DNA of 64,000 nt, from the NCBI GenBank assembly GCA_965603725.1, contig CBFDEC010000006.1, forward strand, positions 5,997 to 69,996, given 5' to 3'. This stretch comes from an uncultured bacterium (GTDB lineage Bacteria > Zixibacteria > MSB-5A5 > UBA10806 > 4484-95). A program made the translations under genes and the position numbers. The notes under the pieces were generated by a model. It worked only from the letters and a program-made list of their open reading frames with translations. It had not been told where the DNA came from and ran no database searches. Shown here one piece after another: positions 1 through 64,000 of the stretch. Within the stretch, counting starts at the first letter, position 1; each line of letters starts with the position of its first letter.

Positions 1-1965
1 GCCGGAGTCAGTTGGACACAAATGCGGCCTCCTTATTCAATTAACAATGAATACTGTACATTGGATATCCATCCTGAAAATCCCAGCATGATATTTGCGG
101 GTACTTTAGGAGCAGTATTCGAATCTGAGGATGGGGGTCAATACTGGAGAGCTTTAGAATTACCTATGTCTCATTATAAAGCTATTATATTTGATCCTAT
201 TAATCCGAATATAATGTATGTTGGCACTGAGTCAGCGCGAACTAGCAAGTCAGTACTCAAAAGTGAGGATATGGGTGAATCATGGTGTTGCATCCACAAC
301 GATCTGGATACCAATGGCGTGGTTCAAGATATGGCTATCGATCCGGTTAACACGCAAACCATATATCTCGCCCGCTGGGATTTTTTCGAAGTTACCGGGG
401 AATGTGTCACAAAATCCATAGATGGAGGCAATCACTGGTTTGATATTACGCCGGATAATCTCATCGACCCCCTTGTGTGGGTTGTAACGGTATCGCCAGT
501 TCAAAATAATACTGTTTTCATAGGCACAAGAACAAACGGTATCTTGAGAAGCACTAATGGCGGTGATACCTGGCAGGAAATCAATGAGGGTCTGAATTCT
601 CGCACTATACATTCAATAGAGATAGATCCAGAGACTGGTATTATTTATATAGGAGCCTTTTTCGATGGTATCTACAGATCGTTTGACAATGGAGATAGCT
701 GGGAAAAGATCAGCAATCATATTCTCCAGGCTACCACTACCGATCTGGCAGTCAATTGGAGAAATTCCGATTCGGTTTATGTAACCACCAAATGCGGCTT
801 CTACAAATCTGCAGATGGCGGACTTAGCTGGGATTTGCAGGACTTATGCTCTCCGATATACGAAATCGGAACTTACGAATTGGAAATTGATCCGTATGAT
901 CCCAATTATATATATATTAGCTATTACCCTAATTATGGCATCTACCAAGGAGGCATCTATAGTTCCAGTGATGGCGGTTCTACCTGGCATACATATAATG
1001 ACGGTCTGCCTATGTATGCGGTTTTTTACGGAATTGCAATAGCCGATTATCAAAACGGATCTCGTCGTATTTACTTAAGCTCTGGCAAAGGAGCTTATTA
1101 TTCAGACGACCTTGCGCAAACCTGGACTGCCTGTGAGGGGGGCATCCCTCCAAATCATGCTTTCTACTCGCTTGATGTAAGTCCGGTTAATCCTGATATA
1201 GTGTTCTTGGGAGAGTACGGCTTTGAGAATTTGGACATTTACAAGACTGTTGACGGAGGGGCAAACTGGGAAATAATTAATAATTTGCCCGAGGGTTATT
1301 TTCTGAGGCAAATAGTTTGTGACCCGGTAGACCAGGATATTGTCTATATAAGCATTGATGGAATTGATGAAGCGGGCATATTCAAATCCATGGATGGCGG
1401 TTATACCTGGCTTGATATTAGTAATAACCTTCCACATGAAAATTATATTTCTGTCGGAGGTATTGTCATAAATCCGCTTAATCCGGATAATATTTTTGCT
1501 AATTCACAACACATGGGAATTTATATTTCCAATAATGGCGGTCAATCTTGGGAAGATTTCAACCAGGGATTGCGGACTCATTACGGTAATTGTACAACTG
1601 TTATTGATCCAACCGATACTAGTAAAATATTTTTAGCTAATTATAATTCCGTCTGGTCAATAACCCACACGCCAACGGCTATTGATGACGATATTACATT
1701 ACCGATGACATTTTCCGTCTCCAACTACCCCAATCCGTTCAACGCTTCGACCAATATCAAATTCACCTTGCCAAATTCATCCGATGTCAGAATCGATATC
1801 TACGATATGCTCGGTCGGCGGGTGTCAACTATTGTTAATGAGCATCTATTCGCCGGATATCATTCGGTGATATGGAACCCGGTGCGCCTTAGCTCGGGAT
1901 TATATTTTTATAGAATTAAGGCGGGTGACATAGAATCATCAAAAAAGATGATGTTGTTAAGATAA
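1..1965 (+). CDS. BNR/Asp-box repeat beta-propeller protein with T9SS (Por) C-terminal sorting domain; 5' end truncated by window edge
   Basis: ORF 22..1965 has no in-frame stop back to base 1. M22 is not followed by a signal peptide, yet the protein ends in a T9SS CTD (YPNPFNASTNIKFTL...KKMMLLR), so the true start lies upstream. There are at least 10 S-x-D-x-G-x-x-W Asp-box repeats (SEDGGQYW, SIDGGNHW, STNGGDTW, SADGGLSW, SSDGGSTW, ...). Confidence 0.8.
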   Translation, partial: AGVSWTQMRPPYSINNEYCTLDIHPENPSMIFAGTLGAVFESEDGGQYWRALELPMSHYKAIIFDPINPNIMYVGTESARTSKSVLKSEDMGESWCCIHNDLDTNGVVQDMAIDPVNTQTIYLARWDFFEVTGECVTKSIDGGNHWFDITPDNLIDPLVWVVTVSPVQNNTVFIGTRTNGILRSTNGGDTWQEINEGLNSRTIHSIEIDPETGIIYIGAFFDGIYRSFDNGDSWEKISNHILQATTTDLAVNWRNSDSVYVTTKCGFYKSADGGLSWDLQDLCSPIYEIGTYELEIDPYDPNYIYISYYPNYGIYQGGIYSSSDGGSTWHTYNDGLPMYAVFYGIAIADYQNGSRRIYLSSGKGAYYSDDLAQTWTACEGGIPPNHAFYSLDVSPVNPDIVFLGEYGFENLDIYKTVDGGANWEIINNLPEGYFLRQIVCDPVDQDIVYISIDGIDEAGIFKSMDGGYTWLDISNNLPHENYISVGGIVINPLNPDNIFANSQHMGIYISNNGGQSWEDFNQGLRTHYGNCTTVIDPTDTSKIFLANYNSVWSITHTPTAIDDDITLPMTFSVSNYPNPFNASTNIKFTLPNSSDVRIDIYDMLGRRVSTIVNEHLFAGYHSVIWNPVRLSSGLYFYRIKAGDIESSKKMMLLR

Positions 1966-2050
1966 ATCTTTAATGCTTCTTTCTCCTTTCGATCATATAG
2001 TGCAAGCCGGACATGTTTTGTATTTCAATTTTTAGCCTATCCCTACATAT

Positions 2051-2077
2051 AAAAAAACCCCCGCATGATGCAGGGGC
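2051..2077 (-). terminator. Rho-independent terminator on minus strand (GCCCCTGCATCATGCGGGGG + T7)
   Basis: The reverse complement gives a GC hairpin, CCCC(T)GCAT/ATGCGGGG, immediately followed by TTTTTTT. On the plus strand the same hairpin is preceded, not followed, by the A-run. Confidence 0.5.
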
Positions 2078-2618
2078 TTGAAAGCTGTGAGACCTGTTAG
2101 GCAATGATCCTCTGGAGGGGGGAAGAAGACCAGTTACCCGCCTCACAGCTCCGATTTATTTCGCAATCACAGTTATCTTCTCAATTGCATATTCCAAATC
2201 TAACTAATCCAATCAGCATTGTTTCCCCCTCTATGGCAAACATGTTGGCGGCATGTGTTTTTATCCATTTTTCGTGAAAAAATATAATATATATCATCCA
2301 TTTTGTCAAGAAAATCATTCAGTTTACCGCCATTTTTGATTATAATTTTTTGTTTTTTTCGAATTTCTCTTTTAACCATTTAGCCTCGAAAGCTTTTTTA
2401 AACCGCTTCATTCTTTCTTTGCTGATTCGATTCAATCGCGGCTTATTTGATTGATCATTTGAATTATGATTTCCCTGAGACTGCGACACGTTATCCTCCA
2501 AAATTGTCTGCCCATTGCAAGAGTAACGTCATGTTAAACAAGCTGTTATCGCCGATTTGATAATCAGATCATTTTGAAATTGGCATTATTTTTTAATAAT
2601 ACCAGCTATGCCTTGAAA

Positions 2619-2822
2619 TCAAGGCATAGCCGGCAAATCAACCACTGTCAACATACTTAAAACAAGACCAGGCAATGCCGCTATCAATGCTAGAGATGGT
2701 TTGGCTTCTCCTATTTTAAGGTTATAAATATTAATTCCCCTGTTAAAGCACTCTCTTGATGAAACATCATGTTTCTCAAGATTTCGTTTTGATTTCGCCA
2801 AGTTTATCATCTTAACCTTCAA
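2619..2822 (-). CDS. Small hypothetical ORF (67 aa, TTG start) downstream of outer-membrane protein gene; doubtful
   Basis: ORF track only. It has a hydrophobic C-terminal half and an alternative start codon, with no recognisable motif. A 10-bp perfect hairpin, GCTATGCCTT/AAGGCATAGC, overlaps its 3' end at 2606-2635. Confidence 0.2.
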   Translation of the reverse strand: MKVKMINLAKSKRNLEKHDVSSRECFNRGINIYNLKIGEAKPSLALIAALPGLVLSMLTVVDLPAMP

Positions 2823-2842
2823 TTATTATGATTCAACCTGAC

Positions 2843-4135
2843 TTAAAACCTTAATCCCATCGAGAGTGCGAAAACCGCTCCCTTGGTATTACCCGGCTTA
2901 AATGATCCGTTGTTGGCTATTGCCAGATCAAGACGAGTGGGTCCCATGTAAATGCCGAATCCGGTTGAATAAATTGTCCCTCTATCGCCGCCGAATGAGA
3001 GGCCGACTCTTAAGGGAAAGACATTAATAGGCCGGTATTCCAATCCAGTTGCCAAACGAGGAGTAACCGCCTGAGAAGCTCCGTTTGAGACGCCTTGTTC
3101 CCAGTCGATTGCCCAGGTTAATTTCCTGTAGGATCTGGCTAATCCAAATTTAATGACCGAGGGAAGGGTTGTTGAGAAACCATCGATGGAATAGGTCGTA
3201 TCGCTTGCTTCGATGAGTGAATCGGCTTTATCGCCGTCGGTTAAATCCCAGATAGTAGAGGGGTCCATATTGAAAGTAAACACCATTTCTTCAGTATCTT
3301 TATTCCAGTTGATTTTTGAATAGAAATTTTGCCAGGCCACGGAGAATCTCCAGTTGTCTTCAAAAATAATCGAGGCGCCAATATCAAAAGCCGATCCGGA
3401 ACCGCCAAGCGCTGAGCGGACTTTCATCATGGCTGAACCCTCCAGCACATCCTCAGAGGCAATCACACTTCCTTGAGCATAGGTAATTTTTTCATGAACT
3501 ATTCCATGCAGGTAGTGGAGACTTGCGCCTACTGCAAGTTCACCGCTCTGCCATTTTAATAAAGGATGCCCATATGAAATAGAACCATCGGCAACGGCAA
3601 AAGCCTCGCCGCGAGTGTCATTAAGAACTATATCGGATTTCACGGCGTTGCCATAGAACAACAGTTCGAACGGGTCTTTATCAAGGTTAAATTTCGAAGC
3701 CCCAAAGCCGCGGAAATTAAATGCCAGCCGCCATACCGAGAAATTCAATCCGGCGGCTTCAGTTAAAAAGTTTACTTTTAATCCTTCAGCCGGAATCTTG
3801 GCTAAAATATCTTCTTTATCTTCATCAGTTAAAAACTGTCCCGTGTAGCTATTGTAATCTGACAGCGAGAAGCTGTTGTTTTTGAAGTTGATACCTACGC
3901 TGAACAGGTCAAGGCTGAATGTGTGGTCGGTAGACAACCCGAGGTTGGCGGGGTTATAGGCTGAGGCCTCAACCCCTTCGCTGAGCGCTGTATAAGCGCC
4001 GCCCATGGCCATGGCCCTGGGATTTGATTCTCCCCAGGCAAATAGCGGACCAGCCGATAGAATCATAATGGCTAATGCCAGAATCGATATTGTTAGTTTA
4101 TTCTTGTTCATTTCAATCCCCTCCTTAATTTTCAT
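2843..4135 (-). CDS. FadL/TodX/PorV-family outer-membrane beta-barrel protein
   Basis: N-terminal signal peptide (LTISILALAIMILSAGPLFA). A FadL-like hatch motif follows (AMGGAYTALSEGVEASAYNPANLGL, compare E. coli FadL [24 protein letters not shown]). The protein is Gly/Ser-rich with an amphipathic beta pattern and a C-terminal aromatic residue (..MGLRF). Its start overlaps the stop of the upstream lipoprotein gene. Confidence 0.55.
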   Translation of the reverse strand: MKIKEGIEMNKNKLTISILALAIMILSAGPLFAWGESNPRAMAMGGAYTALSEGVEASAYNPANLGLSTDHTFSLDLFSVGINFKNNSFSLSDYNSYTGQFLTDEDKEDILAKIPAEGLKVNFLTEAAGLNFSVWRLAFNFRGFGASKFNLDKDPFELLFYGNAVKSDIVLNDTRGEAFAVADGSISYGHPLLKWQSGELAVGASLHYLHGIVHEKITYAQGSVIASEDVLEGSAMMKVRSALGGSGSAFDIGASIIFEDNWRFSVAWQNFYSKINWNKDTEEMVFTFNMDPSTIWDLTDGDKADSLIEASDTTYSIDGFSTTLPSVIKFGLARSYRKLTWAIDWEQGVSNGASQAVTPRLATGLEYRPINVFPLRVGLSFGGDRGTIYSTGFGIYMGPTRLDLAIANNGSFKPGNTKGAVFALSMGLRF

Positions 4136-6158
4136 CGTCGTTCCACAAATGCTCGCCGCCGATCACCCGGAACTCGGCGCTGGCGCTTATGTAAATGTAA
4201 TCACTGCCCTGTATCATACTTCCGTTTGGGCCTGTGGGCAAAAGCTCAATCTGAGGTATTATCTGAACATTTTCATTTTCAAATATTGCTATCTCAGAAC
4301 TGGAAAGCGTATCAATAAACGCCGAAACAACCGGCTCAACGGCAATGCCCTCATCATCGGTTATGGCGCTTTCCAGAGTAAAAGGTCCGACAGTCACGAT
4401 ATTTGGATCGCCGGCGGCTATAATCTTTAGCCCGACTCTTGCTCCAACCGGAAGTTGACTTGTAAGTTCAGCGTTGATTATACCGTGGACAAAAGTCTCC
4501 TGAAAATCGGGCATGTCCTCTGAATTTATTTCAACATCGTTGGTGTCAAGTTCAATTTCGGTTGTGTCATTTAATGAAAATGCAAGCGGCGAATAGATCT
4601 CTACTTCACCATAGAAGAAATCGTCTGTAGAAATAGTGACTACGCCGCCGCTGGGATTGAAGACGGCGCTGCCATCGATTGAAATTTGGGTCGGAAGCGG
4701 ATTTAAGAATGAACTCAATGTTGAGGATCCAATACTAATCACGGTCTCTTGAGGAACAGTAGCCCCTAATCCTTTTGCGCCAACAGTGGTATCAATTACC
4801 ACCGGGTCAACGCCGGGCTGGTCTGATGACAGCTGCATATCAACGGCAATATCTGAAGTGCTGTTATTGTATAGATACATAGTAAGTTCTGCCCGTGTTA
4901 ACTGAGCCTGGTCGAAACCTTCCGGCAGTTCGTCTACAGCCTGAGGGTCCAGTCCGATATCGATTGTGGTTGGCGCAATCTGTCCGGTAACCACAGAGAA
5001 AGCAATAGGAGATATCATCGCAGCAATCAGAATTGAATCGGTACTGTTAATATTATATAAACTATCTGGATTTGTTGCGATACTGGCTATGGCATTTACC
5101 TGTATACTTTGCGGGTCGGTTGTAGTATCTGGTTTTAAAACTGTACCTGCCAGTTCGATCACCAGGCTGTCACTTGAATTTTCTACGATGCTTGTATTAC
5201 GCGTTATAGGGACGCCGCTTTCTTCGATATTCGGAACAGAGAGGCTGATATCTATGGGTAGACCGGTGTTATTCTCGATCAGCAGGCTTAGTGACCCCGA
5301 TTCTATTGTGGCTTCATGAATTACGTTTCCGGTCTCAAGATCAAGGTCTATTGTATCTGCCAGAACCATATCAGGAGTGGCAGGAAGCTTAGCCCTGGCG
5401 CTTGATACTGAAAGATCGTTCGGAAATGAACTGTTGATTGTCAAATCTCCGGCTGGCGCAACTATTGCCTGCGAGTCAACAACGCCATAGACCCTTAATG
5501 TAAGTTCGTTCTTTATTAGTGAATCTGCCAGGTCAATTTGCACTACCTTTGTGCTGTCATCATATAATGTATCAAAATCTGCTGCTCCCAGTGGACTTAG
5601 CAAGTTGTCTGAATTAAATAATGTAATTGTAAGAGAATGAATATAAATACCGAGTTCGTTTGTTAGTTCCAATTGCAGTATACCTTGACTTATCTGAGCC
5701 TGTTCGAAATTGTCAAAAGCACTAAGAGCCTCATCTTGAGAAAAGGCTGTATCAAGCGGCACCTGGCCTAATGCAATATAGCCTGGATTGACTAAATCCG
5801 AAAATCCAAAGCTTGATTGTGGTATGATAGGGGCCTCGATATCCCTTTCACCCAGAGTTTGAGTAAATGGCTGTGGATTAATCGAATTAGTAGACGGCAG
5901 GTTGTCATCCACCATGATTGTATCGATCTCCTGGGTGATTGAAAAATACGGGTTGTTCGATTCATCAAAAGCGATCATAGAGCTGTCCAATTGATCCATG
6001 ATGTCATTTATGCTGTATTGTTTTGACGTTAGCGGCAAATCCCAGGTGGTTTCCCAACTCGGGGCTTCCGGTTTCTTTATTGAGCATCCCTGGAAAATCA
6101 GTAACAGCCCTGTGAATAGCAATAATAGAATCATGATTTTTAAATGAAAGGTTTTCAC
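4125..6158 (-). CDS. Large secreted lipoprotein (677 aa), function unknown
   Basis: Signal peptide plus lipobox (LLLLFTGLLLIFQGC|S). Composition is rich in S/T/D/N/I and looks beta-strand-like. Only one Cys and no catalytic signature recognised. It overlaps the downstream OMP gene by 11 nt, so the two are probably co-transcribed. Confidence 0.5.
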   Translation of the reverse strand: MKTFHLKIMILLLLFTGLLLIFQGCSIKKPEAPSWETTWDLPLTSKQYSINDIMDQLDSSMIAFDESNNPYFSITQEIDTIMVDDNLPSTNSINPQPFTQTLGERDIEAPIIPQSSFGFSDLVNPGYIALGQVPLDTAFSQDEALSAFDNFEQAQISQGILQLELTNELGIYIHSLTITLFNSDNLLSPLGAADFDTLYDDSTKVVQIDLADSLIKNELTLRVYGVVDSQAIVAPAGDLTINSSFPNDLSVSSARAKLPATPDMVLADTIDLDLETGNVIHEATIESGSLSLLIENNTGLPIDISLSVPNIEESGVPITRNTSIVENSSDSLVIELAGTVLKPDTTTDPQSIQVNAIASIATNPDSLYNINSTDSILIAAMISPIAFSVVTGQIAPTTIDIGLDPQAVDELPEGFDQAQLTRAELTMYLYNNSTSDIAVDMQLSSDQPGVDPVVIDTTVGAKGLGATVPQETVISIGSSTLSSFLNPLPTQISIDGSAVFNPSGGVVTISTDDFFYGEVEIYSPLAFSLNDTTEIELDTNDVEINSEDMPDFQETFVHGIINAELTSQLPVGARVGLKIIAAGDPNIVTVGPFTLESAITDDEGIAVEPVVSAFIDTLSSSEIAIFENENVQIIPQIELLPTGPNGSMIQGSDYIYISASAEFRVIGGEHLWNDDEN

Positions 6159-6381
6159 TTTACTTCCCCTCCTTCTAAAATTGTTGTTTACACTTCGATT
6201 TCAATTTTCTCAAAAAGACTACGGCAACCGTCATGCCATAACGCTGTAAACGCTTGAATCACTGTTTCATGCTTTTGTAACACATTGGTAATGTTTCAAT
6301 TAGAAAGTCATCAGAAATCAACATTATGAGATGCCTGGTTGAAGATTGAAAATTAATATAGGCTATTTCCCATACAGTTGG

Positions 6382-6421
6382 GGTTATCGCTATTGACATT
6401 AACCGTTATCGGCAATAAATT
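6382..6421 (+). promoter_or_regulatory. Sigma70-like promoter (TTGACA-17-TAAATT) with flanking direct repeats GTTATCG x2; candidate autoregulatory operator of the WYL regulator
   Basis: TTGACA at 6393-6398 and TAAATT at 6416-6421 with a 17-nt spacer. GGTTATCGC (6382-6390) and CGTTATCGG (6404-6412) bracket the -35 element. The regulator ATG is at 6428. Confidence 0.35.
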
Positions 6422-6427
6422 ACCAGT

Positions 6428-7306
6428 ATGAAAAAATCGTCGCGCCTGCTATATGCAATCACTCTGATTTTATGTAATCCCGGTATATCGGTAGCCCGTT
6501 TGGCCGATAAATGCGGCGTAACCGAAAGGACAATTTACCGGGATATTATCGATATCTCTGAAGCTAACATTCCCATTTACTTTGATAATGGCTACCGTAT
6601 CCTCGATACCGGGAAGGTGCCTCCGTTAAACTTCACCAGCGATGAGTTGATTTATCTGTATAACATTCTTCAAAGTAAGTCCCATAGCGAAGTGTTTGGC
6701 GGGGTTGGCAATAGGCTGGCGGATAAACTGAGACGTCACATTCCGGGAATCTTGAATGACAAAAATATCGGGTTTCATACTCATTCGACCGACACCACAG
6801 CCCTGGCAAAGATATTCGCCAGAATTGAAAAGACAATTAGTTCCGGCAAAATTATAAGTTTCAAATACACATCCTTAAACGGCAAGACATCCCGGCGAAA
6901 CGTTCATCCATACGGTCTTGTTTTCAGGGGTCATGGCTGGTACCTGGTCGGTTATTGTGAGGCAAGGGAAGAGGTCAGGATTTTCCGGCTTGTCAGGATA
7001 TCGAATTTACGGGCAATTCAAAAAAGGTTTGATAAACAGGCGGATTTTTCCATTGATGAGTTTATGGATGAAAGCTGGGCCGTTTTCAGGGGAGAGCATT
7101 ACAACTTTGAAATAAAATTTACCGGACCGGCGGCGGTTGCAGCATCTACAACCTGCCATCACAAAGATGAGAAAGTTGTAAAAAAAGGAAAAAACCACGT
7201 TATTTATAGCGTGAAATCCCGCGGCAAAGAGGAATTTATAAATGGGTGCTGTCATTCGGCAGGCATGCAGAATTGCTCGAACCGGTTCATCTTCGGCAGG
7301 AGGTAA
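6428..7306 (+). CDS. HTH + WYL-domain transcriptional regulator (YafY/PafBC-like). The C-terminus appears frameshifted; the full-length frame would end near 7345.
   Basis: N-terminal HTH_11-like segment (RLLYAITLILCNPGISVARLADKCGVTERTIYRDI). WYL domain (SFKYTSLNGKTSRRNVHPYGLVFRGHGWYLVGYCEAREEVRIFRLVRI). In the next frame the expected WCX tail appears from about 7242 (WVLSFGRHAELLEPVHLRQEVKKRLEASL...), after an A-run at 7238-7243. Confidence 0.7.
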   Translation: MKKSSRLLYAITLILCNPGISVARLADKCGVTERTIYRDIIDISEANIPIYFDNGYRILDTGKVPPLNFTSDELIYLYNILQSKSHSEVFGGVGNRLADKLRRHIPGILNDKNIGFHTHSTDTTALAKIFARIEKTISSGKIISFKYTSLNGKTSRRNVHPYGLVFRGHGWYLVGYCEAREEVRIFRLVRISNLRAIQKRFDKQADFSIDEFMDESWAVFRGEHYNFEIKFTGPAAVAASTTCHHKDEKVVKKGKNHVIYSVKSRGKEEFINGCCHSAGMQNCSNRFIFGRR

Positions 7307-7387
7307 AAAAACGACTGGAAGCTTCTTTGAGCAAATATATATAGAAACCATGGTGTTCATTATCTTTTTGATATTGAAAACGCCCAT

Positions 7388-7753
7388 TTGATGTGTTCGA
7401 TATTAAACATGACCAAAAAATATTGTAAAATCTGCGGCGCCGAGTGGGAAGAAAATTTCAATGAGTGCCCCAACTGCGGTATGCCCGCTGATCCCGACGA
7501 GCAGTTGTGGTTTGACAAGGATGCCCGTAAGCGCCTTGAAAGGAAACAAAGGAGAGGCATAAAAAAGCCGATACGCCGCCCTTCGAAATTGAATCGGGGA
7601 ATATTCCTGCCGTTGATCCTTGGTACCGGCGCAGTGTTGCGGATTATTGCCGGAGGTGGGTTTTCAACATCGACTTTGACTTTTGATATAATCGGCATTG
7701 CGATGTTCGTAATCAGCGTGGGGTATATTGTAAAAGCGAAATTAATACGTTAG
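7388..7753 (+). CDS. Zinc-ribbon (CxxC...CxxC) small membrane protein, hypothetical
   Basis: CKICGAEWEENFNECPNCG zinc ribbon, then a basic linker (KRLERKQRRGIKKPIRRPSK), then two predicted TM helices. The true start may be M at 7409 (MTKKYCKIC). Confidence 0.5.
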   Translation: MMCSILNMTKKYCKICGAEWEENFNECPNCGMPADPDEQLWFDKDARKRLERKQRRGIKKPIRRPSKLNRGIFLPLILGTGAVLRIIAGGGFSTSTLTFDIIGIAMFVISVGYIVKAKLIR

Positions 7754-7756
7754 GCC

Positions 7757-7908
7757 GGACAAAACACTGTTTTGTCCCTACAATGATATTTTTAATAAAT
7801 GTAGGGATAGAACACCGTTCTGTCCATAAACTGGACAAAAGACTGTTTTGCCCCTACAATGATATTGTTAATGAATGTAGGGACAGAACACCGTTCTGTC
7901 CATAAACT
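7757..7908. repeat. Two tandem 76-bp units (~92% identical), each carrying three perfect or near-perfect palindromes
   Basis: Unit 1 is 7757-7832 and unit 2 is 7833-7908. Each unit reads GGACAAAACA-C-TGTTTTGTCC, then CCCTACA-N17-TGTAGGG, then GGACAGAAC-ACC-GTTCTGTCC, then ATAAACT. Read directly from the sequence. Confidence 0.8.
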
Positions 7909-8059
7909 ATTTTATCAACGTCATCTGTTTCGTAAAACTAATCTCACCAGTTCTTGTGCTGTCAAGTCTCCGCACTTGACAGCTATACAGCGTCAGGTAC
8001 GGCAACCTGACGCGACATTAAGCCCAGGCGTTAACAAAACATCTTCATCCATCTTCCCC

Positions 8060-8088
8060 TTGACTTTCATTTCGTATGCAGGTAATAT
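8060..8088 (+). promoter_or_regulatory. Sigma70-like promoter TTGACT-17-TAATAT upstream of tRNA-Arg
   Basis: TTGACT at 8060-8065, a 17-nt spacer, and TAATAT at 8083-8088, about 70 nt upstream of the tRNA 5' end. Confidence 0.45.
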
Positions 8089-8122
8089 TACGCTGGCTGT
8101 CAGGCATAAGATCAACTTGTAG

Positions 8123-8153
8123 GTCGGGTTCCGATTGAAAAGAGAAACCCGAC
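8123..8153 (+). repeat. Hairpin GTCGGGTT-N15-AACCCGAC in the tRNA-Arg leader (copy 1 of 2)
   Basis: 8-bp perfect stem. The same stem sequence recurs at 8342-8372. Confidence 0.5.
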
Positions 8154-8160
8154 AAAGGAT

Positions 8161-8232
8161 GCCCCCGTAGCTCAGTGGATAGAGCATCGGCCTCCGGAGC
8201 CGTGTGCGGCCGTTCGAGTCGGCCCGGGGGTA
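8161..8232 (+). tRNA. tRNA-Arg (anticodon CCG)
   Basis: Manual cloverleaf fold. Acceptor GCCCCCG/CGGGGGT with a G1:U72 wobble. D-arm GCTC-AGTGGATA-GAGC. Anticodon arm TCGGC-CTCCGGA-GCCGT with one U:U mismatch at 27:43. 4-nt variable loop. T-arm GGCCG-TTCGAGT-CGGCC. Discriminator A, no encoded CCA. Closely resembles E. coli tRNA-Arg(CCG). Confidence 0.8.
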
Positions 8233-8341
8233 TAATGATCATGACAAAACGCTGACGGCCGGTTTGATTATGCGGTGAAAATGGCAGGAGAATTATCAAT
8301 AAACATTATCCTTTATTTGACGATTTTTCTATTATATACAA

Positions 8342-8372
8342 GTCGGGTTTTAGATCAAGACATAAACCCGAC
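8342..8372 (+). repeat. Hairpin GTCGGGTTT-N13-AAACCCGAC (copy 2) between tRNA-Arg and proS
   Basis: 9-bp perfect stem, 38 nt upstream of the proS ATG. Confidence 0.5.
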
Positions 8373-8409
8373 GTTTACCTTTGATAGATAGACAGGAGCA
8401 GAAATCAAC

Positions 8410-10125
8410 ATGCTTTGGACAAAAACATTTATCCCTACCTTACGTGATGACCCGGCTGATGCTGAAATCGCTTCGCATAAACTTCTGGTACGGGCGGGCT
8501 ACATCAGGAAGCTGACTGCTGGAATATATAACTACTTACCCTTAATGCAGCGAACAATTCATAAAGTCATGAATATAGTCCGTGAGGAAATGGACGCTGC
8601 TGGCGCCATAGAGATCACCATGCCGGTATTGCATCCGGCCGAATTGTGGCAGAAGACCGGTCGCTGGGATACAGTCGGGAAAGAGCAGATGCGTATGAAA
8701 GATCGTCACATGCGCGATATGGTCCTGGGCGGCACTCATGAGGAGGTGGTTACCTGGATCGCCCGCGGCGAAATCAGAAGCTACCGTCAAACGCCGATTA
8801 ATATGTACCAGATTCAGGTAAAGTTCCGTGATGAGATCCGTCCCCGGTTCGGCCTGATAAGGGGACGTGAATTCATTATGAAAGATGCGTACTCATTCGA
8901 TGTAGATGAGGCAGGTCTGAAAGTCGCCTATGAAAAAATGGCGGAAGCGTATTTCAAGGTGTTCAAGCGATGCGGTTGCGAGGTTAAGATAGTCGAATCG
9001 GATGTCGGCGCCATGGGTGGTTTTGGCGCGCACGAGTTCATGGTTCCTGTTGAAACCGGCGGTGGAGAGGAAATAATTCTATCGTGTGATAGATGCAATT
9101 ATGCCGCTAATATAGAAAAAGCCATTTCGTTTCACGATGAAGAACTGGTGACCGAAAAAGAACATAAAAGTAAAGAGATGGTTTTTACCCCCAACATGAA
9201 GACTATTGAGGAAGTCACCGAATACCTTAAATTGCCCCCAGAGAGACTGCTAAAGACTTTGATATATTTAGCTGATGGCAAACCCATAGCGGCGTTAATT
9301 CGCGGTGATCGAAGTATTAATGAAATCAAGCTCTCAAATCATCTTCGCAGCCTCGAACTTGAAATGGCCGACCCTGAAACTATTATGAAACTGACCGGCG
9401 CCCTGGTGGGTTTTTCCGGACCTGTTGGTTTAAGAGGCGTGCACATTATCGCTGATCATGAAATCAGGCAGATGGTTAATTTCGTAGTTGGCGCCAATAA
9501 AGATGACACTCATATTATCAATGTTAACCTTGAAGATTTCCACATTGATGAATATGCTGAGCTCCGCAATGCCGAAGCCGGTGAAAGATGTCCTCGCTGT
9601 GGAACAGGACGTCTCCAGGCGTTTTCCGGCATAGAGGTCGGCAACCTGTTCATGCTGGGTACAAAGTATTCCGAAGCTCTGGATGCGACCTTTGTCGATG
9701 AAAACGGCGACGAGAAACCGTTCGTGATGGGGTCATATGGAATAGGTATAACCCGTACCGCCCAGGCGGCAGTCGAGGCGTACCATGATGACAAAGGGAT
9801 TATCTGGCCAAAAACTATCGCGCCCTACGATTTCCATATCATCCCCTTGAGCATGGACAGCGAAAAGCACAGAGAGATTGCGTTTTCACTTTGCGATGAA
9901 CTTGAGAAGGCTGGTTATTCGGTACTCATCGATGACCGTGACGAGCGTCCCGGCGTCAAGTTCAACGACGCCGACCTGATCGGCATGCCGATACGTATTG
10001 CAATTGGGGACAGGGGGCTTAAAGAAGGCATTATAGAGATAGTCCGACGCAAAGACCTGTCAGTTGAGAAGGTCTCGATTGATATGGCCGCAGAAAAAGC
10101 TATTGAGATTTGGGAGGCGTTGTAA
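8410..10125 (+). CDS. proS: Prolyl-tRNA synthetase (bacterial type, with editing domain)
   Basis: The N-terminus MLWTKTFIPTLRDDPADAEIASHKLLVRAGYIRK is the canonical ProRS start. Class II motifs are present. Length 571 aa. Confidence 0.95.
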   Translation: MLWTKTFIPTLRDDPADAEIASHKLLVRAGYIRKLTAGIYNYLPLMQRTIHKVMNIVREEMDAAGAIEITMPVLHPAELWQKTGRWDTVGKEQMRMKDRHMRDMVLGGTHEEVVTWIARGEIRSYRQTPINMYQIQVKFRDEIRPRFGLIRGREFIMKDAYSFDVDEAGLKVAYEKMAEAYFKVFKRCGCEVKIVESDVGAMGGFGAHEFMVPVETGGGEEIILSCDRCNYAANIEKAISFHDEELVTEKEHKSKEMVFTPNMKTIEEVTEYLKLPPERLLKTLIYLADGKPIAALIRGDRSINEIKLSNHLRSLELEMADPETIMKLTGALVGFSGPVGLRGVHIIADHEIRQMVNFVVGANKDDTHIINVNLEDFHIDEYAELRNAEAGERCPRCGTGRLQAFSGIEVGNLFMLGTKYSEALDATFVDENGDEKPFVMGSYGIGITRTAQAAVEAYHDDKGIIWPKTIAPYDFHIIPLSMDSEKHREIAFSLCDELEKAGYSVLIDDRDERPGVKFNDADLIGMPIRIAIGDRGLKEGIIEIVRRKDLSVEKVSIDMAAEKAIEIWEAL

Positions 10126-10203
10126 AAACAAAATATTTGATATGAGTAACAGTCATAAGTATAATATATTTTTGTTAGAATAAATATTTTAAATGGATTA
10201 AAG

Positions 10204-11202
10204 ATGAAGTATTTCTTTTGCAGGCTAAGTTGGATGGAATTATATCAAGGTTGTTCTTATGATAAGCCAATATATGGCGGGAAATTCCCAGAGGAAGAAG
10301 GATATTGTTTTGAATCATATAATTTTAAACCTTATAGAAATCATCTTTATGGTTTTGTAAAAAGTCGAAATTATAATTCAAATATATCAATTGAAAATTT
10401 AGGAGCACAAAAAAAGGATAATTCCATTAAAGATATTACTGTTGTTTATTTTGCCACAAAACCAAAAACTGGCGGGCAATATATTATTGGATGGTACAAA
10501 AACGCAACCGTATTCAGGCACTTTCAGAAAAATCTACCAAAGAAAACTGGTAGAATATTTCCTAAATGGAACTCTAATGAAGTAATAGGTTATCATATCA
10601 AGGCATCCATAAAAGATGCTATTTTACTTCCTCCTGAGGAGAGGGTTTTTAAAATCTTACATAAATCTGTTGGAGGACCAGGGATTTCCCAGTTGTGGTA
10701 TTGTAATAAAGGTAATAAAGAACAATTAAAGTTTTTAAAGGATGTTGAATATTACATCAAGTATAGAAAGTTGCCGAAATCTATAATATCAAAAAGAAAA
10801 TCTTCAAAAAAAGTACTCCAAGATTATAAAAAGATAAAGGAAACTGAATTAAAAGCAATGAATATTATTAAAGAGTATTATTATTCGTTGGGATATGTTA
10901 TCGATGATGTAAGTAAAGATAATCTTGGCTATGACTTGGAAGCTTATAATGATAACAATTTATTGTATCTTGAAGTAAAAGGATTATCAAGCAATAACCT
11001 TTTTACTGAATTAACTCCAAACCAATTTCAAACAATGAATGATAATAAGGATAATTATAGGATTTGTATTGCAGCAGATATTTCAACAAAAAAACCAATT
11101 ATTTATATATTCAGATATTCTTATGAGAAAGGTTGCTGGATTGACCAGAATAGTAATAAATTGATTATAAAAAGAAAAACTGGTGCTAAGATATGGATTT
11201 AG
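10204..11202 (+). CDS. Hypothetical protein in an AT-rich island; the C-terminal region is PD-(D/E)xK/DUF3883-like (putative nuclease); N-terminal domain unknown
   Basis: The gene and its upstream spacer look about 30% GC against roughly 45-50% in flanking DNA. The C-terminal segment GYDLEAYNDNNLLYLEVKGLSSNNLFTELTPNQFQTMNDNKDNYRICIA fits the D...ExK core and the DUF3883 (NO VEIN C-terminal) pattern G.D...EVK...f.LT.nQ. It is lysine-rich. Confidence 0.5.
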   Translation: MKYFFCRLSWMELYQGCSYDKPIYGGKFPEEEGYCFESYNFKPYRNHLYGFVKSRNYNSNISIENLGAQKKDNSIKDITVVYFATKPKTGGQYIIGWYKNATVFRHFQKNLPKKTGRIFPKWNSNEVIGYHIKASIKDAILLPPEERVFKILHKSVGGPGISQLWYCNKGNKEQLKFLKDVEYYIKYRKLPKSIISKRKSSKKVLQDYKKIKETELKAMNIIKEYYYSLGYVIDDVSKDNLGYDLEAYNDNNLLYLEVKGLSSNNLFTELTPNQFQTMNDNKDNYRICIAADISTKKPIIYIFRYSYEKGCWIDQNSNKLIIKRKTGAKIWI

Positions 11203-11215
11203 AAAATATTTTAAT

Positions 11216-11308
11216 GCGTCAGGATGGAAACCCGCCTAAGGCGGGTGACATATTAACGCTGCGGCGGAGAAACCTTCATGGTGTCGTTCCTTCCATCCTG
11301 AGGGATAT
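11216..11308. repeat. MITE-like structured repeat, copy A (TIR GTCAGGATGGAA ... TTCCATCCTGAG)
   Basis: Shares GCGTCAGGATGGAAA...GCGGCGGAGAAA(C/T)C..TGTCGTTCCTTCCATCCTGAGGGATAT with copy B. The two differ in an internal segment, and this copy has an internal hairpin CCCGCC-TAA-GGCGGG. Confidence 0.7.
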
Positions 11309-11353
11309 GAAATGGGCGTAGGGGTTTGATTAATCAAACCTCTGCAGTTTAGT

Positions 11354-11437
11354 GCGTCAGGATGGAAATGAAATGACATCCTGACGTTGCGGCGGAGAAA
11401 TCCTCAGGATGTCGTTCCTTCCATCCTGAGGGATATA
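11354..11437. repeat. MITE-like structured repeat, copy B
   Basis: Same termini as copy A. It has two internal hairpins with the same arms (GTCAGGATG/CATCCTGAC and CCTCAGGATG/CATCCTGAGG). Confidence 0.7.
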
Positions 11438-11471
11438 AAGACTTTGCAAGTAATAACCGGAAAGGTAAAAG

Positions 11472-12326
11472 ATGAAACTCGGCAATCTTGAATTGATATC
11501 GATACTGGAAAACAGTTTCAAGCTCGATGGCGGGGCAATGTTCGGAATCATCCCCAAAATTATCTGGAGCAGGATGGTTACTGCTGATGAAAACAACCTT
11601 ATTCCTTTAGATATCAATCCGCTTATTATCAAAACCGGCGATGAAATTTTGCTAGTCGATGCCGGTTTCGGCGACATCTTAAACGAAAAGCAAATGAAGA
11701 TATTCGGCATTAGCGGTCCTACTCGCTGGGATCATGAGCTTAGCCAAAATAATATCAAACCAGAGGATATCACCGGTGTAATATTTACTCATCTTCATTC
11801 CGATCACGCTATGGGAGCTTTGAAAAAAGGCGATGACGGCGAACCCGAGCTGCGTTTTCCCAATGCTAAATACTATGTCCATAAGCGTGAATGGCAGGAT
11901 TCTATAAATCCCAATGAGCGCACGGCCGCTACATATTTCAAGAATCATCTGCGGCTGTTTGAACAGTCCGGCAAACTTGAGCTTCTCAATGGCGATACGG
12001 AGCTTTTTCCCAACATTCATATCAAGCATCTTGGTGGTCATACTCCGGGCATGCAGGGAGTCATTATAGATGCAGACGGTCAGCGCGTAATATATCCCGG
12101 TGATTTAATCCCGCTTCAATACAATATCAAAATACCTTATGTCCCGGCTGTTGACCTTGACCCTATCGCCTCGATGAACCAGAAACGCTGGCTTGTTAAA
12201 AAAATGCTGAAAGAGGACTGGATTTTAGCGTTTGACCATGACATCGAGTTTAAATTTGCCAGGTTCAAGATAGATGATAAGGGGAAAGTCATCCCGGTTA
12301 AGATTGATCAAGAATATGTAATGTAA
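11472..12326 (+). CDS. MBL-fold metallo-hydrolase
   Basis: HxHxDH motif (THLHSDHAMGAL) and later His/Asp ligands (HLGGHTPG, DHD). Length 284 aa. Confidence 0.8.
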   Translation: MKLGNLELISILENSFKLDGGAMFGIIPKIIWSRMVTADENNLIPLDINPLIIKTGDEILLVDAGFGDILNEKQMKIFGISGPTRWDHELSQNNIKPEDITGVIFTHLHSDHAMGALKKGDDGEPELRFPNAKYYVHKREWQDSINPNERTAATYFKNHLRLFEQSGKLELLNGDTELFPNIHIKHLGGHTPGMQGVIIDADGQRVIYPGDLIPLQYNIKIPYVPAVDLDPIASMNQKRWLVKKMLKEDWILAFDHDIEFKFARFKIDDKGKVIPVKIDQEYVM

Positions 12327-12382
12327 CATATTAGATGATAAATGTAACATAATGAACGACAAAATAATAACAGGATGATATT

Positions 12383-13933
12383 ATGGATTTAGAAGCAAAA
12401 TTAAAGATGCTGGAGAACATGCGTAAAGCCGCTAAACTTGGCGGCGGCCAGAAAAGAATCGACAGCCAGCATAAAAAGAATAAGCTGACCGCTCGGGAAC
12501 GGATAGATTTTCTCCTTGATGACAATTCATTTGAGGAGTTCGATATGTTCGTCACCCATCGCACAAAAGATTTTGGGCTTGAAAAGGAAAAATATTTCAG
12601 TGATGGCGTTATTACAGGTTATGGTACAATCAATGGACGTCTCGTGTTTGTTTTCAGCCAGGATTTCACCGTTTTCGGCGGCACCTTGTCGGAGGCGTTT
12701 GCCGAAAAAGTCTGCAAGATAATGGATATGGCCGCCAAGGTAGGCGCGCCGGTTATCGGGCTTAACGATTCCGGCGGCGCCCGTATTCAGGAAGGCGTAG
12801 TATCGCTGGGCGGCTATGCTGATATATTTTTAAGAAACACAGTTGTTTCGGGGGTTATACCGCAAATATCGGTAATCCTTGGCCCGTGTGCCGGCGGGGC
12901 TGTTTATTCGCCGGCGATTACAGATTTTACTATAATGGTAAGAGGAACTTCATTCATGTTTGTTACCGGTCCTAACGTAGTCAAGACCGTTACTCATGAG
13001 GATGTAACGCTGGATGAACTTGGCGGAGCAGATATTCATGCCTCAAAATCCGGTGTGGCTCATTTCGCCTGTGAAAATGAGATAGAGGCGCTGCAGATTA
13101 CCCGTAAACTGTACAGTTACATGCCTATGAATAATATGGAAGATCCACCGGTAATTGAATGTACCGATCCTATTGAAAGAACTGATCCTGATTTGAATAT
13201 GATCGTGCCGGAAAATCCCAATAAACCTTATGACATGAAAGATGTGATTACAAAAGTTATCGATGATGGCGACTTTCTGGAGGTCCACACCGATTACGCT
13301 ATGAACATCATTGTCGGTTTCGCCCGCCTGGGTGGCCAACCTGTCGGAATTATTGCCAATCAACCGGCTCATTTGGCAGGTGTGCTTGATATCGACAGTT
13401 CAAATAAAGGTGCCCGGTTTGTTCGGTTCTGCGATTGTTTTAACATACCGCTTGTTACATTTGAGGATGTTCCCGGATTTCTGCCCGGAACCGCCCAGGA
13501 ACACGGCGGCATTATCAAACATGGCGCCAAGCTATTATATGCCTACTGCGAGGCCACAGTGCCGAAGCTCACGGTAATTACACGCAAGGCATACGGCGGC
13601 GCTTATGATGTTATGTCCTCCAAGCATATTCGCGGCGACATAAACTATGCCTGGCCTACCGCTGAGATTGCGGTTATGGGGCCCAAGGGAGCGGCTGAGA
13701 TAATTTTCAAAAAGGAGATATTAAAAGCCGATGATTCGGAGGCATATCTTAAGCAGAAAGAGGAAGAATACCGCGAACTTTTCGCCTCACCGTTTAAAGC
13801 GGCCGAACGCGGTTATATTGATGATATTATTATGCCTGAAAGCACCCGGCCGCGTCTTATAAAAGCCCTGCGTATGCTGGATACCAAAAGGGACACCAAC
13901 CCACCGAAGAAGCACGGGAATATACCGCTGTAG
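12383..13933 (+). CDS. Acyl-CoA carboxylase carboxyltransferase subunit (propionyl-CoA carboxylase beta / methylmalonyl-CoA decarboxylase alpha family)
   Basis: Typical N-terminus ([52 protein letters not shown]). Paired carboxyltransferase N and C domains. Length 516 aa. Confidence 0.9.
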
Positions 13934-13957
13934 GGTCAGTATAGAGCTAAAGATATT

Positions 13958-13985
13958 TGCAGTCAGAAGTAACTTCTGACTGCAC
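13958..13985. repeat. REP palindrome TGCAGTCAGAAGT-A-ACTTCTGACTGCA (orientation TAA)
   Basis: Perfect 13-bp arms. Belongs to the CAGAAGT(A/T)ACTTCTG family seen five or more times in 13958-15215. Confidence 0.75.
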
Positions 13986-14002
13986 AGAAGAATAAATTAT
14001 TT

Positions 14003-14458
14003 ATGGCATTGTTGAGTATGACTAAGGATAGATATTTAAATTTATTGATTGAATACGGATATATTTATGATAATGATTTCTATAATTGGGTGTTAATAGC
14101 AAATTTAGTATTTGTGATATTTTTTGGATTGATGGGTTACTGGGTATTGGAAAATATCATAGGGTTTATCGCAGGGGTTGGCTTAAGTTTTATATTATGG
14201 CGAAGTGTAAATAAAAAAATATGGTGGTTACGTAAAGAATACTATGTGCCATTTTTATATTCCTACAGATTTACCCAATTTGATAATATTGATATTGATT
14301 TACTGGGGAAGTTTATGCGTGGCCTTTATATGAAAGTAGAGAAAGTGAGCGCCCAAGAAGTTAAGAGCATAATTGAGCAAGGAAATAATGATTCTTCTAT
14401 TCCTTATAATTATGTAAAGAATATCGCAAATAAATATGAAACAAAATATGCTTTATAA
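14003..14458 (+). CDS. Hypothetical small membrane protein (151 aa), AT-rich, bounded by REPs
   Basis: Two predicted TM helices and no recognisable domain. It lies between REP 13958-13985 and REP 14488-14509, which are in opposite orientations. Confidence 0.4.
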   Translation: MALLSMTKDRYLNLLIEYGYIYDNDFYNWVLIANLVFVIFFGLMGYWVLENIIGFIAGVGLSFILWRSVNKKIWWLRKEYYVPFLYSYRFTQFDNIDIDLLGKFMRGLYMKVEKVSAQEVKSIIEQGNNDSSIPYNYVKNIANKYETKYAL

Positions 14459-14487
14459 ATTCTCTGTTTTGTGTCCCAACCTTAAGC

Positions 14488-14509
14488 GGCGCCAGAAGTT
14501 ACTTCTGGC
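14488..14509. repeat. REP palindrome GGCGCCAGAAGT-T-ACTTCTGGC (orientation TTA)
   Basis: Same core as the other REPs; the outer arms differ (GCGCC versus TGCAGT). Confidence 0.75.
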
Positions 14510-14534
14510 TGAACAAGCAGAAATAATTTACAGT

Positions 14535-14559
14535 GGTGTCAGAAGTTACTTCTGACACC
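14535..14559. repeat. REP palindrome GGTGTCAGAAGT-T-ACTTCTGACACC
   Basis: Perfect palindrome, 24 nt upstream of the RAYT start codon. Confidence 0.75.
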
Positions 14560-14582
14560 TGCTAATAAAACATATATTGTAA

Positions 14583-15095
14583 ATGGGAAGACGATACCGA
14601 CAAAATGTTAAAGGTGGATGTTATTTCGTTACGACATCTGTAGCGGGTTTTATTAAAGTTTTCGATGATCCACATTGCTCCAAAATTGTCATAGATTCAT
14701 TGCATTACTGCAAGCAAAAATTTAATTTTACGTTGGATGCTTACGTAATCATGCCTGATCATCTTCATTTAATCCTGACTATAGAAGAAAATTCTAAAAT
14801 TTCAAATATTATGAGAGATTTTAAAAAATATACTTCGGTGGCAGTCAAACGATATTTGTTAGAAGGAAATAATGATAAAATATATTTTCAGTTACTTAAA
14901 CAAGTACCCAGCAGACCTGAAAGATCGTTTAAACTATGGCTGGATAGATTTGATGATGTTGCCATATATTCAGAAAAGGTATACTTGACAAAGTTACAGT
15001 ACATTATTAACAACCCAATAAAAGCTGGTCTTGTTGCGAAACCTGAGGATTGGCAATATCTATATTATGAATCGATGAATTGCAGTCAGAAGTAA
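14583..15095 (+). CDS. REP-associated tyrosine transposase (RAYT / TnpA_REP, IS200-like Y1 HuH family)
   Basis: HuH motif VIMPDHLHLILT. C-terminal block KLQYIINNPIKAGLVAKPEDWQY typical of Y1 transposases and RAYTs. 170 aa. Flanked on both sides by REP palindromes, one of which overlaps its stop codon. Confidence 0.8.
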   Translation: MGRRYRQNVKGGCYFVTTSVAGFIKVFDDPHCSKIVIDSLHYCKQKFNFTLDAYVIMPDHLHLILTIEENSKISNIMRDFKKYTSVAVKRYLLEGNNDKIYFQLLKQVPSRPERSFKLWLDRFDDVAIYSEKVYLTKLQYIINNPIKAGLVAKPEDWQYLYYESMNCSQK

Positions 15096-15108
15096 CTTCT
15101 GACCGCAC
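15081..15108. repeat. REP palindrome TGCAGTCAGAAGT-A-ACTTCTGACCGCA overlapping the RAYT stop codon
   Basis: The core TAA of the palindrome is the RAYT stop codon (..CSQK*). Confidence 0.75.
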
Positions 15109-15140
15109 AAGGATTCTGACTGCACCAGAAGGTTTTAGGT

Positions 15141-15164
15141 GGCGCCAGAAGTTACTTCTGGCGC
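15141..15164. repeat. REP palindrome GGCGCCAGAAGT-T-ACTTCTGGCGC, with half-REP remnants at 15111-15126 and 15201-15215
   Basis: Perfect palindrome. The flanking fragments CTGACTGCACCAGAAG and ATGCTTCTGACTGTA look like degraded copies. Confidence 0.7.
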
Positions 15165-15322
15165 TAAAAGGGAATATGCAGCAGGCAGACCAGGAACTCA
15201 ATGCTTCTGACTGTATAGGAACAAGGACTAATTTCCACCGCATTGAAAGATTTTTTTATTGCCTATTAAATATTTTGTTATATATTTATACTGAGAAGCA
15301 AAAAACGTTGTGAGGTGTATAA

Positions 15323-15796
15323 ATGCAGTTAACTGAGTTTGTGGAGAGAGCTAATAAATCTTTGGATAACTTAATGCAAACGATTGAAGATATACCCCCC
15401 GGAGATATGGTCATCCCTGAGTCGATAGGCAAATGGTCGGTGAAGGATGTTCTCAATCATATCATTGTCTGGGAGGAAGAAGCGGCCAAGGCGTTTGAAA
15501 TATGGAAAATCGGTATCGAGCCCGACTGGCTGCATATAACCGATCTTGATGAATTTAATAATTCCACAGTAGAAAAACAAAGGAGGACGCCTCTATCGAA
15601 AATCATAGATCAACTTCAACTTGTGCATAACGGCGTAATCGAAAACATAAAATCGGTGGCTGATAGTGAGTATAACAGTCGGGGAGGTATTCCCGGGTGG
15701 TTGGAGACTTTACTTACCACGCATATTGATGATCACACAGATAGAATAAAAGCTTTTGAACGCTCCTTACAAGAAGTCAAAAAAAGCTCAGCCTGA
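15323..15796 (+). CDS. DinB_2/DfsB/ClbS-like (DUF1706) four-helix-bundle family protein
   Basis: WSVKDVLNHIIVWEEEA followed by HxxDH (HIDDHTDRI) resembles DUF1706/DinB_2 signatures. 157 aa. Called by recollection, not by search. Confidence 0.45.
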   Translation: MQLTEFVERANKSLDNLMQTIEDIPPGDMVIPESIGKWSVKDVLNHIIVWEEEAAKAFEIWKIGIEPDWLHITDLDEFNNSTVEKQRRTPLSKIIDQLQLVHNGVIENIKSVADSEYNSRGGIPGWLETLLTTHIDDHTDRIKAFERSLQEVKKSSA

Positions 15797-16188
15797 ACGA
15801 TGCTTTTACTTGTTTTTTAAAAGCGACAGGAATGAAAGCTGATTGAAACCGGATTTATTGTCAGGATGATACTGAAGCGCTCAACGCCGACCGAGCTGTT
15901 TATTTAGGCAAGCAGGCAGAGATTTGGCTGATTTTGAAAGATACCAGTCAGCAGTACTGAATAAATTACACGATTGTTGCTTCATGGAGTTTTAGTCACT
16001 ATCTGTTATAGAAACCAATTCTGAAATGGTAGTCTGGTTTTAATCATGGCAGAGGATATTTTCTGCCATTCAAATTTGTTGTTTACAATATCCTTACAAA
16101 TGTATAAATTGCTCAAGTGGTTTAACGCTGAGGGGCTTATGGGTAATATGATTGCAGTTTATAAAAAGGGAAATTGAAATAAGGGAAG

Positions 16189-17679
16189 ATGTTTAAAAAG
16201 ATACTCGTTGCCAACAGGGGAGAGATAGCGGTCCGAATAATCAGGGCTTGCCGTGATATCGGAGTAAAGTCTGTGGCTATTTTTTCTGATGCCGACAAAT
16301 TTGCTCAGCATGTGCGTCTGGCTGACGAGGCTTATAATGCAGGACCGCCGCTTTCAGCTCAATCATACCTTGATATTAAAAAGATAATTGATATCGCCTG
16401 TGAATCGAAGGCCGAAGCTATCCATCCTGGTTATGGGTTTTTAGCGGAAAATCCTGTTTTTGCCATTGAAACGGCAAAAGCCAGCCTGGAATTTATTGGA
16501 CCTACACCCAAAGCCATTAAAATGATGGGCGATAAGATGGCGGCGCGTAAAACCATGATAAAATCCGGCGTGCCCATTGTTCCCGGGACTGAATCACCGG
16601 TTGAGAGTGAAAAAGAATCATTAAAAATAGCCCGCGATATCGGTTTCCCGATTCTTGTTAAAGCGGCGGCTGGCGGCGGCGGCAAGGGGATGCGTATCGT
16701 AAACAGCGCCAATGAGCTGAAGTCGGCCTTGCGTGGAGCGGCCAGCGAGGCTAAAACCGCATTTGGCGATGACCGGATTTATATCGAGAAATATCTGGCT
16801 CAACCGCGACATATTGAAATACAGGTAATAGCTGATAAACATGGCAATTATGTCTATCTCGGCGAGCGTGAATGTTCAATCCAACGCCGTCATCAAAAGG
16901 TAATAGAGGAGGCGCCCAGCCCTGTAGTGGATAGCGCTCTCAGGGAAAAGATGGGAAAAGCGGCCATGGCGGCGGCTAAAGCCTGCAATTATACTAATGC
17001 CGGAACAGTAGAATTTTTGGTTGATGCAGACATGAAATTTTATTTTCTGGAAATGAATACCCGACTCCAGGTGGAACATCCGGTAACCGAAATGATTACC
17101 GGCCGCGATTTAGCCGTTGAGCAGATCAGAATCGCCGCCAACGAGAAACTGTCTTTCAATCAGCAGGATATTTCTATAAGCGGCCATTCCATAGAATGCC
17201 GGATTTATGCCGAGGATCCGGTCGATTTTCTTCCGGCTACCGGTATCATACATCATTACAGGGAACCGGCAGGACCGGGGGTACGAGTTGATTCAGGCGT
17301 TTATGAGGGAGCCGAAATATCTGTCTATTACGATCCTCTTATAGCCAAGCTTATCACTCATGGTGAAAACAGAAAACAGGCAATCGCCCGGATGAGACGC
17401 GCCCTTGATGAATATCTTATCACTGGAGTTACTACAAATATCAGTTTTCATAAAAAGATACTCGATCATCCGGCGTTTTTAGAAGGTAAGCTTTCAACTC
17501 ATTTTATTGACGAATACTATGACCGGCTGGATGAATTATCCGACGAGCAGCGCCTGGCAATTGCAGTAGTCGCGGCCCTGGATAACCATCGACGCAATAA
17601 TTTGTCTGTTTCATTTAAAAAAAGCGCTAATAATAACTGGAAACAAAGCGCCCGACCTGGAAATATAAGCAGTCTATGA
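16189..17679 (+). CDS. accC: Biotin carboxylase subunit of acyl-CoA carboxylase
   Basis: MFKKILVANRGEIAVRIIRACRDIGVKSVAIFSDAD...; ATP-grasp glycine loop GGGGKGMR; 496 aa. Confidence 0.92.
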   Translation: MFKKILVANRGEIAVRIIRACRDIGVKSVAIFSDADKFAQHVRLADEAYNAGPPLSAQSYLDIKKIIDIACESKAEAIHPGYGFLAENPVFAIETAKASLEFIGPTPKAIKMMGDKMAARKTMIKSGVPIVPGTESPVESEKESLKIARDIGFPILVKAAAGGGGKGMRIVNSANELKSALRGAASEAKTAFGDDRIYIEKYLAQPRHIEIQVIADKHGNYVYLGERECSIQRRHQKVIEEAPSPVVDSALREKMGKAAMAAAKACNYTNAGTVEFLVDADMKFYFLEMNTRLQVEHPVTEMITGRDLAVEQIRIAANEKLSFNQQDISISGHSIECRIYAEDPVDFLPATGIIHHYREPAGPGVRVDSGVYEGAEISVYYDPLIAKLITHGENRKQAIARMRRALDEYLITGVTTNISFHKKILDHPAFLEGKLSTHFIDEYYDRLDELSDEQRLAIAVVAALDNHRRNNLSVSFKKSANNNWKQSARPGNISSL

Positions 17680-17711
17680 AACAATGAGTTAATGCATGGG
17701 ATAAATAAAAA

Positions 17712-18218
17712 ATGATTTACAATGTAAAAGTTGATGATAGAGATTATAAGCTTGAAATAGTCGATGGGCCCAAGAAGCTTGAAATTAAGATTGATGGTCG
17801 AGTAATAAAAATTGATAATTACAATGTCAACGCTGGCAGGCTTACGACTCTTCTAAAAGATAACTGCCCGTATGAATTTGAGATTTCTAAAGATGAGTCT
17901 GCTTACGATTGCTGGTTTTCCTCGAGGATGTCTCGTTGCGAGGTAATAAGCGAAAAGCAAGCCCGTTATGCAAAACTTATGGGCGGCAGTGTAGGTCTTG
18001 GAAAGGCTCGGGCGCTTAAAGCCCCTATGCCAGGTCTGGTTGTGAAAGTTGAAGTCGAACCAGGTCAGCACGTAAAGAAAGGCGATGGTCTGGTCATTAT
18101 TGAGGCCATGAAAATGGAGAACGAGCTAAAAGCGGCGCATCCCGCAACCATAAAGGAAATAAAAATCAAAGCTGGTCAGACTGTGGAAAAAAACCAGGCG
18201 CTGATTGAGTTTGTTTAG
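17712..18218 (+). CDS. Biotin carboxyl carrier protein / biotinyl-domain subunit
   Basis: C-terminal biotinyl domain with the EAMKMENEL biotin-attachment motif. 168 aa, immediately downstream of accC. Confidence 0.85.
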   Translation: MIYNVKVDDRDYKLEIVDGPKKLEIKIDGRVIKIDNYNVNAGRLTTLLKDNCPYEFEISKDESAYDCWFSSRMSRCEVISEKQARYAKLMGGSVGLGKARALKAPMPGLVVKVEVEPGQHVKKGDGLVIIEAMKMENELKAAHPATIKEIKIKAGQTVEKNQALIEFV

Positions 18219-18247
18219 CTGCCCCAATTATAAAGATACTGAAATCT

Positions 18248-18282
18248 AAAGCCGTTGGATTGTAAATCCAGCGGCTTTTATA
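18248..18282. terminator. Bidirectional terminator hairpin between convergent genes
   Basis: AAAGCCGTTGGAT-TGTAA-ATCCAGCGGCTTT, a 13-bp stem with one G:U pair, then TTTTAT on the plus strand, and flanked by an A-run as read on the minus strand. Confidence 0.55.
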
Positions 18283-18307
18283 ATAGATGATGATTCTTTA
18301 TTTTATT

Positions 18308-20041
18308 TTACTTTAGCAATGTTACATTTATTGAAGATACATATTCTTTGCTACGAACGCTTATGAAATAAACTCCGCTTGGGACAGGTTGACCAAGGTC
18401 ATCCGTACCATTCCAGATAAAGTCATAAGAATTCATGTTGTTGTCACAGATAATATCAGATTTAACCAGGCGACCGAGTATGTTATATATTTTAAGACTA
18501 TACTGATTTGTTGACTCCCCGGTAAAGGATATTTTTACAGAGCTGTTAAAAGGGTTGGGATAAGCTTCGATTGATAGATAATTTTCAGGAAGTTGAGTCT
18601 TTGATTCAATTATTGAAACTGTGGTTGTATCTTCATAAATTGAAATCTGTTGTCCAGGAATGATGCCAGATGTGTCTACTATAAAGAGCGAATTGAAAGT
18701 TATAATAGCTCTTAGTTCTTCAAAGTTTCCTGTACCAAAATGTAAAATAGGTTCATCAAAGGAAAACATTGATGAATGGCTGACCATCTGACGCTTGCCG
18801 ATATAAATAGTATCGGGAGGGTCATTGAGTATGCCATACAAGTCAACAATTGCACCTAAAGCAAGCGTGTTTGGATATAACCCGATAAGTTTTATTCTTA
18901 GAAATGAGTTATTTTGATTTTGATTAATATAAATTTGATTTTGCTGATCATCGCAGTTAGCCATTACAATATCAAGTTGACCATCATTATTCAAATCACC
19001 CGTTGCGCAGCCAAAACCATTTAAGTAGTCAACAACGCCGGCTTCATAACTATAATCTTCAAAAATACCCAGTCCATTATTTAAAAGAATCATGTTATAA
19101 TCAGTTGCCCTGTTTATGAAAAGATCTATATCGCCATCATTGTCATAATCAGCAAAATTAGCTCCCCGAGTAAAGTCTCCATAATCAGTATTTGATTGTG
19201 TACTAATATTAGTAAAATAACCTGTGCCATCGTTTTCCCACATTGAATTCTCAATACTTGAGGTCATATATAGATCAAAATCACCATCATTGTCTATATC
19301 TCCAAAGCAAGCGCCTCCGCCTGATGGGAAACCACCTTCATTTGTATTGAAAGAGATATCAATGAAGGTCGTATCTCCGTTGTTTCGAAATAGTCTTCCT
19401 CCATCAGCGTGCCAATTACCTGCAACGAAAAGGTCATCATCGTTATCACCATCCATATCAAAGAATAACGGACAATGCAGATTTGCAATTGTTTCAAATC
19501 CCGAGCCTTCGGTTATATCAATAAAAGTCTGTCCTACACGGACCATAAGATTTCCTCCGCATAGAACAGCTAATTCAGATTCAGGTGTAAATTGAAAAAA
19601 GATTGAACCCATTTCATCTACCTCGGCAAGGTTGTAGCTTTCAGCTTCATCTGAAAATGGCGGGTGACCCTGATTTATGTAAAGATGTCCATGATTCCCA
19701 TAGTATGGTTCACCTGTTATGTAAATATCAGGTAAATAATCCTTATCTACATCGGTAAGAGCAATGGAATGATGACCATTTGCATACTGAGATAATTCAT
19801 ATTCATATCCCATATCGATATATAATGAATCATACCATATATAAAGACGGTCAGCTCCATTATGGTTAGCAATGATAATTTCATTTACCATGTCATTATT
19901 TAAGTCAATTATACCAACTCCACAACTAAATTGTGCCTCTGTTACATTTAACTCATTAGCCATTTGCAGAAATGTAACCTGGCAGAAAGCTGAACACACT
20001 ATCGTTAGAAGTGCTATTATTATAATAATTATAGCTCTCAT
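18308..20041 (-). CDS. FG-GAP/VCBS-repeat (integrin-alpha-like) secreted protein with T9SS C-terminal sorting domain
   Basis: Signal peptide. Repeated Ca-binding-like D.DNDGD.DL motifs (DIDNDGDFDLY, DYDNDGDIDLF, DLNNDGQLDIV). C-terminus YPNPFNSSVKISF...INVTLLK. Confidence 0.8.
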   Translation of the reverse strand: MRAIIIIIIALLTIVCSAFCQVTFLQMANELNVTEAQFSCGVGIIDLNNDMVNEIIIANHNGADRLYIWYDSLYIDMGYEYELSQYANGHHSIALTDVDKDYLPDIYITGEPYYGNHGHLYINQGHPPFSDEAESYNLAEVDEMGSIFFQFTPESELAVLCGGNLMVRVGQTFIDITEGSGFETIANLHCPLFFDMDGDNDDDLFVAGNWHADGGRLFRNNGDTTFIDISFNTNEGGFPSGGGACFGDIDNDGDFDLYMTSSIENSMWENDGTGYFTNISTQSNTDYGDFTRGANFADYDNDGDIDLFINRATDYNMILLNNGLGIFEDYSYEAGVVDYLNGFGCATGDLNNDGQLDIVMANCDDQQNQIYINQNQNNSFLRIKLIGLYPNTLALGAIVDLYGILNDPPDTIYIGKRQMVSHSSMFSFDEPILHFGTGNFEELRAIITFNSLFIVDTSGIIPGQQISIYEDTTTVSIIESKTQLPENYLSIEAYPNPFNSSVKISFTGESTNQYSLKIYNILGRLVKSDIICDNNMNSYDFIWNGTDDLGQPVPSGVYFISVRSKEYVSSINVTLLK

Positions 20042-20306
20042 GATACACTTCCTAAATTATGGTGAAATATTAATCAATCTATGGTAATATAGATAATTGA
20101 AACACGAAAATGTCAAGTAAAATCGATATTTTTCTCAAACTATCGAAAAATTCTGAAATATTATGTATTTAACTCAAAATCGCTTCCGCCGCTTTTTTTA
20201 ACTCCGGCATCACTTTATTCTTTGTTTTTTCTTATTTTTAATTATATTATATAGAGTATTAATGATCTGGAGTATTGGTCTATAATTTGAGAAGGCGATC
20301 GATAAA

Positions 20307-20714
20307 TTGAAAGTTTTGGGCGTGGATCATATCGGTATTGCTGTCAGCAACATAGCAAAGGCAATGAATTTTTACAGTAACGGCCTCGGTCTTAAACTTG
20401 GCGGGATTGAGGAAATAAAAGACAGGCAATTGCGAGTTGGATTTATCGATATTGGGTCTGCAAAAATCGAACTTATAGAGCCGACCTCTGATGATTCCAC
20501 GGTTGCTGAATTTATCTCCAGAAGGGGGGAAGGAATTCATCATATATGTTTTAGGGTCGACAATCTTGCCAAAGCTTTACAGCATATGAAAAACAAGGGA
20601 TTTGATTTAATCGATAACAAGCCGCGGAATGGCGCCGGTGGGTCCAGAATCGCTTTTGTCCACCCTAAATCGGCCGCGGGCGTTTTAATAGAATTAAAAG
20701 AACTACCAAAATGA
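20307..20714 (+). CDS. Methylmalonyl-CoA epimerase (VOC/glyoxalase family)
   Basis: MKVLGVDHIGIAVSNIAKAMNFY...GEGIHHICFRVDNL matches the epimerase family. 135 aa. Confidence 0.8.
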   Translation: MKVLGVDHIGIAVSNIAKAMNFYSNGLGLKLGGIEEIKDRQLRVGFIDIGSAKIELIEPTSDDSTVAEFISRRGEGIHHICFRVDNLAKALQHMKNKGFDLIDNKPRNGAGGSRIAFVHPKSAAGVLIELKELPK

Positions 20715-20727
20715 AAGGTGAATTAAA

Positions 20728-22236
20728 ATGAGAAACAAAGTATTAATCTCGACTTTAAGCATTATCATTCTGGCATCTGTGTCAGCCTTGGCGCAACAAT
20801 CGTTATTCGAGGGCTGTTCATCGGCCGGAGTACTCGACGATCCGGTTATGTTCAACTGTGATTTTTATAATCCTATCGGATTACCCGGCGTTGAGGTCGA
20901 ATGTCATTACCGGGGACAGTCTGATAATGAATTTACCGATCTTATCATGGAGCTTATGAATGAATATCCGCACTACCTGTTCACCTATGAAGCCCAGGCA
21001 GAGTTCTACGAGAACCCCGATGTGCTCGAATATTATTTCAGCGGCGGAACCGATACATTAAAGGCTACTCAATCGCCAAAAATACTCAGCGATCAATTCC
21101 CGCCTCCGGAATATATGTATGCGCCTTTCGCAGCGGATGCCCTTGGCGACACAACCGAGGGATCAGCGGGCGGATGGCTCGATTTAGCCGGCAGCGGTAT
21201 GACATACTCCGATACAAGAGTGTACGGCTATCTGGAAAACGCTACAAACACATGGCCTTCAAACCAGGGATTGGATATATTTATGTATGCCCTTGGTTTT
21301 ATTTCCTTGAGCAGCCTGGATTCTTCAATATATGCCATGGCTTATGTCGACATCCCTCCTTTTTTTACTCCGGGTCTTTATAAACTAACCATAATCGATT
21401 CCTCATTTGAATATGTCAGGCTGGGTGATATTGATTATGCAATCGAAAACGGACTTTTGCACATGGCCTGTGATCTCGAAACCTTTGAAAACGATCCTGA
21501 CTGGCCGGGCTGGCCGCCGGAGGGATTTATTATTTCAATCGGGGGAAGCGTGACTATAGGATTTGATATACAGACCATTAACGATTTCACATACCCGACA
21601 TTTTACGAGCCTGTTACCCAGTTTACCGATTTTAACAGCAATAATTCCCCGGAAATATTTGATTATGACATCGAAGTTGTGCCAGGCGTTTCCGTAACTG
21701 CCACGATTAATTATTATGATCCGGATAACAACCTTCCGACTGAACGTAGTCTGTTTTTTAATTATGGCTTTTACCCTATGGGCAGTATGGATCATACCTA
21801 CTCCGACACCTCCGAGTTTGAGGTTACTCTGGCATGGCCGGGAGAGGGCTGGAGTTACTATTATTTCAGGTATTCGGACGGTCTTGATATGGTAACTACT
21901 CCGACGGATTCAATATATTTAACACCTATCGGCATTGAGGATGATCAATCATTACCCCGGCAGTTTACCCTCTATCAAAATTATCCTAACCCGTTTAACG
22001 CTTCAACCACAATCAGCTTTGTTCTTGCAGACAAATCAGAAATCGATCTCACCGTTTATGATATAACCGGTCGCTTGGTGAGAAATATCCACAGCGGAAT
22101 CATAAGCCCAGGTGAGCATTCGTTCATCTGGGATGGCAGGAGCAATCAAGGCAAGCAGTTATCATCGGGCGTCTATTTCTATAAATTGCAGACCGGTTCC
22201 AATCAGGATTATAAAAAGATGATTTTGCTAAAATGA
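20728..22236 (+). CDS. Secreted protein of unknown function with T9SS C-terminal sorting domain
   Basis: Signal peptide (LSIIILASVSALA). C-terminus YPNPFNASTTISFVL...GVYFYKLQTG...KKMILLK. Confidence 0.7.
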   Translation: MRNKVLISTLSIIILASVSALAQQSLFEGCSSAGVLDDPVMFNCDFYNPIGLPGVEVECHYRGQSDNEFTDLIMELMNEYPHYLFTYEAQAEFYENPDVLEYYFSGGTDTLKATQSPKILSDQFPPPEYMYAPFAADALGDTTEGSAGGWLDLAGSGMTYSDTRVYGYLENATNTWPSNQGLDIFMYALGFISLSSLDSSIYAMAYVDIPPFFTPGLYKLTIIDSSFEYVRLGDIDYAIENGLLHMACDLETFENDPDWPGWPPEGFIISIGGSVTIGFDIQTINDFTYPTFYEPVTQFTDFNSNNSPEIFDYDIEVVPGVSVTATINYYDPDNNLPTERSLFFNYGFYPMGSMDHTYSDTSEFEVTLAWPGEGWSYYYFRYSDGLDMVTTPTDSIYLTPIGIEDDQSLPRQFTLYQNYPNPFNASTTISFVLADKSEIDLTVYDITGRLVRNIHSGIISPGEHSFIWDGRSNQGKQLSSGVYFYKLQTGSNQDYKKMILLK

Positions 22237-22483
22237 TTTCAGTTGGCGCACGGGGACGTACGCCAACCACAAAAATATATCAACGAATTGATATTTCTAA
22301 AAAGTGGAAATCTCGGAGGCCCGTCTGGCGATGGTTTCTCAAAAAATCGGGGAAACTTCCACACTAACAGGCGGGACTTTCCAGTCCCGCAGGCAGGCTG
22401 GAAAGTCCTGCCCTATTAAGTTAGTTTTTTTTGATTAAATCTGTGGTTTAAAAAATATCTGGTGAACTCCTGCAAATTTCTAC

Positions 22484-22512
22484 TTGACAAACTGGTTTTA
22501 TCACATTAATAA
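22484..22512 (+). promoter_or_regulatory. Sigma70-like promoter TTGACA-17-TAATAA of the pyr operon
   Basis: TTGACA at 22484-22489, a 17-nt spacer, TAATAA at 22507-22512. Confidence 0.45.
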
Positions 22513-22574
22513 AAGACTTTCAGAATGAAGTCGGTTTGCAAAATATCTTTATCCGCCCAGGGCGGATTTTTTTT
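22513..22574 (+). promoter_or_regulatory. PyrR-dependent transcription attenuator: binding-loop-like segment plus intrinsic terminator
   Basis: AGACUUUCAGAAUGAAGUCGGUUUGCAA resembles the PyrR binding-loop consensus (..UCCAGAGAGGCU..GCAA). It is followed by ATCCGCCC-A-GGGCGGAT plus T8 at 22551-22574, directly upstream of the pyrR RBS GGAGAA. Confidence 0.6.
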
Positions 22575-22584
22575 GGAGAAATAA

Positions 22585-23136
22585 ATGTCTGATACCAAGA
22601 TAATGGATGCCAAGGGAATCAGAAGGTCGATAAACCGCATAGCCCATGAGATTATCGAGCATAACGGCGGCGCTGAAAATATGGTTATTGTCGGCATCCG
22701 CACACGCGGCGCTTTTCTGGCTGAACGTCTGGCGAAAGCAATCAAACGTATAGAGAAAGTCGCCCTGCCGGTTGGAGCGGTGGATATCACGATGTACCGT
22801 GATGATGTCACAATCCGACTGGATCAGCCGATTATCCAGAAAACCAACCTGCCCTTTTCTATCGACGACAAGCTGGTTATCCTTGTTGACGATGTTCTCT
22901 ATACCGGTCGGACTGTACGAGCCGCTTTAAACGGGCTTACCGATTACGGGCGCTCCCGCTGTATACAACTGGCGGTACTTATTGACCGCGGCCACCGTGA
23001 ATTGCCAATCAGAGCCGATTATGTCGCTATCGAGCTGCAGACGTTCCGCGATGAAAATGTTATCGTGAGATTGAAAGAATATGATAAAGAGGATTGCGTA
23101 ATTCTTCAGCAAACTAGCGGAGAACTTAAAAGGTGA
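22585..23136 (+). CDS. pyrR: Bifunctional pyr operon regulator / uracil phosphoribosyltransferase PyrR
   Basis: MSDTKIMDAKGIRRSINRIAHEIIEHNGG...VDDVLYTGRTVRAAL (PRTase motif). 183 aa. Confidence 0.92.
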   Translation: MSDTKIMDAKGIRRSINRIAHEIIEHNGGAENMVIVGIRTRGAFLAERLAKAIKRIEKVALPVGAVDITMYRDDVTIRLDQPIIQKTNLPFSIDDKLVILVDDVLYTGRTVRAALNGLTDYGRSRCIQLAVLIDRGHRELPIRADYVAIELQTFRDENVIVRLKEYDKEDCVILQQTSGELKR

Positions 23137-24065
23137 AATTAAAATCGCCTCATCTTCTTGGGCTTGAGGGTGCAGCAGCCGACGAATTGAACTTGATCTT
23201 AGATACTGCCGTAACCTTAAAAGAGATACTTTCCCGTCCCATAAAAAAAGTTCCCACTTTAAGACATATAACGGTCTTAAACCTGTTCTATGAGCCATCC
23301 ACACGCACCAGGATTTCTTTCGAGCTGGCTGAAAAACGGCTGTCGGCGGATGCCATCGGTTTCGCCAAGGATTCCTCATCGGTTGTGAAAGGAGAGACCC
23401 TTCTGGATACCATCTGGAATATCGAGGCTATGAAGATCGATATGGTGGTTATTCGCCATTCTGTATCCGGCGCTCCGCTGTTTTTATCGCAGAACTGCTC
23501 ATCAAAAATTATCAATGCCGGCGATGGCTGTCATGAGCATCCGACCCAGGGGCTGTTGGATATCTTCACGATGAGAGAAAAGTACGGTAAAATCGATGGG
23601 CTTCGGGTTGCCATTGTCGGCGATATCAAACACTCCCGGGTAGCTCGTTCCAATATCTGGGGCCTGAAAACCCTGGGAGCGAGTGTGGCGGTTTGCGCTC
23701 CCACGACTTTATTGCCGGTCGAAATCGAGAAAATGAGCGTTGATGTTTATACCAATATCGAGGAAGCGCTCGAGGGAGCGGATGTGGTAAATATTTTGCG
23801 TTTGCAAAGGGAAAGGCAATCGGCGGGCCTGCTGCCGTCACTGAGAGAATACAGCAACAGGTTTTGCATAACTAAAGAGCGTCTTAAATATCTAAATAAA
23901 GATTTTACAATCATGCATCCCGGCCCGATGAACCGGGGCGTGGAAATTTCATCAGAGGTCGCCGATGGTCCCTATTCTGTGATTTTGCCCCAGGTGACAA
24001 ACGGCGTGGCCGTACGGATGGCAGTTTTATATCTGTTAAGCGGTGGAGTTGGCAGCATTGAGTGA
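23133..24065 (+). CDS. pyrB: Aspartate carbamoyltransferase catalytic subunit
   Basis: STRTR motif (FYEPSTRTRISFELA) and HPTQ (HEHPTQGLLD). 310 aa. Overlaps the pyrR stop by 4 nt. Confidence 0.93.
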   Translation: MKLKSPHLLGLEGAAADELNLILDTAVTLKEILSRPIKKVPTLRHITVLNLFYEPSTRTRISFELAEKRLSADAIGFAKDSSSVVKGETLLDTIWNIEAMKIDMVVIRHSVSGAPLFLSQNCSSKIINAGDGCHEHPTQGLLDIFTMREKYGKIDGLRVAIVGDIKHSRVARSNIWGLKTLGASVAVCAPTTLLPVEIEKMSVDVYTNIEEALEGADVVNILRLQRERQSAGLLPSLREYSNRFCITKERLKYLNKDFTIMHPGPMNRGVEISSEVADGPYSVILPQVTNGVAVRMAVLYLLSGGVGSIE

Positions 24066-25332
24066 TTTTACCATTACAGGCGGCACAATTGTTGATCCGG
24101 TTAATGATTACTTCGGTCCAGGATCGATTGTTATTGAAAAAGGCAAAATTGTTGAAGTAAAAAGGAAAAAAGCCGGTATAAAAGGCGATATCGACGCCGC
24201 CGGATTGTTAGTCTGTCCAGGTCTGGTGGATATGCATGTTCATTTCCGCGAACCCGGTTTTGAATATAAAGAAACTATATATACCGGCTCTCAAGCCGCT
24301 GCTGTTGGCGGATTCACCTCGGTTGCCTGTATGCCGAATACCGATCCGGCTCTCGACAACCAGGAGGCAATTAAATTTGTTATTCATAAAGCAAAAGATG
24401 CCGTCATTAATGTCTATCCTATCGGCGCCTTAACCAAAGGCCGGAAGGGTGAAGAACTGGCGGAAATGGGCGATATGCATCAAGCTGGAGCGGTGGCTTT
24501 TTCCGATGATGGTTCCGGCGTGCAGAATGGAATCATAATGCGCCGGGCGATGGAATACTGTAAGATGCTGGGTGTACGAGCGATTTCCCATTGCGAATAT
24601 GAAGACATTGCCGATAACGGCGTTATAAATGAGGGATTCATGTCGACTAAGCTGGGCCTTGGCGGCATATCCCGAATTGCCGAGGAGCTGATGATCGCCC
24701 GCGAGATTATGCTAGCTGAATATACTGATTCACCTGTTCATATAGCGCATGTTTCAACAGCCGGCGGGGTTGATTTGATTGGCAAAGCTAAAAAAAGGAA
24801 CGTGCCTGTCACCGCTGAGACCTGCCCTCATTATATTACTTTAACCGACGAAATGCTTGAAAGCTTCAATACCAATTTCAAGGTTTATCCGCCTTTGCGT
24901 ACGAAGAAGGACGTTCAGGCTATTAAAAAGGGGATAGTCGCGGGCGTCATCGATGCTATTGCTACCGATCATGCTCCTCATGCCTATGAGGAAAAAGCCC
25001 TCGAGTTTAACTATGCGCCACCGGGAATGATCGGACTTGAAACAGCGGTCGGCCTTGTCTCAACCGAACTTGTAAGAAAGAATGTATTAGACTGGCTGAA
25101 AGCAATCGAAATTATGTCTGTAAACCCTGCCGGTATCCTTAATATCCCGGCTGGAACATTGAATGTTGGAGCGGTCGCCGATATCGCTATAATCGATCCC
25201 GAGCTTGAATGGACAGTTACCGAGGATGATTTTAAATCGCTTTCGAAGAATTCCCCTTATATCGGCAGAAAATTGATCGGCCGGGTTGTACGGACTATTG
25301 CTGCCGGCAAAACAGTGTTCGAACTCAATTAA
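24043..25332 (+). CDS. pyrC: Dihydroorotase
   Basis: Metal-ligand motif DMHVHFREPG; later DHAPH. 429 aa. Overlaps pyrB by 23 nt. Confidence 0.9.
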   Translation: MELAALSDFTITGGTIVDPVNDYFGPGSIVIEKGKIVEVKRKKAGIKGDIDAAGLLVCPGLVDMHVHFREPGFEYKETIYTGSQAAAVGGFTSVACMPNTDPALDNQEAIKFVIHKAKDAVINVYPIGALTKGRKGEELAEMGDMHQAGAVAFSDDGSGVQNGIIMRRAMEYCKMLGVRAISHCEYEDIADNGVINEGFMSTKLGLGGISRIAEELMIAREIMLAEYTDSPVHIAHVSTAGGVDLIGKAKKRNVPVTAETCPHYITLTDEMLESFNTNFKVYPPLRTKKDVQAIKKGIVAGVIDAIATDHAPHAYEEKALEFNYAPPGMIGLETAVGLVSTELVRKNVLDWLKAIEIMSVNPAGILNIPAGTLNVGAVADIAIIDPELEWTVTEDDFKSLSKNSPYIGRKLIGRVVRTIAAGKTVFELN

Positions 25333-25343
25333 GACAAAGCCAA

Positions 25344-26456
25344 ATGACTCGATTCCCAGGTAAGCATAAAGCTTTAATCCTTTTAATCCTGTATATCATT
25401 GCTACCTTGTTTATCATATCATTAAGCAGGTCGCCCGTGCTGGTCGATGAAAGGGTCGGCGTTATCCCGATGACTGAATTTGAGGGACACAAACCGTTCC
25501 AGTACCGGGTTCTGATGCCGGTTCTGATTAGAACTATTGAGTTCATCACTCCCAGATTTATTGTAGACAGAATCAATGGAATCACGGCTGATTTTGTGAA
25601 TACAAGATTACGAACCCGAGCGGACCTACCGGATTATAAGACAGATAAGCTTTCCCAATACGGCTGCCGGGTAATCGTATTCTTAATTTTAAACACGCTA
25701 ACCCTGTTCGGGTTCTTAATTATCTTAAGGCAAATGGCTAAAGCCTTGAACATATTTTCGGAGCGTGTATGTGATCTTTTACCGCTGGGGATGGCCATTG
25801 TCATCCCAATATATTTTAATTTCGGAAATTTCATGTATGATTTTTCGCACCTGCTGTTGTTTGCATCATCACTTTTATTGCTGTATAAAAAACAATGGCG
25901 CTTCTATCTTGTATTGTATTCATTAGCTCTGCTTAATAAGGAAACATCGGTTATGCTGGCGATCGTTTTTATTGTAAATTATTATAAAGAATTGCGCCGG
26001 GCAGAATTTTACAAGTTGTTGGGCATTCAAGCGGGTTTATTTATGATAATTAAACTTTCACTATATCTGACCTTCATTGATAATCCCGGTGGAGTTGTAG
26101 AACATCATTTAGCCTGGAATTTGAACCATCTGTCGCAATTATCAAGTTATTTCAATTTCGAGCCAATCGGCAAAGGGATGATCTTCCCGGCATATTTAAA
26201 TATCCCGCTTCCACGAGGAATTAACCTGCCTATGATTGGCTTTATGGTTTTTATAATAATCTATAAGTGGAAAGATATCCCGTTATTTCTTAGAAGATCG
26301 CTGGTATATGTTCCGGTTCTTTTTGCTTTCGGGTTGTTTATGGGGCACATTAACGAGCTGAGATCATATTATGCGGCTTTGCCTGTAGTATACCTTTCGG
26401 TCATGGCGGGAATTGTAAAATTTATCGAATCATTAAAATTAGAAAGAATCGAGTAG
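25344..26456 (+). CDS. Polytopic membrane protein, function unknown
   Basis: About 9-10 predicted TM helices and no motif recognised. Confidence 0.45.
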   Translation: MTRFPGKHKALILLILYIIATLFIISLSRSPVLVDERVGVIPMTEFEGHKPFQYRVLMPVLIRTIEFITPRFIVDRINGITADFVNTRLRTRADLPDYKTDKLSQYGCRVIVFLILNTLTLFGFLIILRQMAKALNIFSERVCDLLPLGMAIVIPIYFNFGNFMYDFSHLLLFASSLLLLYKKQWRFYLVLYSLALLNKETSVMLAIVFIVNYYKELRRAEFYKLLGIQAGLFMIIKLSLYLTFIDNPGGVVEHHLAWNLNHLSQLSSYFNFEPIGKGMIFPAYLNIPLPRGINLPMIGFMVFIIIYKWKDIPLFLRRSLVYVPVLFAFGLFMGHINELRSYYAALPVVYLSVMAGIVKFIESLKLERIE

Positions 26457-26460
26457 ATGT

Positions 26461-26880
26461 ATGGCTGTAAAAACATATGAATTCAGCATTCAATCGGAAG
26501 GCTTTTGCCACCTGGAGGATATCACCTCGCAGGTAGCTGTTTTTCTTGAACAGTCCGGTTTAACGGATGGTATAGCCTGTGTGGCGGTGGCCGGTTCGAC
26601 TGCGGGTATCAGCACGATTGAGTATGAGCCGGGATTGCTAAAAGATATCCCGGAGTTTTTCGAGAAATTACTGCCATCCGGCAAATCATATCATCACGAT
26701 GAAACCTGGCATGATGGCAACGGTTTCTCACACATGCGGTCGTTTCTGCTAAAGACATCACACTGTGTGCCTTTCTCCAGCGGTCGTTTGATACTGGGTA
26801 TATGGCAGCAGATAGTACTGGCCGATTTCGACAACAAGCCGAGACGCCGGAAAGTTATTGTGCAGCTGGTAGGGGAATAG
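26461..26880 (+). CDS. YjbQ/UPF0047 family protein (secondary thiamine-phosphate synthase-like)
   Basis: FCHLEDITSQV...GIACVAVAGSTAGISTIEYEPG...HHDETWHDGNGFSHMRSFLL matches the YjbQ family. 139 aa. Confidence 0.75.
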   Translation: MAVKTYEFSIQSEGFCHLEDITSQVAVFLEQSGLTDGIACVAVAGSTAGISTIEYEPGLLKDIPEFFEKLLPSGKSYHHDETWHDGNGFSHMRSFLLKTSHCVPFSSGRLILGIWQQIVLADFDNKPRRRKVIVQLVGE

Positions 26881-26994
26881 TTATTATATTGTATGACTTT
26901 CAAGAACGTTATAATGAAAAAGCTGATGGATATAATAGAAAATCATACAATATATTAAACGTTACTTCAGAAACAACAAAAACAGGCAAAAACA

Positions 26995-27975
26995 ATGACA
27001 ATAGAAGAAAAACTGAATTTCAAAACCCTCGAATGGCGTAATGATTATCTAAGATTAATAGATCAGCGGCAACTGCCCGAACAATTGACATATTTCGATT
27101 GTCGAAAAACCGACGATCTTATTTATGCGATAAAAGAACTGGTTGTCAGGGGCGCTCCGGCTATTGGCTGTACTGCCGCATATGGTATGGTTTTAGCTGT
27201 AAAAAACAGCGAGGATTTCAATCAAACTGCTCAGGCTCTAAAAAATTCCCGTCCAACTGCGGTAAACTTAGCCTGGGCAGTCGATAGAATGATGAAGGTG
27301 ATTGAAGATTTCAGCGGTGATATTTATGCTATTGAAAAAGAGGCTGTTGCCATCCATGAAGAGGATGCCGATATGTGCCGTCAGATCGGCAAAAATGGCG
27401 CTAAGCTAATTGATGATGAGTGCAGGATACTTACACACTGCAATGCGGGCGCCCTGGCCACTGGCGGTATCGGCACTGCCCTTGGGATTATTTACACGGC
27501 CAAGTTTAGCGGGAAAAGCATTTCGGTATGGGTTGATGAAACCCGGCCGATACTGCAGGGAGCGCGACTCACCGCCTGGGAGTTAGACAGGGCGGGAGTT
27601 CCGCTTACCCTGATTTGCGACAATATGGCAGCCTCATTAATGGCCGCAGGTTGTGTCGATTGTGTCATTGTGGGGGCCGACAGAATTGCAGTTAACTACG
27701 ATACAGCCAATAAGATAGGCACCTACAACCTGGCTGTTTTGTGCCATCATCACAAATTGCCCTTTTATGTGGCGGCGCCATCGTCCACATTAGATAACCA
27801 ATGCCCGGATGGTCAATCTATAATAATCGAAAATCGATCCCAAAAAGAGATTAAAACAATAAAGGGACATAAAATCGCTCCCAAAAATGTTAACGTATTC
27901 AATCCGGCATTTGATATTACACCGCATGACCTGATTTCGGCAATCATTACCGAAGATGGCATAATCAGGCTATAG
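26995..27975 (+). CDS. mtnA: S-methyl-5-thioribose-1-phosphate isomerase (eIF-2B alpha/beta/delta-like)
   Basis: LEWRNDYLRLIDQRQLP...VRGAPAIGCTAAYG...GADRIAVNYDTANKIGTY. 326 aa. Confidence 0.85.
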   Translation: MTIEEKLNFKTLEWRNDYLRLIDQRQLPEQLTYFDCRKTDDLIYAIKELVVRGAPAIGCTAAYGMVLAVKNSEDFNQTAQALKNSRPTAVNLAWAVDRMMKVIEDFSGDIYAIEKEAVAIHEEDADMCRQIGKNGAKLIDDECRILTHCNAGALATGGIGTALGIIYTAKFSGKSISVWVDETRPILQGARLTAWELDRAGVPLTLICDNMAASLMAAGCVDCVIVGADRIAVNYDTANKIGTYNLAVLCHHHKLPFYVAAPSSTLDNQCPDGQSIIIENRSQKEIKTIKGHKIAPKNVNVFNPAFDITPHDLISAIITEDGIIRL

Positions 27976-28264
27976 CCTTTTTTAAGGTTATCTGAGCAAG
28001 CCCCGACCGTCAAGCCATAATGTGTTGTCGACCCTCTGAGGTCGACACAATGGCCATGATTAGTCTCTTTTCCAAGTTGTCCGAGTAGTAAAATCAGAAA
28101 TTATGTATAATGCTGTATTAAATAAAAACCAATTTATCCGATATTCTAAAAAGTTGATAAAATACTTGACAATTTGGATAAATCTTTTAAATTTATCAAC
28201 TTGTGATAAATGGGCTAGACCCTTTTATTAGTTTGATAATAGTAATTAGAGATAAGGAGAATCG

Positions 28265-28693
28265 ATGAAAACCTTTGTACCGCGGCCTTCTGAACACAAA
28301 CGGAAATGGTATCTTGTGAATGCCAATGGCAAGGTTCTGGGTCGATTGGCAACGGAAATTGCCAGAAGGATCAGAGGTAAGGACAGCCCATTGTTTACGC
28401 CATATTTTGATATGGGCGCCTCGGTTGTGGTGGTAAATGCCGAGAAAGTCCGAATTACCGGGAAGAAATCAAAATTAAAACAATATTACCATCATACCGG
28501 TTATCCCGGCGGACTCAGGTCGGTAAACTTTGATAAGTTGATAGCCACTCACCCGGAACGGATTATTCAGAAAGCAGTGAAAGGTATGCTTCCGAAAAAC
28601 AGGCTGGGCAGACAACTCAACAGAAGACTTTTTGTTTATGCGGGTCCGGATCATCCGCATCATGCCCAACAACCGGAAGCTCTAAATATCTAA
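28265..28693 (+). CDS. rplM: 50S ribosomal protein L13
   Basis: [33 protein letters not shown]... 142 aa. Confidence 0.97.
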
Positions 28694-28708
28694 GTTAGTG
28701 GAGGAATT

Positions 28709-29101
28709 TTGGCAGAAGATTATTTAAGAGGATTAGGAACAAGAAAAAGAGCGGTAGCTCAAGTTCGTCTTAAGGAGGGCTCTGGAAAAGTATCGATTAA
28801 TGGGCGTGAGATACTGGCCTATCTATGCCGTCAAAACCTGGTTACCCATGCCTTAGCGCCTGTTGAGGAGGCTAAGCTTATGGGCAAAATCGACATTATT
28901 GCCAAGGTAGCCGGCGGCGGTCTTTCCGGTCAAGCAGGCGCTTTACGCATGGGCATCGCCCGGGCGCTGGTTCAGCTTGATCCTCAACTGAGGGTCAACT
29001 TGAAAAAGAAAGGCTTTTTAACCCGTGATGCCCGTATGGTCGAACGTAAAAAATATGGGCTGGTTAAAGCCCGTAAACGTTTCCAATTCTCGAAGCGTTA
29101 A
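28709..29101 (+). CDS. rpsI: 30S ribosomal protein S9
   Basis: C-terminus ..KARKRFQFSKR. 130 aa. Confidence 0.97.
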   Translation: MAEDYLRGLGTRKRAVAQVRLKEGSGKVSINGREILAYLCRQNLVTHALAPVEEAKLMGKIDIIAKVAGGGLSGQAGALRMGIARALVQLDPQLRVNLKKKGFLTRDARMVERKKYGLVKARKRFQFSKR

Positions 29102-29214
29102 ATTTAAATTGATAATGCACACCGGCGGACTTATGGCGGGGTCCCCTTATGGGGCCGTCCGGGGATGAGGCCGGTGGAGGAATAAAACCAAACCAACCAG
29201 TAGGAGTAAAATTC

Positions 29215-29940
29215 ATGAGTCAAATCGATATCAAGGACCTTCTCGAGGCAGGTGTACATTTCGGGCACCAAACCAGGCGCTGGAATCCAAAAATGAAAAA
29301 ATTTATTTTTACCGCGCGAAACGGAATCTACATAATTGACCTGAAAAAGACGCTGCTTTCCATTAATCGTGCGTCAGCTATGCTTCAAAAAATTGCCGAA
29401 GATGGCGGGAAGGTACTGTTTGCCGGAACAAAAAAACAGGCCAAATATGTAATTAAAGATGAGGCTAAAAGGTGCGGCCAGTTTTATATCAACGAACGCT
29501 GGCTGGGCGGCACCATGACTAATTTTCAGACTATCAAAGGGAACATTAAGCGATTAAGACAGATTGAAAAGATGAAAGAGGACGGGCTGTTTGACAGTAT
29601 TACTAAAAAGGAAAGCATGAAGCTTGAAAAGGAAAAATCCCGGCTGGAGAAGTTCCTGTCCGGTATAAAAGATATGTACAAACTGCCCGCCGCCTTGATT
29701 GTCGTTGATGCTAAAAAGGAGCGGATTGCCGTAGCCGAGGCAAATAAGTTAAAAATTCCAGTGATCGCCATTATCGACACTAATACCGACCCTGATCCTA
29801 TCGATTATCCTATTGCCGCCAATGATGATGCCATTAAGTCGATAAGCGTTGTTATCCGGGCGTTGGCTGACGCTATAATTGCCGGCCAATCAAACATCGA
29901 GGAGAAAGAGATGGCTGCTCTGGAGGAGGAAAAAGCTTAA
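29215..29940 (+). CDS. rpsB: 30S ribosomal protein S2 (start moved to M at 29215)
   Basis: [27 protein letters not shown] is the canonical S2 N-terminus. RBS AGGAGT lies 6 nt upstream. The ORF-track start at 29149 adds 22 non-homologous residues. Confidence 0.93.
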
Positions 29941-30534
29941 ATGCATATTACCGCATCATTAGTAAAACAGCTGCGAGAAAAAACTGGCGCCGGCATGATG
30001 GATTGTAAAAAGGTTCTTACTGAAACGGACGGTGATCTTGATAAAGCGACGAAAAAATTGCGTGAACAGGGACTGGCAAAGGCCGCTAAAAGAGCGACGA
30101 AAGCGGCAAATGAGGGCTCAATCACCGCCTATATTCATCCAGGCGATAAACTTGGAGTTTTGGTCGAAATAAACTGCGAAACCGATTTTGTTGCCCGTAC
30201 CGATGATTTCAAACAGTTTTGCAAGAATATCGCCATGCAGTGTGCGGCGACTAATCCGCTGGTAATTCAGCGAGAAGAGCTTGACCAGGAATTGATAAAT
30301 AAAGAAAAGGAAATTTATAAAACCCAGGCTTTAAACGAAGGTAAACCGGAGAAAATTATCGATAAGATAATTAACGGCAAAATTGAGAAATACTTCCAGG
30401 AAGTGGTTTTGATCGAGCAATCCTTCATTAAGGATCAGGATAAAACTATTGAAGATATCCTTACTGATTTAATTGCCAGGCTGGGCGAAAATATCCAGAT
30501 AAAAAGGTTTATCAGGTATCGTCTCGGAGAATAA
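29941..30534 (+). CDS. tsf: Elongation factor Ts (short form)
   Basis: [26 protein letters not shown] (UBA-like N-terminus). 197 aa. Confidence 0.92.
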
Positions 30535-30535
30535 T

Positions 30536-31309
30536 ATGCCTGCTAAAAAGCCGGCAAAAACCGTTGCAAAAAAGGCTAAATCCGGCTCATTATCGCGCTC
30601 ACGGATAAAGTATAAAAGGATATTACTGAAGCTTTCCGGTGAGATCTTAATGGGCGACCGTGACGCCGGTCTCGATGACCAGATGATACAGTATGTCTGC
30701 CGTCAGGTGGCTCAGGTTAAAGAGTTGGAAATTGAAATAGCTCTGGTGGTTGGCGGTGGGAATATATTTCGCGGCCTGACTGCCGCCGCCAATGGCATGG
30801 ATCGAGTCAGCGCTGATTATATGGGTATGCTGGCTACCGTTATCAATGCCCTGGCACTTCAGGACAATTTAGAAAAACTGGGACATTTTACCCGGGTTAT
30901 GTCTGCCGTTGAAATGAATGAAGTGTGTGAACCTTATATTCGCAGACGGGCGGTCAGGCATTTGGAGAAAGGGCGGATTGTAATTTTTGCCGGCGGCACC
31001 GGCAATCCCTATTTTACAACTGATACCGCGGCCGCATTGAGGGCGGCGGAAGTTAATGCCGATGTGCTTATTAAAGGCACCAAGGTTGACGGCGTTTACG
31101 ACTGTGATCCGGTAAAAAATCCAGGGGCGGTTATGTTTAAAAAGCTGACTCATTCAGATATTTTAGAAAAAAACCTGAAAGTCATGGATGCCACAGCCGC
31201 TTCGCTCTGCCGGGAGAATGATATCTCGATTATAGTCTATAACTTGTATAAAAAAGATAACTTGGAAAAAATTGTTTTTGGTAATAGAATCGGCACCTTA
31301 GTGAATTGA
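30536..31309 (+). CDS. pyrH: UMP kinase
   Basis: RILLKLSGE and GGGNIFRG. 257 aa including a lysine-rich 25-aa N-terminal extension. Confidence 0.92.
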
Positions 31310-31318
31310 GGTCTGGTT

Positions 31319-31876
31319 ATGCTGGAAGAAATTTATAAAGACACAAGCGAGAGGATGAAAAAAGCTGTGGAGTCCATCAGACGGGAGTTAACCGGGGTCA
31401 GAACTGGAAAAGCCACTCCGAAAATTCTGGAGGACATTAAGGTCGATTATTACGGCACATTAACTCCGTTAAACCAGCTGGCATCTATAAATGCTCCCGA
31501 TCCTAAAATGCTTGTTGTACAGCCCTGGGAGAAGACTATTATTCCGGAGATAATAAAAGCTCTTCATAAAGCCGATATCGGATTAAATCCGATTGCCGAG
31601 GCAAACATTATTAGACTGCCGATTCCCCCATTAAACGAGGACAGGCGCAAAGAAATGGTCCGGCTGGTAAAAAAACTTGGCGAGGATGGCAAAATCGCTG
31701 TAAGGAACATTCGGCGAGATGCAAATGATAAAATGAAAAAAGCACAAAAGAATTCTGAAATCACCGAGGATGAACTGGAAAAGGGCCAGAAGAAAGTCCA
31801 GGAATTTACCGATAATTTCATTGATAATATTTCCGAAATAGTTAAATTTAAAGAGCAAGAGGTAATGGAGGTTTGA
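31319..31876 (+). CDS. frr: Ribosome recycling factor
   Basis: Typical RRF length of 185 aa and sequence pattern (..VRTGKATPKILEDIKVDYYG..). Confidence 0.92.
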   Translation: MLEEIYKDTSERMKKAVESIRRELTGVRTGKATPKILEDIKVDYYGTLTPLNQLASINAPDPKMLVVQPWEKTIIPEIIKALHKADIGLNPIAEANIIRLPIPPLNEDRRKEMVRLVKKLGEDGKIAVRNIRRDANDKMKKAQKNSEITEDELEKGQKKVQEFTDNFIDNISEIVKFKEQEVMEV

Positions 31877-32637
31877 TAATGGCCTCTCTCGAATCTTTAA
31901 AAAGAAAGATCCTGGCAAAAGGGAATATCCCAAAGCATGTTGCCATTATCATGGATGGTAATGGTCGATGGGCCAGGCTGAGAGGTTTGCTCCGGACTGT
32001 CGGTCATGAAAATGGGGTCAAAGCGGTCAAGAAGATTGTCCGAGCCGCCGGCGATATCAATCTGCCATACCTGACACTGTATACATTCTCGACTGAAAAC
32101 TGGAATAGGCCGAAAAGCGAAGTTTCTGCAATAATGAGGCTGTTGTATGAGACTACCCGTCGCGAATTAAATGAACTTTTAGAAAACAATGTGCGCCTTA
32201 TCACAACCGGCGACATCGAGGCTCTGCCGAAAATCCGTCGGGATATTTTAAAAGATGCTATCGCCCGTACGTCGGAAAATACCGGGTTGACATTGAACCT
32301 GGCTTTAAACTATTCCAGTCGCCTGGAAATTCTTCAGGCCGTTAAAAATATTATAAGCGATATTGAATCTAAAAAGCTGGTTAAGAACGATATCGATGAA
32401 AAACGGTTCTCGTCATATCTTCAAACAAACGGAATCCCCGACCCGGACCTTTTAATCAGGACCTCCGGTGAAAGACGGTTGTCCAATTTCCTCTTATGGC
32501 AGATGTCTTACACTGAAATTTATGTAACTAACGTCCTGTGGCCGGATTTTGATGAAAAGGATTTCTATCAGGCGATCATAGATTTCCAGGGGCGCGAGAG
32601 AAGATTTGGCCGCGTTACGCAAATCCAGGACCATTGA
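31873..32637 (+). CDS. uppS: Undecaprenyl-diphosphate synthase (cis-prenyltransferase)
   Basis: HVAIIMDGNGRWA and the RTSGE/RLSNFLLWQ motifs. Confidence 0.93.
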   Translation: MIMASLESLKRKILAKGNIPKHVAIIMDGNGRWARLRGLLRTVGHENGVKAVKKIVRAAGDINLPYLTLYTFSTENWNRPKSEVSAIMRLLYETTRRELNELLENNVRLITTGDIEALPKIRRDILKDAIARTSENTGLTLNLALNYSSRLEILQAVKNIISDIESKKLVKNDIDEKRFSSYLQTNGIPDPDLLIRTSGERRLSNFLLWQMSYTEIYVTNVLWPDFDEKDFYQAIIDFQGRERRFGRVTQIQDH

Positions 32638-33461
32638 AGGTCGCTGTCTTGACTAAAAACCTTGCCCTTCGGTTATCTGTCGCCGCTGCAGGTATTCCTT
32701 TACTGATAGTTATATGTATTTTGCATGAATATTTTATTTTTGTATTCGGCATTCTATTGGCAGGTCTTGGCGGTCTTGAATTAGCGCTAATGTTTCGTCA
32801 AAAAGGTTACTATGCAAACCCTGTATTATCGGTTATCCTGCCGGTTTTATGTATTATCTCTGCATTTTATGATTATCCGCTTAAAAACATATTTCTGTTT
32901 TCATTTTTCCTGGTATCCTTGATAGTTGTCAAACGATATTTCGGCGACAGCTCGGCGGACTTATCAGGATTTTTTAACGATCTGCTTAGCAGCCTATTGC
33001 CGGTATTTTACCTTGGATTAACGATTTCGTTTGTTATCTACCTTAGAAAAGTGCCTGATTATGGCGGCCTGCTTTTAATTTATATATTTCTTACCGTATG
33101 GGGAACTGACACCGCCGCCTATTTTGGCGGTAAGGCTTTCGGCAAACGCAAATTTTCTGTTTTGCTGTCGCCTAATAAAACCTGGGCGGGATTTTACAGC
33201 GGATTTTTTGGAGCGGTCTTGGCCGGAGTTGTCAGTAAGCTTGTCTTTTTAGATTTGAGCTGGCTTCAAATAATATGCATGTCGATTCTGGCCTGCTTTT
33301 TGGGGCAGGCGGGAGACCTGTTAGAATCGGGAATCAAACGTCATTGCCAGGTTAAAGATTCATCATCGATAATACCCGGTCACGGCGGTGTTTTGGACCG
33401 TTTTGATTCGTTCTTTTTTGCTGTACCGGCTGTATATATTTTTGTGATTGCCTGGAAATAA
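32634..33461 (+). CDS. cdsA: Phosphatidate cytidylyltransferase
   Basis: CTP-transferase signature S.NKTW.G (LSPNKTWAGF...) in a polytopic membrane protein. 275 aa. Confidence 0.85.
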   Translation: MKVAVLTKNLALRLSVAAAGIPLLIVICILHEYFIFVFGILLAGLGGLELALMFRQKGYYANPVLSVILPVLCIISAFYDYPLKNIFLFSFFLVSLIVVKRYFGDSSADLSGFFNDLLSSLLPVFYLGLTISFVIYLRKVPDYGGLLLIYIFLTVWGTDTAAYFGGKAFGKRKFSVLLSPNKTWAGFYSGFFGAVLAGVVSKLVFLDLSWLQIICMSILACFLGQAGDLLESGIKRHCQVKDSSSIIPGHGGVLDRFDSFFFAVPAVYIFVIAWK

Positions 33462-33510
33462 ATTGATTAAGCTTGGCTGAAATATTTATGCAGCAGGGGC
33501 ATATTGCGAT

Positions 33511-34440
33511 ATGTCCCTACGCGATTTATTTATGAAAATTATTAAGATACTCGATCACATATTTATCCTTCGCCCGATGCTTCACCTGCCGGTCTGGACA
33601 ATAATGATACTGGGTTATTACCGCGCTCAAAGCGATACGTCAAGCTGGACTATTTTGCCTATTTCTCTTCTGCTTGGTTCCGGACTTTTCGGAGCGGTTT
33701 TTCTAATCAACCAGATTTATGATATCGAATCTGATCGCCTTAACGATAAGCTTCATTTTTTACCGAAAGGCATAGTTAAAATAGGCGCCGCCTGGATAAT
33801 GACGATTCTTTTAAATCTTGTTTCGCTGGCGATCGCCTTTAGTTTATCGTTTACAGTGGGTTTTGCATCGTTAATGGTGATTGGGCTGGGTATTCTTTAT
33901 TCTGTTCCGCCGATTTCTTTAAAAGACAAAGCCTGGCCCGCGGCATTTGCCAACGGTCTTGGGCATGGCGCTCTTGTGTTTATTATCGGTTACTGCGCCG
34001 CCGGCGGTCAATTCTGGGATGGGATAATAAAATCGATTCCGTATTTCATGGCAGTAATGGCAGTATATATCGGTACGACCCTGCCTGACATTGCAGGTGA
34101 TAAAAAATCAGGCAAGCTTACTATCGGGGTGGTCTTTGGCGAGCGGTATTCGAAATATATTATATTACTTTATTATATAACAGCGGTATTCGCCGGCTTT
34201 GTAATCTTCGATATTCCATTTGTGGTCGCCTCTGTCGTTGTTGCCCCGTTTTATTTCTGGTCTGCTTTTTCAGGGTCAATAAAACCTGTTGTTCTGGCTG
34301 TTAAGCTGTCGATAATTTCATTAACGCTGGCGGCGGGATATTTCTATCCGGTATACATTATTTTTTTAGTAGTCTTGATTTATGCAACTCGAAAATATTA
34401 TAAGCGCCGGTTTAATATAGCATATCCCTCGATAAAATAA
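33511..34440 (+). CDS. UbiA-family membrane prenyltransferase
   Basis: NQIYDIESDRLND (NxxxDxxxD) with about 8-9 TM helices. Substrate unknown. Confidence 0.65.
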   Translation: MSLRDLFMKIIKILDHIFILRPMLHLPVWTIMILGYYRAQSDTSSWTILPISLLLGSGLFGAVFLINQIYDIESDRLNDKLHFLPKGIVKIGAAWIMTILLNLVSLAIAFSLSFTVGFASLMVIGLGILYSVPPISLKDKAWPAAFANGLGHGALVFIIGYCAAGGQFWDGIIKSIPYFMAVMAVYIGTTLPDIAGDKKSGKLTIGVVFGERYSKYIILLYYITAVFAGFVIFDIPFVVASVVVAPFYFWSAFSGSIKPVVLAVKLSIISLTLAAGYFYPVYIIFLVVLIYATRKYYKRRFNIAYPSIK

Positions 34441-34455
34441 TTCCCGACCCTGTCG

Positions 34456-34932
34456 ATGTTTATATATATGAACAAATTTCTTTCGATAGCGCTGTTAATT
34501 TTTATTTTTGGCGGCTGCGGCTCCAAACCACGGCAGTATGATCTGAAACAAAGATTCTCCCAATCAGACAGGAACAAACTTGTATATGTTGCCAATGGCT
34601 ATCTTGGCGTAAAATATAAATATGGCGGCATAAATAATACTGGATTCGATTGTTCAGGTCTGATTTACCGGATTTACCTTGACGCTCTGCGGTTGAAGCT
34701 TCCCCGGACAGTAAAAGGTCAGTATCAGGCCAGCTATGGGATTCCGCTATCCCGCGCTCAGGTAGGAGACCTGGCATTTTTCAAAATAAAAAACCAGCGG
34801 CTTGATCATGCCGGAATCATTATCGACCGGGGCAGGTTTATTCATGCCACCAGATCAAAGGGGGTTGTTATTTCCGATCTGAATGATGATTATTATCGGA
34901 AACGGTTTACAGGTATTCGAAGGTTGAGATAA
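34456..34932 (+). CDS. NlpC/P60 (C40) family peptidoglycan hydrolase lipoprotein
   Basis: Lipobox (FIFGGC|GS). Catalytic Cys (FDCSGLIYRIY) and His (HAGIII...FIHA) arrangement. Confidence 0.8.
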   Translation: MFIYMNKFLSIALLIFIFGGCGSKPRQYDLKQRFSQSDRNKLVYVANGYLGVKYKYGGINNTGFDCSGLIYRIYLDALRLKLPRTVKGQYQASYGIPLSRAQVGDLAFFKIKNQRLDHAGIIIDRGRFIHATRSKGVVISDLNDDYYRKRFTGIRRLR

Positions 34933-35227
34933 ATAATCCAATTATCAATTGCAAGGGCAAAGCTTGATCTTGTGTTATGATCTATAAATTAGTTATACAT
35001 TTATCAGTTATTGCAGGCCTCTGACCCCTGAGGCGAGAGGTTTGAAAAAAAACAAAATGGTGATGTATGCCCAACGGTAGGACAGGTTTTCAACCTGTCC
35101 GGACAGACTAAAAGTCTGTCCTACTATACTGTTCTAACAGCAAACAACTAAAGATTAGCAGATAGATTTAATCTATTGTTGCCTTCAAATCCTTTATAAC
35201 CAGGAAAAAGTTTATGAATAATTCAGG

Positions 35228-36007
35228 CTAATCAACCTCGTTAAACTCGACCAGCCAGATATCGCCAAACGGCACATTGCCTTTTCTATACAATTCCCCC
35301 GATCTCAAAAACACAAACCGCCTGGCATCAGGAGAAAAGCGCGGCAAAAAATCATGTCGTTTAGCTTCAATCCGGCTTTTTGGTATTTCATAAAACTGAC
35401 CGGTAATTAAATCCATGACAACCAGCCTTTCGAAATTATCGCCATAATAAAATACAAGATAGCGCTCGTCGGGAGAGATTGTCTCAAGGTAAGATGGCGA
35501 CCGACCGTAAGTGATTTGAACCAGCGAATCATTGGCCGATTTATAGATATTAGTAAAGCCCGGTCCGGCTCTCTTTGATGAGCAAAAGTAAATTGCCCCT
35601 GAAGCCTGAATCGCAAATAATGGATCATCGGTCAGCATGGACAGCGATGAATCAGCGGGAATTTTCTTGGTTGCGGGTCTTTTGGGAATTTCTTTAAGCA
35701 GATATAGTTTGTTAGTCTTGTAATCTAACGAAAAATATTCTTCTGTGATATCAAGTAATGTATCGCTTGTGTCAGCGGAGGGAGAGGTTATAAGCCTGGT
35801 GAAATAAACTCTTTCTCCGGATGGGCTGAAAAACGGGCTCATGTCCTTTTTAAGATCGGTCAGGCGCCTGGTACTGGCTATCATGGAGATATCTTTAAAG
35901 GTCAAGGCCATCCTGTCAGGATGTTTCGATGCTTTATCTGGCTCCTGTTTGGATGAGCATCCGGATAACATAATAAATGCAATGGCTATTGAGATGACCG
36001 CTTTCAT
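35228..36007 (-). CDS. Hypothetical lipoprotein (possible TolB-like beta-propeller fragment)
   Basis: Lipobox (IMLSGC|SS). 259 aa. No confident domain. Confidence 0.45.
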   Translation of the reverse strand: MKAVISIAIAFIMLSGCSSKQEPDKASKHPDRMALTFKDISMIASTRRLTDLKKDMSPFFSPSGERVYFTRLITSPSADTSDTLLDITEEYFSLDYKTNKLYLLKEIPKRPATKKIPADSSLSMLTDDPLFAIQASGAIYFCSSKRAGPGFTNIYKSANDSLVQITYGRSPSYLETISPDERYLVFYYGDNFERLVVMDLITGQFYEIPKSRIEAKRHDFLPRFSPDARRFVFLRSGELYRKGNVPFGDIWLVEFNEVD

Positions 36008-36181
36008 AGCCTTTATTTTATCTTCATGCCGTCAATTAGTCAATTTTAAAATGCATGTAAGTATTAATGCAATTTTACTTGACTATGCTTTTTTATTCGG
36101 GTATTAAACCGCTGTCATGTTTGCAGGCTTTTCAGTATATGAAATCAAGCAACCCGGAATAACTAACCGTGGGAGGTCATC

Positions 36182-37057
36182 TTGAAACGTGTATTTGTTT
36201 TTGGAATAATTTTCATAGTATTGTTTGCCATACTGATTATTTATATAACCGTTTCCCGGCAGGTCGATACTGATAAGCTGGCGCTGTCCGGGATGGTCGA
36301 GGCTGAGGAACTCAATATCTCTTTCAGAATTTCGGGATTAATCACAAACATGTATTTCAACGAGGGCGCAATTGTAGATTCGGGTTCTGTAGTGGCCGAG
36401 CTTGATCAAAGCGAACTAAAGGCCGCTCTTGACCAGGCCGGCAAAAACTATGAAGCTGCCCGGGCCGCTATAACCAATCTTGAGGTGAAAATCGAGACAA
36501 TAGATCGAAACCTTAATAAAATCAAAACGCTGATACCCGGCGGTGCGGCCACCCAATCCCAGTATGATGATCTGTTTGACCAGAAACGTCAGGTAGAAGC
36601 TCAACTGGAGTTTTCAAGGAAAAATCTGGAAGCGGCGAAGGCCGCCGTAGATATGGCGCGGATACGGCTTGAGTATGCGGTTTTGACCTCGTATTCAGAT
36701 GGCGCTGTTTTATCGCGCATGTTTAAACCGGGCGAGGTGGTCATGCCGGGCGCGCCGGTTATTACAATTGCCGATCTGGATGACTTAACCATTAAAGTAT
36801 TCCTGCCGGAAATTCATCTGGGAACAGTCAAACTTGGCCAGAAAGTTGAAATTCAAATCGATTCACATCCCGGCCAGTCTTTTCCGGGGGTGATTAAGCA
36901 TATCTCTGATAAGGCTGAATTTACTCCGAAAAATATTCAAACTAAAGAAGAAAGAGTAAAGCAGGTTTTTGCGGTGGAAATTTTCTCTACAAGTCAGGGC
37001 GGAATACTGAAGCCGGGACTGCCCTGCGATGTTGTAATATCTCTGCGGCAAAAATAA
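36182..37057 (+). CDS. HlyD-family periplasmic adaptor (membrane-fusion) subunit
   Basis: N-terminal TM anchor, coiled-coil segment, beta-barrel domain (..TIKVFLPEIHLGTVKLGQKVEIQIDSHPG..). 291 aa. First gene of a ybhGFSR-like cluster. Confidence 0.8.
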   Translation: MKRVFVFGIIFIVLFAILIIYITVSRQVDTDKLALSGMVEAEELNISFRISGLITNMYFNEGAIVDSGSVVAELDQSELKAALDQAGKNYEAARAAITNLEVKIETIDRNLNKIKTLIPGGAATQSQYDDLFDQKRQVEAQLEFSRKNLEAAKAAVDMARIRLEYAVLTSYSDGAVLSRMFKPGEVVMPGAPVITIADLDDLTIKVFLPEIHLGTVKLGQKVEIQIDSHPGQSFPGVIKHISDKAEFTPKNIQTKEERVKQVFAVEIFSTSQGGILKPGLPCDVVISLRQK

Positions 37058-37089
37058 TCTGCTGCTGAGCCTGCCTAAAATAAATATTT

Positions 37090-38001
37090 ATGATTGCAGT
37101 CAGCGTCAAAAATCTTAACAAGTCATTTGAAAAAGTAGCGGCGCTTCAGGGCGTCGAGTTTGAAGTTAATGAGGGCGAGGTTTTTGGCGTTCTTGGTCCC
37201 GATGGCGCCGGCAAGACTACCCTGTTGAGAATCTTAGCCGGCGTTATGACCGCTTCATCGGGTGAGGTCAATATACTCGGCAATAATGTAACCGCTGATA
37301 TGGAATCCGCCAAACAGTATATAGGATATCTTTCCCAGCGGTTTTCGCTTTATCCTGAATTAACGGTAACTGAAAATATCGATTTTTACAGCCGCCTGTT
37401 CAGGGTTGATAAATTTGAAAGCCGGAAGAGAAAAGAAAGACTGCTGGAGTTTTCCCGTCTTAGACCATATGTCAATAGAAGAGCCAAACATCTTTCCGGA
37501 GGCATGAAACAGAAACTGGCTTTGTCATGCGCCCTGGTTCATACGCCGAAGATTCTTATTCTGGATGAGCCGACGACCGGAGTCGACCCTATCTCGAGGC
37601 GAGAGTTCTGGAAAATATTGTACGACCTCCTGACTGAAGGAGTCACCATAATTTTTGCCACGCCATATATGGATGAAGCCGAAAGAGCAAGCCGTATCGC
37701 CCTGCTGTATGAGGGGAAAGTCCTATCATGCGACAAACCGGATAATTTAAAAGCCCGATACAGTTACAATCTTGTCGAACTTGTTTCAGACGATAACAGG
37801 CTTACCAGGAATGTATTGCAAAAAGTATTCAATGCCGAAAGCATGGTCTTCTTCGGAGATAAGCTTCATATCAAGTTGAAAGATTATGAGCAGGATTTAA
37901 CCATAATTAAGAAAACATTGGCTGAAGCGGGAGCTAACATTGTGTCAATCGATCGGATTGTGCCTGGTATGGAGGATGTTTTTATAGATGCCATTGCCTG
38001 A
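37090..38001 (+). CDS. ABC transporter ATP-binding protein (first NBD)
   Basis: Walker A GPDGAGKTT, signature LSGGMKQK, Walker B ILILDEPT. Confidence 0.9.
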   Translation: MIAVSVKNLNKSFEKVAALQGVEFEVNEGEVFGVLGPDGAGKTTLLRILAGVMTASSGEVNILGNNVTADMESAKQYIGYLSQRFSLYPELTVTENIDFYSRLFRVDKFESRKRKERLLEFSRLRPYVNRRAKHLSGGMKQKLALSCALVHTPKILILDEPTTGVDPISRREFWKILYDLLTEGVTIIFATPYMDEAERASRIALLYEGKVLSCDKPDNLKARYSYNLVELVSDDNRLTRNVLQKVFNAESMVFFGDKLHIKLKDYEQDLTIIKKTLAEAGANIVSIDRIVPGMEDVFIDAIA

Positions 38002-38917
38002 AAAGTCAGTTGAGGTTAAAAACCTTACCCGAACATTTGGCGATTTTACCGCTGTCGATGATATATCGTTTGAGGTATACAAAGGAGAGGTGTTCGGATT
38101 CCTTGGTCCCAACGGCGCCGGCAAGTCTACAACTATAAGAATGCTATGCGGCATCATTCCTCCCACTGCTGGAACAGGAACAGTGGGAGGCATTCCCTTG
38201 GAGGAAGGTAACAACAGAATTAAAACTATTGTCGGATACATGTCCCAGAGATTTTCTTTATATGAGGACTTGACCGCCTATGAAAACCTTGATTTCTATT
38301 CGGGAGTTTACCCGATACCCCGCAGTGATCGTAATAACAGGATTACCGAAGCTTTAGAAATTTCCGGGTTGACCGATCGGAAGGACCATCTCACAGGAAC
38401 GCTTGCGGGAGGCTTGAAACAAAGGCTGGCGTTGGCCTGTTCGCTACTTCACCGGCCGGAAATACTATTTCTCGATGAGCCGACTGCCGGCGTCGATCCG
38501 CTTTCACGCCGTAATTTCTGGGAGCTTATCTATCAGCTGTCAGAATCCGGAGTGACCGTATTTGTAACGACTCACTATATGGATGAAGCAGAACACTGCG
38601 ACCGGATAGCCTTTATCGCCAGCGGCAGGCTGATTAAAACCGAATCGCCTCAGGTCCTTAAACAATTGAGCGCAAAATTGTTAGAAATCGAATGCGGTGA
38701 TTGGGCAAAGGCTATGGATATCTTAACGGTTAATGAGGCAAAGGTCGGAGAATCTGCTTTGTTTGGGACAAAGATTCATCTATCGCCAAAACCCGGCGCT
38801 GAAAACATAGTAAAAGATATAATTGAATCATCGGGATGCGGACTTATTGCCATTAAGGAGGTGTCGCCCTCGCTTGAAGATATATTCGTATCGCTTTTGA
38901 GTCCGGAACAGGCATGA
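37988..38917 (+). CDS. ABC transporter ATP-binding protein (second NBD)
   Basis: Walker A GPNGAGKST, signature LAGGLKQR, Walker B ILFLDEPT. Confidence 0.9.
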   Translation: MPLPEKSVEVKNLTRTFGDFTAVDDISFEVYKGEVFGFLGPNGAGKSTTIRMLCGIIPPTAGTGTVGGIPLEEGNNRIKTIVGYMSQRFSLYEDLTAYENLDFYSGVYPIPRSDRNNRITEALEISGLTDRKDHLTGTLAGGLKQRLALACSLLHRPEILFLDEPTAGVDPLSRRNFWELIYQLSESGVTVFVTTHYMDEAEHCDRIAFIASGRLIKTESPQVLKQLSAKLLEIECGDWAKAMDILTVNEAKVGESALFGTKIHLSPKPGAENIVKDIIESSGCGLIAIKEVSPSLEDIFVSLLSPEQA

Positions 38918-40041
38918 GATTTAAGGCTGTCTTCATAAAAGAATCGATTCTGATAAGCCGTGACAAACGGGCTTTATTTTTGATAATATTTTTCCCGGTC
39001 TTTATGCTGGTCTTATATAGCTATGGAGTCACTTTCGATATTAAACATGTTCCGACCGCAGTCCTTGATTACAGCCGGAGTCCTGAATCACGGGACTTTG
39101 TTCAGAAGCTGGGTTCGTCTGAATATCTGGATGTTAAGTATATGGTCAACAATTATGACCAAATTCATAAGCTGTTTTTAAAAAGCAAATCTATTCTGGC
39201 GCTTATTATTCCTTCCGATTTTGATAAAAAGATTAACCTTGGAGAAAAAGCAAAAATACAGGTACTGGCCAATGGTTCTGACGCTAACACCGCCAGTGTC
39301 GCTCTGGGTTACCAGGCGGCTGTGATATCCTCATACAGTGTGGAATTAGTTCGTAAAAATATCTCCAGTCGGGGTCTGGCCTCTATGGTTGGTCCGGGTG
39401 TGTCTGAGAGAACGAGGATCTGGTATAATCCTGAGCTGAAATCAACTTACTTTATAGTTCCAGGAATTATTGCCGTGGTCATGATGCTTCTGGGTTCGCT
39501 TCTCACCTCGACCTCGATTGTCCGGGAAAAGGATACCGGCACAATCGAAATGCTGGTTTCAACTCCGATTAAGTCTTTAGAGCTGGTCATGGGTAAAATC
39601 CTGCCATATGTGATAATTTCATTTATCGATATAATTATTGTTATCGTATTGGGGCATTTTTTCCTCGGCGTGCCAATTAAAGGCAGCCTGTTATTATTGA
39701 CGCTCGGGGCTTTGCTATTTCTTGTCTGTGCTCTCGGTTTTGGGCTTTTGGCCTCGGCTGTTGCCAGTACTGTCAGTTCCTCTCAATTAATAGCGCTCTT
39801 TATCGGCTTGTTGCCGTCGGTTCTGCTTTCGGGATTTATTTTCCCTATCGAAAGCATGCCCAAAATTGTTCAGGCGATAACCTACATAGTGCCCGCTAAA
39901 TATTTCATTATTATTCTCAGGGGTATTTTTCTCAAGGGCGTCGGCATCGATGTATTATGGCCGCAAATATTATTCTTGTTTGTCTTCGGTACCGTTCTTT
40001 TAACGTTTTCCGCCTCGAAATTTGAAAAGAAGATTGGCTGA
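38914..40041 (+). CDS. ABC-2 family transporter permease
   Basis: N-terminal TM helix, large periplasmic loop, then 5 C-terminal TM helices (YbhS/YbhR-like architecture). 375 aa. Confidence 0.8.
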   Translation: MRFKAVFIKESILISRDKRALFLIIFFPVFMLVLYSYGVTFDIKHVPTAVLDYSRSPESRDFVQKLGSSEYLDVKYMVNNYDQIHKLFLKSKSILALIIPSDFDKKINLGEKAKIQVLANGSDANTASVALGYQAAVISSYSVELVRKNISSRGLASMVGPGVSERTRIWYNPELKSTYFIVPGIIAVVMMLLGSLLTSTSIVREKDTGTIEMLVSTPIKSLELVMGKILPYVIISFIDIIIVIVLGHFFLGVPIKGSLLLLTLGALLFLVCALGFGLLASAVASTVSSSQLIALFIGLLPSVLLSGFIFPIESMPKIVQAITYIVPAKYFIIILRGIFLKGVGIDVLWPQILFLFVFGTVLLTFSASKFEKKIG

Positions 40042-41165
40042 TGTGGTATAGGATTTTTCATATCACAAAAAAGGAATTTATCCAAACGCTTCGCGACAAG
40101 CGGGCTTTTGCGATAATAATGATAGCTCCCATTGTCCAGTTGTTAGTTTTCGGCTATGTCGCCACTACCGATATAAAAATGTCATCGGCGGTTGTCTGCG
40201 ATTACGATGGCACATCCAAAAGCCGCGAATTTATCAGGAAATTTTCAGCCTCGGGGTATTTTAATGATAAATATTATACGACCTCAACCAAGGAATTCGA
40301 TCGCTATATCGATTCCGGTAAAGCGGTAATAGGAATAACTATTCCAGCCGGTTTTCAAAAGATGCTGTTAAGGGGCAAACAGGCAACGGTCGGTTTTATT
40401 CTTGACGGCACGAACTCTAACCTGGCCACTATCTTAAGCGGCTACCTGCAGTTCATAACGGCAGATTATTCCCAGCAAATTAGCGGTGAATTTTCATCCC
40501 GGAAAGGTATAGTATTCGAGAAACCTGTAGAGGTTGAGCCGAGGATTTGGTTTAACCCTGATTTAAAATCGGTAAACTTCATGGTGCCGGGGGTGATGGG
40601 TATGCTGACCTTGATTGTTCTGTTAAATTTGACTTCCCTTTCAATTGTCAGGGAAAGGGAACTGGGGACAGCGGAGCAGCTTGTAGTTACCCCGATAAGA
40701 CCTCTCGAGCTGGTATTAGGCAAAACAATCCCGGCCGGTTTTGCCGGTTTTTTAGTCACAACATTGGTTTTAGTAGTTGGCCTGGTTTGGTTTAGGATAA
40801 ACTTCGAGGGTTCGGTATTTTTGCTGTATATTTTTGCCGGATTTTTCATGTTTTGTGCCATATCAATGGGGTTATTAATATCCACATATTCGCAAACTGG
40901 CGATCAGGCGATGTGGGCTAACCAGTTTTTCATAATGCCGAATATTCTGTTGTCGGGCTTTATTTTTCCGATAGATAATATGCCTGAGATTATCCAGTAT
41001 ATTACTTATGCTTTGCCGATGCGCTATTTTTTAAGGATTATCAGAGGGATATTTCTTCAGGGCGCTGGTTTTGTCGAACTGTGGCCTCAGGCGGCGGCTT
41101 TGTTAGGCTGGGGAGTGATTGTTGTAGTCCTGGCCGCCTTCAGATTAAGAAAACATATGGTATAA
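40041..41165 (+). CDS. ABC-2 family transporter permease (paralogue)
   Basis: Same architecture as the previous gene. 374 aa. Confidence 0.8.
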   Translation: MWYRIFHITKKEFIQTLRDKRAFAIIMIAPIVQLLVFGYVATTDIKMSSAVVCDYDGTSKSREFIRKFSASGYFNDKYYTTSTKEFDRYIDSGKAVIGITIPAGFQKMLLRGKQATVGFILDGTNSNLATILSGYLQFITADYSQQISGEFSSRKGIVFEKPVEVEPRIWFNPDLKSVNFMVPGVMGMLTLIVLLNLTSLSIVRERELGTAEQLVVTPIRPLELVLGKTIPAGFAGFLVTTLVLVVGLVWFRINFEGSVFLLYIFAGFFMFCAISMGLLISTYSQTGDQAMWANQFFIMPNILLSGFIFPIDNMPEIIQYITYALPMRYFLRIIRGIFLQGAGFVELWPQAAALLGWGVIVVVLAAFRLRKHMV

Positions 41166-41203
41166 TTTGGGGAATAAATCATCAGTTTAAAGCGTATAAT
41201 ATT

Positions 41204-41452
41204 ATGAAAAAAATAGGTGATACTGAAACACGAACAGGCCGAACTATTTACAGATGGCTGTCATACCTCGTGGCTGTAACATTTATACTGATGGGGATTG
41301 GAATCCTGACTAAAATACTATTGTCCGAACCGTTCTTGATACACTCGTCTCAGAGGCTCATACTGGGAGGCGTGATTTTGGTTTACGGAACAGCCCGGCT
41401 AATAACCTTATATTTGAAAGGAAGAAAAGACAGATTTGATAAAAATAATTAG
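41204..41452 (+). CDS. Small membrane protein (82 aa), hypothetical
   Basis: MKKIGDTETRTGRTIYRWLSYLVAVTFILMGIGIL... with two TM helices. The ORF-track start 41081 overlaps the upstream permease, so the start was moved to the ATG at 41204. Confidence 0.4.
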   Translation: MKKIGDTETRTGRTIYRWLSYLVAVTFILMGIGILTKILLSEPFLIHSSQRLILGGVILVYGTARLITLYLKGRKDRFDKNN

Positions 41453-41561
41453 CAGGAAAAACTTTCAACCCAAAAAAAGACTTGACTATACGGCATTATT
41501 TCGTATGTTTATGATTTGATTTTTTTGAGGAGGGTGAAAGCTTAATTTTATCGGCAACTTT

Positions 41562-43262
41562 ATGGTCGCTGAGTGGAGGATGGCAGTGTTCAGGAAAGCA
41601 ATTATATTTATCACGGTCATTTTGACTGCTGGTTTGGTTTTTGCGGCCTCAACAAGTAAGATAATTAAAGAAGCGGAAAAACTGATTGAAACGGGAGATT
41701 TAATTTCTGCTGAAAGCCTGCTGGATTCTGCATTGATCGACTCTCCTGAGGATTACAAGCTATTACGCACTATGGGCAAAATCCTCCATCAAAAAGAGGA
41801 ATATTCTCAAGCGCTTGAATATTTCGAAAAAGCCATACAGCATAAATCAAAAGATCATGAATCATTATTTGGCGCCGGAATGGTATCATTGCAATTGGGC
41901 GAGAGCCAAAAAGCTCTGGATTATTTTGAAAAAGGGCTAAAAACCAAAAAGAACAAAGACGGTTTTCTTTACGGTAAGGCTTTAGCCCTGATGAAGATAG
42001 GGGATTTAGCCGAGGCTGATGCCGCAATTAGAAAAGCTATCAGTAAAGATAAGAAAAATGCTTTATATCACAAGGTACTGGGACATGTAAATTTTAATAA
42101 GCAGGTTTGGTCTATTGCTATCATGGAATATGAAGAGGCTCTGGAACTTGATTCAACTAATACGGATTTGTACTATAAACTTGCCCGGGCACAATTCTTC
42201 TCAATAAATTTTAATGAAGCCGTTAATTATTACCGAAAATACCTTAAAATGGCCCCGGCGGATATAACTGCCTGGCAGGAACTGGGGATTATTTATGAAA
42301 AGTCCAACAATCCCTCAGAGGCAATATTCTGCTATAATAAACTTACCGAACTTATCCCTGATGATGGCGACAACTGGTTCGCACTTGGCGATCTTCAATA
42401 TAAACTGCGAGCTCATGAGGATGCCGGCGTTTCATTAGAGAAAGCGGTTGAACTCGGTTCGCATGTGGCAGAGGCTTATAAAATGCTGGCCAAAATCTAT
42501 CAACTTCGGAAAGAATATTTTAAAGCCGACAGCGCCTATACACGGTTTGAGCAGGAACTCGGCGCGCCGGATGATCCGGAATACTGGTTTGATAAGGGCA
42601 AGGTCATGTTAAAGATCGGTCAAAAAGACGCCTCGTTTTTTCAAAAGGCGGTTCAAGCATTCGATAAAGCAATCGAGCTGGATACCGCAAGCGCTACTTA
42701 CTGGGAGCATGGCGGGCTGGCATTGTATTCTAAAAAGGATTATGCCGGCGCTATACCATTCTTTATAAAGAGAATTGAACTGGGCGGCGAAAATGTCAAC
42801 TCACTCCGCAACTTGGCTTTTTGCTTTCTTAAAACTGAAAAATATGAGCAAGCAGCTGCATATCTGGAGAAAGCAATAGCTTTGAAGCCTGAAGATGCGG
42901 TTATGCGTCAGATGATCGGCAAAATATATGTCTTCCTGGCTAAAGAAGCCGATGCCATCAAGCACTATAATGTGGCATTGAAAGACACCACCGGCGCTCT
43001 TTCGGCTGCAGACAAATGCAAAATTCGCGGCGATATCGGCTATTGTTATGTGGTAATGCGCGAGCCTCAAAAAGCTATCCCGCAATTGGAAAAGGCAATC
43101 AAATGCGATGCGAAGAATGTCGATTATTTATATAACCTGGCCAGTTCATACCATCTCGATAATAAACTGGAACTGGCAAATGAATATTATAATAGCGTAC
43201 TGGATATAAATCCAAGTCATAAGGGGGCAAAAGAAGGAGCTTTAAGAACTACTACTCGATAG
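41562..43262 (+). CDS. Tetratricopeptide-repeat (TPR) protein, membrane-anchored or secreted
   Basis: N-terminal hydrophobic segment, then many 34-aa TPR-like repeats (..AxxxYxxALxxxP..). 566 aa. Confidence 0.75.
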   Translation: MVAEWRMAVFRKAIIFITVILTAGLVFAASTSKIIKEAEKLIETGDLISAESLLDSALIDSPEDYKLLRTMGKILHQKEEYSQALEYFEKAIQHKSKDHESLFGAGMVSLQLGESQKALDYFEKGLKTKKNKDGFLYGKALALMKIGDLAEADAAIRKAISKDKKNALYHKVLGHVNFNKQVWSIAIMEYEEALELDSTNTDLYYKLARAQFFSINFNEAVNYYRKYLKMAPADITAWQELGIIYEKSNNPSEAIFCYNKLTELIPDDGDNWFALGDLQYKLRAHEDAGVSLEKAVELGSHVAEAYKMLAKIYQLRKEYFKADSAYTRFEQELGAPDDPEYWFDKGKVMLKIGQKDASFFQKAVQAFDKAIELDTASATYWEHGGLALYSKKDYAGAIPFFIKRIELGGENVNSLRNLAFCFLKTEKYEQAAAYLEKAIALKPEDAVMRQMIGKIYVFLAKEADAIKHYNVALKDTTGALSAADKCKIRGDIGYCYVVMREPQKAIPQLEKAIKCDAKNVDYLYNLASSYHLDNKLELANEYYNSVLDINPSHKGAKEGALRTTTR

Positions 43263-43270
43263 GAGCATAA

Positions 43271-43969
43271 ATGGCTAAACAGGAAAAAATAAACCCGGAG
43301 GAACTGCGCTATAACTACATTGGCTTCGATGTTGCACCCGGCAAAATAAAAGAATTCTGGGCTTCGGAGGAGGAAAAGAAAAGCTATATAGAAAAAATCC
43401 GAGCCAGGTTCGGCAAGCAGCACACAATTGAACGTGATTTCTCGATGGTAAACGCCAAGCAGATAAGTAAAGCCGACCGGATTGTCATATCTTTTGCCTC
43501 TGCTTTGATGATTATCTCTTTAATACTGCCATATTACAGCTTTGAGGCTTTCGGCAGCGCCGTTATGGGAAGTCCCATTAGCTATATACTTAATCTGGGT
43601 TATATCAGTAACTTTGTCGCCTGGGGAAGCTTTGTTATGATGTTAATTCTTGCTCTTTCAGTAATCATGATATTGCTCAGCCCGATAATTGGCGTAATCA
43701 ATCTTGTAGCTTTGAATACGAGTTTGGAGAGTAAAAATTATTTTGCCCGGCTAAAGAGAGTCGGTAAGCTAAATTTATTGGCTTTAATTTTATATTTATT
43801 GCTTTTTGCTTTAATAGCCACAGGGCAGGCAAATCCTTTTGGTTCTCTGGGCATTGAGGCTTTGAGTGAAAATCTCTCATTATTGAGCCTCTTAGGTTTA
43901 TCCAGTTTCAGTTTATGGCTGAACATTGGGGCTCATTTTCTGGGAATGATTCCGGCAATGGAACTTTAA
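43271..43969 (+). CDS. Hypothetical integral membrane protein
   Basis: Soluble N-terminus followed by about 5 TM helices. 232 aa. Confidence 0.45.
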   Translation: MAKQEKINPEELRYNYIGFDVAPGKIKEFWASEEEKKSYIEKIRARFGKQHTIERDFSMVNAKQISKADRIVISFASALMIISLILPYYSFEAFGSAVMGSPISYILNLGYISNFVAWGSFVMMLILALSVIMILLSPIIGVINLVALNTSLESKNYFARLKRVGKLNLLALILYLLLFALIATGQANPFGSLGIEALSENLSLLSLLGLSSFSLWLNIGAHFLGMIPAMEL

Positions 43970-44001
43970 TAATTAATCATAACACTCATAGGAGGATTTA
44001 A

Positions 44002-44733
44002 GTGAAACAGTCAGTATTTTTCTTCATCCTGCTGATAATATCAGTCGGCACCGGATATGTCATCTGGGCATTTATGCTTCCGGTTTATCTTCGTGAGGGC
44101 GGTCCGCTGGTTGCCGGTTTGATTGCCATGCTGGTCATGCTCATGGGCTTTATTATAGAACGGAGCTTAACTCTGAGAATTGCCCGTGGTACATCATCGG
44201 TTCAGGCTTTCTTCAAGAAAGTGGTGACAATGCTTAATTCCGATGATTACGAAGGAGCAATTGCAGCCTGTGACAAACAGCGGGGAAGCGTTGCCAATAT
44301 CATCAGGGCAGGTATTGAAAGGTATAATGCTGTAAAAGATGATTCGGAACTTGACGGCGAGAAAAAGATTGAGGAAACTCAGCGCGCCATCGATGAGGCT
44401 AATGCGCTTGAAGTGCCGCTTTTGGAGCGTAACCTGATTGCTTTATCGACAATCGCTTCAATTGCTACTATGTGGGGTCTGCTGGGGACTACCATCGGTA
44501 TGATCCGGGCGTTTTCTGCAACCGGCCATCGTAAAGGCGGCGTCATTGACGCTCAGCAGTTGGCAGTCGGTATTTCCGAGGCGCTGGTTAATACTGCCGG
44601 CGGTCTGGCTAACGCAATTGTCGGGATCATTGCTTACAACGTTTTCGTCAATAAAGTCGATACTTTCAACTATACAATAGATGAAGCCTCTTATGAGGTC
44701 ATTCAGTTGTTAAAAGAGAAAGAAGGCGCTTGA
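44002..44733 (+). CDS. exbB: MotA/TolQ/ExbB proton-channel family protein
   Basis: Three TM helices with the conserved C-terminal TM2/TM3 region (..LGLLGTTIGMIRAF..). 243 aa. Confidence 0.85.
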   Translation: MKQSVFFFILLIISVGTGYVIWAFMLPVYLREGGPLVAGLIAMLVMLMGFIIERSLTLRIARGTSSVQAFFKKVVTMLNSDDYEGAIAACDKQRGSVANIIRAGIERYNAVKDDSELDGEKKIEETQRAIDEANALEVPLLERNLIALSTIASIATMWGLLGTTIGMIRAFSATGHRKGGVIDAQQLAVGISEALVNTAGGLANAIVGIIAYNVFVNKVDTFNYTIDEASYEVIQLLKEKEGA

Positions 44734-45206
44734 TGGCAGGTAGACCAAAAAGGAGAGTCGGTATCTTAATCGACATGACTCCCATGGTCGATATTGCTTT
44801 CCTGCTGTTAATTTTCTATATGGCGACTACCCAGTTTAAACCGCCGGAAAAAGAGAGTGTGTCTTTGCCTTTGTCTCACTCAGAGATCAAGGTGCCGGAT
44901 AAGGGCATCATTAATATTACTGTTAATGAGTATGATGCTATTTTCGTAGAATATATCACCAAGCATCCTGAATCCGGCGAGATTATCCGAGAATCTCCTG
45001 AAGTTACTTTCCGCACTTTAAATTATGAATTAACGATGGCCAGAGTCAAACTGGGCAACCCGGAGATTATTGTCAAAGCCGATCGAGAATGCAGCTATGG
45101 GGCTATACGAAGTCTCATGGCTACGCTTCAAGATGTAGATATCGACCATTTTTCGTTGATGACGGATATGAAAATCGATTATATAGTGGAAGAACCGTCA
45201 TCATGA
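44730..45206 (+). CDS. exbD: ExbD/TolR biopolymer transport protein
   Basis: INMTPMVDIAFLLLIFYM is the signature TM segment. 158 aa. Confidence 0.85.
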   Translation: MMAGRPKRRVGILIDMTPMVDIAFLLLIFYMATTQFKPPEKESVSLPLSHSEIKVPDKGIINITVNEYDAIFVEYITKHPESGEIIRESPEVTFRTLNYELTMARVKLGNPEIIVKADRECSYGAIRSLMATLQDVDIDHFSLMTDMKIDYIVEEPSS

Positions 45207-45221
45207 AGGAGGTGAAGTCAA

Positions 45222-45824
45222 ATGGGTGTTGTTGATGTAGCAGCAAGAGAACCCAAAGCAAAAAAAGGCGGTAAACTAAAACGCCCGAAAAGGCGTACCG
45301 GCATCCGTATCGATATGACTCCCATGGTGGATATTGCTTTCCTGTTGCTGATATTTTATATGGTCACTACGGTGTTTTCGATGCCCCAATCGATGGAGAT
45401 CAATTTGCCTCCTAAACCGAAAGAGGGTGAAGCGCCGCCGATTCCTATTGCTAAATCAAGGCTCATGGAAATACTTGTTGATTCCCAGGGTAATATTTTT
45501 TGGATGCATACTCCTAAAGGGCAGGACGATATGAAAATGCCTGAATATATCGAACTAAACAGGTTGCGGAATTTCCTCATCAAGAAAAATCAGGATGTTG
45601 CCAAGCTTGTTACCGTGTTGCGTATTGACCCGGAATGTCGATATGAATCAATGGTGAGTATCATTGATGAGATCCAGGTAGTTGAGAGGTTGTTCAAACA
45701 GGCAGATCCTGCGTGGTCTTACAGGTTCAGTCTTCAGGATATGACCCAGTGGGAATTTCAGCTGATGGAACAAGCAAAAGAGGCAATGGGCATGGTTGCT
45801 CCTGCAGAGGAGGAAACGTTATGA
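45222..45824 (+). CDS. exbD: ExbD/TolR biopolymer transport protein (second copy)
   Basis: IDMTPMVDIAFLLLIFYMVTT. 200 aa. Confidence 0.85.
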   Translation: MGVVDVAAREPKAKKGGKLKRPKRRTGIRIDMTPMVDIAFLLLIFYMVTTVFSMPQSMEINLPPKPKEGEAPPIPIAKSRLMEILVDSQGNIFWMHTPKGQDDMKMPEYIELNRLRNFLIKKNQDVAKLVTVLRIDPECRYESMVSIIDEIQVVERLFKQADPAWSYRFSLQDMTQWEFQLMEQAKEAMGMVAPAEEETL

Positions 45825-46561
45825 ACAAAGCATTATCCCTATTGGCAGGTTATGGGGCTTTTGAGCTTAAGCGAGCCTATCGTAAGAACATGTTTATAGG
45901 CATGGTTGCAGCCAGCGCCTTGCATCTTGTGATAATTGGCAGTATCGTTTTAATCAACTATCTTTCGTCAAAACCGCCGGAGGCGGTTGGAACGATTGTT
46001 TTGAAGACAACTGCCGACTTGGGCGCTCCGCCGACATTATCGGCCAAGGATATTCCGATCAGAGTGGCCGCTCCAGAACGAGCGCAGCCATCCGTTGGTG
46101 TGCCAACGCCTGTACCAGATGAGGAGGCGCCTGAAGAGGTCGAGATGGCAACTATGGATGACCTCGCCGCCATGGCAGCGCCGCCGCCTATTATGGACCT
46201 GGATGATGCTGGCGATAAGGATATCATTATTGAGGACTTAGGGGATTTATTGCCGTCTCCTGATGAATTTATTGCCTATGAGGAAGAGCCCACACAGATT
46301 GTAGCAGTTCGGCCCGATTATCCCGAAATGGCTCGACGGGCTCAGATTGAAGGCAGCGTCTGGGTTAAGGCGCTGATTGATAAAAAGGGCAAGGTTCGGG
46401 ATGTGATTATTCTTAAGGATTCCGGCGCCAATGCGGGCTTTGAGGAAGCCGCTATTAATGCGGCAATGAAAACCGAATGGAAACCGGCTATCTCAAATGG
46501 CCAGCCTGTGGCTGTTTGGGTCTCTTATAAAATTGTTTTCGTTTTGACTTCAGGCAAATAA
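45821..46561 (+). CDS. tonB: TonB-family energy transducer
   Basis: ATGA overlap with the exbD stop. TM anchor, Pro/Ala-rich spacer, and a C-terminal TonB domain (YPEMARRAQIEGSVWVKALIDKKGKVRDVIILKDSG...). The ORF-track start 45713 was rejected. Confidence 0.8.
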   Translation: MNKALSLLAGYGAFELKRAYRKNMFIGMVAASALHLVIIGSIVLINYLSSKPPEAVGTIVLKTTADLGAPPTLSAKDIPIRVAAPERAQPSVGVPTPVPDEEAPEEVEMATMDDLAAMAAPPPIMDLDDAGDKDIIIEDLGDLLPSPDEFIAYEEEPTQIVAVRPDYPEMARRAQIEGSVWVKALIDKKGKVRDVIILKDSGANAGFEEAAINAAMKTEWKPAISNGQPVAVWVSYKIVFVLTSGK

Positions 46562-46580
46562 AAATCAAGCTCTTGCTTAG

Positions 46581-46611
46581 CCCGGCTGAGAAAATCAGCC
46601 GGGTTTTTTTA
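46581..46611 (+). terminator. Rho-independent terminator after tonB
   Basis: CCCGGCTGA-GAAAA-TCAGCCGGG followed by T8. Confidence 0.8.
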
Positions 46612-46728
46612 TGGCTTAGGGGAATAAACCTGCATCTGCAATCGTAATCTCTACAGAACTGATTAACTTTTCATTTTGTTGATAGCCCGCATTATTCGCA
46701 AATCTTAACATGTGCTTCTTCTGCCAGA

Positions 46729-46755
46729 GTTGTCGGAAGTAACTTCCGACAGCAC
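46729..46755. repeat. REP-like palindrome variant GTTGTCGGAAGT-A-ACTTCCGACAGCA
   Basis: Same architecture as the 13958-15215 REPs, with CGGAAG replacing CAGAAG in both arms, which is a compensatory change. Confidence 0.6.
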
Positions 46756-46990
46756 AAAATATTTAAAGGTGATTGAAAAACCCCAATATGGCTATAAGAA
46801 CAATCGATTCTTTTAGCTAAAAATCGGCATAATTCTGTTGCATCAGTTGATATATTATAATAAAATTAGTGCGATGTTATGGTTATTTAACTTGTTATAA
46901 TAATATTTTTGAATATTTTATTATTGAAAGTGTATACAATTTTAAAAGTTGATGTTTTGAAACAATTTTAATGAATTTGCGTTACACTAA

Positions 46991-47758
46991 ATGTCAATGA
47001 AGAAAGGATGTTTTATGGAAGACCAGGTACAAAATCAGGTTATTGAAACAGAACAGGGCCCAGAGCTCGGTTTCTGGAGCAAGTTCGGAAATATCATTGC
47101 CAACCCGCGCATAGCGTTTGAATCATTAGACAAACGGCCAACCTGGTTGATGCCGATGGTGATATTAGTTGCTATTACTGTTGCTACAACTTATTACATG
47201 TTTCCGGTTATTATTGAAAAGCAATTGGAAACGTTTAGAAGCAATCCCGACATATCTGCCGAGCAGCTGCAGCTTATAGAAAATCAGTTGTCTGAAAACA
47301 TAGACACACAGATGTATCTTGCATTGGCGGCACAGATAATCATGACGCCATTAGTGTTTTATATCCTATTGTCATTTATATTTTATTTTGTGGGCTCGGT
47401 TATTCTTGGGGGTGATGCAACTTTCAAGAAAGTTCTCGCAATATTTTCATGGTCAACATGTATCTTGATTATTTCAACTTTCATAAGTTTCCCACTGGCG
47501 ATTGCGAAAGGAACTATTGGCGTTTCTTTATCTCCAGCCCTCTTATTGTCCAATGAGTTGATAGGGACAACGGTTCATACTTTACTGTCGAAATTTGACT
47601 TTTTCATGATCTGGTTTTTGGCAGTTTTCGCCTTCGGTTTTTCTGTCATCTACAGGTTTAGTATAGCCAAATCTTATATAGCTATAGGCATACTCTGGGG
47701 GATATGGATAGCGATATCTACAGTATTTGCCAATGTTTTTAGTCGATTTGGGATGTAA
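46991..47758 (+). CDS. Yip1-domain family membrane protein
   Basis: Soluble N-terminus then 5 TM helices in a Yip1-like pattern. The start may be M at 47015. Confidence 0.45.
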   Translation: MSMKKGCFMEDQVQNQVIETEQGPELGFWSKFGNIIANPRIAFESLDKRPTWLMPMVILVAITVATTYYMFPVIIEKQLETFRSNPDISAEQLQLIENQLSENIDTQMYLALAAQIIMTPLVFYILLSFIFYFVGSVILGGDATFKKVLAIFSWSTCILIISTFISFPLAIAKGTIGVSLSPALLLSNELIGTTVHTLLSKFDFFMIWFLAVFAFGFSVIYRFSIAKSYIAIGILWGIWIAISTVFANVFSRFGM

Positions 47759-47777
47759 TTTAAAAAAGGAGAGATTT

Positions 47778-49085
47778 ATGCGCCGAATACTCCGGCTGGG
47801 GATTACAGCTATTATAGTATCAGGACTGATAACAAGCGCTCAGGCTGAAAAATATACTCTTGAAAAATGCATCGAAACTGCCCTGCAAAACAACTATGGA
47901 GTCATTGCGGCAAAGAACAGCTATGATGCGACTAAATGGAGTTTATACTCTGCCTACAGCCAGCTGTTGCCATCGCTTTCTATAGGCGCTACACGCTCTG
48001 AAAGCTGGTCGCCCGCATATCTTTATATAGAAGGGGTCAGAACGCCAAACCCAAGACCCGGTACAAATGTCAATTATTCCGGTTCGCTTGGATTTGGTCA
48101 ATCGTATTCCGGCTTAGGATTGGGCGCTTATGCAAATATTAAGCAGAAACAGGCTCAAAGGTATTCAAATTATTATAGCTATGTAGGCGCTCAAAAAGAA
48201 TTAATTCTTTCCATTAAGGATGCTTATTTTAACATCATAAAAGCAAAAATGCTTGTAGATGTTTCCATGGATGCGGTAAAACGCGGTGAAGAGCAGTTAA
48301 AAACCGCTCAGAGCAGATATGACCTTGGATCAGCCTCACTCTCCGATGTTCTTAAGGCTAAAGTACTTCGCAGTAATGCCAAGCTTGATATGATTACTGC
48401 GGAAAACAACTATAATCTGGCAAAAGCCGATTTAAACTATAGAATGGGGATTGATGTAGCGGAAAAAATCGAGATAACAGAGGATCTGCTGGAAAGAGTT
48501 TTCGATATAAGTTATGAACAAGCTCTAAATGAAGCGATTTACAGTAATCCATCTTACCGCAAGGCAAATTATGACCTGAGTAAAGCTAAATCTGACTTGT
48601 TAGCAGCTAAAGCTCAGTTTTTGCCCAATATATCTTTTGGTGTAACTCATGGAACCAGAGTGCTTGATCGGGCTGACCTGTTTGAATTCCAGGAAGAATT
48701 TGCAAGCAGATCATTCTCTGTGCAATTAAGTTACAGTATATTTGCAAATTTCTTCGATTTCTCTAATGTTGTGGCCAGTAAAAAGTATGTTAACACCCAG
48801 AAAGAAAACCTTGTTAATACAAAGAACACTGTTTCACTTGAGGTCAAGCAAGCATTCCTCGACATCCAGCAAAACAAAGAAAAATTACAACTCACCGAGG
48901 AATCAGTTGCTGCAGCCCAGGAGGATTTAAATATTGTAAAGGAAAAATATAATCTTGGCGCCGCTATTATTATCGAGGTGCTGGATGCCGAGGTCTCGTT
49001 CAAACAGGCGCAAATCAGCCAGGTTCAGGCACTTTTCGACTATAACCTCGCCGTTTCCCGCCTGGAAAAAGTCATGGGTAGATAA
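47778..49085 (+). CDS. tolC: TolC-family outer-membrane efflux protein
   Basis: Signal peptide. Two repeats of the coiled-coil/beta pattern (..LSDVLKAKVLRSNAKLDMITAENNYNLAKADLN.. and ..IIEVLDAEVSFKQAQISQVQALFDYNLAVSRLEKVMG). Start moved to the ATG at 47778. Confidence 0.8.
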   Translation: MRRILRLGITAIIVSGLITSAQAEKYTLEKCIETALQNNYGVIAAKNSYDATKWSLYSAYSQLLPSLSIGATRSESWSPAYLYIEGVRTPNPRPGTNVNYSGSLGFGQSYSGLGLGAYANIKQKQAQRYSNYYSYVGAQKELILSIKDAYFNIIKAKMLVDVSMDAVKRGEEQLKTAQSRYDLGSASLSDVLKAKVLRSNAKLDMITAENNYNLAKADLNYRMGIDVAEKIEITEDLLERVFDISYEQALNEAIYSNPSYRKANYDLSKAKSDLLAAKAQFLPNISFGVTHGTRVLDRADLFEFQEEFASRSFSVQLSYSIFANFFDFSNVVASKKYVNTQKENLVNTKNTVSLEVKQAFLDIQQNKEKLQLTEESVAAAQEDLNIVKEKYNLGAAIIIEVLDAEVSFKQAQISQVQALFDYNLAVSRLEKVMGR

Positions 49086-49104
49086 GTAGATAAAAGGAGT
49101 TGTT

Positions 49105-50364
49105 ATGAAAAAAAAGAAGAAGTTGTTCTTGATAATTGCCGGAGCGGCGGTACTGGTGATATTTATCATCCTGGCCGTTGTCAAAAACCAGGAAAAACTC
49201 ATTCCGGTTACATTTGAATCTGTCGACAGGGGAGAGATTATATCAATTGTTACGGCCAACGGCAAAGTTGAGGCTAAAACCAGGGTGAACATTTCGGCGG
49301 ATGTTATGGGGAAGATTGTCAACCTGCCTGTTGTTGAGGGTCAAAACGTTGAAAAGAATCAGCTTCTGGTTGAGATTGACAAAACCCAAAAACTGACCGA
49401 TGTTGCCCAGATGAGAGCGTTGCTGGCTCAGGCGAATGTCGGCGGGGAAGAAGCCCGAATTAATTTCGGACGGCAGGAAAAATTATTCAACCGCCAACTA
49501 ATTTCACAGGCGGAATTTGATCTTGCCCGAACCAGCCGTGACCGATCTATTGCCCTGGTGAATCAGGCTAAGGCTTCTCTCGACCGGGCTCTTGACCAGC
49601 TTGAAAAATGCACAATCAGGTCCCCGATGGTCGGCACTATAACTGCCTTAAACTCCGAGGTGGGAGAAAATGCCATAATCGGAACTATGAACAATCCGGG
49701 CACTGTCATTATGGTTATTTCCGATCTTTCCGAGATTGAGGTTAAGGCTGATGTCGATGAAACCGATATTTCCCGCCTGACTTTAAAGCAGGATGTAGAG
49801 ATTGCGCTTGATGCGTTTACCGACACGACATTCATAGGAAAAGTTACAGAAATCGGCAACGCAGCTAAGAGAACCGGATCTTTTCAGGATGAAGTCACAA
49901 ATTTTGAGGTTACAATTTTAATAACTGACACGGTTCTGGGAATTAAGCCGGGCATGAACGCAACTGTGGATATTACAACTGATGTTCGTGAAGATGTTGT
50001 CAAAATCCCGATTCAGTCGGTTGTAATGCGCAAGCCGCCAGAGGAAGAAACTGAGAACCCCGATAATAATTCCGGTGCGGTTGCCGCTGAAAACAGTAGT
50101 GATAAATCTTCTAAAAAGGATAACGGTAAAAAAGATAAAGAAGAAGAAATCGATGGCGTGTTTGTGGTTGACGATAAAGAAGTCGACTTTGTGCCGATAA
50201 GGACGGGCGTTTCCGACCAGCAATATATCGAGGTCATTTCTGGCCTCGAGGAGGAGCAAAAAATTGTAACCGGTTCTTATAAGACGTTGCGGTCTTTAAA
50301 AAATGGAGATAAAGTCAAGGCCACTGAGAAACAATTCGATGATTATTCATCGTCCACAGAGTAG
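49105..50364 (+). CDS. Efflux periplasmic adaptor subunit (MacA/HlyD family)
   Basis: N-terminal TM, coiled-coil hairpin, lipoyl and beta-barrel segments, and an acidic low-complexity insert (EEETENPDNNSG...KKDKEEEIDG). Confidence 0.8.
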   Translation: MKKKKKLFLIIAGAAVLVIFIILAVVKNQEKLIPVTFESVDRGEIISIVTANGKVEAKTRVNISADVMGKIVNLPVVEGQNVEKNQLLVEIDKTQKLTDVAQMRALLAQANVGGEEARINFGRQEKLFNRQLISQAEFDLARTSRDRSIALVNQAKASLDRALDQLEKCTIRSPMVGTITALNSEVGENAIIGTMNNPGTVIMVISDLSEIEVKADVDETDISRLTLKQDVEIALDAFTDTTFIGKVTEIGNAAKRTGSFQDEVTNFEVTILITDTVLGIKPGMNATVDITTDVREDVVKIPIQSVVMRKPPEEETENPDNNSGAVAAENSSDKSSKKDNGKKDKEEEIDGVFVVDDKEVDFVPIRTGVSDQQYIEVISGLEEEQKIVTGSYKTLRSLKNGDKVKATEKQFDDYSSSTE

Positions 50365-50391
50365 TTAACTGCCCGGTTCGCAAGGAGAAAC

Positions 50392-51084
50392 ATGCTGATA
50401 CAAACGAAAGATATCTGGAAAACCTACGTAATGGGGACTGAAAAAATCAATGCTCTTCGCGGCGTAAGCGTTGAAATAAACATGGGAGAGTATGTGGCCA
50501 TTATGGGACCATCCGGCTCCGGTAAGTCGACCTTGATGAACCTGATTGGCTGTCTCGATACTCCCTCAAAAGGTGAATATTCTTTAAATGGACGCAAAGT
50601 ATCATTAATGAACGATGATGAACTGGCTCGCATTCGGAATAGGGAAATTGGCTTTATATTTCAAACTTTCAATCTCCTGCCGCGGGCAAGTGCGCTCAGG
50701 AATGTGGAATTGCCCTTAATCTATAATGGCACTAAATCCGATTTGCGGCTTAAAAAAGCCCGTGAAGCTTTGGAACGGGTTGGCCTTGGAGATAGAATGA
50801 CACATAAGCCGAATGAACTTTCCGGCGGTCAGCGTCAGAGAGTGGCAGTTGCCCGTGCCCTGGTCAATAATCCGTCTATTATCCTTGCCGATGAGCCAAC
50901 CGGCAACCTTGATACCAAAACCGGCAATGAGATTATGCAGCTTATATCCGATCTTCATAGGATGGGCAACACTATTATAGTTGTCACTCACGAACACGAT
51001 ATTGCGCTCCGTGCTGACCGGGTTATTTATATCCGTGACGGTCTCGTTGAGAAAGAAGAAGTCCTGATCAATAATAAAGATTAA
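50392..51084 (+). CDS. MacB/LolD-type ABC transporter ATP-binding protein
   Basis: Walker [10 protein letters not shown], signature [15 protein letters not shown], Walker [12 protein letters not shown]. 230 aa. Confidence 0.9.
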
Positions 51085-51108
51085 TTTTATCAAATGGTTT
51101 AAATCGTC

Positions 51109-52326
51109 ATGCAACTTCAGGAAGGAATATTGGTAGCTGCCCGGGCAATCAGGGCAAATAAACTCAGGGCGGTTTTAACTTTAATAGGCATAGTTATCGG
51201 AGTAGCTACGGTCATCACTGTGGTCTCAGTTATCAATGGCATGAACAATTATGTTGCCAGCAAGATCAATTCGATGGGGTCTTCCACATTTATTGTTGAT
51301 CGCTATGGTCTGGTAACCTCCGAAGAACAATGGCATAAAGTGAGGAAAAGGAAAAAGCTTACTATCGAAGACATGTATGCAATCAGACGTTATTGCGATT
51401 TATGCAGGGAAGTTGGCGCTTCAGTTCATTCTATGAGAACCGTGAAGTTCAAATCAGATTACTTAGAAGATATCGCCATAGTTGGAGCAACTCATAATTA
51501 TGTCGATGTCTCCGATATCGATATCGATTACGGGCGTTCATTTGTAGAGGCTGATGATCAACGGCGGGCCGCCGTTTGCCTGCTCGGTCCTGATATCGTA
51601 GAAAATATTTTTAACGGTCAGGACCCGATTGATAAAATGATTAAAGTCAGCAGTTTTTATTTCAGGGTCGTGGGAGTCGGCAATAAACGCGGTTCATTTT
51701 TAGGGCAAAACCAGGACAACTGGGTGGCCATGCCAATAAGAACGTTTGAAAAATATTTTGGCAGACATCGCGGAGTTGATATCCTTGCGATGGCCAGGTC
51801 GGTTTCAGTAATGGAAGAAGCCCAGGACCAGGTGCGGGTTATCATGCGTAATCGCCGGGGTGATAAGTACAAAGATCCTGACAGCTTCGGTATTTTCACC
51901 GCCGCATCTTTAATGAAGCTGTATGAAGATTTCACCAGCACAGCCTGGATAGTGCTGATCGGTGTGGCCAGTATTTCCCTTGTGGTTGGCGGGATAGTAA
52001 TAATGAATATTATGCTGGTATCGGTTACCGAGAGAACTCGCGAAATCGGAATCAGAAAAGCGCTGGGCGCCAAAAAACGTGACATAATGTGGCAATTTTT
52101 AATCGAGTCTGTCACTCTGTCGCTTGTTGGCGGGTCCGTTGGCGTTGGGTTTGGCTGTGGTTTGGCGTTACTGGTAGGGGTGTATTCTCCATTGCCGGCG
52201 TCAATCGAAACCTGGGCGATTGTGTCGGGGTTGGCAATTGCCTCATCTGTGGGATTGGTCTTCGGGGTGTTCCCTGCGATAAATGCCGCCAATCTTGATC
52301 CGATCGAGTGTTTGCGTCATGAATAA
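51109..52326 (+). CDS. ABC transporter permease, MacB/FtsX family
   Basis: N-terminal TM, periplasmic MacB_PCD-like domain, C-terminal FtsX 3-TM bundle (..MLVSVTERTREIGIRKALGAKKRDI..). Confidence 0.85.
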   Translation: MQLQEGILVAARAIRANKLRAVLTLIGIVIGVATVITVVSVINGMNNYVASKINSMGSSTFIVDRYGLVTSEEQWHKVRKRKKLTIEDMYAIRRYCDLCREVGASVHSMRTVKFKSDYLEDIAIVGATHNYVDVSDIDIDYGRSFVEADDQRRAAVCLLGPDIVENIFNGQDPIDKMIKVSSFYFRVVGVGNKRGSFLGQNQDNWVAMPIRTFEKYFGRHRGVDILAMARSVSVMEEAQDQVRVIMRNRRGDKYKDPDSFGIFTAASLMKLYEDFTSTAWIVLIGVASISLVVGGIVIMNIMLVSVTERTREIGIRKALGAKKRDIMWQFLIESVTLSLVGGSVGVGFGCGLALLVGVYSPLPASIETWAIVSGLAIASSVGLVFGVFPAINAANLDPIECLRHE

Positions 52327-52346
52327 TACCGAAATTAAATTGTAAA

Positions 52347-53588
52347 ATGAATATTCTGGAATTTAAAGAAAGCCTGTTCATGGCGTTGGGTACATTTCGC
52401 GCTCATAAGATGCGCTCTTTTTTGACTATATTGGGTGTGCTTGTAGGCGTAACTGCAATTATCGGAATGGTTTCCCTGATTGAGGGTTTGAACAATTCTA
52501 TGACTAAACAGATTGAGAATCTGGGCTCCAATGTCTTATATGTATCCAAGTATAAACCCGGAATCCAGATGGGACATCGCAGCTCAGCCGAACGCAACCG
52601 GCCTGATATTACCTTTGATGATGCACAGGCAATATTAGAGTATTGTCCGGATGTTATGGCTGTTTCGCCTCAGAATTATTATAGAAAACAAGGTGGAAAT
52701 GTCGCCAAATACAAAGATAATCAGGCCAAGAACTTCTCTTTTTTCGGCACTTTGCCGGAGTATGAAATTGTCAATAACTCGTTTGTCGAACATGGTCGAT
52801 TTATTACAGGTACCGATGATAAGTTTCATTCATTTGTCTGTGTTATCGGTAAGGATGTGGCCGAGGCGTTATTTCCGAATATCGATCCTATCCAGAAGCA
52901 GATATTAGTAAATGGCGATAAGTTTCTTGTTATTGGTGTAATGGAAGAACGTGAAACTGTCATGGGTGGTGGAGAAAATAACTTTGTTCTTCTTCCTTAT
53001 GGCGCTTATCATAAAATCCATCCGGAAGAAACAGCTTTATGGTTAAGCTGTAAGGCCCGGAGTCCCGAGGTTATGCAGCAGGCTATCGACCAGGTTACCG
53101 ATCTTATGCGTCGCCGGCATGGATTAAGATACAAGGATGAAAATGACTTTGCCGTCTTCACCCAGGAAAGTCTTTTGGAAATCTGGGAGCAGTTGACTCA
53201 GGCTGTCTGGCTGGTGATGATAATAATCTCATCGATTGGTCTTTTGGTTGGCGGAGTAGGAGTCATGAATATCATGCTGGTATCGGTGACCGAACGAACG
53301 AGGGAAATCGGTATTCGCAAGGCGGTTGGCGCCAAACGTTCTAGCATTTTGTGGCAGTTTTTAATTGAAGCGTCCGTGTTGTCGGGTGTCGGCGGTGTTA
53401 TGGGGATTATCATCGGGATATTGCTATCACAATTTATCGCCGCAGTTTCTCCCTTGCCGGCGGTCGTTTCGGTACCATGGGTAATCATCGGCTTTTCGTT
53501 TTCGGTTGCGGTTGCCTTGGTTTTCGGCATGTATCCGGCGGCTCGGGCGTCACGTCTTGATCCCATTGAATGCCTCCATTATGAATAA
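52347..53588 (+). CDS. ABC transporter permease, MacB/FtsX family (paralogue)
   Basis: MLVSVTERTREIGIRKAVGAKRSSI and the same architecture. Confidence 0.85.
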   Translation: MNILEFKESLFMALGTFRAHKMRSFLTILGVLVGVTAIIGMVSLIEGLNNSMTKQIENLGSNVLYVSKYKPGIQMGHRSSAERNRPDITFDDAQAILEYCPDVMAVSPQNYYRKQGGNVAKYKDNQAKNFSFFGTLPEYEIVNNSFVEHGRFITGTDDKFHSFVCVIGKDVAEALFPNIDPIQKQILVNGDKFLVIGVMEERETVMGGGENNFVLLPYGAYHKIHPEETALWLSCKARSPEVMQQAIDQVTDLMRRRHGLRYKDENDFAVFTQESLLEIWEQLTQAVWLVMIIISSIGLLVGGVGVMNIMLVSVTERTREIGIRKAVGAKRSSILWQFLIEASVLSGVGGVMGIIIGILLSQFIAAVSPLPAVVSVPWVIIGFSFSVAVALVFGMYPAARASRLDPIECLHYE

Positions 53589-53669
53589 AGAAATAATTGA
53601 ATTATTTCGGATATTGTTTTATAATTGGAAGTGAATATTAAAGCTAATATCGTCTGGAGGTGAAATCTT

Positions 53670-54965
53670 ATGAAAATATCATCGCTCGTTGTCATTATTT
53701 TTATGATGGCTGTTTCTTCATCTGCACAGGTAGAATTTCGGCCAGCCGCATTTTATGTTGATTATGCTTCTTTTGCTTCCGATAGCTCCGACTACAACCT
53801 TTTTGAAATATACTATCAGATTTACACCTCAAAGTTATCGTTTATCCTTAAAGAAGGTAAATATTTTGCCAGCTATAGTATTAATGCAGTTGTTAATAAA
53901 GGTAAAAAACAGATTAATGCCGTTGAGACCTATGGTTATTTTTATGCGGACACATATGCAGAGACTGAAGATAAAAGTAGTTCTATTATCAATAACTTTA
54001 AATTTTACCTCAAACCAGGCAAGTATAAACTTCAAGTTACTTTAAATGACTTAAACGGTTCTTCATCTCTGCCTATAAGTACCGATGTAGAAGTGCGCAG
54101 ATTTGATGACGGTAAGCCTGCTTTCTCGGATATCCAATTTGCCAGGGAAGTGATATTAATTGACGAACCCTCCACTTTTAATAAAAATAATTTGAGAATC
54201 ATACCCGCCTGTTCGCGCAGGTATGGAGACGGTCTTAGTCAACTAAAGTTTTATTATGAACTCTATAATGTTCATGAAACTTTCGATGCACCCCGATTTG
54301 TTTATGAGGTTATTAGCAGAAAAAATGATATAGTTGTCTCTGACACTGTTTTTAAATCGGCGCAATTGCAAAACTGTTTCGTCGGCTCGATTAACCTCGA
54401 AAACTTTGCGCCCGGTCCGTATAATCTTATAATTAGCGTACTAACGGAAAAAAAGGGCAAAAAAATTCAGGTTAACGGGAAGTTTAATATATTCTGGTCT
54501 GCTCTTGAAATGGTTAAAAATGATTTCAAAACTGCCATTGATCAATTGTATTATATTGCAGCTTCAAGTGAAATGGAAAAGCTGCGCGATGCCCCCGAAG
54601 ACCAGCGTATCAAGGAATGGAATAAATTCTGGAAATCTAAAGACCAAAGTTCCGGTACAGATGAAAATGAGATAAAGGACGAATACTATAAAAGGCTTGC
54701 CTATGCTAATCGTAAATTTGGCATTCCTATTAAGGAAGGTTGGAAAACCGATATGGGGATGATTCATATCATTCACGGCGAGTCCGATGATATAGAACGT
54801 CATCCATTCGATATTGATAGCAAACCTTATGAAATATGGTATTTTTATAACCCAAGGCGGAGGTTTTTATTTATCGATACTAAGGGATATGGCGAGTATG
54901 AGCTTCAATATCCCTATGATGGCGATGTAAATAAAAGAATCAATATTTATGGAGGTGGACCATGA
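53670..54965 (+). CDS. GWxTD-domain protein (secreted), function unknown
   Basis: Signal peptide. C-terminal GWKTDMGMIHIIHG followed by PYEIWYF, which fits the GWxTD domain pattern. Confidence 0.6.
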   Translation: MKISSLVVIIFMMAVSSSAQVEFRPAAFYVDYASFASDSSDYNLFEIYYQIYTSKLSFILKEGKYFASYSINAVVNKGKKQINAVETYGYFYADTYAETEDKSSSIINNFKFYLKPGKYKLQVTLNDLNGSSSLPISTDVEVRRFDDGKPAFSDIQFAREVILIDEPSTFNKNNLRIIPACSRRYGDGLSQLKFYYELYNVHETFDAPRFVYEVISRKNDIVVSDTVFKSAQLQNCFVGSINLENFAPGPYNLIISVLTEKKGKKIQVNGKFNIFWSALEMVKNDFKTAIDQLYYIAASSEMEKLRDAPEDQRIKEWNKFWKSKDQSSGTDENEIKDEYYKRLAYANRKFGIPIKEGWKTDMGMIHIIHGESDDIERHPFDIDSKPYEIWYFYNPRRRFLFIDTKGYGEYELQYPYDGDVNKRINIYGGGP

Positions 54966-56407
54966 GAATAATCAATATCTGTTTTATAATATTGTTCGGT
55001 GTAGTTTTATTATGGGCCGATGCACCGGATATTCTGAAAAAAACAAGCGACAAAAACAAAGAGCTCTCCATTACCACTGATTATGCCTGCTACAAATATA
55101 GTGATAACACGGAAGTTGTGTTTACGGAATTATATTATAGTTTCTTCCGCAACCAGCTTTTCTTTAGACCGGATTCCTCAGGTTATGAAGCGCTCATTAA
55201 TGTTGTTATTGAGATTAAATCTGAAGCTGGTGAACTGATTGATTCAAGCAGTTGGCGAATGGCCAGCAGGGTTGACGCTTTAGCCGAAGCAAAGATACCT
55301 AATTATTTAATTAACGATATAATAACCGCCCAACTTGTACCGGGCAACTATACCTGCATCATTATGGCGTCGGATGATTATTCGGATATTTCCGGACAAA
55401 AGGTAATTGAGATAGCTGTGCCGTCGTTTTCAGATGAAAAGCTGGAACTGTCGCCGCTTGAGTTGTTATTCAGTGTGCTGGAGGCGGATGGCGGCAACTT
55501 CGACAAAGCGGGCAAAAAACTCATTCCGAATACAAGGGGCGTATATTCCCACGATAATAGTATTGTGTATTTTTATGCCGAGGCATACAACCTTAACCCT
55601 GACTGGAATACTTATACTGTTGATATTCGTATATATGACGGCAACGGGAATATTTACAAAGACATTCCTCCTGTAACAGAGCCTGTTTCAGCGAATTCTG
55701 CGGTAATTTTAAATGGCTTCAATATCGCCTCCTTTAAGGCTGGAATGTATAGATTGGAAATCGGCGTTCATTCGGGCGGCAATAGCGTAACGGCAAAAAA
55801 ATACTTTGAAGTAACGCCTGGAAAAGCTGAATGGGAAATGGCAATAGAAAGACAAGAGCTGGCAGATTTCCCCGAGGCTGAAGCGATTGTTAATGAACAG
55901 GAAGCGAAAAATTTCAGAAACCAGATATTGTATCTTGCAACCCGTGAAGAACTCAAACAATATGATGATTTACCAATTGAGGGGAAAAACAACTTTGCCA
56001 GAGCGTTCTGGGCAAAACGTGACCCGACTCCCGGAACGGCTATAAATGAATACAAACTGGAACATTACAGCCGGGTAAGGTATGCCAACCAGGCTTTTTC
56101 AACATTCAAATCAGCCGGAACACCGGCAAATGGCTGGCGGACCGACAGGGGCAGAGTATACATCGTTTATGGCGTTCCTTCAGATGAGGAAAATTATCCG
56201 TCTTCGCTCGAAGCAAAACCCTGGATAAAGTGGAATTATGACAGTGTTGAAGGCGGCGTGTATTTCATCTTCATCGATGAAACCGGCTTTGGAGATTATC
56301 GTCTGGTACATTCTTCCGCTCAAGGAGAACCAAAAGATTATAACTGGGAAGAGCGTCTGCTGCCGGCGACAATTATCAGAAGTTATGACGGCAGTTTTAA
56401 TGAATAA
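54962..56407 (+). CDS. GWxTD-domain protein (second, tandem)
   Basis: Signal/anchor. GWRTDRGRVYIVYG followed by PWIKWNY. Overlaps the upstream gene by 4 nt. Confidence 0.6.
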   Translation: MRIINICFIILFGVVLLWADAPDILKKTSDKNKELSITTDYACYKYSDNTEVVFTELYYSFFRNQLFFRPDSSGYEALINVVIEIKSEAGELIDSSSWRMASRVDALAEAKIPNYLINDIITAQLVPGNYTCIIMASDDYSDISGQKVIEIAVPSFSDEKLELSPLELLFSVLEADGGNFDKAGKKLIPNTRGVYSHDNSIVYFYAEAYNLNPDWNTYTVDIRIYDGNGNIYKDIPPVTEPVSANSAVILNGFNIASFKAGMYRLEIGVHSGGNSVTAKKYFEVTPGKAEWEMAIERQELADFPEAEAIVNEQEAKNFRNQILYLATREELKQYDDLPIEGKNNFARAFWAKRDPTPGTAINEYKLEHYSRVRYANQAFSTFKSAGTPANGWRTDRGRVYIVYGVPSDEENYPSSLEAKPWIKWNYDSVEGGVYFIFIDETGFGDYRLVHSSAQGEPKDYNWEERLLPATIIRSYDGSFNE

Positions 56408-56821
56408 TGATTGACAGCTTATTCGAATTTGTCTTGAAATAATCAGTCAGAGTTGCGGCCTGCGGAATATGTAAATAATAACTTACAGCCGCTTTTTCCT
56501 GGAAGCAGGGTAGTCTTCAGAAAAAATCTTGACTTTATCATAGCAGTTCGCTCTATTATTGTTTCAACAGGAATTATAAAATGCTCGATTGTTTATGAGG
56601 CGAACTTGTGAATAAATCGCTTTATCGGAAGAAATCATTTTACGGCAAGGAGGATGACAACACTCCACTTAAAGCGCTCTGGAGGCCATTGGACTATTTC
56701 AAGAACGGACAGGCGCCTTTATACCCGAAAGGTTTGTTGAATATGATTCAATATCGTTAAAACCGAAAAATGATCTTATCTTTTTTATTTATGTTAGACT
56801 ATAAAAATTTGGAGAACTATC

Positions 56822-57313
56822 TTGCAGGTATTTCACTATAAACCAATTGGTATAATTCATTCTCCATTTACAAACAAAGAAAAGATGCCGATTCAACCAT
56901 CAGGAGCTGTCGGAATAAAAGGGACGGTTGAAGTTGAACCTGAATATAAAGAGGGTTTACAAGATTTGGAGAAATTTTCGCATATAATTCTTCTATATCA
57001 TTTTCATTTATCAAAGGGCTTCTCGTTGAAAGTAAAGCCATTTTTAGATAACAAACTGCACGGAATTTTCTGCACCAGGGCTCCCAGGCGGCCTAACCAA
57101 ATCGGGCTGTCGATAGTGAAACTTATGAGAGTTGAAAACAACATCCTTCATATTGAAAATGTCGATATCATTGACGGTACGCCGCTATTGGATATCAAAC
57201 CATATGTACCGGCTTTCGACATTCATGAGGTAGAAAGGATAGGCTGGCTCACTGATGCGATGGACAAATCAACCAGATTCAGGTCGAATGGCAGATTTAA
57301 AAATGAGATCTGA
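56822..57313 (+). CDS. trmO: tRNA (adenine37-N6)-methyltransferase TrmO/TsaA (YaeB family)
   Basis: KPIGIIHSPF...HIILLYHFH...GIFCTRAPRRPNQIGLS...IDGTPLLDIKPY matches the family signature. Confidence 0.8.
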   Translation: MQVFHYKPIGIIHSPFTNKEKMPIQPSGAVGIKGTVEVEPEYKEGLQDLEKFSHIILLYHFHLSKGFSLKVKPFLDNKLHGIFCTRAPRRPNQIGLSIVKLMRVENNILHIENVDIIDGTPLLDIKPYVPAFDIHEVERIGWLTDAMDKSTRFRSNGRFKNEI

Positions 57314-57391
57314 TTAATATTGTTTAAAATAAGATTATTGGTAAATAGGAGTTCAAAACATCGCTATTGTGAAAATAATCTCAAAAAAAAC

Positions 57392-57420
57392 TTGACTGTA
57401 AATGTATAATTATCTATTAA
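57392..57420 (+). promoter_or_regulatory. Sigma70-like promoter TTGACT-17-TATTAA of the atp operon
   Basis: TTGACT at 57392-57397, a 17-nt spacer, TATTAA at 57415-57420, about 25 nt upstream of atpZ. Confidence 0.4.
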
Positions 57421-57443
57421 ACCCAAGTTTGTTTGGCGGGTGA

Positions 57444-57674
57444 ATGGATAAAGATAAATACTCAGGCTACCGCCAATTGGCAATTGCAACCACGATTCCT
57501 GTAATCCTTGTTGTGGCTCCACTGATCGGTTACTATGTTGGCAATTGGGTTGATGGGAAACTGGGGACCGATAAGATATTTATGATTATCGGACTCGGGT
57601 TGGGTTTTGCGGCTGCCGGAAAAGAAGTTTACAACCTGATAAAGAAAAGTAGCGAAAACAAAAATGAATCTTGA
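57444..57674 (+). CDS. AtpZ/AtpR-like small membrane protein preceding the ATP synthase genes
   Basis: 76 aa with two TM helices, positioned first in the atp operon. Confidence 0.55.
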   Translation: MDKDKYSGYRQLAIATTIPVILVVAPLIGYYVGNWVDGKLGTDKIFMIIGLGLGFAAAGKEVYNLIKKSSENKNES

Positions 57675-58053
57675 TTTTATTAACAGGATTGTAAAAACCT
57701 CGCTGATTCTGGCGGCAATTGCTTTCCCGTTTCTGGCAATTTATCTCAGGATTTCTTTTGCCGTTGCCTATATATTGGGTTGTATCTGGGCCTGTTTGAA
57801 TCTCCTCGCTATCAGATTTTTAATCGCTCAGATTGTTACACCCGATCCTAAGAACAAGGTCCTTATTATTCTTTTTATATTTGTGAAATTTCCCCTTATT
57901 TACTTTCTCGGTTATTTATTGATAGTCTGGAGCTATCCTCCTATTTACGGACTGTTATGGGGGTTTTCTTCAATATTAATTGTAACTATATTAAAAGTAG
58001 TAAGCCGCGCTATTCTTCAGAAGGACTCTAAACCGCAGGTGAAGGCATTATGA
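57664..58053 (+). CDS. atpI: ATP synthase protein I (AtpI)-like membrane protein
   Basis: 129 aa with 4 TM helices, immediately upstream of atpB. Confidence 0.55.
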   Translation: MNLDFINRIVKTSLILAAIAFPFLAIYLRISFAVAYILGCIWACLNLLAIRFLIAQIVTPDPKNKVLIILFIFVKFPLIYFLGYLLIVWSYPPIYGLLWGFSSILIVTILKVVSRAILQKDSKPQVKAL

Positions 58054-58967
58054 TTGGAAAGCTTGCCGTGTTTGTAAATAATATTGCTGCAAGAACCTCT
58101 GAGCAAGCTAACAAAGTCACCGAATATGCCGCCGATACGCTTCACACTGCTGCCGGTCATGCCGCGGATACCGCACATGGCGCGGCCCATGGTGGAGAAC
58201 ATGCGCCGGAACTTCCCAACTGGCTCGAATTTGCCGAACTTCTTTTTCCCGGACCGGTAACCAAGTTTCTCTGGGACTGGCATGTGGTGATTTTTTCCGT
58301 GCTGGTCTGGATGATTCTATCAGTTTTCTGCATGATTGCTTACAGGAAAAGGGCTTTGGTTCCTGGCAAGCTGCAGAATTTAATCGAGTTTGTAGTCGAA
58401 TCGTTGTCCAACATGGTAGTCGGCATTATTGGTGAAGGCGGCAGAAGGTATGTTCCATTTTTAGGTACGTTGTTCGTTTATATTTTTGTGATGAATATCT
58501 TTGGTCTGATACCCGGCATGTTTTCCTCAACATCGAAATTGAACACGACTCTGGCGCTGGCGATATGCGTTTTCCTGTTTGTTCAGTTTGAGGGAATCCG
58601 GGTTCAGGGGTTATTAGGATATGTTTATCATTTCGCCGGTTCGCCCAAATCTGTTGTGGAATGGTGTCTTGTTCCGCTCAATTTTCCATTACATATAATA
58701 GGCGAGCTGGCAAAACCGTTATCGCTGTCGTTGCGTTTGTTTGGCAACATTTCAGGCGAAGACATGCTTCTGGCAATCTTTGTCGGGCTGGGTATTTCGA
58801 TAATGGCGATATTGCATCCACCGGCATGGCTGCCGGGAATACCGCTGCACGTGCCGTTTATATTCCTAGCGCTGCTGACAAGCTTCGTGCAGGCGCTTGT
58901 TTTTACTTTGCTGTCGACAATTTACTTTTCACTCATGACGCATCATGAGGAAGAAGAACATCATTAG
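58050..58967 (+). CDS. atpB: F0F1 ATP synthase subunit a
   Basis: Conserved Arg in the LSLSLRLFGNISGEDM helix. 5-6 TM helices. His/Ala-rich N-terminal extension. Confidence 0.9.
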   Translation: MIGKLAVFVNNIAARTSEQANKVTEYAADTLHTAAGHAADTAHGAAHGGEHAPELPNWLEFAELLFPGPVTKFLWDWHVVIFSVLVWMILSVFCMIAYRKRALVPGKLQNLIEFVVESLSNMVVGIIGEGGRRYVPFLGTLFVYIFVMNIFGLIPGMFSSTSKLNTTLALAICVFLFVQFEGIRVQGLLGYVYHFAGSPKSVVEWCLVPLNFPLHIIGELAKPLSLSLRLFGNISGEDMLLAIFVGLGISIMAILHPPAWLPGIPLHVPFIFLALLTSFVQALVFTLLSTIYFSLMTHHEEEEHH

Positions 58968-58994
58968 TTTTAATAGCTAATAAAAGGAGGAATC

Positions 58995-59216
58995 GTGGAC
59001 GCTGAAACCGCAAGAGGATTTTTATTGCCATTGACAGTTGCCATAGCTGCAATTGGTTCGGGTTTAGGGCTTGGCAAAGCTGTCGGTTCAGCCATGGACG
59101 CCATGGGCCGTCAACCGGAGGCAGCAGGCAAGATTCAGACCGGTATGATTATTGGCGCTGCATTTATCGAGGCTCTGACAATTTACGCTCTGGTAGCGGT
59201 CATCCTTCTTAAATAA
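58995..59216 (+). CDS. atpE: F0F1 ATP synthase subunit c
   Basis: Glycine-rich helix 1 and the proton-binding Glu in [10 protein letters not shown]. 73 aa. Confidence 0.92.
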
Positions 59217-59261
59217 TTTCGATTTTTCCGGGGACCCGAGAAATATCCCGGAGGAGGATAC

Positions 59262-59768
59262 ATGGAAGAGATCGCTAAATCGCTCGGTATAAAACTGCCT
59301 GAATTGCTGACCCAGATTGCGGGTTTTATAATTGCTGTTTGGATTTTAAAAAAGTTTGCCTGGAAACCTATGTTGGGAATGCTTGAACAACGCCGGGCCA
59401 AGATTAGATCAGATCTGGATTCAGCTGAGAAGACCAGGCTCGATGCCGCCAAAGTATTGGCAGGTTACGAAAAAAAATTAAAAGAAATCGATACTGAAGC
59501 CAGGGTAAAAATTCAGGAGGCAATTGCGGAAGGCAACAAGGTCGCGATAGATATCAGAGAACAGGCTCGGTTTGAGGCTAAAGAGATAATCAGCAAAGCG
59601 CGTGAGGAACTGGTGCGGGATATCGCCAAGGCCAAAACCGAGCTCCGCGATGACATGGTCAAAATGGCTATTGCGGCGACTGAAAAAATAATTACTGAAA
59701 AGCTCGATGATGAAAAGCATCGGGCAATGCTCAATAATTTTCTTGATGAAGTGGATAACATTAAATGA
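59262..59768 (+). CDS. atpF: F0F1 ATP synthase subunit b
   Basis: Single N-terminal TM followed by a long charged helix. 168 aa. Confidence 0.88.
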   Translation: MEEIAKSLGIKLPELLTQIAGFIIAVWILKKFAWKPMLGMLEQRRAKIRSDLDSAEKTRLDAAKVLAGYEKKLKEIDTEARVKIQEAIAEGNKVAIDIREQARFEAKEIISKAREELVRDIAKAKTELRDDMVKMAIAATEKIITEKLDDEKHRAMLNNFLDEVDNIK

Positions 59769-60313
59769 AAGATACTCGAGTATCACGAAGATATGCTCTT
59801 GCTTTGTTTAAGGTTGCCATAAAAAGTGACAACCTGGAAATTATTGCTATCGACATTCAGCAAATCCGCTCTTTTACAACCAAGGATAAAAACTTCATGA
59901 ATTTTCTTGAAGCGCCGCAGATACCTGCTGAGCAAAAAATGAAAATATTAAAAGATACTTTCACAACAAGGTTGGCGCCGCGTCTTTTACTGTTTCTTGA
60001 ACTTCTTTTAAAAAAACATCGGATAAACCTCCTGCCGCACATTGCCGATGAATTCGAGAGGCTGGTTGAAGAGCACAGGGGAGTAATCAAAACAAAGGTG
60101 CTTACGGCTGTTCATATTGGCGATGATATAAAAAACAGCCTTAAAGAAAAATTAGAAGCATATTCAGGCAAGAAGATTGAGATTATTCACAAAATAGACA
60201 CGTCGATTATTGGCGGAATTATAATATTTCTTCACAATCGTGTCATTGACAGATCAATAAGACATCAAATTGATGCGTTAAGGCAAAACCTTTTAAAAGT
60301 TAAGGTACATTAA
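59765..60313 (+). CDS. atpH: F0F1 ATP synthase subunit delta
   Basis: OSCP-like, 182 aa, in the position between b and alpha. Confidence 0.85.
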   Translation: MKDTRVSRRYALALFKVAIKSDNLEIIAIDIQQIRSFTTKDKNFMNFLEAPQIPAEQKMKILKDTFTTRLAPRLLLFLELLLKKHRINLLPHIADEFERLVEEHRGVIKTKVLTAVHIGDDIKNSLKEKLEAYSGKKIEIIHKIDTSIIGGIIIFLHNRVIDRSIRHQIDALRQNLLKVKVH

Positions 60314-60328
60314 TAATAGAGGTGCGTT

Positions 60329-61843
60329 ATGGCTTTCCGCCCTGAAGAAGTTAGCTCGATATTACAGAAAGAGATTGAAAAATACCAGACAAAACTCGAA
60401 ATGGAATCGGTCGGTACTATCCTTCAGGTTGGGGATGGGATTGCCCGTATCTGGGGTCTCGATGATTGTATGATGTCCGAACTGCTGCAGTTTCCGGGCG
60501 ACATTATCGGTATAGTATTAAATCTCGAAGAGGATTCGGTGTCGGCCGCTATCTTTGGTCCCGATACCGGCATCAAGGAGGGTGACACAGTTCGTCGTAC
60601 CGGAGCGGTTTCACGCGTGCCGGTAGGCGACGCTCTTATCGGCAGAGTTGTTAATCCATTAGGTCAACCAATAGATGGCAAGGGTCCTGTAGTATCGGAG
60701 GAATATCGGCCGATCGAGGCAATTGCTCCAAATGTTGTCTCCCGTCAACCTGTTAAAGAGCCTGTCCAGACTGGTTTGAAGTCAATCGATTCGATGATAC
60801 CTCTTGGCCGCGGTCAGCGTGAGCTTATTATCGGCGACCGTCAAACAGGAAAAACAGCTCTGGCGATAGATACAATTATCAACCAGCGTGATTCGGATAT
60901 CTACTGTTTCTATGTAGCTATCGGTCAGAAATCGTCAACTGTGGCTAAAGTTGTAAAGGTTCTCGAAGATTACGGAGCCATGGAATATACTACCGTGATT
61001 TCAGCATCGGCTACCGATCCGGCTCCGATGCAGTATATTGCGCCGTTTGCCGGGTGCGCCATGGGCGAGCATCTATTGTTTAACGGCAAACATGCTCTGT
61101 GCATCTATGATGACTTATCCAAACATGCGCAGGCATATCGTCAGTTGTCGCTGCTGGTCCGTCGTCCTCCGGGACGCGAGGCATATCCTGGTGATGTGTT
61201 CTACCTGCATTCGCGCCTTCTGGAAAGAGCTGCCAAGCTCAATGATGAAAATGGCGGCGGCTCATTAACTGCATTGCCTGTTATTGAAACGCAGGCCGGC
61301 GATGTAGCAGCTTATATTCCTACCAACGTGATTTCGATTACAGATGGCCAGATATTCTTGGAATCCGACCTGTTCTATGCCGGTTTCCGGCCAGCTATTA
61401 ATGTCGGCATTTCGGTTTCCCGTGTTGGCGGTAATGCTCAAACAAAAGCCTACAGAAAGGTAGCCGGATCATTGCGGTTAGACCTCGCTCAGTATAGGGA
61501 ACTGGCGGCTTTTGCTCAATTCGGGTCCGATCTCGATGAGGCAACTGTTAGACAGCTTACCCGCGGCAAGGTATCTGAGGAGATACTTAAGCAGGGCCAG
61601 TATGTCCCGGTACCAATGGAAAAACAGGTAATGATTTTATGGATGGTGGCCAAAGGTTATATCGATGATATCCCTATTGCCAAGGTTAAGCAATTCGAGG
61701 AAAAATATCATGCTTTCATGGAAAAAGAATTTCCTGATGTGGGGCATGAAATAAAATCGAAGAAAGATATTGATGACAGCACAACCGAAAAGCTTAAACG
61801 GGCGGCAGAAAAGTTCAGGTCTGAATTTAAAGCGAAACTTTAA
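60329..61843 (+). CDS. atpA: F0F1 ATP synthase subunit alpha
   Basis: Walker [10 protein letters not shown]. 504 aa. Confidence 0.97.
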
Positions 61844-61897
61844 GGTATTGAAATAACTTATTGAATAGTATTATGTTAAGTAGAGGACTAACAAGCT

Positions 61898-62755
61898 TTG
61901 GCATCGCTTCGGGATATAAAAAGACGTATAAAATCTGTTGAGTCATCAAAACAGATTACTAAGGCGATGGAAATGGTTGCGGCGGCCAGGCTTCGTCGCG
62001 CTCAAAGCAGGGTGGAATCGGCCAGACCTTACGGACTTAAAATGCAGCAGATGCTTGAATCATTAGCCGGAACTGCTTCCAGTTTGCGGCATCCGCTTTT
62101 TGAAGAGCGCAAAGTGTCATCATCGCTTTTAGTCGTAGTCGCCGCTGATCGCGGTTTATGCGGTTCATATAACTCGAATGTTATACGAGCGGCACTGCAA
62201 TACCTCAGGGAATCGCCTGGTGATTCGGTTAAACTCGGTCTGGTTGGCAAAAAGAGTGTGGATTTCTTTAAAAAACGACCCTTCCCGATAGCATTTCGGA
62301 TACCTCAGACAGGCGGAAGAGCTGATATGCAGATCGTCCGTAATCTGGCAAACGATATTACCGGCAGGTATGAAAAAGGCGAGTTTGACGAGGTGCGCTT
62401 ACTCTATACTCGATTTGTTTCGATGACAAGGTATAAATTGACCCTGGAGAAGTTTTTGCCGATTGAAAAGCCCGGCGATACTGATGGCGGCGCGCCCCTG
62501 GAATATATTTTTGAACCCTCTGCCGATGAGATTTTTGCAAATCTGGTTCCGCGATATTGTTTAACAAAGATTTTGACGGCTTTGCTTGAGTCGTTCGCAT
62601 CTGAATTTGGGTCTCGAATGATTGCTATGAGCAACGCTACCAAGAATGCCGGGGAAATGATTGATCACTTAACACTTGTTCGCAATAAAGCCCGTCAGGC
62701 CGCAATTACTTCCGAACTGCTCGATATCGTCGGCGGCGCTGAGGCTTTAAAATAA
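61898..62755 (+). CDS. atpG: F0F1 ATP synthase subunit gamma
   Basis: MASLRDIKRRIKSVESSKQITKAMEMVAAARLRRAQ and the C-terminus ..ELLDIVGGAEAL. Confidence 0.93.
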   Translation: MASLRDIKRRIKSVESSKQITKAMEMVAAARLRRAQSRVESARPYGLKMQQMLESLAGTASSLRHPLFEERKVSSSLLVVVAADRGLCGSYNSNVIRAALQYLRESPGDSVKLGLVGKKSVDFFKKRPFPIAFRIPQTGGRADMQIVRNLANDITGRYEKGEFDEVRLLYTRFVSMTRYKLTLEKFLPIEKPGDTDGGAPLEYIFEPSADEIFANLVPRYCLTKILTALLESFASEFGSRMIAMSNATKNAGEMIDHLTLVRNKARQAAITSELLDIVGGAEALK

Positions 62756-62759
62756 TTAA

Positions 62760-64000
<1,241 letters not shown>

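What the first reader, a model, noticed from the sequence alone, without database searches (positions are those of the whole stretch)
11216..11437. Two MITE-like structured repeats immediately downstream of the island gene
The two copies are about 90 bp each and 45 bp apart. They share the termini GCGTCAGGATGGAAA ... TGTCGTTCCTTCCATCCTGAGGGATAT, so the ends are inverted repeats (GTCAGGATGGAA / TTCCATCCTGAG). Their internal segments differ: copy A has a CCCGCC-TAA-GGCGGG hairpin, and copy B has a second CAGGATG/CATCCTG hairpin. This looks like a miniature inverted-repeat or REP-like element family distinct from the CAGAAGTAACTTCTG REPs 2.5 kb away. Its position right after the AT-rich gene suggests an insertion hotspot, or that the gene was mobilised with them.
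Basis: seen in the sequence. Interest (0 to 1): 0.5.

Follow-up and report, generated by a model that had tools for sequence, protein, structure and literature searches.

The report
Small hairpin-doublet repeat in Zixibacteria
The two repeats are real copies of a small, non-coding, hairpin-forming repeat of the REP/REPIN/MITE kind that also occurs at a second place in the same uncultured Zixibacteria genome; it is a fairly ordinary kind of bacterial "junk-like" repeat, not a regulator of the neighbouring gene.

Summary
Copies A (11207-11311) and B (11348-11439) share three blocks: a 16-nt head, a 13-nt middle block (TGCGGCGGAGAAA) and a 27-nt tail. A GTAG-tagged palindrome (11318-11343) lies between them.

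Each copy is an inverted doublet of a ~30-nt hairpin module (CGTC/CCTC-CAGGATG...CATCCTG). It can fold as two 10-11-bp hairpins or as one long hairpin.

- It is not a conserved leader. Sister Zixibacteria have the same MBL-carboxyltransferase operon without it, and Rfam has no match.
- A strain 94.5% identical has one rearranged copy (C) and keeps the ancestral promoter-like region. In the window, B sits in that region's place.
- A fourth copy (D) lies at an unlinked locus, between a DSR1 defence gene and pdxS. It was assembled from the same samples at matching coverage.
- No other copy turned up in about 87 kb of this population, in 185,579 species genomes, in viral contigs, plasmids or phages.
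- No target-site duplication, no parent IS and no covariation were found.

Best reading (about 0.6): a low-copy, lineage-specific REP-dimer/REPIN-like or MITE-like repeat, possibly handled by the REP-associated tyrosine transposase 3 kb downstream. Both loci border AT-rich defence-like genes, but that is only two loci. Interest is modest.

The parts
11207..11311 (+). Copy A of the repeat, the degenerate and elaborated form. Lead TATTTTAATG. Hairpin 1 arms 11217-11226 / 11249-11258 (8 of 10 pairs), with an inserted GC hairpin at 11231-11245 in its loop. Linker TGCGGCGGAGAAA 11260-11272. Hairpin 2 arms 11273-11283 / 11294-11304 (10 of 11 pairs, two of them G.U).
   Evidence: model R1, 98.5 bits
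11318..11343 (+). GTAG-tagged palindrome (GTAG-GGGTTTGAT-TA-ATCAAACCTC) between the two copies. It is a separate REP-type hairpin, kept next to copy C in strain L003.
   Evidence: (I3). The GTAG-tag definition is from PMC3733652.
11348..11439 (+). Copy B, the intact form. Hairpin 1 CGTCAGGATG 11355-11364 / CATCCTGACG 11377-11386. Linker TGCGGCGGAGAAA 11388-11400. Hairpin 2 CCTCAGGATG 11402-11411 / CATCCTGAGG 11422-11431. It occupies the place of the ancestral promoter-like region of the MBL operon.
   Evidence: I11, I12, I5; 118.3 bits
10204..11202 (+). Context: AT-rich (26-35% G+C) acquired gene for a NOV_C/DUF3883-domain protein, bordering the 5' side of copy A.
11472..12326 (+). Context: MBL-fold hydrolase gene, first gene of the conserved MBL-carboxyltransferase pair. 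Its ancestral upstream region is replaced by copy B.
14583..15095 (+). Candidate trans-acting partner (inferred only): REP-associated tyrosine transposase (RAYT), flanked by its own palindromes (13962-13980, 14491-14509, 14538-14556, 15085-15103, 15144-15162).
   Evidence: NF047646, 126 bits against a cut-off of 80

Best explanation
The two repeats are copies of a small (about 85-120 nt), non-coding, lineage-restricted structured repeat of the REP-dimer / REPIN / MITE-like kind.

Anatomy. One unit is an inverted doublet of a ~30-nt hairpin module. The heads are CGTC and CCTC, the stem is CAGGATG/CATCCTG, and the loops GAAATGAAATGA and TCGTTCCTTC are reverse complements of each other. A conserved 15-nt linker (YTGNGGCGGAGAAAY) joins the two modules. 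One strand can therefore fold either as two 10-11-bp hairpins or as one long hairpin.

Shown:
- At least four copies exist at two unlinked intergenic loci of one Zixibacteria population.
- The number of copies and their internal make-up differ between strains that are 94.5% identical. Three different small hairpins are inserted at three different sites.
- Sister species lack the element at the same locus.
- There is no conserved ORF and no Rfam family.
- In the window, copy B stands where relatives have the promoter-like TTGCYA-N18-TATAWT of the MBL operon.

Inferred:
- The unit spreads or duplicates as a folded single strand. This could be through a HUH/Y1 transposase such as the RAYT encoded 3.1 kb downstream, whose own flanking palindromes share the head TGC(A)GTCAG...CTGAC. 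It could also be through local recombination or slippage.
- B arose by local duplication or conversion.
- Any effect on neighbouring genes (a structured 5'UTR or 3'UTR, or a new -10-like TATAAA at B's 3' junction) is secondary.
For: - Repeat and structure.
- The two folds differ by only about 2-10 kcal/mol in the four copies.
- Extra copies: C in L003 and D in L087/L131/L133/L134.
- Same population: contigs of both loci come from the same ENA samples with co-varying coverage (7.3 against 6.2, and 5.0/4.6 against 4.4) and from the same Logan run.
- Absent from the orthologous regions of relatives at 72-79% protein identity.
- Coding DNA of L003 against the window is 94.5% identical with one gap over 2,481 nt, whereas A and C differ by several indels.
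- No Rfam hit. The reading frames are broken.
- Six assemblies end in or at the element or its flank, as expected for repeated or polymorphic DNA.
- A RAYT with REPs is present.
- REP dimers that fold either separately or as one large stem-loop, with CGTC heads often changed to CCTC, are described in PMC3733652.
Against: - Copy number is low in what could be searched: 3-4 copies in about 87 kb. The model R1 found nothing more.
- An exact-pattern scan of 185,579 species genomes gave only chance hits. A scan of JGI metagenomes gave one real contig.
- No target-site duplication and no parent IS were found.
- The RAYT's own flanks carry a different palindrome.
- The CGTC heads are base-paired, and the loops are 10-12 nt. 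This differs from the described CGTC REP families.
- The linker GGCGGAGAAA is invariant while the stems vary, which hints at a constraint that a purely selfish repeat would not need.
Confidence: 0.6

Rival explanations
1. It is a functional RNA: either a small RNA gene, or a cis-acting RNA module in the 3'UTR of the upstream gene or the 5'UTR of the downstream gene. It would act as a processing or stability element, or display the GGAG-containing linker.
For: - The + strand folds better than the - strand for A, B and D: -43.0/-41.9/-45.9 against -36.1/-37.2/-41.5 kcal/mol.
- Five one-sided changes keep pairing as G.U on the + strand, against one on the - strand.
- Copy D sits 8-12 nt after a promoter-like TTGACA-17-TATCCT.
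- The linker GGCGGAGAAA is invariant in all four copies.
- All copies have the same orientation as the downstream gene.
Against: - No pair shows a compensatory change, and the shuffle controls are not exceeded.
- For copy C the - strand folds better.
- No terminator-like site lies in 11203-11471.
- There is no Rfam family.
- The element is absent from sister species that have the same flanking operon.
- A 5:1 ratio is not significant (binomial P about 0.11).
- A and C are visibly decayed.
Confidence: 0.2
2. It is a recombination or insertion hot-spot: a site next to which single-gene, AT-rich defence cassettes are inserted, or which travels at their border.
For: - At both loci the 5' side of the unit abuts an AT-rich defence-like gene. 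These are the NOV_C-domain gene (26-35% G+C) and a split DSR1/SIR2 gene (29-35% G+C).
- Both loci are structurally polymorphic between strains.
- In A, the lead shared with D (TATTTTAATG) is cut off exactly at the end of the NOV_C gene.
Against: - There are only two loci.
- No recombinase gene was noticed among the immediate neighbours of either locus, but integrases were not searched for.
- The integron attC end consensus (RYYYAAC / GTTRRRY) is absent (read).
- The unit has core-like G+C.
- The nearest NOV_C homologue (L130) has no copy and is flanked by GTAG hairpins instead.
- Variable intergenic regions collect both islands and small repeats anyway.
Confidence: 0.1
3. It is an array of binding sites for a DNA-binding protein: the CAGGATG heptamer occurs four times per unit as two inverted pairs.
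For: Perfect heptamer pairs in B and D. The site lies upstream of operons.
Against: - The half-sites are 10-12 bp apart, which is unusual for operators.
- The pairs are decayed in A and C.
- The unit occurs upstream of unrelated genes.
- It is absent from relatives with the same operon.
Confidence: 0.05
4. It is a conserved regulatory leader or tandem riboswitch of the MBL-hydrolase/carboxyltransferase operon.
For: Position in the 5' region of the operon, tandem arrangement, and strong predicted structure.
Against: - Relatives with the same operon (L004-L010) have 360-500-nt upstream regions with no trace of it.
- The closest strain has one copy, and it lies upstream of the native promoter-like region.
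- Copy D is upstream of pdxS, an unrelated gene.
- No Rfam hit.
Confidence: 0.02

Closest known systems
REP dimers / REPINs (REP doublets forming hairpins; Bertels & Rainey 2011, PMC3116915; Di Nocera et al. 2013, PMC3733652)
   Same: - Two inverted copies of a short palindromic module, joined by a short conserved spacer.
- They can fold separately or as one large stem-loop.
- Intergenic location, mostly downstream of or between co-directional genes.
- Variable between strains.
- The host encodes a RAYT.
   Different: - Only 3-4 copies were seen in about 87 kb, whereas REPINs usually number tens to hundreds per genome.
- The RAYT in the window is flanked by a different palindrome.
- There is no unpaired GTAG head.
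CGTC-tagged REP families CGTC-1 to CGTC-4 (PMC3733652)
   Same: - The modules begin with CGTC (hairpin 1) and CCTC (hairpin 2), and CCTC is a variant noted for these families.
- They occur as inverted dimers.
- No dedicated transposase is known.
   Different: - Here the CGTC/CCTC head is base-paired with GACG/GAGG rather than unpaired.
- Stems are 10-11 bp, not 8-9 bp with A.T at the first two positions.
- Loops are 10-12 nt, not 4-5.
- There is no CCA tail.
- The phylum (Zixibacteria) is not among those listed.
Bacterial MITEs that fold as long RNA hairpins (Correia/NEMIS, ERIC, RUP; review PMC10969869)
   Same: About 100 nt, terminal inverted repeats of 11-16 nt, intergenic, co-transcribable with neighbours, variable central part.
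   Different: - No target-site duplication.
- No related full-length IS identified.
- Low copy number.
- The internal double-hairpin symmetry is more REP-like.
IS200/IS605-derived palindrome-associated elements and their Y1 (HUH) transposition on single strands (PMC6006769)
   Same: - Two similar subterminal hairpins on one strand.
- No target duplication.
- A conserved short sequence immediately 5' of the element (TTTARTG).
- A Y1-family enzyme is encoded nearby.
   Different: No cleavage-site or guide pairing was demonstrated. The nearby enzyme is a domesticated-type RAYT that is syntenic in relatives which lack this element.

Membership tests
MITE | Short, non-coding unit | tested here: met
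   85-118 nt. No frame is kept between copies and stops occur in all frames.
MITE | Terminal inverted repeats | tested here: met
   TCAGGATGGAA / TTCCATCCTGA is 11/11 in A, B and D. It extends to 16 nt at 88% (I2 and I5).
MITE | Target-site duplication flanking each copy | tested here: not met
   The flanks of A, B, C and D share no direct duplication. The 5' flank is a conserved TTTARTG. The 3' flanks read TATGAA, TATAAA, TAGAAC and AATATT.
MITE | Many dispersed copies and a parent IS with the same ends | tested here: inconclusive
   Two unlinked loci were found. There are no further copies in about 87 kb, none in genome contigs, and no IS with these ends in the window.
REPIN / REP-RAYT system | Inverted doublet of a palindromic REP able to form one long hairpin | tested here: met
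   Hairpin 2 is the reverse complement of hairpin 1, loops included. The long-hairpin MFE is -41.9 (B) and -45.9 (D) kcal/mol.
REPIN / REP-RAYT system | Cognate RAYT gene flanked by the same REP | tested here: not met
   The RAYT at 14583-15095 is flanked by GYCAGAAGTWACTTCTGRC. Only the head TGC(A)GTCAG / CTGAC is shared.
REPIN / REP-RAYT system | High abundance within the genome | tested here: inconclusive
   Only 3-4 copies in about 87 kb. The complete genome could not be searched.
CGTC-tagged REPs (PMC3733652) | Unpaired CGTC (or TGTC/CCTC) tag at one end of the palindrome | tested here: inconclusive
   CGTC (hairpin 1) and CCTC (hairpin 2) are present at the 5' ends but are paired with GACG/GAGG.
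CGTC-tagged REPs (PMC3733652) | Stem of 8-9 bp with A.T at positions 1-2, loop of 4-5 nt, short CCA-like tail | tested here: not met
   Stems are 10-11 bp starting A.T then G.C. Loops are 10-12 nt. There is no CCA tail.
Riboswitch / conserved cis-regulatory leader | Conserved upstream of orthologous genes, with covarying pairs | tested here: not met
   Absent upstream of the MBL gene in L004-L010. There are 0 pairs with changes on both sides. No Rfam match was found at gathering threshold or at an E-value up to 10.
Integron attC site | R''/R' ends RYYYAAC ... GTTRRRY at the 3' end of a cassette | tested here: not met
   The ends read (A/G)TGCGTCAGG ... CCTGAGGGATA on one strand and its complement on the other. 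Neither matches the consensus. Whether an integron integrase is present nearby was not tested.
Type III toxin-antitoxin RNA repeats | Short tandem repeats directly upstream of, and co-transcribed with, a toxin endoribonuclease gene | tested here: not met
   The copies lie downstream of the NOV_C gene and upstream of a conserved metabolic operon. D is divergent from DSR1. No ToxN/AbiEii-type gene is adjacent.

The most novel reading that the evidence does not exclude
The unit, in its full form with its own promoter-like 55-62-nt lead (as at copy D), could be a defence-island-associated module. It would be either a structured RNA expressed next to single-gene defence cassettes (NOV_C, DSR1) that regulates or antagonises them, or an integron-independent recombination site at which such cassettes are exchanged in Zixibacteria.
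Probability: 0.07. Interest if true: 0.7.

Novelty: new member of a known kind. Interest (0 to 1): 0.27.

Why it matters
Small structured repeats are well charted in Proteobacteria and hardly at all in uncultured phyla. This locus documents a hairpin-doublet family in Zixibacteria, living beside a RAYT with its own REPs and beside GTAG-type hairpins.

It shows such a repeat rewiring a locus. One copy has displaced the ancestral promoter-like region of a conserved operon, and related strains differ by whole copies and by inserted mini-hairpins.

It matters practically for metagenomics, because six assemblies break at or in the element.

Both known loci border AT-rich defence-like genes. If that holds genome-wide, it would bear on how single-gene defence islands are placed. 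With two loci this is only a lead.

Tried and rejected
1. Rfam at gathering threshold on the whole window, and at an E-value up to 10 on 11100-11550. It found only a tRNA and sub-threshold noise.

2. An exact two-block pattern, TCAGGATGGAAN{15,45}GGCGGAGAAA.
- In genome contigs it gave 45 stretches, all chance, mostly coding and including an Amycolatopsis gene family.
- In metagenome contigs it gave 58 stretches, of which one was real.
- Two patterns in viral contigs gave chance hits only.
- These scans need exact matches, so diverged copies would be missed.

3. A concatenated six-frame translation of the four copies, used as a protein query to catch spurious ORFs over other copies. This wasted one search.

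4. blastn (distant mode) of the intergenic region against plasmids and phages gave no match.

5. Searching for a strain without the NOV_C gene, or for the left flank of copy C.
- The 100%-identical NOV_C entry P0121 is not retrievable.
- The ProRS 90% cluster holds only this sequence.
- ProRS contigs are identical to the window.

6. Covariation test of both candidate folds. Four sequences are too few and too similar, and no pair changes on both sides.

7. Leader-peptide idea. GGAG in the linker is followed by ATG, giving MSFLPS* or MVSFLPS*. The frame and peptide are not kept in copy C, so this was rejected.

8. Integron attC, type III antitoxin and riboswitch readings were rejected on their defining features (see the membership test).

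9. Extending the genome beyond the window ends. Only about 2 kb was gained, and it holds no copy.

Full report
OBSERVATION

The 269-nt gap between the AT-rich gene (10204-11202, +) and the MBL-fold hydrolase gene (11472-12326, +) holds two related units. Copy A is 11207-11311 and copy B is 11348-11439.

The two copies share three blocks:
- a 16-nt head, TGCGTCAGGATGGAAA;
- a 27-nt tail, TGTCGTTCCTTCCATCCTGAGGGATAT.

The longest gap-free direct repeat is 66 nt at 86% identity. The terminal arms TCAGGATGGAA / TTCCATCCTGA are fully complementary in both copies. Copy A has an extra CCCGCC-TAA-GGCGGG hairpin (11231-11245).

Copy B contains the heptamer CAGGATG/CATCCTG four times. These make two perfect 10-bp hairpins: 11355-11364 with 11377-11386, and 11402-11411 with 11422-11431.

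In the whole 64-kb window, the arm matches with 0-1 mismatch only in this locus. RNA folding z-scores are -4.3 (A) and -6.1 (B).

Between the copies lies a separate palindrome with an unpaired GTAG head (11318-11343).

ANATOMY

Hairpin 2 (CCTCAGGATG-TCGTTCCTTC-CATCCTGAGG) is the reverse complement of hairpin 1 (CGTCAGGATG-GAAATGAAATGA-CATCCTGACG), loops included. One unit is therefore an inverted doublet of a ~30-nt palindromic module around a 15-nt linker.

As a result, one strand can adopt two folds:
- two local hairpins, or
- one long hairpin, with the outer arms paired and the inner arms paired.

The two folds differ by about 2-10 kcal/mol across the four copies, for example -41.9 against -35.4 for B and -45.9 against -42.2 for D. 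Both strands fold well, as RNA and as DNA.

No reading frame is kept between copies. Rfam has no match on the window apart from a tRNA, and only sub-threshold noise over the locus itself. No terminator-like site and no + strand promoter-like site lie inside 11203-11471.

ORGANISM AND COMPARISON WITH RELATIVES

Homologues of the MBL protein carry the name candidate division Zixibacteria. The MBL-carboxyltransferase gene pair is conserved in relatives at 72-79% protein identity (L004-L010). Their upstream regions are 360-500 nt long and show no trace of the element, either by blastn or with a covariance model built from the copies (R1). Reading them directly gives the same answer. A conserved leader or riboswitch of this operon is therefore excluded.

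The closest strain, L003, has an MBL protein 97% identical. Its coding DNA is 94.5% identical over 2,481 nt with a single gap. It has one copy (C), followed by the same GTAG palindrome. After that come about 125 nt containing a promoter-like TTGCYA-N18-TATAWT. This motif is shared with L004 and L007 and is missing from the window.

In the window, copy B stands in the place of that region. So B is a lineage-specific gain that displaced the ancestral upstream sequence.

Copy C's 5' half is B-like (92% identity). Copy C also carries two further small hairpin inserts, at sites different from A's insert. The element therefore changes far faster than its surroundings, mainly through indels of mini-hairpins.

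OTHER COPIES

An exact two-block pattern found nothing real in one genome per species for 185,579 species. It also found nothing real in viral contigs. The window's own genome is evidently not in the genome collection. Plasmids and phages gave no match.

In JGI metagenomes one real hit appeared. This is copy D, at the end of contig L087, next to an AT-rich gene pair that matches the DSR1 (SIR2-domain) defence protein.

Looking up that protein gave contigs with the full copy D (L133 and L134). D is intact, with two perfect 11-bp hairpins.

These contigs come from the same two ENA samples and the same Logan run as contigs identical to the window. Their coverage co-varies:
- ERZ25073477: 7.3 (window locus) against 6.2 (D locus);
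- ERZ25073474: 5.0 and 4.6 (window locus) against 4.4 (D locus).

D is therefore most likely a second locus of the same genome or population.

In all, about 87 kb of this population could be searched. It holds three copies at two loci, plus a possible fourth just beyond the end of L134.

Six assemblies end in or at the element or its flank: L002, L003, L087, L131, L134 and L135. That fits repeated or polymorphic DNA.

THE D LOCUS

In the element's orientation, the order is as follows:
- DSR1, divergent;
- a 55-62-nt promoter-like sequence (TTGACA-17-TATCCT);
- copy D;
- a 19-mer;
- a GTAG-headed hairpin;
- a second copy of the promoter-like sequence (98% identical);
- about 115 nt;
- pdxS.

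L134 has a third, 100%-identical copy of the promoter-like sequence. It follows a 50-nt pdxS 5' fragment and a G-rich hairpin. I could not resolve this polymorphism.

The short lead TATTTTAATG before the element is shared by A and D, with near-identical variants before C (TTTTTTAATG) and B (GTTTAGTG). In A the similarity to D stops exactly at the end of the NOV_C gene.

STRAND AND COVARIATION

On the two-hairpin structure, 88% of cells pair. On the long-hairpin structure, 92% pair. No pair changes on both sides, and the shuffle controls are not exceeded. Four close sequences cannot show covariation.

Five one-sided changes keep pairing as G.U on the + strand, against one on the - strand. The + strand RNA is 4-7 kcal/mol more stable for A, B and D, but not for C. 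This is a weak hint of + strand constraint (binomial P about 0.11).

COMPARISON WITH KNOWN KINDS

The window encodes a REP-associated tyrosine transposase (NCBIfam NF047646, 126 bits against a cut-off of 80). It is flanked by five GYCAGAAGTWACTTCTGRC palindromes, and a sixth lies at 46732. That family is distinct from the element studied here. The heads do resemble each other, though: TGCAGTCAG against TGCGTCAG, with the matching CTGAC. I treat this as a lead only.

Di Nocera et al. (PMC3733652) sort REPs into GTAG- and CGTC-tagged super-families. They note that:
- CGTC is often changed to CCTC;
- these repeats mostly form inverted dimers;
- dimers can fold separately or as one large stem-loop;
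- CGTC repeats lack a dedicated transposase.

The present unit resembles this. Its heads are CGTC and CCTC, and it is an inverted dimer with a conserved spacer. It fails the family definitions, however. The head is paired, the stems are 10-11 bp, the loops are 10-12 nt, and there is no CCA tail.

As a MITE it has the size and the inverted ends. It lacks a target-site duplication and a parent IS. As a REPIN it has the architecture. It lacks the abundance, and the RAYT is not flanked by the same repeat.

VERDICT

The general classification as a MITE/REP-like family is largely right: a further copy exists, and it is not a leader of the MBL gene. The specific MITE features are not met. The idea that the island gene travelled with the repeats has no support. 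The unit has 47-51% G+C against 26-35% for the gene, and the nearest NOV_C homologue (L130) is flanked by GTAG hairpins with no copy of this element.

The best explanation (about 0.6) is a low-copy, lineage-specific hairpin-doublet repeat of the REP-dimer/REPIN kind. It would be duplicated locally and moved at least once to another locus, plausibly as a folded single strand. Its effects on neighbouring genes would be incidental.

The rivals are:
- a functional RNA (about 0.2);
- a recombination or insertion hot-spot for AT-rich defence genes (about 0.1);
- an operator array (about 0.05);
- a conserved leader (about 0.02, effectively refuted).

This is a new member of a known kind. Interest is modest, at about 0.27.

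Noticed in passing
window 13958-15163 and 46732-46750: A REPtron. A REP-associated tyrosine transposase gene (14583-15095; NF047646, 126 bits) is flanked by five GYCAGAAGTWACTTCTGRC palindromes (13962, 14491, 14538, 15085, 15144), and a sixth lies at 46732. The RAYT plus the upstream 151-154-aa gene are syntenic after the carboxyltransferase gene in relatives L008-L010, so the RAYT looks domesticated.
   Followed up: partly
window 11318-11343; L003:138-163; L130:66-92 and 1136-1163; L133:8160-8214 (- strand): GTAG-headed palindromes (REP-like) recur. One lies between copies A and B and is kept in L003. Two in inverted orientation flank the 43%-identical NOV_C homologue in L130. One lies about 60 nt 3' of copy D.
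   Followed up: partly
window 11340-11471, compared with L003:200-286, L004:1390-1524 and L007:1650-1788: The promoter-like TTGCYA-N18-TATAWT upstream of the MBL-carboxyltransferase operon is shared by three relatives and is missing from the window, where copy B replaces it. The only -10-like hexamer left is TATAAA (11433-11438), at B's 3' junction. The nearest + strand promoter-like site is 11141-11168, inside the NOV_C gene.
   Followed up: partly
L133:8100-8404; L134:1-588: A 55-62-nt promoter-like sequence (TTGACA-17-TATCCT) is present twice in L133 and three times in L134. L134 also joins a 50-nt pdxS 5' fragment to a GGTGCCCCACCCCC...GGGGGTGGG hairpin and a 19-mer (CATTGGTTGGCTAAAATCC) that also follows copy D. 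This is an unresolved structural polymorphism at the DSR1-pdxS locus.
   Followed up: partly
L087:244-3802: The DSR1-like defence gene is split into two overlapping ORFs (651 aa with a SIR2 domain, and 538 aa with DUF4020). They match the N- and C-terminal parts of PADLOC Dsr1. This is either a frameshift or a genuinely two-gene form. The region has 29-35% G+C against about 43% for its flanks.
   Followed up: no
window 10204-11202: The island gene encodes a 332-aa protein. Only its C-terminal ~90 residues match a known domain (NOV_C/DUF3883), and these weakly match the C-termini of the PADLOC TmtA/HmaA helicase-type defence proteins. The N-terminal ~210 residues have no family. The best homologues are at most 43% identical and are scattered (Hymenobacter, Bacteroidales, metagenomes).
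   Followed up: partly
window 6428-7306 and 8160-8233: An HTH_11/WYL-domain regulator gene and a tRNA-Arg(CCG) lie upstream of proS and the AT-rich gene. WYL regulators often accompany defence loci.
   Followed up: no
window 11472-12326: The MBL-fold protein's best NCBIfam match is the YtnP quorum-quenching lactonase model, but far below its cut-off (197 bits against 425). Precomputed Pfam lists a faint Anti-Pycsar Apyc1 hit. Its function is open.
   Followed up: no

What the first reader, a model, noticed from the sequence alone, without database searches (positions are those of the whole stretch)
13958..15215. REP/RAYT island (REPtron) inserted within a methylmalonyl-CoA pathway neighbourhood
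There are at least five perfect palindromes of the form xxCAGAAGT(A/T)ACTTCTGxx at 13958, 14488, 14535, 15081 and 15141, plus degraded halves, with outer arms that vary (TGCAGT.., GGCGC.., GGTGT..). They surround a 170-aa IS200-like Y1 HuH transposase gene (HLHLIL motif, NPIKAGLV..DWQY tail). The central A/T asymmetry shows that REPs on either side of the gene are in opposite orientations, as described for REP-associated tyrosine transposases. One REP supplies the RAYT stop codon. The whole island, including an AT-rich 151-aa membrane ORF, sits between the carboxyltransferase gene and the DUF1706 gene.
Basis: partly seen in the sequence, partly recalled or inferred. Interest (0 to 1): 0.55.

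Follow-up and report, generated by a model that had tools for sequence, protein, structure and literature searches.

The report
REP hairpins around a domesticated transposase
This is a genuine "REPtron": a single-copy, vertically inherited HUH/tyrosine transposase gene (RAYT) flanked by its cognate palindromic REP repeats, in an uncultured Zixibacteria genome; it is a well-known kind of element seen here in a little-studied phylum.

Summary
Five exact CAGAAGTWACTTCTG palindromes lie at 13964-15160 (none expected by chance), plus two half-copies. The 170-aa ORF between them is a RAYT: it passes the NCBIfam REP_Tyr_transpos cutoff (126 bits against 80), its model best matches E. coli TnpA_REP (4ER8), and H60/H62/Y140 are invariant.

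The repeat is not confined to this locus:
- A sixth copy sits at 46.7 kb.
- About 35 extragenic copies occur in sediment metagenome contigs.

A one-sided 5' GTG(G) tag gives each copy an orientation. The RAYT is bracketed tag-outward, as are the dispersed copies, which form inverted two-subtype doublets. Seven RAYT homologues (40-74% identity) show the same layout and keep the GTG..GTCAG foot while the hairpin tip changes.

The locus is old. The same carboxyltransferase-ORFan-RAYT order occurs in two other lineages, and RAYT dN/dS is below 0.1. A more distant relative has carboxyltransferase fused directly to biotin carboxylase, which marks the empty site.

I rate it a new member of a known kind, of modest interest. 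One oddity remains: the REP-bounded ORFan is far less diverged between lineages than its flanks, and a third lineage carries an unrelated ORF in that slot. Genome-wide copy number could not be measured.

The parts
13956..13988 (-). REP1. Hairpin 13958-13984 with 13-bp arms, lying 24 nt after the carboxyltransferase stop. The GTG tag faces orf151.
   Evidence: Covariance model R1: 45.2 bits, E 4e-10 on the - strand, against 32.4 bits on +. ssDNA fold -12.7 kcal/mol, z -5.4. An orthologous REP is present in L167 and L168.
14003..14458 (+). orf151, an AT-rich ORFan with two hydrophobic segments. It may start at 14018, as in the 146-aa database form. It lies between REP1 and REP2.
   Evidence: No Pfam, NCBIfam, PHROG or PADLOC hit. 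Only the self cluster and one 85% homologue (the L167 ORF) were found among 5.8e9 proteins and 1.84e9 representatives. dN/dS 0.22 against L167. G+C 28.9%.
14483..14515 (+). REP2, a degenerate copy: 9-bp arms and a GCG tag instead of GTG.
   Evidence: R1 35.8 bits, E 1.5e-7 on +. ssDNA fold -7.6 kcal/mol.
14530..14562 (+). REP3. GTG tag plus 12-bp arms, ending 24 nt upstream of the RAYT start codon. One of REP2/REP3 has no counterpart in L167, a one-unit indel.
   Evidence: R1 48.7 bits, E 4e-11. Pairwise alignment with L167.
14583..15095 (+). RAYT / TnpA_REP gene, 170 aa. HUH motif at H60/H62, catalytic Tyr at Y140, and N144.
   Evidence: NF047646 126.4 bits (cutoff 80). IS200 NF033573 27 bits (cutoff 55). 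PF01797 39 bits. AF2 pLDDT 90.8. Foldseek top hit 4er8_A, E 1.9e-10, TM 0.73/0.75. Invariant columns. dN/dS 0.075-0.092. Only copy in the window.
15079..15111 (-). REP4. It overlaps the last four RAYT codons (S-Q-K) and provides the TAA stop at its centre. It is inverted relative to REP3.
   Evidence: R1 44.9 bits on -, against 25.6 bits on +. Sequence read. The same REP-embedded stop occurs in L178. A decayed orthologue occurs in L167.
15113..15127 (-). Half-REP: a 3' arm plus tail (ATTCTGACTGCACCA) directly after REP4.
   Evidence: Direct-repeat family D2. Comparable half-copies follow the downstream REP in L168.
15136..15168 (+). REP5. GTG tag plus 11-bp arms. With REP4 it forms a tag-inward pair. 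Absent from L167.
   Evidence: R1 44.7 bits. Fold -12.3 kcal/mol, z -7.4. Alignment.
15204..15218 (-). Second half-REP (CTTCTGACTGTATAG).
   Evidence: Direct-repeat family D2, 87% to the reference copy.
46726..46758 (-). REP6, a dispersed copy of the CGGAAG subtype in an intergenic gap between two same-strand ORFs. A possible remnant of a partner copy lies just upstream.
   Evidence: R1 44.7 bits, E 5e-10. Sequence. ORFs 45713-46561 and 46991-47758.
7953..8019 (.). Inverted doublet of a second hairpin type (GTG-CTGTCAAGT..., GCGTCAGGT...). It has the same GTG..GTCAG-type foot but a 6-nt loop, and it resembles the REPs that flank the 49%-identical RAYT of L172.
   Evidence: R1 17.4 and 15.2 bits. 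Fold -20.3 kcal/mol, z -5.9. Foot-hairpin scan: 9 in the window, 0 in each of 20 shuffles.
13934..16188 (.). Whole block absent from the intact operon of a relative: REP1-orf151-REP2-REP3-RAYT-REP4-REP5, plus the DinB_2/DUF1706 gene (15323-15796) and a spacer. It lies between the carboxyltransferase and biotin carboxylase genes.
   Evidence: In L183, Carboxyl_trans (ends 5551) abuts biotin carboxylase (starts 5551), followed by BCCP and MM_CoA_mutase. Window ORFs.

Best explanation
This is a REPtron. A domesticated HUH/Y1 single-strand-DNA endonuclease-transposase (RAYT/TnpA_REP) is encoded at a fixed chromosomal site and is bracketed by copies of the palindromic repeat it acts on.

Each REP is a 9-13-bp perfect hairpin (core CAGAAGT-W-ACTTCTG) preceded on one strand by a conserved GTG(G) tag.

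Proposed mechanism, by analogy with E. coli, S. maltophilia and Marinomonas TnpA_REP (PMC3479197, PMC8266576):
1. The RAYT binds the folded REP on single-stranded DNA. It reads the tag and the conserved GTCAG stem foot, and perhaps the loop.
2. It cleaves and rejoins ssDNA next to the hairpin through Y140, with metal held by H60/H62.
3. It thereby copies REP units or inverted doublets (REPIN/BIME-like) in trans into extragenic sites.
4. The gene itself no longer moves.

Shown here:
- The protein's family, fold and catalytic residues.
- Purifying selection on the gene.
- The inverted REP flanks in eight RAYT loci.
- Dispersal of the repeat.
- The one-sided tag.
- Compensatory stem changes.
- REP-unit indels between lineages.
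- An old syntenic locus and an empty site.

Inferred, not shown:
- Binding specificity.
- The cleavage site.
- That this RAYT is what disseminates the REPs.
For: Protein:
- NCBIfam REP_Tyr_transpos 126 bits, above the cutoff of 80. IS200 equivalog 27 bits, below its cutoff of 55.
- phmmer hit to 4er8 across both the HUH and Tyr segments.
- AF2 model with pLDDT 90.8, whose best PDB match is TnpA_REP bound to a REP (TM 0.73-0.75), followed by IS608/ISDra2 TnpA.
- H60, H62, Y140 and N144 are invariant in 37 homologues.
- dN/dS 0.075-0.092.

Repeats:
- 5 exact copies against 0 expected.
- 6 covariance-model hits at E <= 1.5e-7, each with a clear strand preference.
- Stable ssDNA hairpins, z -2.9 to -7.4.
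- 59 distinct REPs from the window, 3 genome loci and about 35 metagenome loci carry GTG at -14..-12 in 55/51/52 of 59 cases. The mirror positions are not conserved.
- The pairs that the search pattern did not force still covary: GC/AU/CG and UA/CG/AU.
- 13 dispersed doublets are all tag-outward. Eleven pair a CAGAAG subtype with a CGGAAG subtype.

Association with the RAYT:
- Homologues at 74, 70, 55, 49, 45, 41 and 40% identity all have a GTG-tagged hairpin 20-65 nt upstream.
- Six of those seven also have an inverted copy at or just after the stop (none was detected downstream in L180).
- The GTG..G(T/C)CAG foot is kept while the apical stem and loop change.

History:
- The order Lactamase_B - Carboxyl_trans - ORF - RAYT is shared by the window, L167 and L168.
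- The empty site is seen in L183.
- One-REP indels separate the window from L167.
- The exact RAYT protein was seen only at this locus, in the two contigs shown of four that carry it, from separate samples.
Against: - No whole genome was available, so the defining high copy number is not demonstrated. The sampled density outside the RAYT locus is low: 3 sites in 62 kb of the window, and about 5 sites in about 130 kb over all RAYT-bearing loci.
- The invariance of the REP core across loci is partly by construction, because the core was the search pattern.
- No biochemical evidence exists for this clade. The tag is GTG(G), not the GTAG studied experimentally.
- REP4's orthologue in L167 is decaying, so the system may be inactive in some lineages.
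Confidence: 0.85

Rival explanations
1. This is an autonomous IS200/IS605-type insertion sequence that recently landed in the methylmalonyl-CoA operon. On this reading the palindromes are its left- and right-end hairpins.
For: - The block interrupts an operon that is intact in L183.
- The RAYT and orf151 are AT-rich relative to their neighbours: 32% and 29% G+C against 47%.
- The fold is shared with IS608/ISDra2 TnpA.
Against: - The IS200 equivalog score of 27 is below its cutoff of 55, whereas the RAYT equivalog passes.
- The same insertion site is shared by lineages whose RAYTs are only 70-74% identical, with saturated synonymous sites (pS 0.70).
- The flanking hairpins are inverted. IS200/IS605 ends lie on the same strand.
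- There is one copy in 64 kb, and the exact protein was seen only at this locus.
- Hairpins occur dispersed without the gene.
- No tnpB is present.
Confidence: 0.04
2. The RAYT is a domesticated nuclease that no longer spreads REPs. On this reading the few REPs are relics or host regulatory hairpins (mRNA 3'-end stabilisers, terminators or protein-binding sites), and the RAYT serves another host function at them.
For: - The dispersed density is low.
- REP1 sits 24 nt after the carboxyltransferase stop, and REP4 is at the RAYT stop. These are positions typical of mRNA-end hairpins.
- Some copies are decaying: REP2, the L167 orthologue of REP4, and the half-copies.
- RAYTs of groups 1 and 4 have only about 12-14 copies of their flanking 16-mers (PMC5581495).
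- E. coli TnpA_REP is auto-inhibited (PMC3479197).
Against: - REP units differ by presence or absence between lineages at the RAYT locus.
- Tag-outward heterodimer doublets of constant architecture occur at many unrelated loci. This points to copying rather than independent origin.
- There is no T-run after the hairpins on the gene strand, and no Rfam family matches.
Confidence: 0.1
3. The palindromes are unrelated to the ORF and are simply strong intrinsic terminators or an operator array that happens to surround it.
For: A loose terminator scan flags REP1 on the minus strand.
Against: - The same pairing of hairpin and RAYT, in the same inverted layout, recurs in seven other loci. There the hairpin tip co-varies with the protein.
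- The conserved one-sided GTG tag is not a terminator feature.
- The relatives sampled without a RAYT had no such hairpins in 28 kb.
Confidence: 0.01

Closest known systems
E. coli K-12 REPtron: TnpA_REP/RAYT (yafM, PDB 4ER8) with REP/BIME sequences (PMC3333891, PMC3479197)
   Same: - A single-copy HUH/Y1 protein of about 165-170 aa with the same fold (TM 0.73-0.75).
- The gene is flanked by REPs in inverted orientation.
- The REP is a hairpin preceded by a conserved one-sided tag.
- Dispersed copies pair as inverted heterodimers of two subtypes, like the Y/Z REPs in BIMEs.
   Different: - Only 23% identity in the structural alignment.
- The tag is GTG(G), not GTAG.
- The hairpin is a perfect 9-13-bp stem with a minimal loop, not a bulged imperfect palindrome.
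- The host is Zixibacteria.
- The density appears far lower than the hundreds of REPs in E. coli.
Group 3 REPtrons with perfect palindromes (S. maltophilia, Marinomonas MWYL1; PMC8266576) and REPIN-RAYT systems of Pseudomonas (PMC3116915)
   Same: - Perfect short palindromes plus a tag.
- Co-evolution of the REP with its RAYT.
- REP doublets (REPINs) as the dispersed unit.
- Vertical inheritance of the RAYT.
   Different: - Stems here are longer and the core sequence is unrelated.
- The group of this RAYT was not determined.
- The doublet spacer here is short (7-20 nt between hairpins) and variable.
GTAG-tagged REP superfamily, e.g. GTAG-20 (GTGG tag, Opitutus terrae) and GTAG-24 (12-13-bp stems) (PMC3733652)
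   Same: - A terminal tag of GT-G type.
- Long stems with very short loops.
- Compensatory sub-families.
- HH heterodimers dominate.
- REPs overlap the 3' end of the RAYT gene ('3'ov').
   Different: - The family and its phylum are not in that catalogue.
- Here the tag partly overlaps the stem foot.
IS200/IS605 insertion sequences (IS608, ISDra2)
   Same: - The HUH/Y1 fold.
- Recognition of sub-terminal ssDNA hairpins.
   Different: - This protein fails the IS200 profile cutoff.
- The flanking hairpins are inverted.
- The gene is single-copy and syntenic across lineages.
- No TnpB is present.

Membership tests
RAYT / TnpA_REP (REP-associated tyrosine transposase) | Matches the curated RAYT profile above its cutoff and does not qualify as an IS200 TnpA | tested here: met
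   NF047646 126.4 bits (cutoff 80). NF033573 27 bits (cutoff 55).
RAYT / TnpA_REP (REP-associated tyrosine transposase) | HUH metal-binding motif and a catalytic tyrosine on a C-terminal helix | tested here: met
   H60-L-H62 and Y140 (with N144) are invariant in 37 homologues. They align to the HMH and Y segments of 4er8.
RAYT / TnpA_REP (REP-associated tyrosine transposase) | TnpA_REP-like three-dimensional fold | tested here: met
   AF2 pLDDT 90.8. Foldseek top hit 4er8_A, E 1.9e-10, TM 0.73/0.75, rmsd 2.8.
RAYT / TnpA_REP (REP-associated tyrosine transposase) | Gene flanked by its cognate REPs in inverted orientation | tested here: met
   REP3(+) lies upstream and REP4(-) at the stop. The same layout holds in L167, L168, L172, L176, L178 and L179. 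L180 shows only the upstream copy.
RAYT / TnpA_REP (REP-associated tyrosine transposase) | Single copy per genome and vertically inherited (housekeeping-like) | tested here: inconclusive
   One copy in 64 kb. Synteny across three lineages, with the RAYT at 70-74% and the neighbouring carboxyltransferase at 87-89% identity. No whole genome could be examined.
RAYT / TnpA_REP (REP-associated tyrosine transposase) | Strand-specific binding and cleavage of ssDNA REPs | not testable with these tools
   Needs purified protein and oligonucleotide assays, as in PMC8266576.
RAYT / TnpA_REP (REP-associated tyrosine transposase) | Assignment to one of RAYT groups 1-5 of Bertels et al. 2017 | not tested
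   Reference sequences of the groups were not available. 23% identity to the group-2 E. coli protein is below their 26% linkage threshold.
REP / REPIN repeats | Short palindromes able to form a hairpin, with compensatory variation | tested here: met
   Perfect 9-13-bp arms. ssDNA folds of -7.6 to -12.7 kcal/mol. Covariation at the unforced pairs 7-29 and 8-28.
REP / REPIN repeats | Conserved asymmetric tag at one end (GTAG-type) | tested here: met
   GTG at -14..-12 in 55/51/52 of 59 REPs, and G at -11 in 39 of 59. The tag is therefore a GTGG variant, and the mirror positions are not conserved.
REP / REPIN repeats | High copy number in extragenic space of one genome (tens to hundreds) | tested here: inconclusive
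   One canonical copy and two variant sites lie outside the RAYT locus in 64 kb, all intergenic. About 35 loci were found in metagenome contigs of several organisms. No per-genome count was possible.
REP / REPIN repeats | Dispersed unit is an inverted doublet (REPIN/BIME) | tested here: met
   13 tag-outward doublets, 26-50 nt centre to centre, in related contigs. In the window only the variant doublet at 7953-8019 is of this form, and REP6 is a singleton.
IS200/IS605 insertion sequence | Multicopy element with same-strand LE/RE hairpins and a TnpA that passes the IS200 profile | tested here: not met
   The profile score is below its cutoff. The hairpins are inverted. The gene is single and syntenic.
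Intrinsic terminator | G+C-rich hairpin followed by a T-run on the transcribed strand | tested here: not met
   Only REP1 on the minus strand passes a loose scan. None of the + strand hairpins is followed by a T-run.

The most novel reading that the evidence does not exclude
The slot between the tag-inward REP pair just upstream of the RAYT may be an exchangeable cassette site. REPs, through the RAYT or through REP-REP recombination, may capture small AT-rich ORFan genes there and swap them between lineages.

Evidence:
- The REP1-orf151-REP2 block is about 89% identical in DNA between the window and L167, with dS 0.33.
- The genes on either side are saturated at synonymous sites (pS 0.70-0.72, identity 75-78%).
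- A third lineage (L168) carries an unrelated 154-aa ORF in the same REP-bounded slot.
Probability: 0.12. Interest if true: 0.6.

Novelty: new member of a known kind. Interest (0 to 1): 0.3.

Why it matters
REP/RAYT systems have been characterised almost entirely in Proteobacteria. No paper in the searchable library links them to Zixibacteria.

- **New clade.** This locus and its homologues document a RAYT clade in Zixibacteria and, by the source records' names for P0016 and P0020, Anaerolineae and Bacteroidota MAGs. Its REP architecture is clean, and the comparative series shows which part of the hairpin stays fixed as the protein diverges (the GTG tag plus the GTCAG foot) and which part drifts (the apical stem and loop). 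That yields a concrete, testable prediction for the recognition determinants of perfect-palindrome REPs, which is the open question addressed in PMC8266576.
- **Dated insertion.** The locus also offers a dated case of a RAYT inserted into, and then inherited with, a core metabolic operon.
- **Practical use.** The R1 model and the GTG-tag rule can flag these repeats in MAGs, where they are likely to break assemblies.

None of this overturns current understanding.

Tried and rejected
1. **Genome-contig scan.** I used the 15-mer CAGAAGTWACTTCTG. The pattern was too short. Only L012 (Zixibacteria chromosome CP070813.1) and L043/L077 were real REPs. The only scan of that collection was therefore spent without yielding a per-genome count.
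2. **Viral contigs.** One match only, so there is no link to phages.
3. **Rfam over 13000-16200.** No match at E <= 1.
4. **Function of orf151.** No hit in Pfam, NCBIfam, PHROGs or PADLOC. The exhaustive HMMER search found only its 85% orthologue and a 25-residue motif match to Big_12 Ig repeats (P0163). I regard that match as coincidental.
5. **A second RAYT gene.** I looked in the window for one that could explain the second hairpin type at 7953-8019. There is none.
6. **Promoter idea.** The CTGACA in the 3' arm of REP3 could act as a -35 box for the RAYT. I rejected this because the only matching -10 ends 3 nt before the ATG.
7. **CGTC-tagged REP superfamily.** I considered it because the metagenome consensus reads GTG-GCGTCAG. 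I rejected it because in those families CGTC is an unpaired terminal tag and they lack an associated RAYT (PMC3733652). Here CGTC is paired stem sequence.
8. **The hairpin at 28022-28047.** It is GTG-tagged but scores only 10.7 bits with R1, so it stays a doubtful family member.
Full report
**1. Observation**

The pattern CAGAAGTWACTTCTG occurs exactly five times in the 64-kb window, at 13964, 14493, 14540, 15087 and 15146. None of 100 dinucleotide-preserving shuffles produced a match.

Extended outward, these are odd palindromes with arms of 13, 9, 12, 9 and 11 bp. The fourth reaches 13 bp with one mismatch. The outer arms differ between copies but stay complementary. Two half-copies (3' arm plus tail) lie at 15113-15127 and 15204-15218.

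The ORF 14583-15095 (170 aa) carries MPDHLHLIL and YIINNPIKAGLV. Its TAA stop (15093-15095) is the central GTAAC of the fourth palindrome.

The 151-aa ORF at 14003-14458 has 28.9% G+C, against 42.7% for the window. The flanking genes are a Carboxyl_trans gene and a DinB_2/DUF1706 gene.

It is a variant in which CAGAAG/CTTCTG has become CGGAAG/CTTCCG, a compensatory pair.

**2. The protein**

- The ORF scores 126.4 bits on NCBIfam NF047646 (REP-associated tyrosine transposase, equivalog, cutoff 80). It scores only 27 bits on the IS200/IS605 transposase equivalog (cutoff 55). Pfam Y1_Tnp scores 39 bits.
- phmmer against PDB sequences finds E. coli TnpA_REP (4er8) in two segments, which cover the HUH strand and the Tyr helix.
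- In an alignment with 36 homologues, M57, H60, H62, K81, W119, Y140 and N144 are invariant.
- An AlphaFold2 model built on that alignment has mean pLDDT 90.8.
- Its best PDB match is 4er8_A, the RAYT bound to a REP hairpin (E 1.9e-10, TM 0.73/0.75, rmsd 2.8). ISDra2, IS608 and IS200 transposases follow at TM about 0.5.
- Against the orthologues in L167 and L168, dN/dS is 0.075 and 0.092 with saturated synonymous sites. The gene is therefore under purifying selection.
- It is the only copy in the window.
- The exact protein is on record in four contigs. The two that were shown, from separate samples, both carry it at this same locus.

**3. The repeat family and its polarity**

Because the hairpin is nearly a perfect palindrome, I looked for asymmetry in the flanks.

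A metagenome scan with GYCAGAAGTWACTTCTGRC returned 45 stretches. In 35 of them the palindrome extends to 9-13 bp. The other 10 are non-palindromic chance or coding matches.

I pooled these with the window, with the real hits of the genome scan (L012 from Zixibacteria chromosome CP070813.1, and L043/L077), and with the RAYT-homologue loci. That gave 59 distinct REPs.

When all are oriented with T at the centre, positions -14 to -12 read G, T, G in 55, 51 and 52 of 59. Position -11 is G in 39. The mirror positions +12 to +14 are not conserved. The family therefore has a one-sided 5' GTG(G) tag. This is the counterpart of the GTAG tag of classical REPs, and a GTGG variant is already on record (PMC3733652).

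The two stem pairs that the selection did not force (columns 7-29 and 8-28) show GC/AU/CG and UA/CG/AU alternatives.

A covariance model (R1) finds six sites in the window at E <= 1.5e-7. Each has a 13-19-bit strand preference:
- REP2, REP3 and REP5 lie on the + strand.
- REP1, REP4 and REP6 lie on the - strand.

As single-stranded DNA the hairpins fold at -7.6 to -12.7 kcal/mol. No Rfam family matches. The hairpins are not followed by T-runs on the gene strand. Viral contigs contain a single match.

**4. Architecture**

On the + strand the order is: REP1(-), orf151, REP2(+), REP3(+), RAYT, REP4(-), half-copy, REP5(+), half-copy.

The RAYT is bracketed tag-outward: GTG-hairpin ... gene ... hairpin-CAC.

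The dispersed copies in related contigs have the same geometry. There are 13 doublets from 12 independent loci, and all are tag-outward. Their centres are 26-50 nt apart with variable spacers. Eleven pair one CAGAAG-type REP with one CGGAAG-type REP. In the terms of PMC3733652 these are HH heterodimers, and they parallel the E. coli BIMEs built from Y and Z REPs.

In the window:
- REP6 is a singleton in an intergenic gap.
- A second, weaker doublet lies at 7953-8019. It has the same GTG..GTCA foot but 6-nt loops.
- A scan for hairpins with a G[TC]C[AG][AG] foot finds nine in the window and none in any of 20 shuffles.

**5. Comparative evidence for a REP-RAYT partnership**

RAYT homologues were found at identities from 74% down to below 30%. 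I read the context of seven.

- **L167 (74%), L168 (70%) and L178 (55%)** carry the same AAGT-W-ACTT hairpin, upstream in + orientation and inverted at the stop.
  - In L178, as in the window, the TAA stop is the hairpin centre.
  - In L167 the orthologous hairpin has decayed (CAAAAGTAGCTTCTAAC).
- **L172 (49%), L176 (45%), L179 (40%) and L180 (41%)** have hairpins that keep the GTG tag and the G(T/C)GTCAG or GGCAG foot. Their apical parts differ: GTC-ctca-GAC, GTC-ttac-GAC, ATG-ttac-CAT and GTG-tttc-CAC. Where a second copy was detected it is again inverted on the other side of the gene.

So the tag and foot are fixed across the clade while the tip co-varies with the protein. My inference is that the tag and foot are the main recognition determinants. 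This would be consistent with the roles of the tag and lower stem in E. coli, and with the co-evolution reported for other REPtrons (PMC3479197; PMC8266576).

**6. History of the locus**

The order Lactamase_B - Carboxyl_trans - small ORF - RAYT is shared by the window, L167 and L168-L171. The last set includes GCA_021159005.1, which is labelled candidate division Zixibacteria. In these lineages the carboxyltransferases are 87-89% identical and the RAYTs 70-74% identical.

A relative with a 76%-identical carboxyltransferase (L183, on an 827-kb contig) has the operon intact. There Carboxyl_trans abuts biotin carboxylase, followed by BCCP and MM_CoA_mutase. Relative to it, window 13934-16188 (REPs, orf151, RAYT, DinB) is an insertion.

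Two other relatives (L181, L182) also lack the RAYT. None of the three RAYT-less loci has an R1 hit better than 16 bits in 28 kb.

This is the housekeeping-like behaviour described for RAYTs (PMC5581495).

REP units at the locus turn over between lineages:
- One of REP2/REP3 has no counterpart in L167.
- REP5 and the second half-copy are absent from L167.
- L167 has an extra, partly deleted REP upstream of REP1.

**7. An unexplained feature**

orf151 has no family assignment. Its only homologue is the 85%-identical ORF of L167.

Its dN/dS of 0.22 suggests a real gene. Its synonymous divergence, however, is only 0.33, whereas the carboxyltransferase and the RAYT on either side are saturated (pS 0.72 and 0.70).

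DNA identity rises to 85-95% exactly between REP1 and REP2. It is 75-80% in the flanks.

L168 holds an unrelated 154-aa AT-rich ORF in the same REP-bounded slot.

This pattern fits a cassette that has been exchanged more recently than the flanks diverged. A loose association of TnpA_REP with variable small genes has been reported in picocyanobacteria, though its authors later weakened the claim (bioRxiv 10.1101/2020.03.09.984088).

**8. What remains open**

Copy number per genome was not measured.

The sampled density is low. Outside the RAYT locus the window has three sites in about 62 kb. Across all RAYT-bearing loci there are about five sites in about 130 kb. Extrapolated, very roughly, to a genome the size of the 3.8-Mb Zixibacteria chromosome CP070813.1, that is of the order of a hundred or more copies. 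This is well below the densities I recall for E. coli or Pseudomonas. It is not inconsistent with the 12-14 copies of flanking 16-mers reported for RAYT groups 1 and 4.

The RAYT group was not determined.

**9. Verdict**

It is a new member of a known kind: the first such locus I can find described for Zixibacteria, with a GTG(G)-tagged, perfect-stem REP and BIME-like heterodimers. It is not a new mechanism. Interest is modest. The cassette observation is the only element that could raise it.

Noticed in passing
window 13958-14470 versus L167 9474-9973: The REP-bounded orfan block is about 89% identical in DNA (dS 0.33). The flanking carboxyltransferase and RAYT are 75-78% identical with saturated synonymous sites. 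L168 has an unrelated ORF in the same slot.
   Followed up: partly
window 7757-7908: A 76-nt unit is repeated twice in tandem (93% match) in an intergenic region. Each unit holds internal palindromes (CCCTACA...TGTAGGG and GGACAGAAC..GTTCTGTCC). The array lies directly upstream of the variant REP doublet at 7953-8019 and occurs nowhere else in the window.
   Followed up: partly
window 28022-28047: An intergenic GTG-tagged hairpin (GTGTT GTCGACC ctctga GGTCGAC) sits inside a longer imperfect palindrome. It scores only weakly with the REP model (10.7 bits), so its membership of the family is doubtful.
   Followed up: partly
window 10204-11202: A 332-aa protein with a NOV_C domain gives weak PADLOC hits to the C-termini of TmtA and HmaA (defence-system helicases). 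It occupies the position where L167 has a UvrD-like helicase.
   Followed up: no
L178 1318-3580: A RAYT 55% identical to the window's sits directly after an MM_CoA_mutase gene. This is the same pathway but a different junction. It has the same REP core, and its TAA stop is again the hairpin centre.
   Followed up: partly
L036, L041, L054, L065 (Pseudomonas sp. GOM6, NZ_JARPUS010000005.1): The 15-mer CAGAAGTWACTTCTG occurs in four separate 8-kb stretches of one 252-kb contig, with unrelated flanks and no consistent GTG tag. That is too many for chance. It may be a binding-site palindrome unrelated to this REP family.
   Followed up: no
L181 5640-5960: In a RAYT-less relative, the 700-nt gap after the carboxyltransferase gene holds two copies of a direct repeat of roughly 190 nt (…tatcgccgactgataaatttgaata…gtcatcccggacttgatccgggatccagggttgg…). 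It is a different small repeat at the same junction.
   Followed up: no
window 46700-46730: Just upstream of REP6 the sequence GTGCTTCTTCTGCCAGAG looks like a GTG tag followed by a 3'-arm remnant. REP6 may therefore be a doublet whose partner lost its 5' arm.
   Followed up: no
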